From Phallusia mammillata (lineage: Eukaryota): DNA of 64,000 bases. Made by a program: the position numbers and the translations under genes. Shown here one piece after another: positions 1-64,000 of the stretch (positions are counted from its first letter, which is position 1; each line of letters starts with the position of its first letter). Where the stretch lies: contig OZ281495.1 in assembly GCA_965637545.1 (NCBI GenBank), forward strand, positions 12,524,001 to 12,588,000, given 5' to 3'. A model generated the notes under the pieces. The model saw only the letters and a program-made list of their open reading frames with translations, was not told the origin of the DNA and did no database searches.

Positions 1-396
1 AGCAAAATTTTTAAAACGCAGTATTATTCTCAAAAGGATAATTGCCAAATTATAATTTATCATTTTGCAAGGAGAAAATACTTAATTTTTTTTACTGTTT
101 GTTAAAGGAAAACCACTTATCTTTTGAGACATTATGGAAAATTGAAAAAAAATGTTGAAATTGCGGCACAATTAGGCCCTATGTGTAGTCAAACACGAAT
201 AAAGCCCAAACCGTTTTACAACATTTACAAAACACATGCAAATAACAAAAGTAATTTTCCTCCAAGATTGTGATTGATGTTGTATTGTTTCTGCGGTGCT
301 TGGTAGAACTCCCCATGAACCGGCAATGTACTCAGTGTTACTTTATCATACTCACACAAAAATACTTCAACAAAGGCGTTGATTTCATTTACTCAG

Positions 397-3300
397 CAAC
401 ACCTATGCAAGAGTGAAGAGCTACTCGGACAAGATCTGGAAATTTCAGCGTTATCTCACTATCGTTGAGTTCGAGCTTCGTCCGGTGCTTCCCCCTCCCC
501 TTATACTTCTCAGTTACGTTGTCATGATCCTGCAGCGTCTTTGCAAAAAACGCAAGAACGTTACTTCAGATCGAGGGCTCAGTAAGTACTATAGGCCCAG
601 ATCAATGGTTCTTAACCGTTTTTATTAACGTTTTCCCTGAGAACGACTCCAGTAACTGATTTTTTGAGTCTGATTGGATACAACTGTCCAATGTCCATGT
701 ATCGTATTTCAGAACTATTTCTGGATGAAGATGACGTTGAAAAGTTACATGACTTCGAAGAAGAATGTGTAGACGAATTTTTCCGTGGTAACAATATCTC
801 AACGTTGGGTGAAAGCATTCACAATGACAAACAGAAGTCAGACGAAAAGTAAGTCTTTGTTGTTGTTTTTGTCATTTTATCTCGATAAGCACCAACATAT
901 TTTTGTACCATGGTTAGTTTTCATAGAAACAAAAAAACGATGTCAAAACTTTTAACATGCTGCGTTGGATTAAAATTAATCACTGTACCCATTAACATAA
1001 TGGTCGATATTTAGGATATAATAAGTGTTAAAAGGAGAATATGTTTTTCAACACCCTAAGTTGCCAGCAGTGATTTTTTAACTTGGTTCGACAGGCGTCC
1101 TCAAAATTATAAACATTCAAACGTTGTTGGTTTAGAAAGTGAAATAGGGGATAGGCCAATGGTTATAAATTTACGTTTACAAAACTTACATTTATATGGA
1201 GACTTTATGGCTGATACAAACACCTTCATTTTACAATCTATTTCAGTTCCGCAAAATTTAGACTATTCAACTTTCCAATCTTGTACAGGGAAAGCGGAAT
1301 TTCGTTTAAATGATGGCATTTTTTTCTACAGACTGTTGCCCCTCGAGAGATTACTTGATACGATGGAAGATATGTGTGAGCGGGAAATACTTCTTACCAA
1401 TCAAATCGACGATCTTAACGAAAGACTTGCTCACCTGGAAGACATTAATATCAAGGTAGACGATTTAAATCCCTCCAGTACGAGTTTTTTAGTCGACTCA
1501 TACTGTTTTGTCCGTATTTTTTTTCTGTCTAAATCTGGTTTGTTCCAACCATTTGGTCACAGAAGAGTATTCAAATTTGCAAACGTGTTAGTTGGTTATC
1601 CGAATTTGATCCTCTAAAAGTCTAAAAGATTGATCTCAGGTCCCTAAAACATGACACAGAATCAAGTATCCCATCGTTCGTTATCGCACATTGCTTTTTT
1701 TGCTGCTTAGTGCTGGATCAAAAATTGCTGAACATCGTATGCACAATGATATGCATAAATTTCAAGGCGTTTCAGTACTGAATGGCAAATGCATAAAGAC
1801 GTCTATAGCAAATAATGTAACAACGGGCGTGCACAAAATTGGAATTATTTTTGTTTTGGTTTAAATAACAAAGCGATAGTGCTTCGATTTCATAATCAGT
1901 CAACAAAAACTGTTGTGTAATCAGTGATCGTCGACATAAAATGCATTTACTATTGTATGGAAAGATCCTGTATAAATGTAAAAGCATATGAGCCAATAAA
2001 TGATAAGCTGCAGACAGTGCACACTGTTTCGACCTATAAGGTCTCATCAGTGCAGCTGGTGACGAGAGATCGGCCGCATTGGCTAGTGTAGCCATCAAAC
2101 GGCACCCCAGTTTGTGGTGAGCAACAGGGTACAACCCCATACATCACCCAGTCTGTGCGATGCCACAACTGGGCATACAGCACAAATGAAACTGGCTCAC
2201 AGTGGCCAAGCAACTATCATATCCTGTATAAAATATGATATTTTTAGTTGTTGGGTCGCCACATCAGCGGATCATCGGCTAATCTCCGATCTCGTCAAAA
2301 CACAGGAAGGACAGAATCTTTATCCGAAACCGACCGCTATCTTCCAGCTCCGTCAGAACTAGGTAACAAAAATGTTGCATTATTTCATAATTCAGTATTA
2401 TCCATTTTGCCTTGTCAACTATTGATAGGAAATTTTATAAATATTAGCAATTTAAACAATTTCAATTCTTGGCCCTAAGGCCCGATCCACACTGGTTAAT
2501 TGCTCGCACGCACGATCGCTCGCTTGGCTTGGAATTGCGTCGGCGTTGACCACATTGTCTACTTCATGCTTGGTTGACTGCTAACATTTTGTCAAGACTA
2601 AATGATATGAAATCCCGCATAAGATTATTAAACATAACGTTTCCTGAATAATATTTGCTTTATTACTCATTTCTATATATTTGCTGATCTGTGATTACTA
2701 GCTGGCACAACGTAACGAGTTTAAACATTATCTGGTATTTATGTAACATCGTTTGGGATACACAAAATATATCAAAGAACATATATATGCAGTTTTACTA
2801 ACATAAACACCATGTGGCTCAACCCCTGCATAGCAAATTCGTTCACTTTTGCCTGCACGCGCTGCCCGAACAATGGATTTTCAATTCGGCTGCGAGCGAC
2901 GCACGCAGCGTGAGATCAAGCTCGCGCCGCCTGCGGACAAAACATTAATAAACAAAGATCGTGCGAGCAGTGTGGATGGGGCCTAAGAGATGATTATGTA
3001 GCCCAGCTTTTTTCAGTTATGTTTTAGTCTAAATGCCCGTTTAAAGCAGTATTAAATATATTTCATTTCAAAAAATATTGTTAATCAACTTATTCAATAC
3101 ATTCTTGTTGTGAATTAAACAATTTCGTTACTTAGGACCTCTACCTGAAACAAGCGCAGCACGAGCTTGGATGTCATTACGTCATCGCTCAAGAATACGT
3201 CAAGACTCGGAAATGAGTTCAGCGAGCGACTGGCATCCCATCAACTTCGGCAACTCCAGGTTCGTAAGTCTTTCGTAGGTGAACATAAGACTGTATGAAA

Positions 3301-6300
3301 GACGGCATTTTCCACCAGAGTATGTAAACTGGTTTCTAAAAACCGTGCTTATACAGAAATCGTCCTGAACCAATCGGCCCTCATTATTGATGATACCAGT
3401 TGTGGATAATGTATACTAAACTAAAGCTTTCAGTATCCTTAAATTAATCTGTGTTTTTTTTTGTCAGAATCAGATTTAAGTGTATACTGAAAATTTCAGT
3501 TTAGTATAAACCAGCGGTTCTGAAACTGGGGTCCGCGAGGCAATTTGGGGGGACCCCGAAAAGGTTGAAGTACTTCTACAATCTTATTTGGAGTCGGTTT
3601 GTGCCACTGAATCAGTTCAAATCAAAGTAGAATTGAGAATCGACTGTCCATCCATTGCAAAACAATAGCATTTATTGCATGATAACTAACAAAAAAATTG
3701 TTCGCGCACAATCGTAATGTTTTTGTCTTGTCTGTGATGTCACAACCAGTTTTTGGATCGTTGTTATGCGCATTTTTTCATAACTAGGTAAAATCCTGCA
3801 ATCAACTTTCGTTTTTCTGAAATACACATTCAGGCTGCCGCGAGCCCTCGAAAAATGGCAAAGGGACCGTTTTGAAAAAAATATGAAAAAGTTTGAGAAC
3901 CACTGGTATAAACGCTTTTTTTATTTGAATTGGGATAAGGACATAACGGTTATTTTTTACGTGGTTTAGAACACGGAGCTGCGACAAAAGCAAGACGTCA
4001 ATTTTACCGGAATTGGAAAAACCTTTGCGAAGAACCAATTCCACAGGTCAGTTATGTTGCGCAGTTTTTTAAAACGTTTACAAAGTCGTGTGAAATGTTT
4101 GATTGTTGCAACAGAACATAAGTTTTTGTCCCGCCCTGAAAGATTTTCAACATTTTACTTTCGTACAAATCAGAATTCTTGTTTTTTCTAGTGGTTGGTG
4201 AAGTTTTTATTTTATTGCCATTGTCGATCCATTTTTATTTAATATAAAGAAAAATTGAATCATAACACTAAAACTTTGGACAATATCGCATGTAATGTCA
4301 CTAGTGCTACAAAAATGTTTGTGCCATCTTTAACAGAAACGTTTAAATAACTAAGTATGATTATTGGCAACCACATATGGGACTTTGAATTAAATTTGTA
4401 TCCAATTTTTTTAAACAAAAACACCTTGCTAAAGCCCAGATATTAACGAAATATTCTGTAGGCGTGTTGGCCGACAATAAATCAGACAATCTGCTGCAAG
4501 TTCCAAGCGATCGGTCCAAGTTTGGTTTCACCACACAAATGTCAATGCCCGATGACGAACTGAAGTCTCTCTCGTGTCAGGATATTATGCTGGCAAGCTC
4601 TGAACACAGGTTGAAGTTTATGCCTGCTTCTGGCACTGACAGAGATGGAAACGATCAGGCTGCTCCAATTGGCCAAAGGTAAGTTGTTTTGTTTAGTGTT
4701 AACCACCACCCCTTAAAATCGCTTCACTTGTCGAAATCGTAATCGGTCGACCGACGTCATTTACTTGTGACGTTGCGCATGGGCTTGTGCCAAACTGGTG
4801 ACCGATCAAAAAATGGATGTTTTGAAACGAATCGTGTGTTGTTAATGTAAACCAGTCGCACTGCAAAACACATTTTCGAATGTATATGCTGAACAAGACA
4901 CAAAAGACTTATTAGTTGTGTAGAGACAACATATGTTAGACATTAAGTTCAAAGAATAAAAAGTTTGGTTTTAGAGATTTCTCAATAAAAATCGACCGAC
5001 TTTATAGTTTCATACAGTTAAACATACTGCTTAAATACTTGACATAAGTGGTTTCAATAAACTCTTGTTTTTTAACTACGTTGTTGTTGTCAAAAATTGC
5101 ATGCTTTTACCCTTAAACATTGTTTCACACTAGGAGCGGGTCGTCACTACACCGTCACGTCGCCATCGACGAAGACGTGACTCAGCAGAGATATGATGAC
5201 GCAGCAAGTCAGTGTAGCGGCGTTTGGTTGTCAGATCCAGCTCCAAAGGACACGCCACCCCCACAAAGGACTACACGGCGATCGAACGAAATCACACCCC
5301 CAAGAAGTAGTTTATCGTGTTTTGAACTCAGTCCCGTGTCTGAAGGTGCAGGGAAATCTCACTTTGAAAACAAGACCATTGCGACCGAATTGCCGCTGTT
5401 GAACGGACTAACAGACGTCGCGACAAGCTCGGTGTCGAAGAATAACCGCCCAAAGCTATCACTTACTTCTAATGCAAGCTTTGGTACGTATATTTCAAGC
5501 GACAATGCTGAAAGGTGCCAAAACTGTTTCACCCCTTTGCAGGAATTGATGGTAAAGTTAAGTTTGTTTGACATGCTGAAAATTTACCCCAAAATTTATT
5601 TAACATTCTTATTTTCCAAATAACCCAATTTTACTTATGTTTATTTACCCCTATGCATGTCAAAGGAGTAGACTTATTCCTGGTTGGAAAAATCTTGGAT
5701 TTTCTATTGGTTGTGGCGTAACAGACATATGTAGTTTATTCTTATCTTCAAAAACTAAAATGTTTTAACACACCAAGTAAAGACTTAAAAAATAACTTAA
5801 TTAAAAAGCTGCCAGAGAGCTGGTACATAAAAAGTACATAATACTGGCATTTTAACAAATAGCTGTCGTTAGAAAAAAAACGTCTGCCTTTACTGAATAC
5901 AAGTTTTAATGTCATGATTTTATAATCTTTTCTTTTTATTAAATCTTGTTTTATAAATCTTAACGTTATATTTACAAAACAGCAACTGCCTAAAACAATG
6001 CCACCCGGCGCAACTTATATGTTGATAACAACTGAAAGAAACTATGCGTAAAGCCCAATATTTTTCCTTCAGACAAATCGTCCAGCATGAAGAAGCGATA
6101 CAATGCAACACCGACTCTCAGCATACGACCTTCCCCCGGCTTGCCCAGGCCCCACTATAAAAGCATCACAGACACAATTGACACTTCAAGGTGGCATGAA
6201 ATCTACGCACCTCTAGCCCCACAAACCCCATTTGACTGCTGGTGGAAGGTAAAAGCTAGATTCAAATACTGGGTCTTAGATTTGAATGGAAAATCAAATC

Positions 6301-7317
6301 AGCAAACGGATTTTTTTAAAGTTGCCGATATTTCGATTTTTTAGCATATCATTACAATAAACCCATCCATCGCTGCTTCTTGTGACAAAAACAAACAAAG
6401 ATTGGGATAATTATGTACGCTTGCGGCCTGGCTCGCAAAAACCAGCGCTAAATCACATACACACTTTAAAACTGTTTAGCCGTCCATCGATTTTGTTTTA
6501 ACGTTTGAATTTTTTCCCGCCTCGCAGGAGCCTGATTTCGACAGCACTAAGCCAATCCGCTACAGCGATCAAACTTCGCTCAGTGAATGGGAGGATTGTG
6601 AGCTGGACAATAGCAGAAGAAAGTAAGTTGTATTGCGACTTTTTGGTTATAATAACTTAACCCCCTTTAGAATACCGTAACAGTCTTTCCGAATTACACT
6701 TATGAGAGATGTAGTAATAATACTTCTGTAGGCCAGCTTGTCTGTTGAGCATGTGTATGAATTTAAAAAGCTTTGGGATCCATAAATTTTAGTTAACCCA
6801 TCAAATCCATTTGGTTACAACTTGCATAAACGTTTGTGACTAAATCCACGATTTTAGATTTTACTCTTTCATTAAACCTCTTGGACTGAACCAAAGAAAA
6901 AAAATCCCAAAATTGATTGAAAAACACTGTAAAATTTCTTGTAAAAATAGATGAACACTGTGAAAATAGGTTTGGTTTGATCTTAAATGTTGAGATGTAC
7001 AGGCTCTTACTAGGTATATATGAAAAAAATCAACACCAATTCTTTCTTACAGGAGCAAGAAACACATGAACAAGCATAAGAAGCACATGCACCGAAAACG
7101 TGACAAGCTTGTCATTGCAGAGTTAGAGGAAGACCCTAGTGTCTCAAAATCGGTTCCTACAACTCCCAGGATGGGCCGTAATGTGAACAACAATGCAACA
7201 GACCCCCTGTGTTCCACTGCCACTTTTCCACGCTCACGATCTCACACTCACTCATTGCGCAAGTCTTATTCCCAGACCAGCTGTGTTGATAGCCTTCGAC
7301 TGCTGCCCGACGACTAG
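397..7317 (+). CDS. TRPM1/3-like cation channel, 3' part only (post-TRP-box region, coiled coil, long C-tail, no alpha-kinase); 5' end outside window
   Basis: GT-AG exons 397-581, 713-848, 1332-1455, 2248-2362, 3136-3259, 3970-4046, 4462-4678, 5134-5483, 6073-6248, 6528-6622, 7053-7317 join in frame. Motifs IWKFQRY..EFELRPVLPPPL and GLKLFLDEDDVEKLHDFEEEC are TRPM1/3/6/7-group signatures. YKSITDTIDT resembles the TRPM1/3 tail motif. Confidence 0.9.
1977..2220 (-). mobile_element. 244-bp hammerhead-containing insertion (retrozyme/SINE-like) in a TRPM intron
   Basis: Flanked by an exact 12-bp direct repeat ATCCTGTATAAA (1965-1976 and 2221-2232). GC-richer than the flanks, with several internal hairpins and a complete hammerhead core. 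Confidence 0.75.
2006..2057 (-). ncRNA. Type I hammerhead ribozyme
   Basis: Minus strand reads AGCUGCA-CUGAUGA-GACC(UUAUA)GGUC-GAAA-CAGUG(UG)CACUG-UC-UGCAGCU: 7-bp stem I, full core, 4-bp stem II, stem III and GUC cleavage triplet. Confidence 0.93.
2479..2983. mobile_element. PIF/Harbinger (Tourist-like) MITE
   Basis: TIRs GGCCCGATCCACACTG / CAGTGTGGATGGGGCC with extended subterminal GCTCGCACG match; TAA duplication at 2476-2478 and 2984-2986. Confidence 0.85.
3411..3510. repeat. Imperfect ~35-bp inverted repeat (small foldback) whose right arm is the target site of the adjacent hAT MITE
   Basis: GTATACTAAACTAAAGCTTTCAGTATCCTTAAAT vs ATTTAAGTGTATACTGAAAATTTCAGTTTAGTATA. Confidence 0.55.
3512..3905. 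mobile_element. hAT (Charlie-type) MITE
   Basis: TIRs CAGCGGTTCTGAAACT / AGTTTGAGAACCACTG; exact 8-bp TSD GTATAAAC (3504-3511, 3906-3913). Confidence 0.9.
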
Positions 7318-8178
7318 AGATTCTTTTTTAATACTGTTTTACATACGTATATACACACATCACACTAGTATTTTTTCACTATTATGCCTGTCACACATAT
7401 ATGACCCAAGATGCTTTGCAAGGTTTTTTTTTTAATAAGTTCTCTTTGTTTTTTAATTAATACCAAAATTTGGAAATGGTTGACTGCCCAAAGCATGTTG
7501 GAAAATCAATTTATGACATGTATAAGCATGTATGTTGCAATTGATGGATTGGGCTATGTTTGCAACATGTACTACTTTGAGTTTTTTTCTAGTCTTGAGG
7601 TTTAAATACATGCTTCAGCTTGTACTTGCTTTTCATAAAATGAAAACGCTTTTAATAATTTTTTGCTTCTAACCTAAATTAATTATCGTACTTGCCATGA
7701 CATTTTGCACCCACTCTTGGACATTTTAATGGCACCACAAATCTTGTCATACTGCAACACTATTTTGAAATGACTAGTTAATTATATTTTAGGCCAACTT
7801 ACCCCAGTTGCTAACAAAGGACTTAAAAATAAAATTCCTCCTATGCAACATATATTTTTAAGCTTTCCTTTAATGAAATATTATAAACTTGTACAATTGG
7901 GTTACAATAGTAAACTATTGCTGGGAACACTAAGCTAAAGCATGTTGTTCTATCATCTCAACACATTTTATGTAATCAACTCATTTGTTGTGTCTCACAG
8001 CATTTTTGCTGCCCATTTCTTGTCACTGAATGAACTGCGAATTAGAAAATTACCTTTATGCCAGACTGTGATGTCTCTCTATAAAATGCTTCTTGCACAA
8101 ACCACATGTATAACCCAACTCTGTTGCCACACCCTTGTTTCTTTTATTAATTGCGGTGTCAATAAAAATGAAAAAAAA

Positions 8179-10926
8179 TCAGTATTCCAGCGTACAGATG
8201 TTTACATGAGGAAAAGCAATGAAGTCTCCTATCTTGTTTCCTTGCCTGTCGTAATGTAGTTTTTTAAAACAATTGTCACAGAAAAATGTTGGATCATCCG
8301 TTGATAAACTGTCATTCCTTGTCACCCATTTCGGTAAGTACAGGTTGCACAACTTTAAAGAAGAATTTAATGATTAAGAAAACTGCACTTGCAACCTGTT
8401 TTAGTTAACCAAAGCAGCCTGGAGGATAGTTGATCAGTAAAACCTTACAAAAGTTACTGAAAAATCTTAACACCAATAACATACCTTGCAAGGAAAGGTT
8501 CGGAATTTAGCTCTGGAAACAGCTATGGGGTAAGCACTGCGCGATTGACAGTCGCTTGAGTTTAGTAACCTAAATAATTTGAAGTGAAATAGTAATATTT
8601 GAAAACACCTGTTTCTAATTACCTTTTCATAGTCAACTTTAAAGTCATGAACAGAATCAAATTATTATCACAGAATATTTAAAACAGCTTAAATGTTGAT
8701 TGGCCATACTTACAGCTAGTATTAACCAACCAAGTTTATTTCAAATCTTTCAAAAGACAAAGTACAGTACCTGATATCTTTAAACACAACCAAGTGTTCA
8801 CAGTTTCCCTGATGACAATAAAGGTAAGGATAGCCAAGTCTCAATTTAAGGTCATTGAATGTACAATCACCCATGCTCAGTTCATTGCAGTTTTCGGGAA
8901 CACTTGTTTCATTTTCTTTTGTCCATTTCAAAATGTTTCTGCACATAAAATCTGTTGTATAAATTGGAAGAATATGACATACTGTACCTGAAGTATGAAA
9001 TATTACTTACTTGCTAAGCTCTATGCAAGGTGGTCGGGTGTCATTAAAAAATGTGTTCTCGATTAAAAAGAATGATGAGGGGCATACATCCTTTAATTTT
9101 ATGTCTGTTGGATGATTTGGGTTGTCAGTAAAATGACCAATTGGCTGTAGGTCGAAATCACATGGAATTTTGTCGCGCAGTTCTGTTAATTTCTGCCAAA
9201 AACAATATTGCAAATTTTGGCCCTTTTGTTAGTCAATATATTTATGTTATCAAGTGTCTAATTGCAAAATTTTAATAGAGAGATAAAAAAATCCAAAGCC
9301 ACAAGCAGAATTTTATGTAGTGTACATACCTGGCTACCAAGAGCATAAAAATCAACACTGCAGTTTTTGTAATCCCTTATATTTTTAGAAAAATTAACAC
9401 AAACAGTCAAAACCACATTAGGATAGGATACTTGATCCTCTGGACTTTTCACTTTGATTGTTTCAAGCCGGGCTCTCTGCAAGTAAAAAAACACTATTAA
9501 AACAGCTCAAGACTTTTTTGACTAAATCCAGAGCCCAAGATCTACAAACATATCAATAAATTTTAATATTACAGTGCTTTTCTGATTATCAGTTCCAATT
9601 GGGGAAACAGAGATCATAAGAATAAAAAAATGTAAATAATGTTTTCACTTATGTTTGTTTGCAGAAAAATTTACGATTTTTGTATTGAACCCACAAAGTG
9701 GCATAAATGGGGAAGCTTGTAAATTAATTTCTTTCGGCCACAAACTTGAGCCAACATGCAAACTGTTTTTGTTCATTTCACTATAACATGACCTTATAAT
9801 GTAATTCATCAGACAACTGTATAACTATTACCCTATTGGCAAAGTTTCGACTTTAGTTGACACACACAAAGGGAGATTTTTTTTTTAGTTGACACACACG
9901 AAGCAGATTTAGTTGACACACACAAAGGGACTTTTTACTAACCAGTTCACAGTCTATCTCATTGTATTTGCTTCTTAGTAACACAGGTTTTCCCTTTTCT
10001 GGATGATATGCTGATTTGCGCCAATGCTCCAATGTTACTAAACCAGTGTTTTTAGGAATAAGCTCAGAAGAATCCCAGTTTATCACCTCAGATTCACGAG
10101 CACAGTACAATGAAGATGGGCTGTAACAAAAAGGGATTTTTTTGAAGATCAATAATTTGCCACAAAAGCGTGCCACAAAACAGGCTAAAGAAAAATGTTT
10201 TTAGAAATGTTGTTTTAACTGAAACATTATGGAGTAAAAAATAATCCTTTGCCACTTATCTAATAAATGAATAATTTAATCAAATGCAAGATAAACAAAG
10301 GGAAGTTTGTAAGGGATTTTATGATTTATAGTCAAGTGGGGTAAAAAAAACAATTTTTGGAAACTTTGTTGCCAAACTTTTATTTTGGGAAACTAAAGGT
10401 CAGTTTTTCTTCCCAACAAAGCTGATAGGACTACTTTTATAGTTATGTGACAAGTTTTTTATTTTACTAAAAAACAAAAAAATATTTGACAAAGGCAGAG
10501 AATAAATACATCCTATGAAAAAGGAAGCAGCAACCTGAAAACTGAGACAATCTTTTTTGTGAGAGAAAATTGTGAAAAAGAAACTCTAATAGTTTGTTAA
10601 TTTTTTGCGAAAAATAGCAACCTGCACACTTGCTCGAGCTCTTCTACTGTTTCTTCATCCACTTTCATTGCTTTGCTCAGGTTTTCAACACTAAACTCTT
10701 CCTTCTTTGTTGGATCCATGTCTTCTTCGGACAAAAGCAACTTGCAATCGGACTGCAACAATCAAATTTTGCAAAATCTTAAGTTCAACAAACAAACAAC
10801 AACAAATGGTTTCAAAACAACACTTACCTCAAACTGACCAATGTGAACTAGTGGAGAAATATATCCATGTTCTTCGGCAAGTGTAATAAGTTCCCTTTGT
10901 TGACCAATCAAATTCAACTTCGGCAT
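8179..10926 (-). CDS. SNAPC3: snRNA-activating protein complex subunit 3 (SNAP50)
   Basis: Multi-exon, from ATG 10926 (MPKLNLIGQ) to TGA 8179. Diagnostic LGYPYLYCHQGNCEH and C-terminal zinc-finger region CKLC..WVTRND..DDPTFFCDNCFKKLHYDRQGNKIGDFIAFP. Confidence 0.93.
9852..9935. repeat. Three copies of TTTAGTTGACACACAC(A/G)AAG next to a SNAPC3 5' splice site
   Basis: Read directly from the sequence. Confidence 0.8.
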
Positions 10927-11860
10927 ATTGGCAAATGCTAAAGTTTTTGGAACAACAGCCCCAATTATTTTGACCAAACAAACAATCAACAAACACAACA
11001 CTGCAGAACGTGTTCCTTGCGTTCGGGAAATTCCCCAAATGCAGTCAAGCATGGAATTAAAAAGTTATTTAAGAAAGGTGCTTAATACAGACAGTCACGT
11101 TAAAGGCATTATTGATTAAACAAAACCACTGCGTTTCGATATTGGTGAGATGATGTTTCAATATATCCTGCCTTGATTTACGTGTCGTAAATCGCTCATA
11201 TAGACTTGAAAAACTAACAACGCCGCAACTGAAAATAACGACTAAACTGCTCAAATTTACTGACCGGTAGCGTTGAATTGGCAAACTTTTGCGTTATAAC
11301 TTTATCAAATGTGGCACTATTTCATCATAAAATTAATAAAGATGAATCAGGTAATTTTATTTTAACATTTTTTGATTTTGTTTGTTTATTTAATGCTAGT
11401 TTTGTTTCTTCATACAAATTCACTCGTTGCGTGTTTTGTAATTCTTCTCGCGTCAGTTGGTCGCCAATCGAACGAGAATTTGGTTCGCGGTAAATTTTAA
11501 TTTTTCTTGTAGTTTTTGTTGTTTGATAGAAAAATACAGCTTTGTGCAGTTGAAGTCAATTATTTGTATGTAAGTGTTTATGTTATCTGAGTTGGGTTAC
11601 TTTGGATTTGGAAAAGTGGCCTTTTGGTTATGCATAGTCAATGTAACTATCGGCTATTTAAAAGTTAAAACTAACATCATTGTTTTTTTGTTTGGAATGT
11701 TTGCAAAGTTTTATTTTTACAAAATGCTAAAAAATAACATCGTTACTTTTCCCAAACTATTGCATAAACAATAGCATTTGCTACTGTATAAAAAAATGAT
11801 CAAATCATTGTTTTTATCTTCCAATTAAGGCATTACCGGTAACTTGTATTAAAATTAAAC
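10927..11860. promoter_or_regulatory. Divergent (bidirectional) promoter region SNAPC3 / CENPJ, with a probable CENPJ 5'UTR intron (~11570-11829)
   Basis: Start codons are head-to-head, about 0.93 kb apart. CpG-richer patch ~11150-11500; GTAAGT donor at 11570 and AG acceptor at 11828-11829. Confidence 0.55.
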
Positions 11861-14596
11861 ATGGATGGTGCAGTGCCTTCATGCACAGAAATTGATACAT
11901 TGTTTGATAAACTGGAAGACACCAAAGGCACGAGTCATGATGATGTGATGAAAAAGCTTCAGGCCATACGCTTATGGCAGTTAATGCAACAAGAAGAACT
12001 TAAGAAACAGCAGCAATCGCAACTCGCCTTGCTGAAAGGACAAGGAGAAGACACAAAAGAGGACTTGGATGCTATGTCTGATTCTAGCGATAATGATGAA
12101 CAGGAAGAACTTGAAGAGCCATCCGATAATGATATTGAAAGTGTTGATGAGGTTTTGGCTTTTCCATTAGATGATGCTTCTTGCGGGCAGTTGGAAACTA
12201 TTGCTGAGCAACCATCAGTTGTTGATATTTCAGATGCTGAAAGTGCTGACTGTGAGAAAGATGTTGCAAATTCTGTGATTTCTGATTCTGAGTTTTTGTC
12301 AGAAGTTGATGATCAAGAAAAATCAGATAACGAAGATGGAGAAAATAAAGTAGAAAATGAGGAAAGTGAGAAGAAGAATAGATTGCTTGTGGATGAAGAG
12401 GCACATGAGATCCCAAAGCAGAGTGATAGACAACTTTGCTTTGATGATGTTCCTGTTGCATGTGGAGGAAACAAAAAGACTTTTGAACAACTGTTGGCAG
12501 ATCAGTTAAAGTTAAACGATAACATTGATAAGACTGCAAAGAAAAATACTGCTTCTACACCAAAGCGCACATTTCTGAGAAGAGGACAAGGCATTGCTCG
12601 ATTTAAAGGACCGCCAATAAGAGCAAAAAAGAAAGCACCGGAAGCAACTCAAGCTTCATCTGCCACACAGGTTGCACCAACAGAGGCCAGTGTAAAACCA
12701 GTTACAAATACTATTCACCAAACTGAAAGGCCCCTATCAGATGCTATTCCTGTTCAGGAAAATAATGAGGAAAAAAAGCCAGTCACGAGAATACGAAAAA
12801 CTGCTAGAAAGAAGGAGCCAATAAAGGAATTGAAGCTAAAACCTCTAAGCCCAAAGCCTCATGTACATTTTCAAAACCCAATTTCTTCATTTCCAAATCC
12901 TGGTTTTGATTATGAAGAAAATTTGCTCGATGATCATGGGGAACAAGATATAAACGAAAATCTTGATGACACTTTGAAAGATGAAAATGCACTGTTACAA
13001 GAGTCAGTTTGGTCTGATGTTAATGATTCTGTTTTATCAATTAACACCACTGCAATTGGCAATTTAGGCCCAATTGACTTCGACAAAACATCCAATGAAA
13101 CTTTTGAACAAATGGAAAAGTTCTGCAATCAAAGATATGGTTCAGATTCTCCCATAAAAAAGGAAGAAAAAAATTCTCAAAATACACAGCCCCCTCAACC
13201 TAGCAAGTTAATGCAAAGTCTGTTTCCCTCTTTGGGTCATAAAACCGTAAATGTGCCAAAATCTATTGTACCACCAAAGGAAAACACTGCTGCCTCAAAC
13301 CCAGTGTCTACTAAGCAAGATGAGCAACCTAAAATCCTCAAAACTAAGTTGGAAGAAATGGAATGTGAAATAAAGAAATTCCAAGATGAAACATGTAAAC
13401 TCAGCTCAGTACGCAAGCAAGAGGAAGAACAGTTGCGTTTGTTGAAAAAAGAATTCGAGGAGTTTCAAAAACAGAAGGAGGATGAGCTACAACGGCTGGA
13501 TGACTTCAAAAAAATGGAAACCAAAAAATTGAAAAAAGAAAGAAAACTTTTTGAAGATCACATCACCGCCGTCAAGTCGTTGCCAAACAAAAAAGACCGT
13601 GAATATATTAGAGAGCTTGAGAAAAATATCTGTGAGCTTCAGGATGAGTTTAAAGTGAAGGAACAGCGCCTAACTGCTGCAAACAATCGATTACGAACCC
13701 AATTAGATACTGCAAATAAAGATAATGAACTGCTGAAGGAAAGGTTACATGCTGCTGAAGAGCAAATAGAAATATTTAAAAAAGGGGATGAAAAAAGGCG
13801 AAGTAAAAAATCAGGTGCTGTATGGAAAGCAATCAACAATATTGTTGATTCTACAACAATTGATGAAAATGAACCTACCACTGATATCTGTGTGCCAGAA
13901 ACCAAAACTCCTGTGATTACAAATGTGTTTCCAAAGCCTGTAATACAGAAAAAGCGGGAGCCACTTGTTGACAGAAATGACAACCATTTGTGCAAAAACC
14001 AAGAGGACATGCCAACTGAAGGTCGAAAGATTGAACGAAAATTGCAGGATGGTTCTCATGAAATATCCTACAGCAATGGTACCAAAAAGGTGGTTTCTGC
14101 TGATGGAACCAATACCAACGTACAATTTGCTAATGGAGATGTCAAGACAATTGGTGCTGATGGTTCTGTATCTTACATGTACAAATCGTCAGGTACCAAG
14201 CACACAACTCACACCAATGGCATGCAAGTGATTGAGTTTAGCAACAAGCAAATTGAAAGGCATTTTCCGGATGGCTCCAAGCATATATCATTTGCTGATG
14301 GATCCAGTAAAATGATGAAACTAAATGGTACTGAGGAAACCATTTTTCCAGATGGAACAGTTATGGTAGTCAAACCAAATGGTCACAAGACAATAGAGTT
14401 CAGTAATGGGCAGCGTGAGATTCACACGGCCGAGTATAAGCGCAGAGAATATCCTGAAGGTACATGTAAAACCGTGTACAGTGATGGCCGACAAGAAACA
14501 ATGTATGCCTCTGGCCGCTTACGCATTAAAGATGCCAATGGAGTACTAATCGTTGACAGAATGTTGGACAAAACTGCAGGAATTGTTGAAACTTGA
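11861..14596 (+). CDS. CENPJ: Centromere protein J / CPAP / SAS-4; single coding exon, 911 aa
   Basis: PN2-3 tubulin-binding-like DDVPV..KKTFEQLLADQL, KRTFLRRGQGIARF motif, central coiled coil, C-terminal TCP10/G-box repeats ending YASGRLRIKDANG. Confidence 0.95.
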   Translation: MDGAVPSCTEIDTLFDKLEDTKGTSHDDVMKKLQAIRLWQLMQQEELKKQQQSQLALLKGQGEDTKEDLDAMSDSSDNDEQEELEEPSDNDIESVDEVLAFPLDDASCGQLETIAEQPSVVDISDAESADCEKDVANSVISDSEFLSEVDDQEKSDNEDGENKVENEESEKKNRLLVDEEAHEIPKQSDRQLCFDDVPVACGGNKKTFEQLLADQLKLNDNIDKTAKKNTASTPKRTFLRRGQGIARFKGPPIRAKKKAPEATQASSATQVAPTEASVKPVTNTIHQTERPLSDAIPVQENNEEKKPVTRIRKTARKKEPIKELKLKPLSPKPHVHFQNPISSFPNPGFDYEENLLDDHGEQDINENLDDTLKDENALLQESVWSDVNDSVLSINTTAIGNLGPIDFDKTSNETFEQMEKFCNQRYGSDSPIKKEEKNSQNTQPPQPSKLMQSLFPSLGHKTVNVPKSIVPPKENTAASNPVSTKQDEQPKILKTKLEEMECEIKKFQDETCKLSSVRKQEEEQLRLLKKEFEEFQKQKEDELQRLDDFKKMETKKLKKERKLFEDHITAVKSLPNKKDREYIRELEKNICELQDEFKVKEQRLTAANNRLRTQLDTANKDNELLKERLHAAEEQIEIFKKGDEKRRSKKSGAVWKAINNIVDSTTIDENEPTTDICVPETKTPVITNVFPKPVIQKKREPLVDRNDNHLCKNQEDMPTEGRKIERKLQDGSHEISYSNGTKKVVSADGTNTNVQFANGDVKTIGADGSVSYMYKSSGTKHTTHTNGMQVIEFSNKQIERHFPDGSKHISFADGSSKMMKLNGTEETIFPDGTVMVVKPNGHKTIEFSNGQREIHTAEYKRREYPEGTCKTVYSDGRQETMYASGRLRIKDANGVLIVDRMLDKTAGIVET

Positions 14597-15176
14597 TTAC
14601 ACATGTATTGACCAACTTATTTTTTATTTGTTCACGTTTTTACCATGTAATTTCCAAGTTGTTGTTGCACTCATAACCTACTGTTTATTATTTTTTTCTG
14701 TGCTTTGTTTTGTCTGCCGTGCATATTAGATCTTTTCTAGCATGAAAAATTGCAAAACATTTGTATATGTTTTTATTGTATACAGCCCTTCTAAGTTTTT
14801 TGCAAGTGGAAAAAGTTATTTTGACAGTGTGAAAATGTTACTCATTTTAAAATTTGGTTTGCTGATTTTTTGTTTGGTCTGAAATCTAGAGGGCTGTGTC
14901 TGATTATTCTTAATGCGATTTTGTGTATACCGCTATATATTAATAGTAAATATAATGAAACTTGTGACAAAATAGTACATGACAAAAAAGAAAGCAAATT
15001 TCTCTTAGCAACTGTTAGAACAAAGCCTTACATTCAATTTCAAGTCATTGCTTTTTATGCACATTTGTGTTTTACAGTAAATCTGATTGTTTTTTGTGTG
15101 ATACGACTTTCTATTCCGTAAAGTTTATTATAATGTATGGGTGTTTTATAGGCAATTGGTAGGGCCATAGTTTGAT

Positions 15177-18100
15177 ATGTCGAGAAAAAAACATGAAATA
15201 TGCATTGATGAAGAAGTAAAAATTGGAATTCAACTGGCAGTGGAGAGATTTTGCAATAATGAATCTCAAAATGGTAAATCTTAAATCTAGTTTGTTTTAT
15301 TTATTTACAAATTTATTTTACATGCTGTTGTGTAGAAATTCAGTTTCCCTCGTCTTTTACAAGTGTGGAAAGAGCTTTCCTTCATCGAAAGGCAAATCAA
15401 CTTGGCCTTATCTCAAAAAGTGTTGGGTAAGTTTAATCTATGTCCTTGAACATTTACCAGATTGTTTTTATGATTTTGCAAACTATGCTACAGACTTTCT
15501 TAATGCCAAAATGATTCAATCATATGTCATTCAAAAAGGGAAAACCATTTGGATTATTAAAATGAAAGTATTATTATTATGAAGTGTTCTTTGTTTATTC
15601 TGCACCCTTGAAACTAAAAATGTAAAAGGATGGGCAAACTATGGCTTATGATCTCTGCACATTTCTTGAAAGGTGCCTGAAACCGACCACTATTGTCTTT
15701 TAAATAGGTTTAATTTTTCACAATTGTTTAGGAATAGGATATGAATTCTTCACTTCATCTTTTATTTTTCTTTCATAACCTTTGCAACTTTGTCGAAAAT
15801 TTGTGTATTTTGCAAGCCCAATAAAATTAAAGTATCCCTTGTGCTGAATTACCCTGTCTGAATTAACACAAACTAAAAATAGGATATGTAAAGATGCCAA
15901 ATATCTTTGTCAAATTGACTTTGAGGTTGAGGCTACTAATTGTTGAAGTTCTTACCAGTGACCCTTTTTATTTATGTTTTCAGTAAGGGTACAAATCGAT
16001 ACTTAACACTGAGAAAAAAGAAATCCGATGAGACTCTTGAATCTCCGATGATATTTCGGCTTGGACAAAACTCAAAACAAGTTTTGCAGGCACTACTTCA
16101 CAAGTAAGCACCATTGAAAAGCTGGCTGCATATCATATTTGGCTTATTTGCTGTATTTACTCACATATAAAACCCTGATGAAGACGACCTGTATAGGACG
16201 TCGAAACGTCGGAATAAAAATACATTTGCCAGAAGAGCTCTATAAACTTTTTATATGTAAAACATTATGCAGATGGCCAATGAAGCAAAAAGAAAAACTA
16301 GAAATTCAACCAAAACTAGATGGTCAACAACATCCTTGTGCAAGTAGTATTGGTAAGTTACATAAAAAACAAACAAATTATTGCGTGAAAATTAGAGTAG
16401 ATATTGTGTAAAGAGCACTGGCGTAGAGTACGGGGGTGCGGGGGTGCCGCGCACCCCCGGCCTTAACCTTTGTATAACGTCAAAATCGCATCTTTGTTCA
16501 GGTTAGATCGGTTAATTAAAACGTTTTTCCAGCTGAACAAATGCACTTGCATTCACGCCATTGATCGAACAGACGTCGGTTGAAACGTAACAATTGTAAT
16601 TGTTTCGTAATAAATGAGCATTTTAATGAAGCATAAACATGATTTATAGACTAACGTTTTAATATTATTTTTTTGTATTGTATTGTATTAATTTTGAAAC
16701 CGTGCGTGAAAATGGTACGTAAGAACACGAAAACACTACACTAGTGACACGGAATCGGGAAACAGCTGCAAAAACCTCACAGTTGAAAATACGCCAATGT
16801 CAAAATTTTTACAAAAAAGGACATAATATTGTCAGACGCAGCAGCCGCACCCTTAAAAAGACTACGTCATAAACAGTAACGAACGAAATTTAAAAATGAA
16901 TAAAAAACAAAACAAAAACACACAAATTTATTTACACTGTACAACATGAGTAAGAATTAAAACACAAAAGTTGTTCTAAATGAATTTGTCAGCACATTTT
17001 CTTGGGTCGGCACTCCTGTTCCTGTTGGTTTTGGATGCTCCTCTCACGAATAGCGAATTGTTTAACTTGGGAATGGAGATGAGGCTACTGAAAAAGAATA
17101 CTACAAGCAGCATTGTTTGTCCTTATCTGAGGCAACAAGAATTAACACTTTTAAACACTAAGTATGTAATAACAGAATGTGCCATGAAAGTGCACAGTGC
17201 CAAATCATGGTGCTGTTGGCTGCTGTTTTTCTAGTAGTAAATTTTTAGTTAGTTTTATAAACAATTTTTTTGATATAGGTACATCATTAAATTTCAAGTC
17301 ATTCCAGTATTTAGGGGCTGTATACTTTATGGACTGTTGTATAGTACTACTGCTGCAAAAAGGTAAAAGATAACCGGTCTTGGTTTGACGAGTAGACACC
17401 CCACTAATTAAGTTTTTATTTTTGAAAAAGTGTTCAAATGCTTTAGGTAATATATCATTTTGCCAACTATGCAAATACCTTGCACATTCCAGTTTAAACT
17501 GTTGTTCATTTGTTAATATTTTATTAGTTATCATGTTTTGTTCCAAATTTTTAAGATTGATTCCTAAACTCAAACACATTTTTCGCAATAACTCTCTGCA
17601 ATAAAAAATAAATATAAAAATAGTTAATAAATTGTTTCCTAAGCCGAGTTTAATGTCCTTTGGCAAAGTACTGCAACGGCCTAAACTTGATCCAAGGTGA
17701 CCTAAGTTTAGGCGTCAACAATACATAGTCGCCTATATTTAAAACGTGAATTGCTTTACTTTTATTCCCCGCCGCAACACTTTTCTTTAAAGTTAATCGT
17801 TGTTGAAATTGCTGATTCGGCAAATCGTCCTTTTGTTACATCAGACGATATCAGACGCACAGCAAACGTTCCAATCGAACCCACAGAAATTGCGACAAGT
17901 GACTATTTGCAAATTAATGTGACAGAAACTACATGCTAAAGCACGTAAAAGGTGTCGTTATTTGGTCTTATACGGGTACAGATACTGTACATGGTATAGG
18001 CATCGTATTTGGAATATCAAACGGCGCACCCCCGGTATTTTTTAAAACTCTACGCCTATGGTAAAGAGTATTATTGCCTAGTTTATTTTTAATCCTGCCT

Positions 18101-21100
18101 AATACTTACGTTATTATCTTGCATGTAAGCTATTTACCCCTCTGCTCATTTTCAAGGATGTCCATTCATTGTAAATAAGAGCCCTGGTTTAAAACCACTC
18201 TGTTTGGGTTTTCTAACTACCAGGTGTTTGTTTTTGTGTTTTAAGCTTATAGATCTGATGCAAACAAACCCAGTGGCCGGTTGCCAAATGGAATCCCCCA
18301 AGTTCCAATGAAAAGGTCTCCATCAGATCTTGATGCCTTTCGCAAGACTTTACCAGTTCACAATATGAAAGATGAAATAATCAAAACTATTTGGAACAAC
18401 TCTGTGGTGCTGATTTCTGGCGACACAGGGTCAGGCAAGACAACACAGGTAGGCAAAACATTTGACTAAATTTGGGGCTGAACAGCATAAAATATTTTTT
18501 GTTCACATAGATTCCCCAGTTCATTTTGGATGAAAGTCTTCGTCGCAATGAAGTTTGTCGAATTGTGTGCACCCAACCTAGACGAATATCTGCTGTGGCT
18601 ATGGCCGAGCGAGTTGCTATTGAACGAGGCGAATCTGTTGGACAGACAGTTGGATATCAGATACGACTTGAGAGCAGGTGAGGCCAGATCTTTTGTGTCA
18701 TTCCCTGTTGTATATAGTGCCAACATTTGTGATTAGAAAATACATTCTTCTAAGCCTTGTTTTCACGTAAGTCTAATCATTTACTAGTTGCTTAGACCTG
18801 GTGATGTTATGCTTTGTAATGACATTATGCCTGCCGAACATCCCTTCTTTCAACTACCATATGTACACACTTTAAACTTCATTATCTTTTATCGGTCTGC
18901 AGGTATTTTTGGCTTGTTGATTGGTGCTAATATTTTGCTGTAAAATTCCAAACAAAAACAGATCCAACACAAACTCTAAACACTTGTTGATTATGCAACT
19001 GGACAACTCAAATCTTTTTTGCAAAAAGTATGTTTTAAATGTGCATTCATCTCAGGTTTTATCCACTTCACCTAATCATCAAAACCTACCACATTTTGGC
19101 ATATTAAGTGAATATGACAGTTTTTTGTGTGTCTTGCAAAAGTTCTTTCAATCCCTGAAACACCACTTCTATAGCAGGAGACAGCGACAGTTTATTTTCA
19201 ATATGAATTGCATTGAAGACTTGAGATACATACATAAAACATAGCAAAAAACTCAAAACTCAGCACTATTGCAAATTATATACAGGACATTGAAAACAAT
19301 TTCTTTGCGTGGACACAAGTTTGTTTTGCCAAACTCTCAAATTTTGTGGTGATTGTAACCTGGGCTCATTCGAAACCAAGTTAGAAATAAATTGTCCTCT
19401 CTTGCCAAACATTGAAATTCGATTGTTATCTTCATCTGCGACTAAAACTACTTCCACGCTGTTTACTGTAATGGTGGCTATGCCAGCTGGATGCATAAGC
19501 TGCCCTGCTTTAGAGCCTGGAATAAAAAAGATTTTAAAATTGTATTTCCAAATTAAGTAACTTCAATAAAAAGCAAATTGCCAGCGACATAGAGTAAAAC
19601 GTATTCATTTTTATTAAAACAAACCCAAATTAAGTAATATTTACAAATACAGACACACTTTTCACACCTTTTTCTCCAAAAGAAAACTTAAATTTTCCAT
19701 TTCTTTCATAACATTTAATGTGGTTGTCTTCATGATCGGAAACCAGAATATCATCTGTGTTCGTTACGCAAAGAAATCTGAAAATGTAATGAAGAAGTTA
19801 AGCAAAAACATAGACTTTTTTGTATCACCAATTTACACTCATTATAATGTCAAAGAATTCTGGTGGCCAATGTTGCCCTAACCAAATGATCAGTTCCTAT
19901 TTTGTTTATAATTTCTATACACAGTTAAAAACTTATTTATAAAGTTTTAATTTGTTTTAATTTATTTTTTTACTTCCGATATTGCGAGTGCATCTATATT
20001 TACCTTGGATCTTCTAAACTTCCTCCACTGTCACCTGATCCCCCAAACTTCATTAACTTTGTTCCATCCGAGTCAAAAACAAAAATGTCGCATTTTCCAC
20101 GATCAAGAACAACAACATGACCTAACATTAAAGCAACAAAATAAACTGCATGATGATTCGTCTACTTTAAAATGTGTTTATCACTTACCTTGACTATTGG
20201 TAGCCAAACTACATGCTTTAATTAGATCTCCATGACCAAAAGTGTTCATAATCACTCCATCTGATGTAAATCGACCAATGAAGGTTTGGTACAAAATAAA
20301 CATGTACTTCTTTTCAAAGGCAACCACAGCCAAGGGCGGAACTTTGTCTAAAAATGTTAACAAATTTAATTATTTGTTGATTTGTGCCTAAAATAAGTTT
20401 AAAATTTGGAAAAACGATGTTCAATACCTGCTTTAATGTCAGACAACTTTGCTGTCCTTAGGTATTTTCTGTCTTTATTGAACACCACAAGCTGCCTTCC
20501 TTCACCATCCAGTACCACAATATTACCATCCACAAAAGCCACATCTGTAGGTGGCCCTTGAAACTCTCGCTTCACCCCAATTATTCCATTTAACGTAGCT
20601 TTCAACATAACTGGTGGCGGAGGCGCAGCCGATTTTCTCCGTGGCGATTTGCTTCTCAATACTGCATCATGTGACTGTGAGCGACGATGAGTAGGAACAG
20701 GACTCCCCGGCTGCTTCTGTGGACTCTTCAATTTGTTTGTTTGTATTTGTGGTGGCTCTGGAGCAGCTCTCTGTGGTACAGGGTGAACTACCATTCTTGG
20801 AATATATTCATTAGAGCCTAACTTGGTGGTCTCCTCTGGCAAAGGAATAGTCCCTTTTAATCTAGTCAATCGATAGCAGTCCGGCAACTTTGAAAGGTTC
20901 GGTTTCACTGTCACAACTGGTTTAGGTCGTTTTACCGGTCTTGGCAATGTAGCTGGGGCTGCTACACTTTGGCTGCGTTGTCTTGGTACAGGAACTGGTG
21001 TCCTAGTATGAGAAGGCTTTCTAGTTATTTTTGGGCGTGGTTTAATCAAGATGTCCTCTCTGGCGAATTGCTCCATATTGTTTTGAAAATTTGCATACAG

Positions 21101-24100
21101 ACTTTCTGCAACAGGTTGCTCTGTTTCAGTACTGTTAGTGGGTGGAGACTGAGGAACTTCTTCAATAGACTTGACTTGGTGCTCCTCAATTTCAGGTTCA
21201 GACTCGGGGGTTTCATCTTCAGTTTTTGTGTTTGTTGATTCCAAAATGCCCATGGCTTGTAAAACTGAGTCAGTTATTTCTCCAAAGGTAAACCTTAACA
21301 CAGTAAAGAATTTTTTTGTTTTTACATTGGAAAAGCAAATTTAGCGTGACATTTTTTGGGGAATTAAGTTGTTTACTTTTTAGGCATAATTATAGATTCG
21401 GCAACATTTGGTTTTAAAGTAGTATTTACCCCACCTTAGCAGTGGTTGATCTAGTTTACTGTGATTTTCTTGAAGTGATTTAAAACTGCCCTTTGACTCC
21501 TCCAAGTGGTGGGACATCTTCTTTCGTAGGTCAAGCAGTTCAAAAGGAATATCATCCTTAACATAGACAGACATGGTTAAAAATTAATTTTGAAAAGTTT
21601 TTATATGTTGTCTAAAGGTCTTACCTGTAGAACACATTGTGAAATTTTTGTAAGATTATTGTAGTCCGCTACATGTTGTTTCAGCTTTGCACTAGTTGTT
21701 TTGCAATGCTCAACTTTTGGGACGAAATTGTCAGAAATGTCTTCTAAATACATGTCTCGTTTCTGTAAACAGAAAATATCTAAATTTCATGTCAAAAAGT
21801 TAAAGGACAGCCAAACATTTAAATTCAAACAATGGCAGCCTAAGTTGTTTCTGAAATACAAACTTGAACTGGAATAAGAAACTACAGAATGCTTGGTTCA
21901 AAAGTTGCAAGTGTTACCTCTTTGATTCTGTTGATAAAGTACTGTGCTGCATCTTTCACTTCACGTTCTATTTCTTCTTGTTTGCTTTTCTCATTTTCTT
22001 CCATCAGCAGAAGTTCATCCAACATGATTTGTGAAGTCTGTACTTCACTTTCGATTTCATCTTGCATTTCATTTATCTGTTACATGACATAAAAAACATT
22101 TTTTTACAACACATTTTAAAAACAGGTGCTGCACAAGTTAAGACACCAAACTATTTTTTTTAATACAGTAAACCTCAGGTAATCTGGTTAAACCTGTTTG
22201 GACCAAAAAAGTGTCTGGATTAGCGAATTAGCCAATGTGGATCAGTTAAAGCCTTATCACATTACAGATCATTTGTATCTCAAGTTTATCAGAATTAGGC
22301 AAAGATCCAGATTAACTGAATCCAGTTTAACAAAGGTTTACTGTAGTGTTTTTTTTTTCATTGATTATAAAAATCTAAAAATGAAACTAAAATCTAAATT
22401 TAACTTTGATCAAAACCAAAGGTTTGTATCTATTTTTTTGCAGGGACTTTTGCAAAGGGGCAAATTATTTTCTACCTATCGTAGCAGACATAACTATGCC
22501 AATTTTTTTTTTAATTTTTGACATTAGTCAATACAACCTCTTGCTTAATGGTGTCCACCGCTGTTGTTGCTTTCGTTAAGTGGTGTCCCTGATGTGATTC
22601 TATCACACAGTCTCGACAAACCAGTTGGTCGCATTCTTTGCAGTGGTGATCCAACCTTGTCAGCTGTTTCACAGATTTATTACTTAGTCACAGGGCCATA
22701 TTGACAAATGCTATATTTTTTTATTCTTACACTGTGTGCTTTGCAACGACTCATTTCTTGAAAGTGGATTTTCTGTCTGTACTTTCCATTTTCTATTTCT
22801 TGCATACTAACAACCTGAATGATGTAGAAAAGGAGTTAGGACTTTAATGGTAACTTTGAATTCAGGTCTTGTAAACATGCAGTTTTTAGATGTGAATTTT
22901 CAATGAGCCGCATTTACCAAAACACATTTCATCTCAAAATATTTTTAACCAGTAATCTAATGCCAATATTAAATGAAATTGATATTTAGTAAATAAGATT
23001 ACTCTTTTTCATTTCAAATTAGATTATTCTTTTTTATTTCAAATTAGATTATTCTTTTTTATTTCAAATTAGATTATTTTATTTTTTCATTTCAAATTAG
23101 ATTACTCTTTTTAATTTAAAAGCACAAACAAGTGGAACAAATTTTTCCTGTGTAAATACATACTTCAAATTGATAAAAAAAACTTTTTTTAGACTAGCAT
23201 TGTCATAGTTTGTCAACAAGATTGTTCTTTTTTGTTGTAAATGTTACACAATATGAATTATGTGCTTAAGTTGGCCAAACTTTGCCATTGCATTTTTATT
23301 TCTTACCTCATGATCTTTAGTAAGCTTCGTTCTTGTGTGAAACGCAGCACAGTCAGCACATAAGTGATCGAGACAGTCAATGCACTGATATGTTGCCATG
23401 GTAACTTCGGCCTCCGGACAACTGTGACACATCTTGTAACTTTGGTCATCAATGACATCATCATTTTGTCGCACTTCTCTGCAATATTTTTGATGATTGA
23501 GTTGTATTGTGACCATTTTTGTGGTTCTATGTTTAAGACCGATTTGTATCATTTTGGCCATATATGTTGTAGAAAACGTGTTTTGGGCAGGTGTCTTACA
23601 TTTTTTTAGATTCAAGGTAAAAGTAACATAGGGGTGTTTGTTACAGTGATAGCATATCAACAAAAATAACACTTAAACTTAATATACATTGTACGCATGT
23701 CATTTACTATACTTATGGTGTATCACCAACATGTAACATAAAGTGATGCAACAAAACGAAAAAGAAAAAACTTTTAAAAAAGCTACTTTTGACATTATAC
23801 TTTACTCTTCCATAAAGCGTTGTATTTATCAATATATCTGTTTGAAACATTTGACATAAAGGATAAAAGAGCATCCCTGGCTGTACAAAACACCCTTGTG
23901 ACTCTTGTTAAAAAGTTATAAAACTGTTCAATCAATTGCCAAAATTAAAAATACTTATATGACAACAAATGCATTGTCTACCTATAATAAATATTTTTAA
24001 TTTGTTTTAATTGATTATACTTAATTATATTATGAACTCAATTATTTGGATTATGTCCTAAAAACATAATAGAAAATGTTACAATAAATTTGAAATTATA

Positions 24101-27100
24101 AAAATGTTACTGACATTTTAAAACAACTTATTTTTGCAAATGCCATACCTTCTGGTCTACTTGAACTTAATGCCTGAACGTCTTACCTGGATTTTCTCCA
24201 GTCTTCTAACATATCAATCATATTTGACAGAATAAAGTTGTTCTTTAGGCCTTGTACTCCTTTAAATCCAAGCAGAGTCTGTTGTCTGCAGAGCGGACAA
24301 ATGATATAAACTCCTTGTTTGGACTTTTCACATGATTCTGAAATAATTAAGTTCAGTTCATAACAAATCTAATCACAATGACAAAACCTAATGAAGTGTT
24401 TGTTGATGTGACATGAAAATTACTGGTTGTAAGAAGTCAATTACAACCCACACTATTATTTCTCCAAATTTGATTAGTAAAATTAGCTTGTAATTAGTAG
24501 GTATTAAAGTTTGTGGTTAGTTAATGTCGGTGTGTATTGTTATTGCTATAAATCCCCCAACTTGGTGATTTTAGCTTCAATTACAATTTCTTTTTTTATG
24601 CATATTAAATATATAGTTGGTTGATGGACCCACCATACATGCTATGAAAAGTTCATAAATATTGTAGCAAATACATACCTAATATGCACATTCATATATT
24701 GTATTCATACCTAAACATGTCTTGCAGAACGAATGTTGACATGACAAAACTTTAGGCGATGTATAAATTTCCATACAAACATGGCAGGTCAAGTAATCAT
24801 TATTTAACTGGGACAGCAGATATTGTGAAGACTCCATATTCAACCCTTCTATTACTGTACCACTTTGCTCAAAAATCCATTAAAACTATGTTTTGTCAAT
24901 ACTAATGCATGTATTGCATGTTGCACTGCTGTCTGTCATGATTTTTGCTGCCAGTCAAACATATGTAGCATCACATGCCTTGAGGGCATGTCTCATTATG
25001 ACATCACAAATCATGAGGCCAGTCTCTTAATTTTGCCAGCCAAAACTGGTGAAAAAAAGGGCATGAAGTTGATACTAATCACTGTTTCCCTTTTTTGACA
25101 AACCACATTATCCAATGTTAGTTGTTCAAAAACTTATGCCTCAAAATTTAATGATTGTTTGTTTGTTGTATAACTGGTTTGTCAAGTGTTCAATTATCCA
25201 CTTAAAGTTGGGTTGTTGATATTTCAGGGCATCGCCACGTACTTTGTTGACCTTTTGTACAAACGGAGTTCTACTACGAACTCTCATGTCAGGCGATGAT
25301 GTCACACAAATGATGACGCACATCATAATTGTAAGTTTACTTTTTTGTACATGTCAAAACTGAGGCATGTGCAATAAATGTCATACATATAGATAACCAA
25401 AAAAGTAGTTTGCATTAATTTTTTTAATCCGCACCCAAATATCTATGAAGTTTAAAGTTGCTTCAGTTTTTTATTGAATCTGTTGCAAATACACTTGTTC
25501 TTACCACAAAATCAATAAACTTGATATTGTATTGGTTTAAATGTTCTTTTAATTGTTTTTTTCATCAAAAATCACACCATCTGCCACCCAAAAGTTATAT
25601 TTTGCAAGAATTTGTTAAAAAGGAATTTTCCTATTTTTAACTATGGAAACATGTTTCAGAGAAACACAAATCAATCAACTAGGAATGTATATTCTACTAA
25701 AATTATATGTATTGTCAATCTATTTTCACAGTACAGACTAACCAAACATTGAAAATGATATTTGAATTTAGTACGTAGACAACAGTTTCACATGTGTTAA
25801 CCCGTAATTCCAACCTCTATATCTAGACAAACATTTATTACCTTCCACAGGACGAAGTTCACGAGAGAGATCGTTTTAGTGACTTCCTTCTCATCAAGCT
25901 ACGACAACTTGTAGAGTCCAAGAAGCTTGTTCGATTAATTTTGATGAGCGCTGCCCTCGAAGTCAACCTGTTTGTCAATTACTTCTCACAATGCCCAGTA
26001 GTAAGCAGTAAGTATCTGCAACGCCGTCATGCTTTTGTTAGTTCTGCAGCTTGCATTCTTGCTAAGCAAAGTCATTTTGTACATATTTAGTGCTGAACAT
26101 AATGACTTTATCTGTTTGACATTTCTCGATTTAAAGGATTTTTTCTGTCATGACTTGTAAGTGCAATGCAGTTCTGATTCTGTGTAATGAATGTACTTTT
26201 TTAATTAAATGTTTACCCAAATGCAGAAATACAAAATGTTTTGCTTATACTCTTTCTTTACAGTTCCAGGTAACATGTATGATGTGAACACACTCTATCT
26301 TGAAGACATACTAAAATGGTAAGATGATATATATTTTAACCCTGTTTGCACCATTGGTATGTTACGGTACTTAATTTTTTTACTGTGTAACTTTTCTGAA
26401 CCATGCATTTGCTAAACCTATTATTTAATGTCATTTGTATGTCATTTTAATCTGCATAGCATATGTCCAATCCAATTACATCAGGAAAATACCTTTCCTC
26501 TTATTTGTGTTTTTCTTGTTACCACTTCTTGTCCCAATGCTGTATTTTTTTTTCAGTACTGGATATCTCAACAAAAATCTGGACAGTTTAAAAAAGCAAA
26601 ATGCCAAATGTAAGATTGTAACTTTGGTTCCTATCTATATGTTTTTTTTTAACATCATATTACTTTTTACTATTTAGCAAAACTGCAAGAGAAGACATTT
26701 CTTGATTGGTGTAGACAGGATCGTGCAGGTGCACTTGTAGTCACCCAAAAGGTATTAGATAACATTTATGTAAGTGAATAATGCGAATATTAGAGATGGG
26801 CCAAAACTACAAATGTTCTGTTCACGTTAGTGCTCTGTGCTAAGCACGCTCGGTGCATTGTGACGTCACAACAATTCCCTATTTCATGCTAGTTTTGTAG
26901 CTTTCCAAGGTCCCTTATGTCACCAGCGGTGTTTTAAGCTGTACAGGCCCGACAAGTAAACGTTTTTCACAATCTAACGCATTTAAAACAACAGTCATTT
27001 TATGGGTCCCCTTCCCTGAAGGGGAGGGTCAGTTTGTGCCACTACTCTTTTTTAATGCAAAAATGCATAAGGTTTTCTTAACAAGTGATAGGCTGCAGTT

Positions 27101-30100
27101 GCACAATTTCTATGCAATTTTACATATTATTTGCTTGACAAATATTAATTCACCAGCTGAATCGACACAAGAACATAGCACATCTTGTATCAAATTGTTC
27201 CATTTCGATTATCCTAACAAAAAACTTTTTTAGGAAGATGATTCTGGCATTGATAGTGAGGTGGAAAAATTGACTATGTGAGTTTACCTACACTTTTGCA
27301 CCTTTAGATAGTTTGTGTCTTTATTTTTATTTTTTTGTCTCTAAAGAAATGATGCTGTTGAAGAGTGGATTGTAAAGGAATTTGATGAAGCCATTTTCAA
27401 AGCATGGCATCATGATGATAGTTCAGCTTTTGAGCAGATTCACCATCTAATTGCAAGTGAAAATGCCCCTGGTGTGTTTTGTTTTTATTTATTTTGCTTA
27501 CACCAACTTTAGCACAACTCCTTATTAGAACATGTGGGATATTGTTGTTTTTCTTTGAAGACAATTGAAAATATAAAAAATAACAATCTGGACTGTTGTA
27601 AAACCTGTGTTGTTTTTGAGCATTACTGCATTGAAGCATTATAATAAATTTATTTTTTAAATTCCCATTTTTTTCTGTTGTGGTGTCAAGTCTTTTTAAA
27701 GACTATGCAAAGCTGTGCATTGTAATTTTAACCCAGGGTGGCACACAAGTCCCAAATGTGAATTTTATATCACGTTTGTTGGTGTATGCATGGTATTTAA
27801 TTACTTTTTCGTTTTATAAATCATGCATAAAATTTCAAAATTTTTGCAGTGGACTACAAACACAGTGAAACTGGTATAACTGGCCTCATGGTGGCAGCAG
27901 CGAGGGGTCATATGGATCATGTAGAACGTTTTCTTTCTGCTGGTGCTGACATTAATCTTCGCGCTCCGAATCAAATGTCAGCAAGAAATTTTGCCCTGAA
28001 CGGAAATCATAACGAAGTATCGGAACTTCTACTTGTCCAACAGTATGTTTTTACATTGCATTTGTGACTTTGTAGAAACTATGTCGACTAGCTATAGTGG
28101 CTGCTAAAACAACATGTTTTATTTAATTAACTTTTTAGTTGTATTATCATATATGTTGACTGTTCTAGCCAAATTATTTTTGTGGTGCTTACAACAACCA
28201 GGCATTTTCCTAAACTGCAAGAATTGTATTTAGCCCAGCACCTAGCATAAGCATGAAAAACTCAGTGCTGAGCTAGCAATGTTTGTCCCATAATAATAAA
28301 AATGTATTAGTCATCTTGTTTTTGTTAATCATAACTGGAAAAAGTTCCTGATATTAACAGGGTTCCCGCGGTTATGGAAACCCTGGAAAGGTTATGGAAT
28401 TTGAATTTGTATTTTTAAGGCCTGGAAAAGTTTTAAAAGGGGCCAATTTTTGCAAAAGTCCCTGAAAAAGTATGGAATTTGGAGCCTGTTTTACCCTGAA
28501 AATGCCAGGAAATGCCATGATTGTATATTCGTTGCAAGTATGGTAAATTGGCTGCATATACTAAAGCCTCCTTTCTAGTTTTACTATGGAAATTGCTTGA
28601 TTTTTTCGATTAAGGGAATGGAAATTTGGGTTTTTTTTCTTGAAAAGTTTTGGAAAAGTCATGGAATTTATAAACAAAAATTGTGCGGGAACCCTGTATT
28701 AACCTCATTTAACGTTGCATTTTTATCATAAAATTTGCATGTTTTAAGAAGATTTAGACAGAGCAAGAAGTGATTGGTGGTTCACGTTTTGTTAACCAGC
28801 CTTTGTTTGAATTTTTTCCAAAAGATGTTTCCCAAAATTTGCAAAAAAGGGTTTTCAGAAGTGTTTTGTTGTAGGCATAATATGTGTGTTGAATGCCTAT
28901 TTTGTTTTTTTTAAGTCAACAAATGCTTAAATCAATTTTGTGTGTTCAGGAGTGTGTCCCCCATTCAACAGCCTCCAACAATGCTAACTAATTCAGATGA
29001 AGGCAAAGAGTTAATTGATCTCTATCACCAATCATTTGATGATGAATATATCGATTACAACTTGATCCTGTGCATTCTACAAAATCTATGCAGCACTCCT
29101 GATCACGGCAAGCCAACTTTTTTGTTTTCTCTTGCAATATGATGTTGCGGTCTTTGAAAAAAAAGTTCTCTTAGATTGTACATTATTTTTAGTGTTATTT
29201 TGTTCAACTATGTTTTGGTTTTATTAACCAGTTTCTTTTGTATTCATGCAAAATCAAGTGATTTTTTGTTACATTATACTAATTTTCTCTCAGACTTTTA
29301 ATACATTTGGTTTTGGTAACAGGTGCTATTCTAGTGTTTCTTCCTGGCTACGATGACATCGTATCGCTACGTGACATAATTGTGGACAGCCCAGAATTAA
29401 GTGCACATACTGATATCCGGCTATTTACACTCCACTCATCCATGCAAACATCTGGAGGTCAAACTCAAGTGTTCAAACCCACACCAAAGGGGACCAGAAA
29501 AATTGTAAGTTTGCAAAACTACTGTTGTTAATATTTGATGAGTTGGCCTTTTAACTACAAAATAATCTACTTTATACAAAAGCTCATAAAATGCACTGCT
29601 AATATCTAAAAAATCGCTAAGATGGACGAGCGGTTAGCAGAACGGTCTTCTGTTTACAAGGTTGTGAGTTCTAATCCTTTCCTAGCCTTGTTTTTCTGTG
29701 CAAGAAACTTGTATACCATTGCTTTAACTCCGGAAAACATGCTGAATTAGGTTAAAGTCATTAACTTCTGAAGTAGAAAAATCAAACAAAAAATTATCCA
29801 ACTGACTTGTAATTAAAAAGCAGGCATCTCAACCGTGGATGCATTGTAAGCATAAAAAGAAAGAAGAAAAAATGTTTACCAAATATAAAATAAAAATAAA
29901 AGGAATACAAGTTTTGTATTTGAATGTTCACGTTTTGTTTTACACTGACCTATGGCAGTTTCTAGCGTTTTCTTTGTATACCGAAAACTTTTCATTTGAC
30001 AAAATTTCATGTTTTCAAGATTTTATCAACGAATATTGCCGAAAGCGCAATAACAATTGACGACGTGGTTTACGTCATCGACTCGGGGAAAGTGAAATTG

Positions 30101-33100
30101 AAAATGTTTGATTCGATCACATCAACTTCTTCACTCAAAAGTGTTTGGATCTCACAGGCCAGTGCAATACAAAGGAAGGGCAGAGCTGGACGATGCAGGT
30201 GAACAATTTAAATGCAAAAATCTTGACTTACCGCAAATCAAATACTTGTCTCTTCATATCTATTCTATGGGCCAATCTCTCACTTATGCTAATCAGGTAG
30301 CGTTTGGTTCGGTGGTATGCCAAATTTAATGGTCATTGGCTATGACTCATGCATCATGGTTTAATTTTATCCAAAATTTATATGTGAGTGTGCCCTCATC
30401 GCTGGTCTGCATAGACGCTTCAAGGCTGATCCCAATTATGAATTTATGTTCATCTTAACTGGTATAATTTAAGTTGATAATTTTGCATGGGACGATTTTA
30501 AAGATTTTTTGTGTGTTTGAAAAATCGCTTCACAGAACCTAAATAGCGTTTGACTAAGTTGATTGTAGAATAAAAATACAAGTCTGTAGTACCAAAGGCA
30601 ATTTAATATTTAACTATAACCTCTTAACCAACCAAATTGATCTCTGTTTCTTCGTTGAAAAATACAATTTAAACAGAAATTTATTGTTCAAAATTTAGGC
30701 CTGGGACATGCTTCTATTTATTCTCGTTATCCCGCTACACTGCCATGCCAATGTACCAAGTACCCGAGCTGTTACGTATGCCACTGCATGAACTGTGCCT
30801 ACATGTGAAGCTGTTGGACACTGGATGGGCTAAATCAAAGGAGATTGCGTCGATTGAGAGTTTTCTCTCATACGCTCCGAGCCCACCCTCCACTGGGATG
30901 ATCAGGAATGCTGTGCAATTACTAAAGGTTGGTATATTTGGTGATTGTTGTTAGGAATTGCAGGTTTAGCTGTACAAGGCTAATATAGGGGAGTTCAATA
31001 GACTGATTACACGAATTGCCGCCTTTTTGTGCAGATGTTGTAGGACAAGTTGTTGAAGGCCGCATAGTTGTGAATTTAGTGCCGTACGTATATTTCGTAA
31101 AACTTTGGAGGGCATCCATACTGTCATAAAACTTATATTTAAGCATAAAACCCGTTTGTTTACGTTTCAAAGCAACAAAAGTAGATTTTTAGTAAACAAT
31201 CTTTACTCGGTATTTTTACAGTTTTTTTATTCTTGTTGTTTTTCAGACTATAGACGCACTTGACCCAACCGAGAATTTAACAGAGCTTGGTCAACATCTT
31301 GTAGATCTTCCCGTGGAGCCGCGGTTAGGTTCGTTATTTGTCAGTTTAACCTTTGGTATTGTGATGTATTTTGATCTTAAAGTTACATGTCATAAAATTA
31401 AACCATAAAATTGTTGCGCTTTTTGAGCCGAATGGTCAAAATGGTCTTGTGAATAGCAAACATCTTTACGACAAAGGGCAATTTTCAGTTCTAGGACTGC
31501 CGCCTGATTGTCGAAAAAAAAAATGGCAAAAATCAAAATCTTTAGGAATTTAAGCATGACACGTTTATTTCCTTATAGGTTTAAAGCCATTTTCTTCATT
31601 GTTTGAAGCCGCATAGCTACATGTGGCTCCTTAGGTTTACGGCCCTGCACTAATTTAAAGCGGATATTGTTAACCACTGACAAAAATATACTGATGACTA
31701 AAGACTGTGAAAGCGTTCGTGTTTTAATTTTATTTGTTTGTTTCTGCAGCAAAGATGATTTTACATGGTGTGGTGTTAAAATGTTTGGATCCTATCTTGA
31801 CGATCGCTTGTTCTCTCGCATACAGAGATCCTTTCCAACTGCCACAGAACCCAAGAATGAGAAAGCAAGCCTTGGAAAGCAGAATCAAGCTCTCTGCAGG
31901 TTTGTTAGTTTTTGAAAATAGTGTACAAATTAAATGCGGCTTTATTGTTTATCTTTCTGTAAAGGTTTTTGAGAACGGACTAATTTGTTACTTTGCAACA
32001 GTTTTTTCTTTAAAAAAAATACATTACGAAATTGCATCTGGGGGGTAATAAATTATAGCTCTGGTTCGCGACCTTAATTTTTTTATGATTTGGTTTCATC
32101 TCTGCATAAAGTAAAATAGGAATTTTAATGGGAATTAAACTGCAAGTGTTCTTTTGGGGGCATCAAAAAGCTCAACCCTTTAAACAAGCATGACGTTGCT
32201 TACATCTACATCGAATGACCATCGGCGCCGATATTTTTCTGCTGTTCATTACATTAACGTGTTATACTTGTATGAAAGCACAACTTAAACGCGTGGTTAT
32301 AGCATTGAAACTTTTTTCTTACAACTTGTATTTGAGTACTGTACTAGGGTGTTGATTAAGTTCAATGACTGTATACAATATGTAAGATGAAAATAGCAAC
32401 GCCAAATCTCTTCCAGGAACCTTCAGCGACCACATGTGTTTGCTGCGAGTTTTTCAAGCTTGGCAAAAAGCAAAGAGCGACGGCTGGGAACAGATTTTCT
32501 GCAAAAAGAACTTTTTATCCCAGGCCACGATGGAAATGATAGTTGGTAAGTGTTGTTTGATAAGCCTTGACATTACCTGCTTCGGTTATAGTTACAATTG
32601 TATATAGAAATATTGGGGGCATTTATAAAAAAAAAACAATATTTAAACAATTGTTGTTCTGGCCTATTATCGAAAGCGGCTTTCAGTCGAGTATACGACG
32701 TGCTGCATTTGTTTGTGTAGCAACATGCCAAAGCTATGTTCTCAGGTATGCGAAGTCAGCTGCTAGGACAATTGAGAGCTACAGGTTTTGTCCGAGCTCG
32801 AGGTGGAAACGACATACGTGATCTCAACACTTACTCGGAAAACTGGGCGGTTGTTAAGGTACAAAATTAAAGACTTATTATTTATTTCTTATACTTCTTG
32901 TAAAATATTTCGACCTTGCAAAGCCGTAATGGTTATGTGTCTTTCCCACCGAGTGCACACATAATAGACCAGCAATCTACGTCTTTTTTGAGTTTTTATT
33001 GCTTTAATAATTGTTTCACTATTTTATTTGAGCTGATTTTAATCAGGGAGTCGAACCGCTGGTCATATAGGTTCTAGTTCGGCTCAGGTTTACTGTTTAT

Positions 33101-36100
33101 TGGTTGTAGGGGTTTGGGCTTGGTTGAGGTTGTACAAACAATATATTTTCGGGTTAAGGTTTTGCGATTTTAGACCGGTTTAAATCCCCTTTTGTTTTGT
33201 TTTGTTTTTCTTCCTGATCTCCAGCGAACAAAAACTGATACTGGTTGCTTTTTTTGGTTCGGTTTAGCTTCGAATCCATAGGGTTTGACTTCGGATTGGG
33301 TTTTTAGGCAAATGTAATTTATGGTTCGGGTTCGGTTTGGGTTTAATTTAAGCAATTAAACCGCCCAAACAGGTTCGCGGGTTCGGGTTCAGTCGCGGTA
33401 TTGACTCCCTCATTTTAATAAAAGATAGATATAGTTGTAATGTTTCAATTTCTTACAGGCTGCAATATGTGCAAGTATGTATCCCAATATACTGAGATAC
33501 GACAAAAAGTTTAAGACGCTTTGCTCATCAACCTTAAAGAAAGTCAGATTCCACAATTCATCTGTGCTAGGGAATATCTCTTACAAAAAGGTGAGTGGTA
33601 TGATTGAAATTTTTTCTCACACTTTCCTTTTAGCTATTGTTTACCTTGCTTGACGGAGCTAGGATGTTATCGTATGTGAGTAACAATAGTTCTACACATA
33701 TTGATTTTTGTCGATTTGTTTGTTTTGTGTACCCCCAAAGTTTGTCCGACTCATTTTGCCATGAAATTGATGGCTTTTGATGAAATTTACACAAATGGTA
33801 GATATAGTTGTGTGCGTACAACTTTGTTTGGCTTGATAACCCCAGTATCTACCCGCTAACCCACTAAAATGGGTGAGTTTTTAAACAGTGTTGGAATTGG
33901 CTGAAATTTGGATATCTTGTAGAATATGCCATTTGTATGTGTCGATTGTTGTGTTCGACCCTGTAGCCCCAATGTTTACCCCTCTATATTATGCTGGGCA
34001 CCACAATGAAAAGTTTCTGTGTTGTAATAGTGTTATGCGGTCAACCAGACATATGTTACTTGTGTTTGTGCGTTGCTTGGTGGGCGTTTTTGCGCCATGG
34101 TATTTAGGAGGTTGTCAACAGCCTTACGACGCATTAACGACTGTTGCTTAAAACGCCTCCGGTGGTCAAAATTTTAAACATTGGCTGATTGGGACAAAAT
34201 TTTACAGGGCTTCGGAATATTTGATTGTCGTTTCATATCTTACTGGTTTGGGTGTAGAGCCCCATTAATTACCCCACTAGCCCTCTAAAATAGGTGAATT
34301 TTTTAACAATATTTAAATCAAATTAAATTTGGACAGCTGGTAGAATTTTCTATTTATAGGTGTTGATTGTTGTGTTTTACTTTATTTTGCCACTATTTAC
34401 CACTTTTTTCTGTAAAATAGAACATTAAATAGGACAAACTTCAAACAATGTCTGAACTGAATCAGATTTGTATAGTTTGTACTTGTAATAGCATGATTAT
34501 TTAAGCCTAGTACTGATCACTGTGTTTTACCTTAAAACAGCAAACTTTCATGGTTATCTCTTAAAATGCCTTTTTTTCAACTTTGCATGTGTGGGGACCC
34601 ATGAGTTTCTGTCTGCAGAAACAACTAAGGTTACAAAAGACGGTGGCTAATATGGGACCGATGATAAGTTAAATATCATGAATATATTAACGTTTAAAAA
34701 TAGGTTATAGTTTATGTGCAATATGTGCTAAGCCACCCTTCTAGTTAAATAAAAAAAATACTTTCGACTGACGCAGGATTCACAGCAACTGCCAACAAGT
34801 TGGGTCGTATACGATGAAATGACTCGTTCCTCTACAAACTACAACAGTATTTCCTCTGCTCGATGTTGTACTGCCGTGTCTCCTGCATGTATCGCTATAT
34901 TTACTGGACCATCGACCGTTTTCGAGGTTTGATTACTTTCAAGGCCTGTTTTGTACGCAGTTGTTACCAACTGTAACAAATATTTTTGTGGTATACATTT
35001 TTCTGTTCATGTTATAGCTTTTCCAGCGCAAAAACTTAATGACCAAAACAGGCTTAACCTTGTCTAGACTGATGCAATCGAGACCCCTGAGCCGACGGGG
35101 ATGCCCCTTGGTTTTCCGCAAGATAGCGATAGTGAGACTGATGACGTCGATGTGAGTCGCCTAGCCACGCTAACGGTTACTGATTGGATAAAACTGTGCA
35201 TGGATCCGACCGTAAGTGGTGTTTATAATATCTTCGGTCGTTACTAAATTGTGCTGTTTCATGATCATCTGTAAAAATGTGCATTAGTGTTCACGGCTGA
35301 TCACTGCAGTAATGAATATTTGGTTGTTAAAAAGGCCTGCTGTTTTGGTATCTTGTTTTGGTACATGAAGTGCAATATTTTTCAGTTATTTTGTAACATG
35401 GGCAGTTGGTAAACACAGGAGTTTATTAATTCATTGTTAAATCTACGCGGAATAATTAAAAATACTCTTAGTCGACAAATTTCGTACATGATGTGCAAGA
35501 TTTTTTCCTACGCTTAAAACGTTAAAAAAATAGGTAACATTGCCGCTAAAATCAAGTTTCAAAGAGACTCTCACATGTAATGCATTCCCTTTTATTCTGT
35601 ACTGACTGCGAAAGCGATTGGCTCAAACAGGTTAATTTACAAAGAATATTCCTTTGCTACCTATTTTTACATAATCTTTATCGTTTTTACAGCTGGCTTT
35701 CATGATCTGCCATCTTCGTATCAAGTGGTACAGTTTGTTTGCTCGTCGCATCCGAAGCTCTTCGAAACCATGGCAACAAGAGGACGAGGCGGTTCTCTCC
35801 ACAATCATCAACATCTTAAGTTGCGAGGATCAGGCCATCGGACTAACGGTGTGTTTTTGTAAAATACTACAAATAAACAAACTTGACAACAAAAACTACA
35901 TGGTGTTGGGAAATTTTTGTCCCTTTTTCGTTATTTGTTTAAACAAAACAATAAAATGTTTTTAAATGCAAAATGTTGTGGAATTACTTGGGATAATAAA
36001 ATCTTTGTAATATAAGTTAGCTTTAGTTGTAATTTTGAGCTTTTTGCTTTTTATTTGACTTCAAAGTACTCTTAGCTTCTTATTTGAATAGGAAATAGGG

Positions 36101-37485
36101 TAGCGTACAAAATTATTTGTTTTGCAGCAACCTTCGGGAATCGGGCAGAGGCCACGTCCACAGAGTCAGGACGACGGAGCGAGAGCATCCAGGTTTATCC
36201 AACGAACACCCGACTCATCAAAGGGAAGAAAGGAACAAGATTGTTCGGGATGGAGAAAACAACCAAAGTCACTCAACTTCAGGTAAAACATACGTTGAAA
36301 TTAGGACAAGAATTTGCCAAGCTACATTTTATGATGTTTTTTCATTTTTTAGCTCTTCCAGGTTCTTCAGTTGTTTTAACTACGCCCTTAATGCTTAAAC
36401 AGTCCAATTAAAAAAAATACTGCTTCATTCTTTTTCGACAATCTGGTGGATTTTAACTTTTTGCTTTTGTTGAACACAAACAGTGGTCGCGGTCAGTTCG
36501 GTGACGCGAGGTCACGTGGTTCTTCGTCATCGCCACGAAACCGAGGATCGACTCCGGTGTTTTCCCCGACAAACAAAAAGCGAAGTAAGAGTTTGATTTT
36601 TGCATCGCTGATCTCGAAAAAACCTAATTTCACCTTGGAAGTTTTCATTGCCTGGAAGTTTGGGTTTTGGGTGAAGTTTTTAATCCCTAATTGTTTTAGA
36701 TTTAAACGACAGAAAAGACGGAAAATATTTCGTTGTGACTTTGGACTCGATGTCAGATCTAAGAAAATGTCAGGTCTGTACTTAACTTTCAAAAAAATCT
36801 GTTTTTTATGAATTCGTATCATTAGACATTGGATGCTTATACTCGTTTTATAATTTAAACAGAAAGAAAGCACGCTTATTTCATCTGACAAGGTGAAGTC
36901 GATACTGAGCAAATCGGGAAAAGACGTTTTCGCGTTTTTCGCAGTTTGCGGGTTCGCCCAACTTCAGGTACAAATACCATGCTTCTGTTGAAATAGATTA
37001 ATCCAACGTTCAGCTTATTTTGTGCTTTAATATTGACTCAATTTTTATTTATGTTTTTTTGTGTAAGTAGCCAATACATCCATTTTTGATTTATCACACC
37101 CTCAAATGACTCTTATATTTAACGGTTCTAAGTTGGTTTAAATTGACGCTGGCAGTTACAGAGTTTACTCAATGCAGGGTTGTGGCAAACTTCAGCCCAG
37201 CAGCGGCGGGGAAGTGAAAGTCACGTGGGTAAAGACGTCACCACTCGTCCGTGCCATCAACCAATCAGCGTGGAAGGAAAAAAGCAAGGCGGGTTGTGAA
37301 CGGTTACAGGTAGGATATGCATGGTTTGAACGCTTTTGTGTGTAGTGCAAAGTGTTGGTCATGTGCTTTTAACTTAGCCTAAACTGCTTCGACTGCTGCA
37401 GTGTATAGGACATATCCCTGGCAATGAGTATAGAGAAAAATGTAAGGTGTTTCATAAGAAATTGGAGATACAACGCTATGCGTAA
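15177..37485 (+). CDS. YTHDC2: YTHDC2 3'-5' RNA helicase (R3H, DEAH core with ankyrin insertion, HA2/OB, divergent YTH)
   Basis: ATG 15177 [25 protein letters not shown]; R3[16 protein letters not shown]; [10 protein letters not shown]; TQPRRISA; exon 25228-25330 [11 protein letters not shown]; DEVH; MSAA; ankyrin [16 protein letters not shown]; FLPGYDDI; STNIAE; QRKGRAGR. About 33 exons; the last exon 37402-37485 is the least certain. Confidence 0.93.
16173..16218 (+). ncRNA. Minimal hammerhead-like motif of Penelope-like-element type, followed by AATAAA, in YTHDC2 intron 16104-16272
   Basis: CC-CUGAUGA-A-GACG-A-CCU(GUAU)AGG-A-CGUC-GAAACGUC-GG-AAUAAA. Helix III is reduced to palindromic ACGU and helix I is only 2 bp. 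Confidence 0.65.
16416..18060. mobile_element. Non-autonomous hAT element (1645 bp) containing a LINE fragment
   Basis: TIRs CACTGGCGTAGAGT / ACTCTACGCCTATG; exact 8-bp TSD GTAAAGAG (16408-16415, 18061-18068); GCGCACCCCCGG subterminal motif at both ends; no transposase ORF. Confidence 0.88.
16900..17600 (-). mobile_element. 5'-truncated CR1/L2-group LINE: ORF2 C-terminus plus 3'UTR
   Basis: ORF 17205-17666 ends in [47 protein letters not shown], the typical C-terminal pattern of CR1/L2/Crack ORF2. Minus-strand AATAAA near 16930. Boundaries approximate. Confidence 0.7.
19266..24837 (-). CDS. TRIM protein: RING, B-box1, B-box2, coiled coil, Pro-rich linker, NHL-like beta-propeller (TRIM2/3/56-like); nested in YTHDC2 intron 18678-25227
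   Basis: ATG 24837 [47 protein letters not shown]; [20 protein letters not shown]; [24 protein letters not shown]; NHL repeats such as [20 protein letters not shown] and [18 protein letters not shown]. Confidence 0.9.
22166..22343. mobile_element. Tc1/mariner (pogo/Tigger-like) MITE
   Basis: TIRs CAGTAAACCT / AGGTTTACTG flanked by TA on both sides. Confidence 0.75.
22996..23117. repeat. Minisatellite, about 5 copies of a ~25-bp unit AGATTATTCTTTTTTATTTCAAATT
   Basis: Read directly; lies in a TRIM intron. Confidence 0.9.
27000..27025. mobile_element. Isolated terminal hairpin of the Helentron-like family seen at 56857-58096
   Basis: TTATGGGTCCCCTTCCCTGAAGGGGA is the reverse complement of 58071-58096. 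Confidence 0.6.
28358..28696. mobile_element. TIR MITE with apparent 6-bp TSD
   Basis: TIRs CAGGGTTCCCGC / GCGGGAACCCTG; TATTAA on both sides (28352-28357, 28697-28702); internal CCTGGAAA and ATGGAATTT repeats. Confidence 0.85.
29616..29872 (+). mobile_element. tRNA-derived SINE
   Basis: A-box-like TGGACGAGCGG, B-box-like GAGTTCTAATCC, then a GCAAGAAACTT core-like motif and an A-rich tail. Confidence 0.6.
33044..33411. mobile_element. hAT (Ac-like) MITE
   Basis: TIRs CAGGGAGTCGAACCGC / GCGGTATTGACTCCCTC; 8-bp TSD ATTTTAAT (33036-33043, 33412-33419); many GGTTCG subterminal motifs. Confidence 0.8.
33628..34608. mobile_element. Helentron-associated (DINE/HINE-like) element with diverged internal tandem repeats
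   Basis: Left end has the inverted pair CTATTGTTTAC..GTAACAATAG after a T-run. Right end GTGTGGGGACCCATGAGTTT is the reverse complement of the left end of 56857-58096. Two to three diverged internal repeats; no TSD. Confidence 0.6.
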
Positions 37486-37624
37486 TTTTTTGTGCGGTCG
37501 ACGCCGTTATTTTTGGCATCGCATCTGGTTACCGCTTTTTTCGTCGCTGCATACGGACATTGTGTAAAATAAAAGTAGATTTTAGTAGGTTGAGTAACTG
37601 TTTGCGTCTAATTTGTTAACTGTG

Positions 37625-37826
37625 TGGTTTTATTAACTCTGTTTGATATACAACTACTAGCGTCTAGTCAAACCAAGGTACACACCGTTGCAGGAAATAG
37701 AAGAGTCGTTTGCCAAATCACTCATGCAGGCTTGGGAAAGTCAGACAAGGACCCCAGCGAGCTCGACGGCGCCCTCTCGTGGTTCGCCAGTAGGTCCTCA
37801 GCGCTAACAACACGGCCACACGTGGC
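37625..37826 (-). mobile_element. Degenerate tRNA-derived SINE
   Basis: Minus strand GCCACGTGTGGCCGTGTTGTTAGCGC (A-box-like head) and a degenerate B-box GTCGAGCTCGCTGG; 3' boundary approximate. Confidence 0.45.
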
Positions 37827-38432
37827 TGTAAATTGAATCACTGTGTTCCAATTTATTGTTGTTCCTGTTTCGTTTTAGATGTTTAAAATCGTTCATGTTG
37901 CAATGGTTCCTTCCAAAAAAGTTCTAAGTTGTTCCTATTCCTGGATTATCTTGTTTCAGCAACTCATTTCAGATAGTATGGTAGTTACTATCCATTACTT
38001 TTAGCTGTTGTTAACCTGTCTGACAAGCATTATAATTAGGCCTCGACCAGAACGCACTGTTTGTGCGGTTGCAATATGGACACTTTTTTAAAGTATGATT
38101 TGTTGAGTTGAGACACACACCTAAGTGGTACATTGGAATGGGTTAGCATGTTCAAGTTGCGTCCATGACGAGAAGCAGAAAACATCACACAGTTGCTTGC
38201 TAAAACTGGCGAGTTTGCAATTACCAATTGCAAATGTTTTAAAAATCAAAATCAGGGACAAATCAGTTTCAGATTAAATTTTTGACTCATCTGTCACGTA
38301 ATATATGCGACGTAATTATAACTCGACCTTACGTCGATTAAAGTCAGATGTTTTTCCGTCGTGTCAAGATTAAAATCTCACTAATGATACTATGGATTTT
38401 GCTTGAGTACGTACCATGTAATGCATGTCGAC

Positions 38433-38732
38433 GTGGGGTGGACAACCTGCGGCCTTTCATTAAAGCTTGTGCGGCCCACAGAGACGCTTGGATTTTAAAA
38501 GTACTGGCAAACGAGTCCAATTGTTACATAGTTTTGAGCTGATTAATGAGTCTTATGCTAGTTTTCTGCGGTCTGGCAAAATGTGGCTAGAATCAAATAC
38601 GAATTATACTTGTAGTTAAGCATATTTGGTAAGAAACAAAGCAAATCACTTTGTGTGATGAACATGTGCGGCCCTCGATCCAATTTTGACATTTATAATT
38701 GGCCCTACAGTAGCAAAGGTTGCCCACCCCTG
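38433..38732. mobile_element. Degenerate hAT-Charlie MITE
   Basis: GGGGTGGACAACCT / AGGTTGCCCACCCCTG ends with GCGGCCC subterminal motifs; TSD not preserved. Confidence 0.65.
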
Positions 38733-39088
38733 ACGTAAAGAATTCCTTACGGAAGGCACAACTTCTGCAATTTAAACTTATTGGTCTTATTCTTTGCAAA
38801 AAGCCTCACTCCAATTAATTAACGTAATAATGATTCGTCGACATTTCGCACAGCACAAAAAACTTGTTCGTCACAGTTTTATTTTTGAAGAGTTGGAACC
38901 GCAATAACACAGTTGCAAGTTAAATAGGAAAAACCCCAAATTCAGTCAGTACGAAAGGCGCGCGCAGCGAGAAAACAACGAAAGGAAATTTCAACCCGGC
39001 ATTTCATGGGACTGGAATATTGCACGAAAATAAAACGCAAACTGAAGGAATACTGCACTGGCGCAGATGGGCGGGGCGGGGGTGTGTC

Positions 39089-42000
39089 TCACGGCAGAGC
39101 ATCCACTGACGTAAAGCTTTCGAACGATGACGCGTCACTGACGGAGGTCACGTGATTGCTGGATGTCCACGTGTCACTTTCGTCACCCTGTGTTGGGAAT
39201 AAAGGTTAAAAACTAATTGTAACTGTCTATGAACTATTTTGGTAAAACTTAAAAACTGACAACACTAAGCACATGCCTAAAATGTAACTTGACCAAAAAC
39301 ATTATGTCCATACGGCTTGTATGTGATCAATACATTCCCATTATTTTTCTATTTAGGATACACATTTTTGTCTGGGGCAACTCGCTACTTTTAAACCATG
39401 TATTTAATTCCCTGATTAGTTAAAATGGCCACAATCCTACTCCCGTAAATATGTGTGTAGTTTAAAATACCTTTCCGTCTTCCGCCGTCTCAATGAGATC
39501 CTCACCCACCATACGAGAATCCAGTTGACCGTTTGATAACGTTGGCCGGTCTTTTAGGAATTCTGTTGTGAAGTCCTTCATAGAACCGAAAAGTTGTTGA
39601 GAATATGCGAGTTTTTTGTTGCCAGCACACATTATATTGTACTTACGTTTTCGACAACTATTGACGGTTTCAGATGCTCAGGTGAAGGAATTCGTTCAGC
39701 TACAAAAAATGCTGTCGGTTAAAGGACTTTATAAACTATACTTTCGCGAAGAAAAAAACAAGCCACAGAAAAACATGTATTGAGTACTCCATAAGCTGCA
39801 CGTCCATTTTAAAAACATTTGTGGTTTGTAAGCTTTTTTGGTAGTTTACCTCTAGGCCTACTCTTTACACCAAAGGGTCAAACCAAATTGATACAGTTCA
39901 CAAAAAACTTACTTTTCTGAGAGTTATTTTGCGTTACGGCGGAAGTTTCGTTTTTCTTCTGCGCTGAAGAATTGGTGACCACATCCATGTTTTTCTGCAA
40001 TACACAATATCAATGTAACAAAAACACCACACATTTTACAACCCTGTACCGCAAACGGGTCTTACCCGTCTTAAAATTTTGTCTTTGCCTTTGCCCATCG
40101 AAGCAGAGCGAGTTAGGGACGAAGCTTTTTTCTTTAAAGTCTCCTTAGCCGAACTGGTCGACGACGATTTGCTTTTCGTTTTCGCGTGATCTTCGGTTCC
40201 ATCAGGAGTTTTCGATTTTTTGGTGCTCTGGTTTCGTTTCACCTTTCCAGGGACTTTTTCTTCTTCACCAAACAAAGAAGACAGTTTAAAACCAACTTTT
40301 AGTGACATATTCACATATCTTACATCGATCACTATACAAAAACAACTTTTAAAAATATACGTCCCAAGAAAGTTTGCATTGAAATTTATAAATTTATTCA
40401 ATACCCTGATTTTATACCAAATGTGTTCACTAGAAATTACAAAATACTTCGGATTTTTCTTTTAGTGTAACTAAAAAAGTTTGTTTTGTGTACTGTGCGT
40501 TTACAGCTAGGTGAACGAGGTTAAAAAGTAAAGTTACAGGGGTCAGCTGAAGATACCTATCCACAACGTATGTAAATTAAAAAATGTTTGAACCACTTCT
40601 GTTTGGCCTAACGTGAAAGACAAAACGGTATCAAACCCCAAAAAATACAAAACTAGAACGGTAATATAACAATACATATCCCTTTCATGGAAGGAACATT
40701 ACACTCACCTGGTTTACGTGGTTCAGGCGGGGTGGTGGTGCTCTTAGGTTGGCATGACAATGCTTTCTTTACCTCGCGCACCCACTCTTGCTTAATTGAA
40801 GCGGTTGGTGCAGCAAGGGTATAGACGTCCTCCCTGCCGTGATACCAAATTTCGAACTTTCTCGGGTCTGCTTTGATGTTTTCGGTCACACCGACCGCAT
40901 TCATCTATGTTGAAAAAAACATGGTTTCAAGCCGTTTTGTAAATAAGTCGAACAGCGCCATTCTCAAAGCGGGTTGCAAGGCAAGTTATTACATAGTTGC
41001 TTAATAACAATAAACAATTGTAGCAATCGTGTTTTATCAGCTGATAAGACAGGTTACGTCGAAATATGCTGATAATATGAAGATTGATTGTTCATTGATT
41101 GCCCAATGTCAAAAGTCACCGTTTTTTAGTATGGGTATTTTTCTAAATCTGTTTAAATTTAGGTCAAGTCCGTTTAACACTATTGGTTAACTTTGTCATT
41201 GCAACGCAGTTAGAAAGCTAAAGAAACATCTGGGATGAAATTAACGTCCCAAAGCTACTTTTCGCTTACTTTTATATTTACCTGTAAGGAATGTTTAAAG
41301 AGGTACACTTGTCCCTTCGTGCCATTTGATTGGCTGCTGGTTGAAGAGGGGACTGTATTTGATGAATCACTTTCCAATGACTCAGCAGTTTGTTGTTTAC
41401 AAAATAAAAACTCTTTCTCGTACAGGAAAAGATGTCGGTGCATGGCTTTGCTGTAATTGAAACACAAATATATAATTTAATGAAAAAGTCATGACAACGA
41501 ACAATTAACATGATGACGTAATGGAAGTGCACTTAGTTAAGAGAAAGTAAAGTTGGAAAAGGTCATTGGGAAATTTCCCCACTTTCGGTCACGCCGATTT
41601 CTGACTGGGAAAAGTTTGTCATCGATTTTTTTTTCATTAGTCGTAACGTCTGCAAAGGCGGCGGGAAATTACCAGGAAAACTCCTTTATGTGGTTTAGGA
41701 TGAAAGGAAACATTTACTCATATTTGTAATTACAATAAACTAGTTTACCTGAAACGAGGTCTCGTAAGCGACTTCACACCAGCTTTCTTGTGGTCAACTT
41801 GAACGGAAAATGATCCCTGCATCAGCAGTTTGCCGAGATTGTCAACTTCTCGCTGTCAATACGAAAAAAATACGTTCATTTCTTGCCGTTAAATTCTCCC
41901 AATTGACAAAATACGTTTACATTGACACTATGAGAGCAATTTCTCTAACACTATTGCGGCTAATTGTATTTTTTCAGTTTTACTATCATTTACATAACAT

Positions 42001-45000
42001 TTTGAATTGACTTAGTTTAAAAACAAAATGTAAGTACCGGGAAGCCAACTATAGCGATTTGGTGCATGCTGTCGTTCACGGATTTCAGTATTTCCAGCAT
42101 GGACTGGATTGCTTGTTTGAGCTCATCACTGTCTTTCGATGTGGTGTGTTTCAGCATTTGCTGCAGACAAAACGGTTTTGGTTTATTGGTTGAAAGAATT
42201 TCTTTGGTTCGATGCTTGAGAGGCTCTCTATAGTTAACCTATTGTCCTCGGCTTTTATTTATGGCTAGTTGTTGAAGCCAACCTTGTCTTAGCTTCTGCT
42301 CGATTTCGACAAAGCAAAAAAACACCCGAATTATATTTTGCGCTCTTTGGGATGTTGAAAAGGAGAATATTGTATTTAATGAAAATAAAGTTGCTGTAAC
42401 CATTTGTAGTCGCTTTTGTACATTGGACGGCAGTTTAAGCCAAACCATATAGTAAATGTATATGAGCAGCTTTGTACGTTTGATCTTTCGCAACCAAACA
42501 AATATTTTGACTGGACTCGAGATTTTAGACAAAAGCTGTGTAAATGAATCGATCATATGACACAGCCGTGTGGTTGTTATGATGAAATACAATATGGAAT
42601 AGTTGCATGTTTGAAAATAAAATTATGTGAGCTAACCTGCAGTAGCAGTTGGTACTTGGTAAGTCTCTGTATAGGTTTCAGTAGGTAAGCGCCAAGTGAC
42701 AAACGGTGACCCAACTTTTTCTGGCAGTGAAGAAAGAACGGGTGATGGTCGCCCACCCTTGTACGCAGTTGTTCCGATTTAATGCTGTTTTGACAGTAGT
42801 CCCGGTATATGTGAAATTGCTCCTTCTAAAATTGCACAGTTGTTGTTGACTATGTTGGGTGATAAATAGGTTTTGCTGAAGCGGAAAAGATTGTACATGT
42901 CTACGATTTGCAAGTCTTGTAAAACTATCAATTATTGCTACAAAAGCGCAGTTACTATTCGAACTCCGATAACGATTAAGGCCAACAAATTATATGACTG
43001 TTAAAGCTGGAATAGGTTCTTTAGTTTCCATCGCGCAGAGCCTTGTAGCAAATAAATATTTAGACTTCGTGAAATATATTTTTCTATTTGAATTAGTATT
43101 TTTTTATTTTAATAAAACAACAATAACATATTTGAGCGATTTTTGTATCTTGCACAATATAATACACAAAAGTTTGTTATTACAGTATTGGCTCTGGAGA
43201 TTACAAGTTCAAGATAGTTTATATTAAGAACATACTTGTTGTATAAAGCATTTTCCTATCTTAGTCGGCGTATCCTTGCTTTCCAATAAATCGGTTAGAA
43301 AAACATTTCCATGAAAATTGAAAATATCTTCCATATTTCCGAGCAAAATCCGTGTTTTTCCTTTAAGTTCTTCAGGCACAGGGTAATCGGGATCCTGTGC
43401 ATCGATGGCTTTACCGTAACCCTATGGTAATAAATATTTTTGTTGTTTTGTTATCAATCCCTCTATATTTAGTCCAAATCGGATCTCATTTTGTGTTGTA
43501 AACAAAGTTGAGTTGAGACATACGACAATTCAAACCTAGTCAGCTTATTGACTTGATTTTCCAGGAAATAAGAATAAAATAAAGCTTTGTCAGTTATGCT
43601 CAAACCGTTATTGTTCTTCCCGTCAAATCCATGACTTCAAGCATCGACATTCATTACAACATTCTATTTTACATGGGTTTAGCAAAAAATGAAAATAACT
43701 TTAGAAACGTAAAAACTCGTTGTAACTATTTGTGTCATTCAGCTAAGTTCGTTAAAAGTTGCCAGTAGTCAATCGCATTTCACAAAAATCGCCTTACCTC
43801 AACTATACTCTCTAGTTCGGCAACGTAAACCTTCTCCGTATGTAGTAGTTCATTCATCACATGTCTAAAAAAATAAAGAGTAGTTGAATTGAATTTAAGT
43901 AGAAAATCTTAAAATTGACTGGAAACTTTTGGGGTGTGAAGGGGGCGTGACTAAAGGGGCAAAACCCAGGAAAAGATAAATTTTACTGCTTTATCCAACA
44001 TGAGCTTTTATTCAATCTGGACATCAGGTGGATTGATTACTTTGTTACTTACTGCTGCTTGACCGTGTGACTTTCTGGGTGTGGCGGGGGCGTGTCCTCG
44101 GGAACTCGGTTTGTGTGAACAGGTGAAGCTCCATGGTTAAGGATCTGTAAAGTATTTTTGGATAAATGCATGGCACGGTTGTTGGAAGTTGTGTTGTTGT
44201 TTTTTTGGTAACTTACTTTGCTTTTTGGGCGTTTTTTACTGATCTGGCCAAAGTAAGCATGAAAAGATACAATGTGGTAAAAAAATGTTAAAAACACATC
44301 CAAAGCATTATCAACATAAGTTTTATTACAGTTAAAAAGAAACTTTTCCTTACCAGTGAGTTTCGTTTTGTTTGCTTTTCTTCAGATTGGTTTGGTTTTG
44401 GTGAAACTCGTGCACTTTGTTGCACTTCCTTAACAACTTTTTTCGATGGCTCTACAAGTTGTACAGGTCTGTCACCATGACGAGTGGTAATTTTCTTCAA
44501 ACTTGACTTTCGCTTTTCACACAACTGAGTGACTTCTTCAAATCGGTGAAGCAGAGACTCAAACATGCCCTAACAGTAAAGATGTCAAATTATTAAACCT
44601 TTTGAAATTTAAAAGCAGTAAAGAATATTTTTTGCTAAGATGATTATCAGTTGGTATTTCAGGCAGTTTTTTAAAAGGTTGTGTGCATGTTTTTTGTCTG
44701 TTAGTTTAACTTTTATCATTGGTATACAACATTCGACTGAATTGTGCTTATTATTTTTTAAACATCAGTTGTTCCATTTCCAATGCAGTAAAACCTTTTT
44801 CGTGTAATTGAATTTGAACAAAAATAAATCAAAAAAAATCTGCACAGAAGGCAACTGACATATATCTGATGAAATAAAATTATCAACCCATTAAGGCATT
44901 GCAAATTAGAACACAATTGCCACTTTTTAGGGTCTGGCTTTCGGTGGTTTAATTGTTTTTTTCTTTATCAAATTCAAGAACAACCATTAATAATTAATGT

Positions 45001-48000
45001 ACAGAAGGGAGCACTGGCAAAGTCAGCAAACTCATTAATAATTTATCACACAACATATGGTGTGGATCGAAACACTCTGAGGTAACATGAAAAAATTATG
45101 CTAAAACAACACCAGACCTCGAATTCCGGGCACCATGCTGCATCAAATTCAGTTTTTAAATCATTATGTTGTTTTCCTGAGTATGGACTGCCTTCTTCTT
45201 TAAAGAATCGCTGAAGATCGTTAAGAGCTTGCTCTGCACCATCAACGCTTGTTGTTTTTTCAACCAACTGGCCCGCCAGGATGCTCATGCCTTGCTCACA
45301 CCATTCACTCCACTGAAATGTTTACATATTTTAGTATCACAACAAATATGCACCCTTTATGTTCTAATTTAGTAGGAAAAAAAATTTAATCTTTCTTCTT
45401 TCCCCCACAAAGAAATAAATAAGTTTTAGCCAAGCTTTTAAACATGTGGAGTCAATACCTATATTAAATCCTATTGTAACAAAGTCTCGAAATAAATTGT
45501 TTCAAATCATTCGCATACTTTGTTTCTTTCCAAAATGAAGATAAGGGACTGGTGAAGGCACTTCTCACGTTGCGCAAATAATTTAACAAGTTGTGTTCCC
45601 ACTGACTGTAGTTCATCCTTCTTCGGACCAATACTATCCACTGCATAATGCTCATCACCTAACAATGTTTCACCACTTGCCACCACTGTTGCATTGCGAT
45701 TGAGAAGATTCTGGAAAATATTTAATTTTTGATGTGTATTTTTGTTTGCAGAAATGCTTACTATGTTTCAGTAGGTTTAATAAATAGCTTTTTAACAAGG
45801 AAACTGTATGGATGGCAGCGGCTACCTTTAAATTGTTTTGCTTTGTTTCTAATTCTGTCATCATAGCTTCAATCCATTCAACACTGCTTCCAACATTCTG
45901 TGTTTGCTCCTCGATCCATTGTAAATTGCCTTCAAGTGATCCTCGAAGATCCCGATAATCCTGTTAAGGACAATAGCAAAGTTTTCAGTCTGGTGCAAAT
46001 TGGTTCTGCCATGCACTTGCTTTTAAATGAAATTGCATGCTTAACTACATTCATTGCCATTGATCTTTAATTTCAATTGTCCATGTTATTTTGGTCTTGC
46101 AAATTTCCAGAAAGCTTAGTATAAAAAACTGTTATGAAGCCACATTTTTCATTGTCAAACTGTGTTTACACACTTGAGGCAATGTTCATAGACTTTGCCC
46201 GAACTTGTATAGATAACTTTCTTTGGGAGGTATATAAACTGCACTGCAAACAAAACAGGGCAAGTAACGTGACAAAAATGTAATTGCCATGTAAATATAT
46301 CTTTAATTTTAAGACTTTCTGTGTTTACATTCAGGGTTGAGCTTAGTGTTTAATGTAAAGCTTGTGAATGAAAAGCTAACATATGTACGTGCCTGTTCAA
46401 ATTGACGAAGTTGTAGACATTGCTTCAGTTTAGTAACATGCCTTTCCCAGAATTTTTCAAATGCAACATCCGTTTCTTCAATTAGGGATAGAAAACTGGT
46501 AACACATCAAACATAACAGTTATCATTTTGATTTTGTCCATCAATCAAAAGTTGTCAAAACCTTGTGATTATCACTAGCTTTTCAAACTGATTATGACTG
46601 AAGTCATTTTTATTGTACCTTTTTAGTGCATCCATTAGGGATGACTTTAAAAAGTCCGACTCATTGTGCATAGAGTCGGCAATTATGCTTCCACCACATG
46701 AAGATGTGACATTGACTCGTAATGCAACAGCTTCTTTCATCAGATTTTCAATTTGTTGCTGCAATCAATATTTTGCATTGATGTAATAATAGAATATTCA
46801 AAGGTCACGTTTTTAAAACCACACACCTTTAGGGATGTTGTCTTGGAGTTTTGAACGTGCAGCAAAGATTCTGTTGAACTGATATCATTGGGCATTTCAG
46901 TTTCTGCTAGTTCTGTTCCATATTTTATCAGTGATTCACTGAAGCTTATAGCATCACCAGTAAAGCTTTCAATCATCTGTAAAAACATGCACTATTAGAT
47001 TCTGTTATACAGTAGTTCAATAGTAACATACCATTCTGTTTTTAATGAACGTTTGATGATCATATTGAAAACTGCCACCAAATTCAGCTGGTAATTGACT
47101 AGGATTGATATAGTTGTACAGTTCATCCAATCCAGACAGCATGGTCACCTAAATCAAAAGAACATTTCTGTTTTTGCTGATGGGGATCATGTAAAAGTTA
47201 GGTGAATTTAAAACCTACCGGTACCTTCATGGAAAGTTCATCACGTTGCCATCGAAACCCAATATCTGACATCGCACCTTGAAGAAAGCCGATTGGTCTA
47301 AGTACAAGCACCATTCGAATAAACCCAGGAAAATAACTCTAAAAACAAATATACATAAACTTAAATCTTAAACATAGATTACATAATAATGCAAAGTACA
47401 ATGTTTTGAACGACTTGTGTTCATACTGCATCTGTATAGTATTTTCAAACATGGATTAAAATTTAGAATAAATACTCACAGCAAATCTTTGTAGTGTAGC
47501 ACGCAAAGCTGACCATTTTTCTTTTCTTCTGTCAATAAGCAGCACAAATCCCACATCGGCTATGCATGCACTAAAAAACATTGAAGCAAAACTTTTTAAC
47601 AATTTGTTAAAGGGAAAATGCAAACATTTCCAAACAATAAAATTGTCACAACTATTGAACTACAATATTACTGTCATATTTATGTTGTCTTAGACTTAGC
47701 CTATATCACAATAAATCAATTAGCATACCTGACAATAGTCGTCAAATATAAAATAACACTGTTAAAATCTTCATTGGTAACATCGCGCAGTTGTGGGTAA
47801 TGTGGCAGACATATGATTGGTGCTTCAGAAACATCTCGACCACCATGCATAAAGGCATAACAACATGAAAGTTGATGAGACAATTTTTGTGCTGAAATTT
47901 CAGGTGAACTTGGAAGTGCAGAGGGGAAAGTGAGTGATTCTAAACAGAAACAAAATGTTTACTGTAAACACAATATAAAATACATTACTATAAAAACAAT

Positions 48001-51000
48001 ATATTTGCCCATGTTTGCAATTTTTGAAACCTTTGCTTTTAATAAAACAGGTGTAAGCTGTAATTGGCTCTGTTGCTTATCAAATTACATCTACAACATA
48101 TGAACACTATTTTTAGCCAAAATAGATCTTGTAGATTTCTGTTGCTTAAAACAAAATGAAAAAGTGTTCATTTCTACTAATAACGTATTGATGTCAGTTG
48201 AATGTTTTAAAAAGTGTGATCAATACCCAGGGAATCTGACAAAGAACTTGTTGGCGAGAGTACTTGTCGCCCGTTGGCAAAGCTTTGTAACGCTGTGCAG
48301 CATTGCAGAAACGTGTAATACGACAACATTTCATCCGGCAATTTTCTACTTTCAGTCGGGGTCGCATGAAATCCGCTAGATTCGGACAAATCCCTTGTGT
48401 TTGACCAATAATCGCCGTTTTCCGCATTAAGACCCTCCGCTTCAAAGCTACTGGTTTCCGAATTCTCTTCTTCAAAAACATCGTCGCACGCGGCATCCAT
48501 CGGAGAAAAATCGATAGCATTGCGTCTGTTTGTCAAAATGGGTTTTAAACAGCGGCCCACACTATCCCTGTCCAACGATTTCAATGCATTCAAAAAACAT
48601 GGTCTTCCGACATCTCCAATATCATTGTATGACTTCGATCGTTCCCTGGCTGCAAATGCTGTTCCCAGGATAGTTTGAAAATCTGGACAAGAGTTGCTTT
48701 GCATTGGCGTCCCTTTGGTTGCTGCGGAAACGCAACGCGACGCAACGTGCTTCGTTTCTGTGACGTCATAATCCATCATGCTCACGCTGTGTTGTGACGC
48801 ATGTTGTAAACCATTGTTGTAAGCATCATTCATTGAAATCGCTAACCGATCTATTGGCGGTGTTTGCTTTGTAAAAATAATCCATGCAGTCGCATTTTTC
48901 AGACTAGTCCATTATCAAGTCCATCTCTACTTTCGATTTATTGAGTCCCTGTAGTGTGACAACGAAACCGTCAAAGGGCATCAGTCAAAATCAACTTCGA
49001 TTCTCGAAATCATAACGGCACTAACGGGACTTAAACCGTTAATTGTCATTAATAATTAAAGTGAATCATAATCTCTAAAAACAGCCCAGTGTGACGCACG
49101 AAAATCGCTGACTTTCGAAACGCATTACGGCTGTTCTAAATAGCTTAAAAAGCAATTCTAGATTTACGCTAAATCGTCTGACTTGTGCTATATGTTTACT
49201 TGAAATTTGTTTCACTGACCAGTATTGGGGCGGGTAAAGAATGCTGTGCAATTCATTGCGCGTGTCAAATTTCATATCGTTCACGGTCTCGTATTACCAA
49301 AGTTGGCCCCGTACAAGGCAACTAATGAAATGCCAGAATAAAAACTACAAAAGAATCAAATTTACAAACAAAGCTTAATTGAATTAGGCTATAAGATAAT
49401 TAACAACAAATAGCCACACTGACCACGAAACATAGCAGCGATCAAACACAGAACAACCTTGTATGGCACTGCGTTGAACTCTTGTTATTACACACTTGAT
49501 GACCTGCCAATTCTGTTTGCCTGGTATTACGTTGCCTGCTGCTTAAAATCAATACAACAGCACGGTAATTGGAAATAAACGATTGCAATTAGTCTCAGTA
49601 ACCGATCTATCTGGGTCGAAAATGGAAAGAACGATCGCTATAAAGAATTGATTTTGAGCAGTGCGAAAATCGGTGAACCTTGTGTCACGCTACATTGGCT
49701 GGAATTTTTTGATCTTCCAAGTTAAAATTTCAGCACGAAACAAGTTTGCCTTTTCACGAACCACTAATCATGCCTTCCTGCCAATAAAAGTGTTCTCTGC
49801 TATAATGTCAACTGAAATTTTGACATGTTTCAACTTTTTCTGGTTATGACTGATGTTTAAAACGTCACAACTCATACATAACCCCTGTTAACTTTATGCT
49901 TAGTTGCGTAACTCAATCACCTATCTAAAAATAATAACCAAATTCGAAATGTCATTTGATAGACATTAAAGCGAAATTAAAATGTAACAAGCCAAAGAGA
50001 ATGCCTATCTGACTGTTACAATAGTCTTTTGCACTTCAAATACTACTGGTTTTGCCAGACTTGCGAAGAATCCCTTTTGATAGTTGTTGAATTGATTTCC
50101 ACCCACCAATTGTGAAAGTTACGTCACAAAAATGCCAACAAGTGCTTTCAAGGTCACAAAACTTTCGCTCGAAAGGACAATTCAACACACAAGGCAAACT
50201 GCGTGGGTGGCTTCCCTACCTGAAACAGTTTGTTCACTTGGCTCATCGCTGTAGGATTAAACCCTTTCGGTCAATTGAAGAACAAACAAGTCGAGGTGGA
50301 TTGTGTATCCATGCGCTTAGCGTTCGAGAACGCTTCGGTACACGTTGTGGGCACAATGCACGACGGGGCACTCAGCGTGAAGTTTTTTCTGTTTGAAATC
50401 CACATGACAGCGGGTGTCTTAATTTGTGTAAGGTGGTTAAAGTTAAAGACGTTTCTACTGCGCGCCATTTTGAAGCCGTCCAATAAGCGTGGCGCCTGTA
50501 CACGCACCATCCATTATCGTAATCATAATTAAAATTACCTTTACGTATACTCTATCCTGTCACTTTAACGCGAACTGTTAACTAGCCATCGATCTTTCTC
50601 AAAACTAGTTACTGCTTTTAGGCTAAACAAACTCATATACATTGGTATGATATATATATGACTCAGGCACCGTTGAACTGTTTTGCCCCCTAGCATCGAT
50701 AAACAGTCTACTCAGAGCTGATGTCCTAATGCGGTTAATTGCAGTTGGTCCTGTGACCTCGTGAATTATTGGCCGGCGAAGTAAACCCGATTATTTTTCG
50801 GGCAACAAGTGATTGGTGACGATTCGACACGCTCTGCCGTTTGCTAATCGATCAAGCGCAATAAAAGCCCGATGCTGGGCAATCAGCAAACAAGGACAAG
50901 CAAGTGCAAATGTTGCTGGCACAGTCACAAAAAAACGGGTCTGTTTGCTCAAAAATGCGTTTTGCAGTAGGCTATATAACGTCATAGATATAATGTTTAC

Positions 51001-51188
51001 TCACCATATTTTCGGCGTACGGCCTTTACAGTCTTCACCATTTCCCCATTAGCTTCGTCTTGCCAACTGTCGCTGACCCGAATTCGATATTTGGTCTGTA
51101 CACAAAGCGCAACAATATATACGTCGTCATAAATAAATATCAAAAATAGTAGACTAGACTTCAAAGTCCACATATATCTTACCTCCAT
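39089..51188 (-). CDS. MCF2L: Dbl-family RhoGEF of MCF2/MCF2L (DBS/Ost) type: SEC14, spectrin repeats, DH, PH; no C-terminal SH3 seen
   Basis: SEC14 GGRDVSEAPII..GFVLLIDRRKEKWS..LVLRPIGFLQ; YGTELAETEMPNDISST; DH HVMNELLHTEKVYV..AYLLKPIQRLTKYQLLL; PH GVTENIKADPRKFEIW. Stop at 39089. Two candidate first coding exons (51005-51188, 48227-48833). Probably co-orthologous to vertebrate MCF2/MCF2L/MCF2L2. Confidence 0.9.
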
Positions 51189-52577
51189 TTTGCCGTTGCC
51201 TGTTCACTTATCATTGGTCGCTATTTTGTGGTCACACAATTGGAAATATTCTCGAAAAGCAGTAAAACGTAATAACACAACCAAAACCTATGCTACATGA
51301 TGCCAATTCAAGCTTCGAATATCAATAAAAAAGTGCTTTGTCGGTTTCACTTGATCGCATGAACGAGTCTTATCATAACACATATACACTATAGCCTCCC
51401 ACTTTTTCCCTCAAGAGCACACTCAGAAAGAATTTCATGCGTCACCGTTACGCGGTTTCAACATCTGTCGACCGGGACAAGGCAACAAGCCGGTGCTGGG
51501 TTCTCAACTAAATTAGGTCGAGTCTCTGGGCTGCCGCTGGTCACTGCCACGAATAGCGTTCTCTCATAAATTTAACACTGTACATGGAGTCTGGTGCACG
51601 ACTTCAAACGCACGAGTTTTGATGCTAGTAGAGTTTTAATTATTTATGCATTGCTGGCGTCTGCTGTTTTTAAGCGTGCCCTGATCCTTAGGTGTGCAAG
51701 AGGCCTTGTAGCGAAAAGTTTTGTTGACCCATCTGAATGTATTCGCATACTTTGGGCAATACTGCTTATAAACAGTATTCGCGCAATCTACAAGGACAAT
51801 AAGTTGATTGGTGCCAAGAAGCGCCTGTATGACAGACATAATTTTGTTTTGATGGATTGTTTTAAATTTAATTGGTTATGTTTAGTTTGTGCAGGACGCC
51901 ACAAATTAACATATCGAAAAATAACTGGTTATGGTATCAGCAGTCAGCTTCTAATTTTTTCACTATCTGCATTTCAAATCTTAGATCGGGAGAAACCACG
52001 TTTTGCAATAGCTGTTATACGACACTTAAGTGGTATTGCGTGTTTAAAACTAAAACGCTCGTTTTGTGTGATGGCTTGACTATGAAAATAAGAAACAAAT
52101 CGCAAAATTGTCAAAACATCTATATTTCCATTTTATAGGTAATAGCCACAAGCTTCGGTTCCTTGCAATTTCATCCGTTTGGTGGCGTGACGAGTCGTAA
52201 CCACACTGACAAACAACTGAATACTGCCACGTGTGGCGTTTGTGGGTTCCGGGTGTAAACACTTATCAGAAAACTTTTCAAGACATTGGCCATATATACT
52301 AAAATCAACAAATACACAAACTGGTGCTCAACATTATGCATTGTTCATTGCCAGATATTATGAACACAACGTTTTTAAGACAGTAGGAAAACTGAATTTT
52401 TAACCTGTAAAATTCAACATAAACAAGCTTGAATAAACCAAACTTCCATATACTTCCATAGAAAAGTTTATCCTTGGGGTAATGTTTAATGTCATAAGCC
52501 AAAACATTCCTTCTTCAATTCAGAACTGTTCCAATGAACATAACTAGGGCTATAGCACACACAGTGGTGGGATTCAA

Positions 52578-53277
52578 TCAACCTTTTTTCAAATTCTTCT
52601 GACTTTCACCAAGGAATTCCTTTCTCGAAAGATCTTTTTCTTTAATTTCATACAAATGTCTTGGAGTAAATTCATAGTCTTTTGCACTTTGACTTAGTTC
52701 ATGTAAAGTATCTTCATCCAATGGTTTTGCATCATAAAGATATCTAAAAAATATGCTCACATTATTTCAAAAAATATGACCCATTCTTGTAAACAAGATG
52801 CAAAGATTTGGTCCATATCGCTTCAACAAAATAGTAAACATATCAACGTGACACAGTGTTCCTACAATATAATGAAAAAAATAATAATAAATATCATACT
52901 CGTCTCTGTGAACACGCAAACCAGTAATGGGGTCAACAACTGCACCAACAGGAAAAACAATTTCCTTAATTGTGTGAGTTTCAAACTTGAATTCAGGATC
53001 ATTAAACTTTTTCAAAAGCACAAGATCTCCAGGTCTAGATTTCCCACTCTGATCATGGACATCAAGGGTGTGGGTTTCACGAATATACTGAAAATGGAAA
53101 AAAAGTTACAGCTGGTTTTAACAATATAAACTGCAGTGCTATACAAATCCAACGTACCACCAACAGTATTTCATTTAATCTGTTCAGCGCAACTTGAACG
53201 CGAGCACGGTTGGGTAAAGGTTTGTAAACAACTTTCCCAAATGCCAGAGCCAAATTTATAAACTTTGATTTGTCCAT
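52578..53277 (-). CDS. MRPS17: Mitochondrial small-subunit ribosomal protein uS17m
   Basis: Exons 53158-53277, 52900-53087, 52578-52743 give GKVV..RARVQV..YIRETHTLDVHD..PGDLVLL..HTIKEIVFPVGAVVDPITG, matching the uS17m pattern HD..GDIVLL..EIVFKVGKVIDPVTG. Confidence 0.85.
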
Positions 53278-53816
53278 ACCACCCTCTACTTCTACACAAA
53301 AACACTAGATTGCACAGATTATAACTGAAAGCATGAACGATTTGTTGACAGTGTTTCCGTAAACTTACGCAGATCGTCTCCAATATTTACAAAACAAAGA
53401 ATTTGAATATTTTTCTCTCTTCAAATTTAATTTTATTTAGTACTAGTAAAGGGCTGGTTTAAAATCATGTGTGACTTGGTAAGTTTTATTTCATTTTAAA
53501 TAATATTTCACATGCTTAAAAATATACTTTGCTTAAAATTCGCATGAGTGCAAGGGATACTGCAGGAACGCACGTTTTTGTTTTGATTTGTTTTCGACGT
53601 ATAGAAGGTGGAGTTAGATTTGTGTGTAGTGTATACAGTATACTGACTACTGTTTGTTTGCTGTCTTTAACTGGTCTGACTATTACTGTTAAATGTTGCA
53701 CTCGGGAATAATATTGGGTTACAGGGTATAACTTTATTTTAAAGCAACAATGTATGTATATTTTAAACTTGTACGCATTGTTTAGATCAATAAGGATAAA
53801 AACTTTTAATTAGATC
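53278..53816. promoter_or_regulatory. Compact divergent promoter region MRPS17 / ZNHIT3, with a probable ZNHIT3 5'UTR intron
   Basis: Start codons are head-to-head, 540 bp apart; GTAAGT donor ~53479 and AG acceptor 3 nt before the ZNHIT3 ATG. Confidence 0.5.
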
Positions 53817-54236
53817 ATGAAAACCCAAGATCTGTGTCATATCTGCAAGGCTGTTATTCACAAATACAAATGTCCTACGTGTCTGTCCCTGTATTGCTCT
53901 GTTGCCTGCTTTAAAGACCATCAAACTGAATGTACAAAAAAACCTACTGAAACAGAAGAGAAAGTTCTACCTCAACCTGAAAGTCCTGATTTGGAAGAAG
54001 ATAATTTGCTGACTGTAGAGAAATTGCAAAATTTGCGAACTTCTAAAAATCTTGTTCAGATCTTAAAAAATCCACATCTAAGAACATTGATCAAAGCTCT
54101 TGACGAAGATGAAAATAAACGAACCATGCTTGACAGTCTAATGCATGAACCCATATTTTTGGAATTTGCTGACACTTGTTTATCACTAGTGCACCCTGCA
54201 AATAAGGTGGATATCGGCCCAAGTGAAATTTCATGA
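53817..54236 (+). CDS. ZNHIT3: Zinc finger HIT domain protein 3 (box C/D snoRNP assembly factor); single coding exon
   Basis: zf-HIT CHIC..KYKCPTC..YCSVACFKDH and C-terminal LKNPHLR..MHEPIFLEFADTCL. Confidence 0.93.
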   Translation: MKTQDLCHICKAVIHKYKCPTCLSLYCSVACFKDHQTECTKKPTETEEKVLPQPESPDLEEDNLLTVEKLQNLRTSKNLVQILKNPHLRTLIKALDEDENKRTMLDSLMHEPIFLEFADTCLSLVHPANKVDIGPSEIS

Positions 54237-55696
54237 TATATTGAGCATTTTTTGGCGTTGATGTTTTGCATACCATTTTTTTTTGGGTTGCACTCGAAAA
54301 AGTTTGCCCCAAAGGCATTAGGTTGTGATGCCTTGGCCCCTATCACTTTTGTAAGCAAATTTTTGGGCCACATTGGTCCTGCATGCCAGAGATCTCGTCG
54401 GGAACTGCCATGTTCTGCAGACTGGGATCTTAAAAACACAACTAATGACAAGTTGATTACAGTATCTTTTACATGTCACAATTTTTCCTCCACATATACA
54501 ACCCAAACTTTTTTATGAAATTACAAGAATGATTCTTTTTGGCCCTATTATTATAGACACGGGGTAAATACTGCTGAACAGTAGCATTTTACTATTGCCT
54601 AAAATTACAGTGCACATGTGGAACTGTTGGCTGGCCTGAGCCCAAAGTTTTTCAAAAAATCTGGAACTAGCACAGCATTTTGGTTTACTGAAGTGAAATA
54701 AATATGAAACAAGTTTGCCCCTGTGTGAAGTTAAATCCAAATCAGATTATATTGGATGGCTTGATCCAATTTTTAGATCTGTGCTCATGGTTTGCTGTAC
54801 TACACACATCAAACTGTTCATTTAGACGCACATGTTAATGTATAGATAGTGTATTTAGGAGCATATACAAATATATTTAATAACTGAACACTTGGCAAGT
54901 CTATCCAGTATCTCTTAGGGATGTGCCTTTCATCGCCTTTTGTCTTTTTGTGAGTTGTCAACTAAATTACAATAAAATGATTAATTGGTGTGAATTGCAT
55001 TTGACCTTAGCTTAATGAAAAGAACATCCCTGTAAATGAGCATTGTGGTTTGAGGAGATGTATAGATAGGAAATAAACTATGTGTAATGAGTAAATAAGA
55101 CTACAACAACATGCATATGACATAACACCACTTTGTGTAATAAGCATAGGTAGTTGACGAAATGGGAAGACATTTGTCTGGCAAGATATCCAGGAAGACT
55201 GGGTTGTGTAGGGATAACAAACAAGTTGTGGGTGATATGGAACTATTAGCTGTAAAACACACAAATGTACAGTAGAAAAGGCACCCATCACTAAATGGTA
55301 TGTTGTATACAAGAATATTTTGCACAGTGTGGTAATTTTCAACGCTACATATGTTGAAAGAAAATTACTGCTGTAATACAAGACTGCAAAGATGAATTAG
55401 CCTAGAGATGTGGAAAGCGGCAATATATATAATGCAAAATCCATCTTCATTTAAAAGCAATTGTGTAACAGTAAATGTAATTTTGATCATAACCATGTAA
55501 AAAGCCTCTGAAAAACACAAGGAATGTTAGTAACTCTGGCTTAATGATAAGTGCAGAGACAAGAAAATAAAGGACAGTTCCCTACAAGCTAAAACAAAAC
55601 AAAATGCTGTTGTGAATTCTAAACAGTCACTGTAAAAGTCATATAACACAAGCTTTCAGTCACCAAGCTAAAATATAGCAAATTTTGCAGTCTGCA

Positions 55697-58600
55697 TTAA
55701 AAATCTTGAATGTAACCATTGTCGTCTTCACTGTCATAATTGCTTCCTGAGTCTGAATGGATCTCACTTAAATACAGTAAATCATATGGGCTGTAGTGCA
55801 GTTTGGTTTTTCTTGAAGTCCCCAAATCACCTGACATTTCATCACTATTTGCCTTTGAGTTTCCATCTGGTATCGACTCTTTTTCCAGAAACTCCAAAGC
55901 TGGCTTGGGAAGTGTTTCTCCAGCAGCACTGGGTAGCCCCAATGGATTTTCAGCACCAACGCCCATTCCTCTTTCTGAGAGAGATTTAATTGCTTTTGAT
56001 GGTTTTGTTTCACTGCCAGACTTTCGCAGTCTTGTGAGAAAGTGGCTGTAATTTTGTCTAGCTTCCAGGAGTCGCAATTCCAATATATTCAACTTCTTGG
56101 TAACAGCCTGCAACAAATGAATGGGTGTAAAATAGTTTCATAAAAAAATAATAATCCATTATTGTGATAAGAGTTGCTCTACTTTGTTTAGGACATTTAA
56201 TGTTAAAGCCTGCAACTTTGTCAGATAGCATCAAAACTGACAGAAGTTTGATAGTGAAACTAACACCCCAATAGATGTAAAAAGTGAAATGCTTTATTGT
56301 TCAAACAGTTCGGCAAATGCTCATGTCATCATCAGTGATATGAAGGGATACATCACCTGTTCTTAGTCCATCAAAGATTGATGTAAAAAGTGTGAATTTG
56401 TTGCCCAAAAATGATAGACAAAAAAGGGCGAGCACAACAATTTCAATCAATTTAAAGAAGTTTGTTTTTAAAACGAGTCGTACCTCAAGTTTAGCCTGAA
56501 ACTCCTTTTGTATTTCGAAGTAAGGTTTTGATTTGATAACACTTCTCTGTAGCTTTGTCTGTAAGTCTGTTTTCTTATCCTCGGCAGACTGAAAAGCTTT
56601 GGCAGCTTTCATGTGTTCTTGGTGAACCCTGTTCTTCTCTTTAGAAGCATCATTCACCTACAAACACAAAGTTGTTTTGTTTTACTTAAATTTAGCTTTC
56701 ACATGCATTCATACGGAAAAATTTTGGTACGGTAAAGCATTATTACACTAGAAAGGTGGCTTTCTGATATACTTCCATTTTATATATTCTATACGATTTA
56801 CCAATTTACTATACACATCATTCGATCTACACATATGATTGTTTTTGCAAGCAAAAACTAATGGGTCCCCACACGCGCGTTTGTGCGGATTTATGGTAAA
56901 CAAACGTCCTGGTTATTTTTAGATTCTTAAGAAAAAACTTTGACAATAGCCCAACTTTAAAAGTTTTGCCCGTATTCTTTTTGCATCATTATTGTCATAT
57001 AATTACAAAAAACAGTAAATAAGTAAGGGAAAAATACTTTTAATTTAATCTCATGCTTTGACCTTGATATTGTCGTTCAAGGTCAGTTTTTAAACACAAT
57101 TTTTCACAACTGAAAATGTGCTTGATAAGTTAAAAAAACGACATAGCATAGCTGCGCAAAAACAGCTGATTTCTAATCACAGACACGACTGTCTTGACTG
57201 TCTCGTAAAACGTCCCGTCCGGACGTCAAGCTGAGCACTCCCGCTGCATTCACCCGCCTTAATCGTAAACAAGTGAATTACTCCCTTGAGAGTTGAGACT
57301 TCTATCTGACTGACAGTGTACACATGTTATGGACTATTTGGCCGATTATGGCAAAATTTTAAATACTGAACGAATAACCTACTGCAAACAATTGTTTAAC
57401 ATTTCAGCACATTAGGGCTTGTATGTTTGCCTAAAACTTATTATTTGGGGGTTTAAGGGGTAAAATAGGCGAATCCAATAAAAAATTACAAAATTCTTTA
57501 GAATACCTTAAATTGCACCCACCAACAAAGCATGAAACCCTCAGATTATGTACTTGGGTCAGTACAGCCATTTTAATTTTTTTCGTTTTGGGGGCCTGTG
57601 GGTGAACCGCTGGGTCATTTGGGGTCAAACTTTAGGAGGATCAAATTTGGATTAATAACTAACATCTGTGTAAATTTGAATAAATTTAAAGCACTCTTTC
57701 TTGACCAAGCGCATTTAACAAACCAGCGTTAGACAGAAATGAATATTTGGGGGTTTAAGGGGTGAATCGAAAAAAAGATACAAAATTCTTTGAAATACCT
57801 TATATTACACTAAACAACAAAGCATATCACTCAGAGATGCTGTACTTTAGTAAGTATACCCGTTTTTTTAAAAATACGTTTTGGGGGCCTGTGGGTGAAC
57901 CGCTGGGTTATTCGGGGTCAAACTTCAGGAGGATCAAATTTGGATTAATATGTAACATCTGTCCAAATTTTAATAAGTTTGGAGCACTCTTTATTGACCA
58001 AACGCGTTTAACAAACCAGCGTTAGACAGAAAAAAGAAAAAAAAATACGGACAAAAACAATATATATGTGTCCCCTTCAGGGAAGGGGACCCATAATGAA
58101 GTTTTAAATAGTCATGAATCATGATATATTTTACATACATAAGATGTACCCATAAAATGTACATTTTTTATAATTCCTATCCGTGCCTAACTATGTAAGT
58201 TTTTAATAATTGTGTCAAATCCTTTGTACCTTTAGGTTGGCCTGGTTTAACATTTCCTGCCAGGTTGGGTCGAGTTTGTCACATGATGATATAACACGTT
58301 CCTCTGCCACCCGAACCATGTCACGGGCAGCCTTGTGCAAATTGACAGCACGCTTGTATTCCATGGCAGCTTGCTGAGTTGCAATCTGACACTGTAGAAA
58401 AATAAGCCATTTATATTGTGCCTTGTTTTGTTGGTTTTCCATATGTACCTTTTTGGCCTTTTTGACAGCTTCAAAATATGGCCTGGCCTTTCCAACACTG
58501 GAACCTAGCTGTCTTGACATTTCCTTTAGTTTGTGGGAATATGTAGTCATAAGGGAGCGATATTTTGCTCTTGTGGTCTGTTAAAATGTGCTATATATTA

Positions 58601-60944
58601 CCTTCATGTTGTACAGCATTAGTGGAAAATAAAGGGATGTTTACATCACTGCCAGAAGAACATGTGATAGTTAGTGTTCAAGAGGAAGTTAGCCAACCAA
58701 AAACAATAAACAGTCATGCACTCATAACTACATGGTCATACAAAAGTCATTTAATGATCTGTTGTTTGACTTACATCCAATTGTACTTCAAGTTTTGTTA
58801 TCTTGTCATGTGACTCCTGCACAAGGTCAAGGTCATTTTGGAGGTCACGAGTAGAGGCTGTGGTCATGGTGGAGCCAGCATTGCTGATTGCATCAAGGCT
58901 ACTGTCCAGTGACGCTGTCCGGTGTAGTTTTGAGAAAAATGCCTCATTGTTCTAGAAATAGTTACAGAAACATTAAAACAATCATATCATATTCCATTGC
59001 AATATACGTACAACCATTAAATTAGTAATTTATCCCTTAAATTGAAAGTTGCAGGCCGACATAATGCACCATAATGCATAACTGTCATATTATCCTAATT
59101 TTTAAAAAAGCCCAAAAGAAATTACTGGAGAAAAAATGAATTGATGTTATTTGCATATTGTGAAGATTCAAAATGGTAAATGTCACCGATAGCTGAATCG
59201 ATATCCACTGTCAGATAAGGGTACGCCTCAGGCACTAAACCAATTTTAAGTGCAATTTGAATGCCCTCAGAAAAACCACAGCATTACTGAAATACTTGTT
59301 CCACTGCTCATCATAATTTAAGTGGTTAAACTGGTTTCAAATGTAGTTTGTGCAAATGTCATGTACAAATATGCAGAAACCATGTCATGCAAAACAAAAA
59401 CAACATTCCCAGGCAAAAGTAAATAAATTGCATTCCAAAAAAGATAACATTATTTTGTTATTACACACCAGTTGCTCTACATGACATGTTAAAGACTTTG
59501 GGATTGCCAATGGGTTATTTCTGCGCATGGGAAGTTTGGCATGGCGTTGCAATCTTGACTGCAGTTTATGACTTGACAAATGTGACATTGCCTTGTCATA
59601 ATTAAACATCTATAGTAATAACAAAACAGTTTTTAAACTCGCATAACTTGCTTTCAACTGCTGAATTGAGTTTTACATGTCAATGATATGTGAACTTCAA
59701 TGAAAACATATCAAAAGTATTAGTTTTTGTATTTCAGTATGTGTTAGTTAGAAGTATGATATAAGTTAATGTGCAGACGCTTAGCATATGTTAGCTTTAA
59801 TGATTGCCTTGGGCCAAAATGATTGAGTTAATTAATTTTATTGCCTTTGCCCTCCTGAGACAATCTCTATTGATTATAAGTAGTAGCAATACAGAGTAAA
59901 GTACATACAAATCTTCCAAATGTATAGTCTTATCTATGAAATAATTAACACAGGAAGTAAATGATGAATGCAGCTTCTTGTTTGATTGTTTGAATATGGT
60001 TGCAAACCAGACACAAAAACACAAACAATCTCCCAAACTGCGTAAATCCACCACCAAACAATAGTAAATAGTGGTATCGCAGGTTTGAGCATAAATAATT
60101 AGTGTTTTTCCCAGATTAACAGAAAAACATACTTTGCATGTCAGTTTTAAACTACCTGTGAATGAAGAGAAGATATTTTTCCATCAACCAATGGTCCGTC
60201 AATATCATTTCTTGGAAGGTCTGGAGAAGAAGATGCTGAATTTCCTCCTTTATTGCTTGCTCCTGCACGCTCCGAAGCACCATCACTAACATCCAGATAA
60301 CTTCTTCTTGAATCACGGTACTCCTGCAGTTCTAACAATACTCTAGTGTGATCAGATACAATTCCTCTTCTCTGCGAAACAAGTTCATCTACTTCCTGAG
60401 CGAGAAATAATCCCAATTTACTGCATAGATAAAGTTCCTTTTCTTTTCTTCGTAATTCCACTTCCAGTTCTTCTACTGATATCCCATGAAGTTCTGAATG
60501 TAAATCATTGTTCAAGATGACTACTAATTAAAACTGATTACCATTTTGTTTTACGACCAATGATCATTTGTATTTTTATAAAATCAAAACTGCCACGAAA
60601 CAAAAGGGAAAAAAACACTAAAATACAGAATTGTGGAACAGAGGTAAGTTTTGTTCAGCAAAAATATAAAAATGGGATTTTGCTGTTGGGACTGGGAAAC
60701 TATTTGTGTCTAAAATAGAAAGTCCCTCCGACACCAACCAGTGTAAAACTTACAACAAAACTATTTTTTATGACAGTTTTTAAAGCTAAAAATCATTCTT
60801 AATCGGAGACAAACGTAAATCTACAAAACCTTCACCTTTAAATAAATCCTCAACATCTTCATGGAATGAATTTGATTCTATACTTGCTGCTGGTTCCTCG
60901 TTGGGTGCTGGGCAGTCCCATAGAAATGTTGACCCATCTTCCAT
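55697..60944 (-). CDS. SH3BP5/SH3BP5L-family (parcas/REI-1-like) Rab11 GEF with an N-terminal extension
   Basis: Exons 60836-60944, 60156-60523, 58775-58951, 58449-58577, ~58230-58391, ~56484-56657, 55697-~56107. Motifs LGSSVGKARPYFE, AVNLHKAARDMV, LDPTWQEMLNQANLKVN, VIKSKPYFE, RGMGVGAE. Linkage of the two upstream exons is inferred from splice phase. Confidence 0.85.
56857..58096. mobile_element. Helentron-associated (HINE/DINE-like) element with two ~300-bp internal tandem repeats
   Basis: Sub-terminal inverted repeats ATGGGTCCCC (56861) / GGGGACCCAT (58085-58094); terminal hairpin GTCCCCTTC-AGG-GAAGGGGAC; repeats start at 57443 and 57745; A-rich flanks, no TSD. Confidence 0.75.
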
Positions 60945-63051
60945 GATTTTATCTTTTTATGTTAATGTTAGGTTTTGTAATACATTGTTAAATGAATATT
61001 CTAGAATGTAGCTTGGTGATCCTATCAAGCTACAAGAATAATGGCTGGTTACCTTAAAAACAGTTCACCTTGCTATTAAAACCATTTTGAGATTAATGAA
61101 GAAATAAAAGTTGTATACTCCAGCAAACTAAAATCTTTAATATGATTGGTACACAACACATCATTTTGTTTTTAAACGGATGAAAATGTGCTCAACTAAA
61201 TATTCTTTCCCAAACTGTTTTTGAAAATCTGCCTCTATAATTTGGGCAAAGTTTGTTTTAACAATACCAACTTTCGCTAACTCATTAATATCAATTTGTA
61301 TTTTCAACTGACCCAGCGTAATGTTACGTTACGGTTGGCCTTAAGTTAACCATTAACGGTTAACTTAACTGCACAGTATGCTAGCAAAACAAGTTCCTAA
61401 CCGATTACAACACTGATGGACTTGAGTTCGTAAGAACCAGTCATACCACAACAAAGTTGTACCTGGCAGTATTTACCCGCTATCACATTATAATTGCCTG
61501 CCTCAACTTTACCTAACTATCAATTCAATAATTTCAATCCAATCGAGTGAAGAGGTATTATCCGCCACTAGGCAATTTGTTACGTCACACAGTGCGATAC
61601 GGCTCGTTGAACAACAGACCTTGAAGGAATGTGGGGAAATACAGATGACGTCAGATGACACCATGTAGGCACCTGTTTTCGGGCATGTTAATCTCTTCGG
61701 TAAGTTTGCCAACACATACTTTGTAAAGAAGACGAAATTTCCCGGTGTTGCGGGTGGGTCGTGAAGCAGAAAATTTACTTCTCAATTCGCAAAAAAACTA
61801 AAATGTCTCAGTTTGTACTCTTTTTGACAGTAGGCAACAAAATCTAGGAAAAATAGGCTTTAAAAACCAAGTTAACCAACCAGTTAAATTTTTTTCTTAC
61901 TTAGGAAAAACAAGAATAAAGCAATTCTCAATCACTCCCTTTCCGTCTTTGGCAACGAACGAACCCTCACAAAACAATACAGGCTAACGTGCCTTTGTAC
62001 GCACGTAACGTTTTATTGTCTGTCGTATTTACTATTTATATAATTATTGACGATGAATTTAGTATGTAGGCATCACAAAACGTCGCTTGACACCGATTTC
62101 CACCTGTAGCGGTCATCATGTTATTGTGTACAATGTTTACATTAACGGTTGCATTTTCGTGCAAAAGCGTTTCATAGAACGATGGGAAATGGATTTAAAC
62201 TTCACTCTTCACAATAAGTTTTCAAAGATCTAACATTCCCGTTCGTTCAATAGCTAAGAAATATTAAGTCATTTTGCTCATTTAGAATGTTCTGCGCAAA
62301 ATAAGGTATTTGCTCATCATTGCACATACAAATCCTCCTGTTTATACTGTCGTTTCCGGTTCAAGTTTAAAGTAGGACACAGCAGCTCGGTTAGAGAGCA
62401 CTATGACTTTATAAAATTACATATTTGCCATAAAATACATTCTGTTACTAAAAGGAAAAAGGGTTAGTGTTGAACTCGACTACAAATAAGATGTTTTCCT
62501 TTCTATTTGAAAGGAGAGAGGTTTCTATGGCGAAATTTTTGAATGTGAAATTGTTGAAATTTATTGCTGTTAATTCGCCTACTCAAGAATACAAAAAAGA
62601 GACACTCTGTGTGGCTGTTAATCAGTCAGCTGTTATTGAGATGCAACGATCAGACTTACCAAACAATTTGTTATAAATATTATAGTTTACACTGCAGATG
62701 CCCTTTACACTGCAGCTGCCCTTTAAGGCGTCACCGAGGCAGGCTCAGTCACACACCCATATGCACCCAGCATTGCAAACATTTTTTGTCTTGATTGTCA
62801 GAACGCTTGCTGTATATGCGCAGGCTAGCCTACATACATGTACTATTTTTTCTATTGTATGAACAAAATATATGAGCATGCATATACTTACGTACGTACA
62901 TGTCACTCTAAACTTTGGTGATGAAGACAAAATTTATTTGGAGTTTGTGGCTTTTTTTTGATTGAAGCCGTATATATAAATGACGATTCGGCTTACCAGA
63001 TGCAGACTAAAAATACAGCATTGTGACGAAATTGTGACGAAACAGTATTGT

Positions 63052-63427
63052 CAGGGTTGCCATCGACATGGACCCCAAAATAAGGACAACCAAAAAACTA
63101 AATTTTTGTTTGAAACTAAACAAACGTTTTTGAACAAATCTTTGCTTATATACGAACCATGATATATCACATGCCATTATTTTTGACAGAAAGAATCTAT
63201 TCCAGGAACTCCTTGTTTGTAGAAAATACTTTGTGTATCTCATGACAGGTTTAGATTTACTTTTCATTAGCAGGGATTTGACTTGTAATTGTTGAAAATA
63301 AGACAAAATAAGGACTCAAGTCAAAACTAAAGGACATTTCTTAGAAATAAGGACAATACATTTTTCCAAGACACGGCCCTTCAAAATAATGACAAATCTT
63401 AGAAATAAGGACGGTATGGCAACCCTG
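63052..63427. mobile_element. hAT MITE (CAGGGTTGCCA-type)
   Basis: TIRs CAGGGTTGCCAT / ATGGCAACCCTG; exact 8-bp TSD AGTATTGT; repeated AATAAGGAC motifs. Confidence 0.9.
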
Positions 63428-63477
63428 AGTATTGTTTTCCCCGTGGATTTCGGAATCAATCAACCGCCTGTCTACGG

Positions 63478-63821
63478 CAGGGGTTTCAAACTCGCGGCCC
63501 GCGGGCCGCATGCGGCCCACAGAGCCCTCTAATGCGACCCTCAAACACTCAACAACAATTGTAGTATTTTGTAAGATAATTATCTAAGCTTAAATATATT
63601 ACATTTTTGTGAAGTTATTATTTAAAACAGACATTTACAGAAATTGAATTTATAAATAAACTCATATGTTATGAATGGAAACGATAATAAAACCGTTCCT
63701 CTGACTAAAAATAAGCGTTAAATTTGAGTGTAAAAAATAGATTAAAATTACATGCGGCCCTTGGGGCATTATTTCCAAACTGCAATATGGCCCTCGAACC
63801 CCCACGAGTTTAACACCCCTG
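63478..63821. mobile_element. hAT-Charlie MITE
   Basis: TIRs CAGGGGTTTCAAACTCG / CGAGTTTAACACCCCTG; TSD GTCTACGG / GTCTATGG (1 mismatch); GCGGCCC motifs. Confidence 0.88.
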
Positions 63822-63837
63822 GTCTATGGCATCCACC

Positions 63838-64000
63838 CTGTGGTGGGATTCATTTTTTTGTCAGCCGGTTCTATCACAAAAGTCATATTTCGCAGCCGGT
63901 TATATTACAAAAAGTGCATTGACAGTAACCAGTAATGCTAACCGGTTCGCTGATCTCAATTATTTTTCGTGAGACGATTCTATAGCACCGGTGCAACCTG
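63838..64000. mobile_element. Left part of a hAT-like MITE, cut by the window end
   Basis: CTGTGGTGGGATTC terminus followed by repeated CCGGTT motifs. Confidence 0.5.

Follow-up and report, generated by a model that had tools for sequence, protein, structure and literature searches.

Insertion scars of a hammerhead-bearing, non-coding retroelement family in the ascidian Phallusia mammillata match the footprint of Penelope-type enzymes

Short, high-copy repeats with type I hammerheads and an internal loop in helix I are known from schistosomes (Sm-alpha, described as SINE-like) and from newts (satellite 2, which forms long arrays); their layout of repeat and hammerhead is like that of the 282-nt unit reported here, with which they share no sequence relationship. 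Plant LTR retrozymes (PMC4918200) resemble the unit in being non-autonomous and hammerhead-bearing and in their spread, which is thought to proceed via circular RNA, but their hammerheads are of type III and lie in LTRs, and they possess a primer-binding site and a polypurine tract, make duplications of 4 bp and depend on Gypsy helpers, all in contrast to the present unit. Much closer are the animal non-LTR retrozymes (Cervera and de la Pena 2020, PMC7229834), which share with the present family a non-coding unit (170-400 nt), a canonical type I hammerhead, head-to-tail arrangement, the lack of LTRs, of a primer-binding site and of a polypurine tract, duplications exceeding 4 bp, a highly self-paired circle fold, element sequence among RNA and coexisting Penelope-like elements. 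The G+C content reported for that class lies below 50% (PMC7229834), as opposed to 50.7% in the unit, a descriptive rather than a mechanistic trait; its arrays comprise tens of units (long ones in corals) as opposed to about four here among the matches listed, and the copies described here are mostly sub-monomeric, 5'-truncated and dispersed, with cleavage and circles being predicted for them.

A link between retrozymes and Penelope-like elements has already been proposed (PMC7229834; preprint 10.64898/2026.07.22.740005), and the retrozymes of Xenopus resemble pseudo-LTRs (10.64898/2026.07.22.740005); until now, the case for mobilisation by these elements has drawn on their joint occurrence and, for frogs, on similarity of sequence. 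Genomic copies of Penelope-like elements are 5'-truncated and arranged in partial tandems, and they come with an inverted copy, likewise 5'-truncated, and with a tail of 30-40 bp that is confined to one end (Craig et al. 2021, PMC8557442). A purified enzyme of this type uses two internal reverse-transcription starts that bound the tail, cleaves and extends both strands and prefers AT-rich targets (Frangieh et al. 2024, PMC11167929), a two-start and tail signature which the same authors call unique to Penelope-like elements. In the one element tested in vitro, from an anole, ribozyme mutants still inserted and no reads ended at the cleavage site (PMC11167929).

The locus analysed here lies in a 64,000-nt stretch of the P. 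mammillata genome (assembly GCA_965637545.1, contig OZ281495.1, positions 12,524,001 to 12,588,000; hereafter the window, within which all coordinates are given). The original prediction, made from the sequence alone, had considered the family as possibly undescribed in this lineage. This stands insofar as, among the papers searched, none on animal non-LTR retrozymes in tunicates was found and ascidians are absent from the described host lineages, while the class itself is already described (PMC7229834).

The inserted copy and its hammerhead motif

A segment of 244 bp (1977-2220, minus strand) is flanked by an exact 12-bp repeat, ATCCTGTATAAA, at 1965-1976 and 2221-2232, and this 12-mer occurs exactly twice in the window (starting at 1965 and 2221) versus 0 times expected. 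The repeat is a true target-site duplication, as had been proposed, since the empty site is found in two other sequenced samples, X16 and X18, both read as contigs. The X16 contig (1495 nt) covers 800-1964 and then 2221-2483, with the 12 letters fitting either side of the joint, and thus skips 256 bp, i.e., the inserted DNA along with one copy of the duplication; the X18 contig has an identical 1964-to-2221 joint, again with a single ATCCTGTATAAA. Contigs that join 1964 to 2221 with one ATCCTGTATAAA represent the empty site, so that the insertion is recent and polymorphic, and the occurrence of such an allele in two other samples argues for mobility.

Numbering the unit from the first base after the cleavage site (s1), the retrozyme-derived part of the insertion (1977-2215, minus strand) runs from s80 to s282 and then from s1 to s36 in alignment to the family unit, leaving out the 43-nt stretch s37-s79. 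It is followed at the 5' junction by a filler of five bases, ATCAT (2216-2220), which lies outside the unit but within the missing 256 bp, and in place of which the multimers read GCTTGGG. The copy therefore comprises 239 of the 282 unit nucleotides plus five extra bases, and the earlier description of a retrotransposed monomer has to be replaced by that of a 5'-truncated sub-monomer. Over these 239 bp, it is 100% identical to no fewer than six further copies elsewhere in the genome. Its 3' end corresponds to the distal of the two alternative 3' termini of the family, and the part between these termini, the "tail" (about s10-s36), which is defined by the clustering of 3' ends, occupies 1977-2003 on the minus strand. 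Taken as a whole, the segment is most likely a 5'-truncated, single-arm copy of a 282-nt retroelement that is non-coding and non-autonomous and belongs with the animal non-LTR retrozymes.

The insertion sits in an intron (1456-2247) of a host gene, to which it is antisense. The upstream (1332-1455) and downstream (2248-2362) exons, both on the plus strand, are defined by the GT..AG joints of spliced contigs from X1 and X15, which can be recognized as RNA runs because they contain such contigs. The right copy of the duplication is separated by 13 bases from the AG (2246-2247) and by 15 bases from the downstream exon. Three exons of the host gene were translated singly.

Within the insertion, direct reading of the minus strand at 2006-2057 reveals every conserved nucleotide of the hammerhead core and three regular helices, a motif also recovered by Rfam alignment and folding. 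Helix I pairs AGCUGCA with UGCAGCU, the latter starting at 2012 (7 bp); helix II (GACC/GGUC, 4 bp) carries the loop UUAUA and is closed by G10.1-C11.1; helix III (ACAGU/ACUGU, 5 bp) carries the loop GUGC. The core segments are CUGAUGA and GAAA, and the cleavage triplet is GUC with C17 at 2013, so that all positions of the conserved type I core (C3 U4 G5 A6 N7 G8 A9, G12 A13 A14, A15.1-U16.1, H17) are present; helices II and III are capped by loops and helix I is open, as in the type I layout. From the sequence and the Rfam alignment, self-cleavage is predicted on the minus strand between 2013 and 2012. A 6-bp extension of helix I can form between GCCGAU (2074-2069) and AUUGGC (1997-1992), and the minimum-free-energy fold of 1985-2080 yields a three-way junction that includes it. 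The proposal of a complete type I hammerhead in which helix I resumes after an internal loop is thus borne out by direct reading and by folding. The energy of this fold is not unusual (z -0.95), which counts against the retrozyme reading.

Comparison with the Rfam model Hammerhead_1 (RF00163) gave a mixed outcome: the motif aligns end to end, but with 22.8 bits (E 0.0035 on 401 bases) it falls below the gathering score of 34, and no model of Rfam has a gathering-level match in the whole window. An 8-nt insertion in helix III is penalised by the model. A genome-wide search with RF00163 returned blank, as did its controls, making this blank uninformative. Variation is lower in the ribozyme than in the rest of the unit (0.5% versus 0.8% in one sample, 1.4% versus 3.2% in the other), and a relative of the 282-nt unit, 71-78% diverged, retains the hammerhead core without change. 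Covariation in the ribozyme had no power, the family being 93-100% uniform and its diverged relatives having an identical core; because of this uniformity, the case for ribozyme function is one of motif completeness, from which site-specific self-cleavage is predicted.

The 282-nt family and its insertion scars

The 27-nt hammerhead core matches the 240-Mb genome 1143 times with up to 2 mismatches, versus 0 for the reversed control and thus far more often than by chance, in near-equal numbers on the forward (562) and reverse (581) strands and with all large contigs represented; a first look gave 2365 candidate copies of the element. For the distal part of the unit, no more than 158 occurrences were obtained, indicating strong 5' truncation of the family. 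Longer copies are head-to-tail multimers with a period of 282 and no coding sequence between units, and they are short, with about four units at most among the matches listed. Exact matches of the core 27-mer were absent from metagenome and viral collections. No conserved open frame is present in the unit; a stop-free antisense frame of 94 codons without AUG in the reference unit (reverse complement of L011:1458-1739, within the natural dimer L011:1243-1774), considered as a candidate circular or endless frame, was rejected as private to that copy, 68 of 70 other arms having TAG at one of its codons. Likewise, the element has no Pol III head (tRNA), no other Rfam match and no A-rich or simple-repeat tail, its 3' ends reading ..CUGCAGCUUA or ..GCUUUUACA with no A-tail.

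Folded as a circle, the unit reaches -99 kcal/mol with 70% of its bases paired (z -2.5), in a minimum-free-energy structure that is without helix I of the ribozyme. Element contigs are found in both RNA runs (X1 and X15), and one of them crosses the unit junction and carries the 43 nt that the window copy lacks. Part of this RNA signal is read-through of inserted copies, as some contigs extend into genomic flanks; all runs were available as assembled contigs, from which RNA ends, strand, level and circles cannot be read.

The anatomy of insertion was analysed in 59 unique insertions, which consist of the unit only. The first 30 loci had been selected for matching the window copy best; the resulting accumulation of 5' ends at s27-45 is an artefact of this selection. 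The 5' ends are variable, while the 3' ends cluster at s9-13 and s36-38, i.e., at two termini, 27 nt apart, that lie about 10 and about 37 nt beyond the cleavage site. Duplications of at least 10 bp flank 38 of the 59 insertions, mostly of 12-14 bp with a mode of 12-13, as opposed to 4-6 for mismatched flank pairs, and they are 78.6% A+T. More than half of the insertions (31/59) consist of two inverted arms whose 3' ends always point outward, never tail to tail. In 26 of these 31, the ends are divided between s1-20 and s30-50, one falling in each range, and no insertion has two ends of one kind, a pattern with a probability of about 5e-9 under independent choice. Both arms of an insertion cover the same part of the template, and they are mostly joined with an overlap of 1-2 nt. 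The idea of a built-in "anti-ribozyme" inverted arm was rejected, since each locus has its own arm lengths and junctions.

All arms extend across the cleavage site, and the longest reaches 689 nt, or 2.4 units. Among arms of at least 282 nt, 3 of 19 start exactly at the cleavage site versus 0.2 expected, in a test made post hoc. As the window copy too spans this site, the RNA from which it was copied must have been uncleaved, multimeric or religated. A rolling-circle test looked for private variants common to the units of an insertion; with 0-7 differing sites between units and only 0-2 shared private variants, the outcome is compatible with a rolling circle, but too weak to say more.

Several expectations of the original prediction are thereby supported: a dispersed, mobile and non-coding family exists, present in high copy number and with 282-nt head-to-tail multimers; none of the 59 insertions is part of a longer coding element of which the segment could be a fragment; and an intact internal ribozyme, with the copy spanning the cleavage site, fits copying from a circular or multimeric RNA.

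Penelope-like elements and alternative origins

Penelope-like elements are abundant in the genome, with 985 candidates, 133 matches to a GIY-YIG-bearing open frame, open frames of up to 845 aa (intact copies near contig 1:1,490,075), near-identical copies and 2.6-kb tandem arrays (one at contig 2:24,755,260-24,761,305). Two of them, the family PLE-A, whose copies occur with and without a 39-nt tail, and the element L076, have minimal hammerheads, both unrelated in sequence to the hammerhead of the unit; a second group is 37-39% identical to PLE-A. The unit shares with such elements (PMC8557442, PMC11167929) 5' truncation, partial tandems, an inverted truncated copy, a one-ended tail and two internal starts; in both cases, the two strands are primed, the targets are AT-rich, and a hammerhead precedes the starts. 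It differs in having no open reading frame and in its hammerhead, which is canonical with a 5-bp helix III rather than of the minimal dimeric form, and its dimensions are its own: a tail of 27 nt versus 30-40 nt as published and 39 nt in PLE-A, and starts 10 and 37 nt after the cleavage site versus about 81 and 120 nt in PLE-A. The one-ended tail, the combination of 5' truncation, partial tandems and inverted arm, and the coexistence with potentially active autonomous elements are those of a Penelope-mobilised family, and the scars that its insertions leave correspond to the footprint of Penelope-type retrotransposon enzymes. The helper would be some Penelope-like element of this genome.

Since Penelope-like elements carry hammerheads in their pseudo-LTRs and abound in this genome, and since Xenopus retrozymes are pseudo-LTR-like (10.64898/2026.07.22.740005), the segment might be a solo pseudo-LTR fragment of an autonomous element rather than a member of a separate non-autonomous family. 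This reading is improbable: units recur head to tail every 282 bp with nothing coding between them, the 1.5 kb around the sampled insertions contain no Penelope-like open frame in cis, the minimal hammerheads of PLE-A and L076 are unrelated in sequence, and no exact core copy lies near Penelope-like frames among those listed on contigs 1 and 2. The unit also has no blastn similarity to the 3' regions of PLE-A and L076, a comparison confined to these two, which leaves some room for the fragment reading in the second Penelope-like group. The sole nearby Penelope-like frame belongs to a separate element about 700 bp off, at one duplicated locus. It is still less probable that the family is SINE-like and copied by a LINE enzyme via target-primed reverse transcription with the hammerhead as a passenger. 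Truncation at the 5' end and duplications of 12-14 bp are known from LINE-driven insertions too, and the inverted arms resemble L1 "twin priming"; yet twin priming splits one RNA, whereas the arms here share a part of the template, the element lacks a poly(A) or simple-repeat 3' end and any tRNA-like or other Rfam match, and two fixed internal 3' termini 27 nt apart, used exactly once each per two-armed insertion, constitute a signature regarded as unique to Penelope-like elements (PMC11167929). A satellite spread at the DNA level, by unequal exchange or reintegration of extrachromosomal circles and with no RNA step, can hardly be credited: tandem units of fixed period would fit it, and newt hammerhead satellites provide a precedent (cited in PMC7229834), but hundreds of dispersed short copies that vary at the 5' end, are fixed at the 3' end and are flanked by duplications of 12-14 bp would not, nor would a precise empty site and arrays this short.

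A different question is whether the hammerhead matters at all, for the family could be mobile as described while the motif is dispensable and maybe inactive, a relic beside the binding and start sites of the enzyme. The anole ribozyme mutants that inserted in vitro and the lack of reads ending at the cleavage site (PMC11167929) agree with this, as do the copying of all arms across an intact cleavage site and the Rfam score under threshold. On the other side stand a canonical and complete core with long helices, less variable than the rest of the unit and unchanged in the 71-78% diverged relative, long arms that start at the cleavage site more often than expected (3/19 versus 0.2, post hoc), and the efficient cleavage of comparable hammerheads of invertebrate retrozymes (PMC7229834), so that a relic appears rather unlikely. 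The preferred reading remains that of a retrozyme family mobilised by Penelope-like elements.

A proposed cycle of mobilisation and its significance

In the life cycle proposed for this retrozyme family, genomic copies would be transcribed, and the type I hammerhead of the sense strand (the minus strand of the window) would cut multimeric RNA into 282-nt units, which a host ligase may circularise. A Penelope-like reverse transcriptase/GIY-YIG endonuclease would nick both strands of an AT-rich target 12-14 bp apart, and cDNA synthesis on the retrozyme RNA would start at either internal site, about 10 or about 37 nt downstream of the cleavage site, and run back through the ribozyme over a variable distance. 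Extension of both nicks would then give cDNAs joined head to head, i.e., two inverted arms with the 27-nt "tail" on only one of them. At the window locus, a single arm would have started at the distal site (1977) and stopped at unit position 80, with five filler bases at the join.

The strict presence of one end of each kind goes beyond the in vitro finding, where no strand difference was seen. Together with the passage of all arms across the cleavage site and the start of long arms at that site, it leads to a more specific and tentative suggestion: a dimeric Penelope-like enzyme may prime both strands of the target in a coordinated fashion, its halves using different sites, 27 nt from each other, on a multimeric or circular RNA. 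We consider this possibility less probable than its negation.

Insertion scars provide a different kind of evidence from co-occurrence and sequence likeness, in the form of two fixed starts, a one-ended tail, priming on both strands and AT-rich duplications of 12-14 bp, and those of the present family agree with the in vitro behaviour of the purified Penelope-like enzyme. For genome annotation, they explain the many "opposed hammerhead pairs" of this genome as insertion scars, one such insertion being located 15 bases upstream of a 3' splice site. As the window copy is absent from other individuals, the family is active now or was so very recently, and its host is an ascidian used in developmental biology, which makes a mobilisation assay practical. 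If priming is indeed coordinated, this young and polymorphic ascidian family would offer a direct in vivo read-out of, and a test system for, retrozyme mobilisation.

A complete hammerhead in a 282-bp unit

On the minus strand of 2006-2057 the conserved hammerhead core nucleotides are complete, direct reading giving the helix I 5' strand AGCUGCA, the core CUGAUGA, helix II GACC-UUAUA-GGUC, the core GAAA, helix III ACAGU-GUGC-ACUGU, GUC with C17 at 2013, and the helix I 3' strand UGCAGCU, whose first base is 2012. As loops close helices II and III and leave helix I open-ended, the hammerhead is of type I. Past an internal loop, helix I can be extended by pairing of GCCGAU (2074-2069) and AUUGGC (1997-1992), and the minimum-free-energy fold of 1985-2080 reproduces this layout exactly, helix I extension included, at an ordinary fold energy (z -0.95). 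The core, three helices, type and helix I continuation named in the original prediction are all present, by direct reading and by folding. Rfam Hammerhead_1 aligns over its full length, with 22.8 bits (E 0.0035, 401 bases) against a gathering score of 34 bits, a shortfall due mostly to a helix III that exceeds the model's in length; no Rfam model matches the window at its gathering score. From the motif and the literature on comparable elements (PMC7229834), self-cleavage and a circular RNA would be expected. The ribozyme varies less than the remainder of the unit, and its core is identical in a 71-78% diverged relative of that unit, which is only suggestive of ribozyme conservation.

The 244-bp segment (1977-2220) has at least 89 matches of 94-100% identity in the 240-Mb genome, and at least six further copies agree with it at all of 239 bp (100%). 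Longer copies show a unit of 282 bp, i.e., the 239 bp of the window copy plus a 43-bp stretch absent there. With the unit numbered along the strand that bears the ribozyme, s1 (window 2012) being the base that follows the predicted cleavage site and s282 (window 2013) being C17, the window copy consists of s80-s282 followed by s1-s36, with five extra bases (ATCAT) at the 5' junction. Its description as a dispersed, retrotransposed monomer therefore holds as to a dispersed high-copy family, but not as to a whole monomer. The 27-nt ribozyme core, allowing at most two mismatches, has 1143 genome matches (562 forward, 581 reverse) on every large contig, against 0 for its reversed control, whereas a distal 27-mer (s42-68) has only 158, indicating that most copies are short 3' pieces containing the ribozyme. 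G+C makes up 50.7% of the unit, in which no reading frame is conserved and which, folded as a circle, reaches -99 kcal/mol with 70% of bases paired (z -2.5).

Two further loci (L055:1212-2857 and L011:1768-3228) carry copies, 96% alike, of a repeat that is non-coding and spans 1.6 kb or more. It starts with a 71-78% diverged form of the 282-nt unit, its hammerhead core letter-perfect, and continues with 1.3 kb of unrelated sequence. At L011 a young retrozyme multimer adjoins the far end of this repeat without a duplication, and the two could be a chimeric insertion formed by template switching.

A polymorphic insertion in a host intron

Within the window the 12-mer ATCCTGTATAAA has exactly two occurrences, starting at 1965 and 2221. 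Among assembled contigs covering window 800-3400, one of 1495 nt from sequencing run X16 reads 800-1964 and then 2221-2483 with zero differing letters, skipping 256 bases, the 12 letters fitting either side of the joint; X18, from another sample, has the same 1964/2221 joint. The allele with this joint is an empty site that retains one 12-mer, which shows the repeat flanking the element to be a genuine target-site duplication, as originally read. The five filler bases are accordingly part of the inserted DNA, which is polymorphic among the sequenced samples; this upholds its mobility.

Contigs of two other runs, X1 and X15, are spliced at GT..AG joints (848>1332, 1455>2248, 2362>3136), and these runs are therefore RNA. 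The joints outline a host gene on the plus strand (span 848-3259): one exon has its end at 848, others occupy 1332-1455 and 2248-2362, and a further one begins at 3136. The insertion lies antisense to this gene within the intron 1456-2247, with 15 bases between its right duplication copy and the downstream exon. The open frame of exon 1332-1455 resembles a coiled coil. At the 5' junction, ATCATAT (2216-2222), made up of the filler and the first two bases of the right duplication copy, matches in reverse complement ATATGAT (2233-2239), just past that copy. A small inverted duplication would explain this, as would coincidence in AT-rich sequence. In DNA runs, 2453-3061 and 3323-3400 have 8 to 90 times the single-copy depth, so that the next intron contains other repeats.

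Element contigs are also found in both RNA runs, the neighbouring intron having no depth. One X15 contig spans the unit junction and includes the stretch missing from the window copy, so that RNA of the full-length unit exists; strand, ends, level and circularity are not readable from contigs. Some RNA contigs extend from the element into genomic flanks, and read-through thus accounts for part of the signal.

Anatomy of the insertions

Seventy loci (the 30 best matches to the window copy and 40 exact core matches in map order on contigs 1 and 2) were mapped onto a natural unit and leave 59 insertions once duplicated loci are dropped. Their 5' ends are spread across the unit, while the 3' ends form two clusters, at s9-13 (..CUGCAGCUUA) and s36-38 (..GCUUUUACA). 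Genome copies have duplications of their own, as anticipated: 38/59 are flanked by at least 10 bp (mode 12-13), whereas mismatched flank pairs share a longest word of 4-6 and reach 10 in only 1/300. A+T makes up 78.6% of the duplications and 64% of the window.

Two inverted arms, an arm being one stretch of unit sequence, are present in 31/59 insertions, both 3' ends pointing outward in all and the reverse orientation occurring in none; most arm junctions overlap by 1-2 nt. One end at s1-20 is combined with one at s30-50 in 26 of these 31, and the same class never occurs twice (0/31); in the remaining five the odd end lies within the palindromic helix III of the ribozyme. Single arms end in either class (15 and 9), so that this one-of-each pattern would have p ~5e-9 if ends were chosen independently. 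The cleavage site is crossed by all arms, the longest of which reach 689 nt, or 2.4 units. Of the 19 arms of at least 282 nt, three have their start at s282, s1 or s2, where 0.2 would be expected, in a test picked after the data were seen.

One older two-armed insertion is present three times on contig 1 (L034, L035 and L036, at 4.27, 4.43 and 4.45 Mb), with a common 14-bp duplication and common flanks, which indicates a segmental duplication later than the insertion; in 2/3 a copy of PLE-A, a Penelope-like family of the same genome, lies ~700 bp off.

Relationship to Penelope-like elements

Penelope-like elements are plentiful in this genome: a GIY-YIG-bearing open frame as query gave 985 candidates and 133 matches, among which are nearly identical copies, a 2.6-kb tandem array and open frames ~800-845 aa long. 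PLE-A, whose GIY-YIG domain is C-terminal, has a minimal type I hammerhead (CUGAAGA...GAAACGUC) ~81 nt upstream of its 3' end, as at L073:1016-1270 on the minus strand (CUGAAGA..GGACGAAACGUC), with a helix III of just ACGU; four further loci (L072, L074, L075, L077) belong to the family. Three copies end in ..TTAAAT and two 39 nt further, so that PLE-A has a tail of its own, i.e., a stretch between two alternative 3' ends. The closest UniRef relatives of its open frame are Phallusia mammillata entries (81-83% identity). A second large group, with ~800-aa open frames 37-39% identical to PLE-A, includes inverted pairs and arrays whose units repeat head to tail every 2.6 kb, at contig 2:24,755,260-24,761,305 and many other places. 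At another locus, four tRNA genes on both strands (L076:2326-3098) lie directly downstream of a decayed Penelope-like copy.

The 282-bp unit has no similarity to the two Penelope-like elements compared, PLE-A and that at L076. A retrozyme family that is a fragment of a coding element, or copies embedded in a longer autonomous one, had been the alternative to a retrozyme proper; this is made very unlikely by the absence of any GIY-YIG-bearing Penelope-like open frame from the sampled insertions, the sole nearby frame belonging to a separate element that lies ~700 bp away at a duplicated locus. With no such open frame in any sampled insertion, the family is non-autonomous.

Penelope-like insertions are 5'-truncated partial tandems, often beside an inverted 5'-truncated copy, with a 30-40 bp tail at one end only (PMC8557442, Craig et al.). 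The purified enzyme of an anole element cuts and extends the target DNA on both strands, with a preference for AT-rich sequence, and begins reverse transcription at two internal RNA sites, the tail being the sequence between them, a signature called shared between and unique to Penelope-like elements (PMC11167929, Frangieh et al.). Every listed insertion feature is also found in the 282-bp family, whose tail is 27 nt as against 30-40 bp.

The 282-bp element fits the animal non-LTR retrozymes (PMC7229834, Cervera and de la Pena), although differing by a G+C content slightly above 50% and by few long arrays, and the first reading of the 244-bp segment as a retrozyme is supported. A literature search found no paper on retrozymes in tunicates; one ascidian genome paper counts nine Rfam hammerhead matches, and only counts them. 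The family adds a member to an already known kind of element. The dependence of retrozymes on Penelope-like elements is a published idea (PMC7229834; preprint 10.64898/2026.07.22.740005), which the insertion scars of the 282-bp family support from another side.
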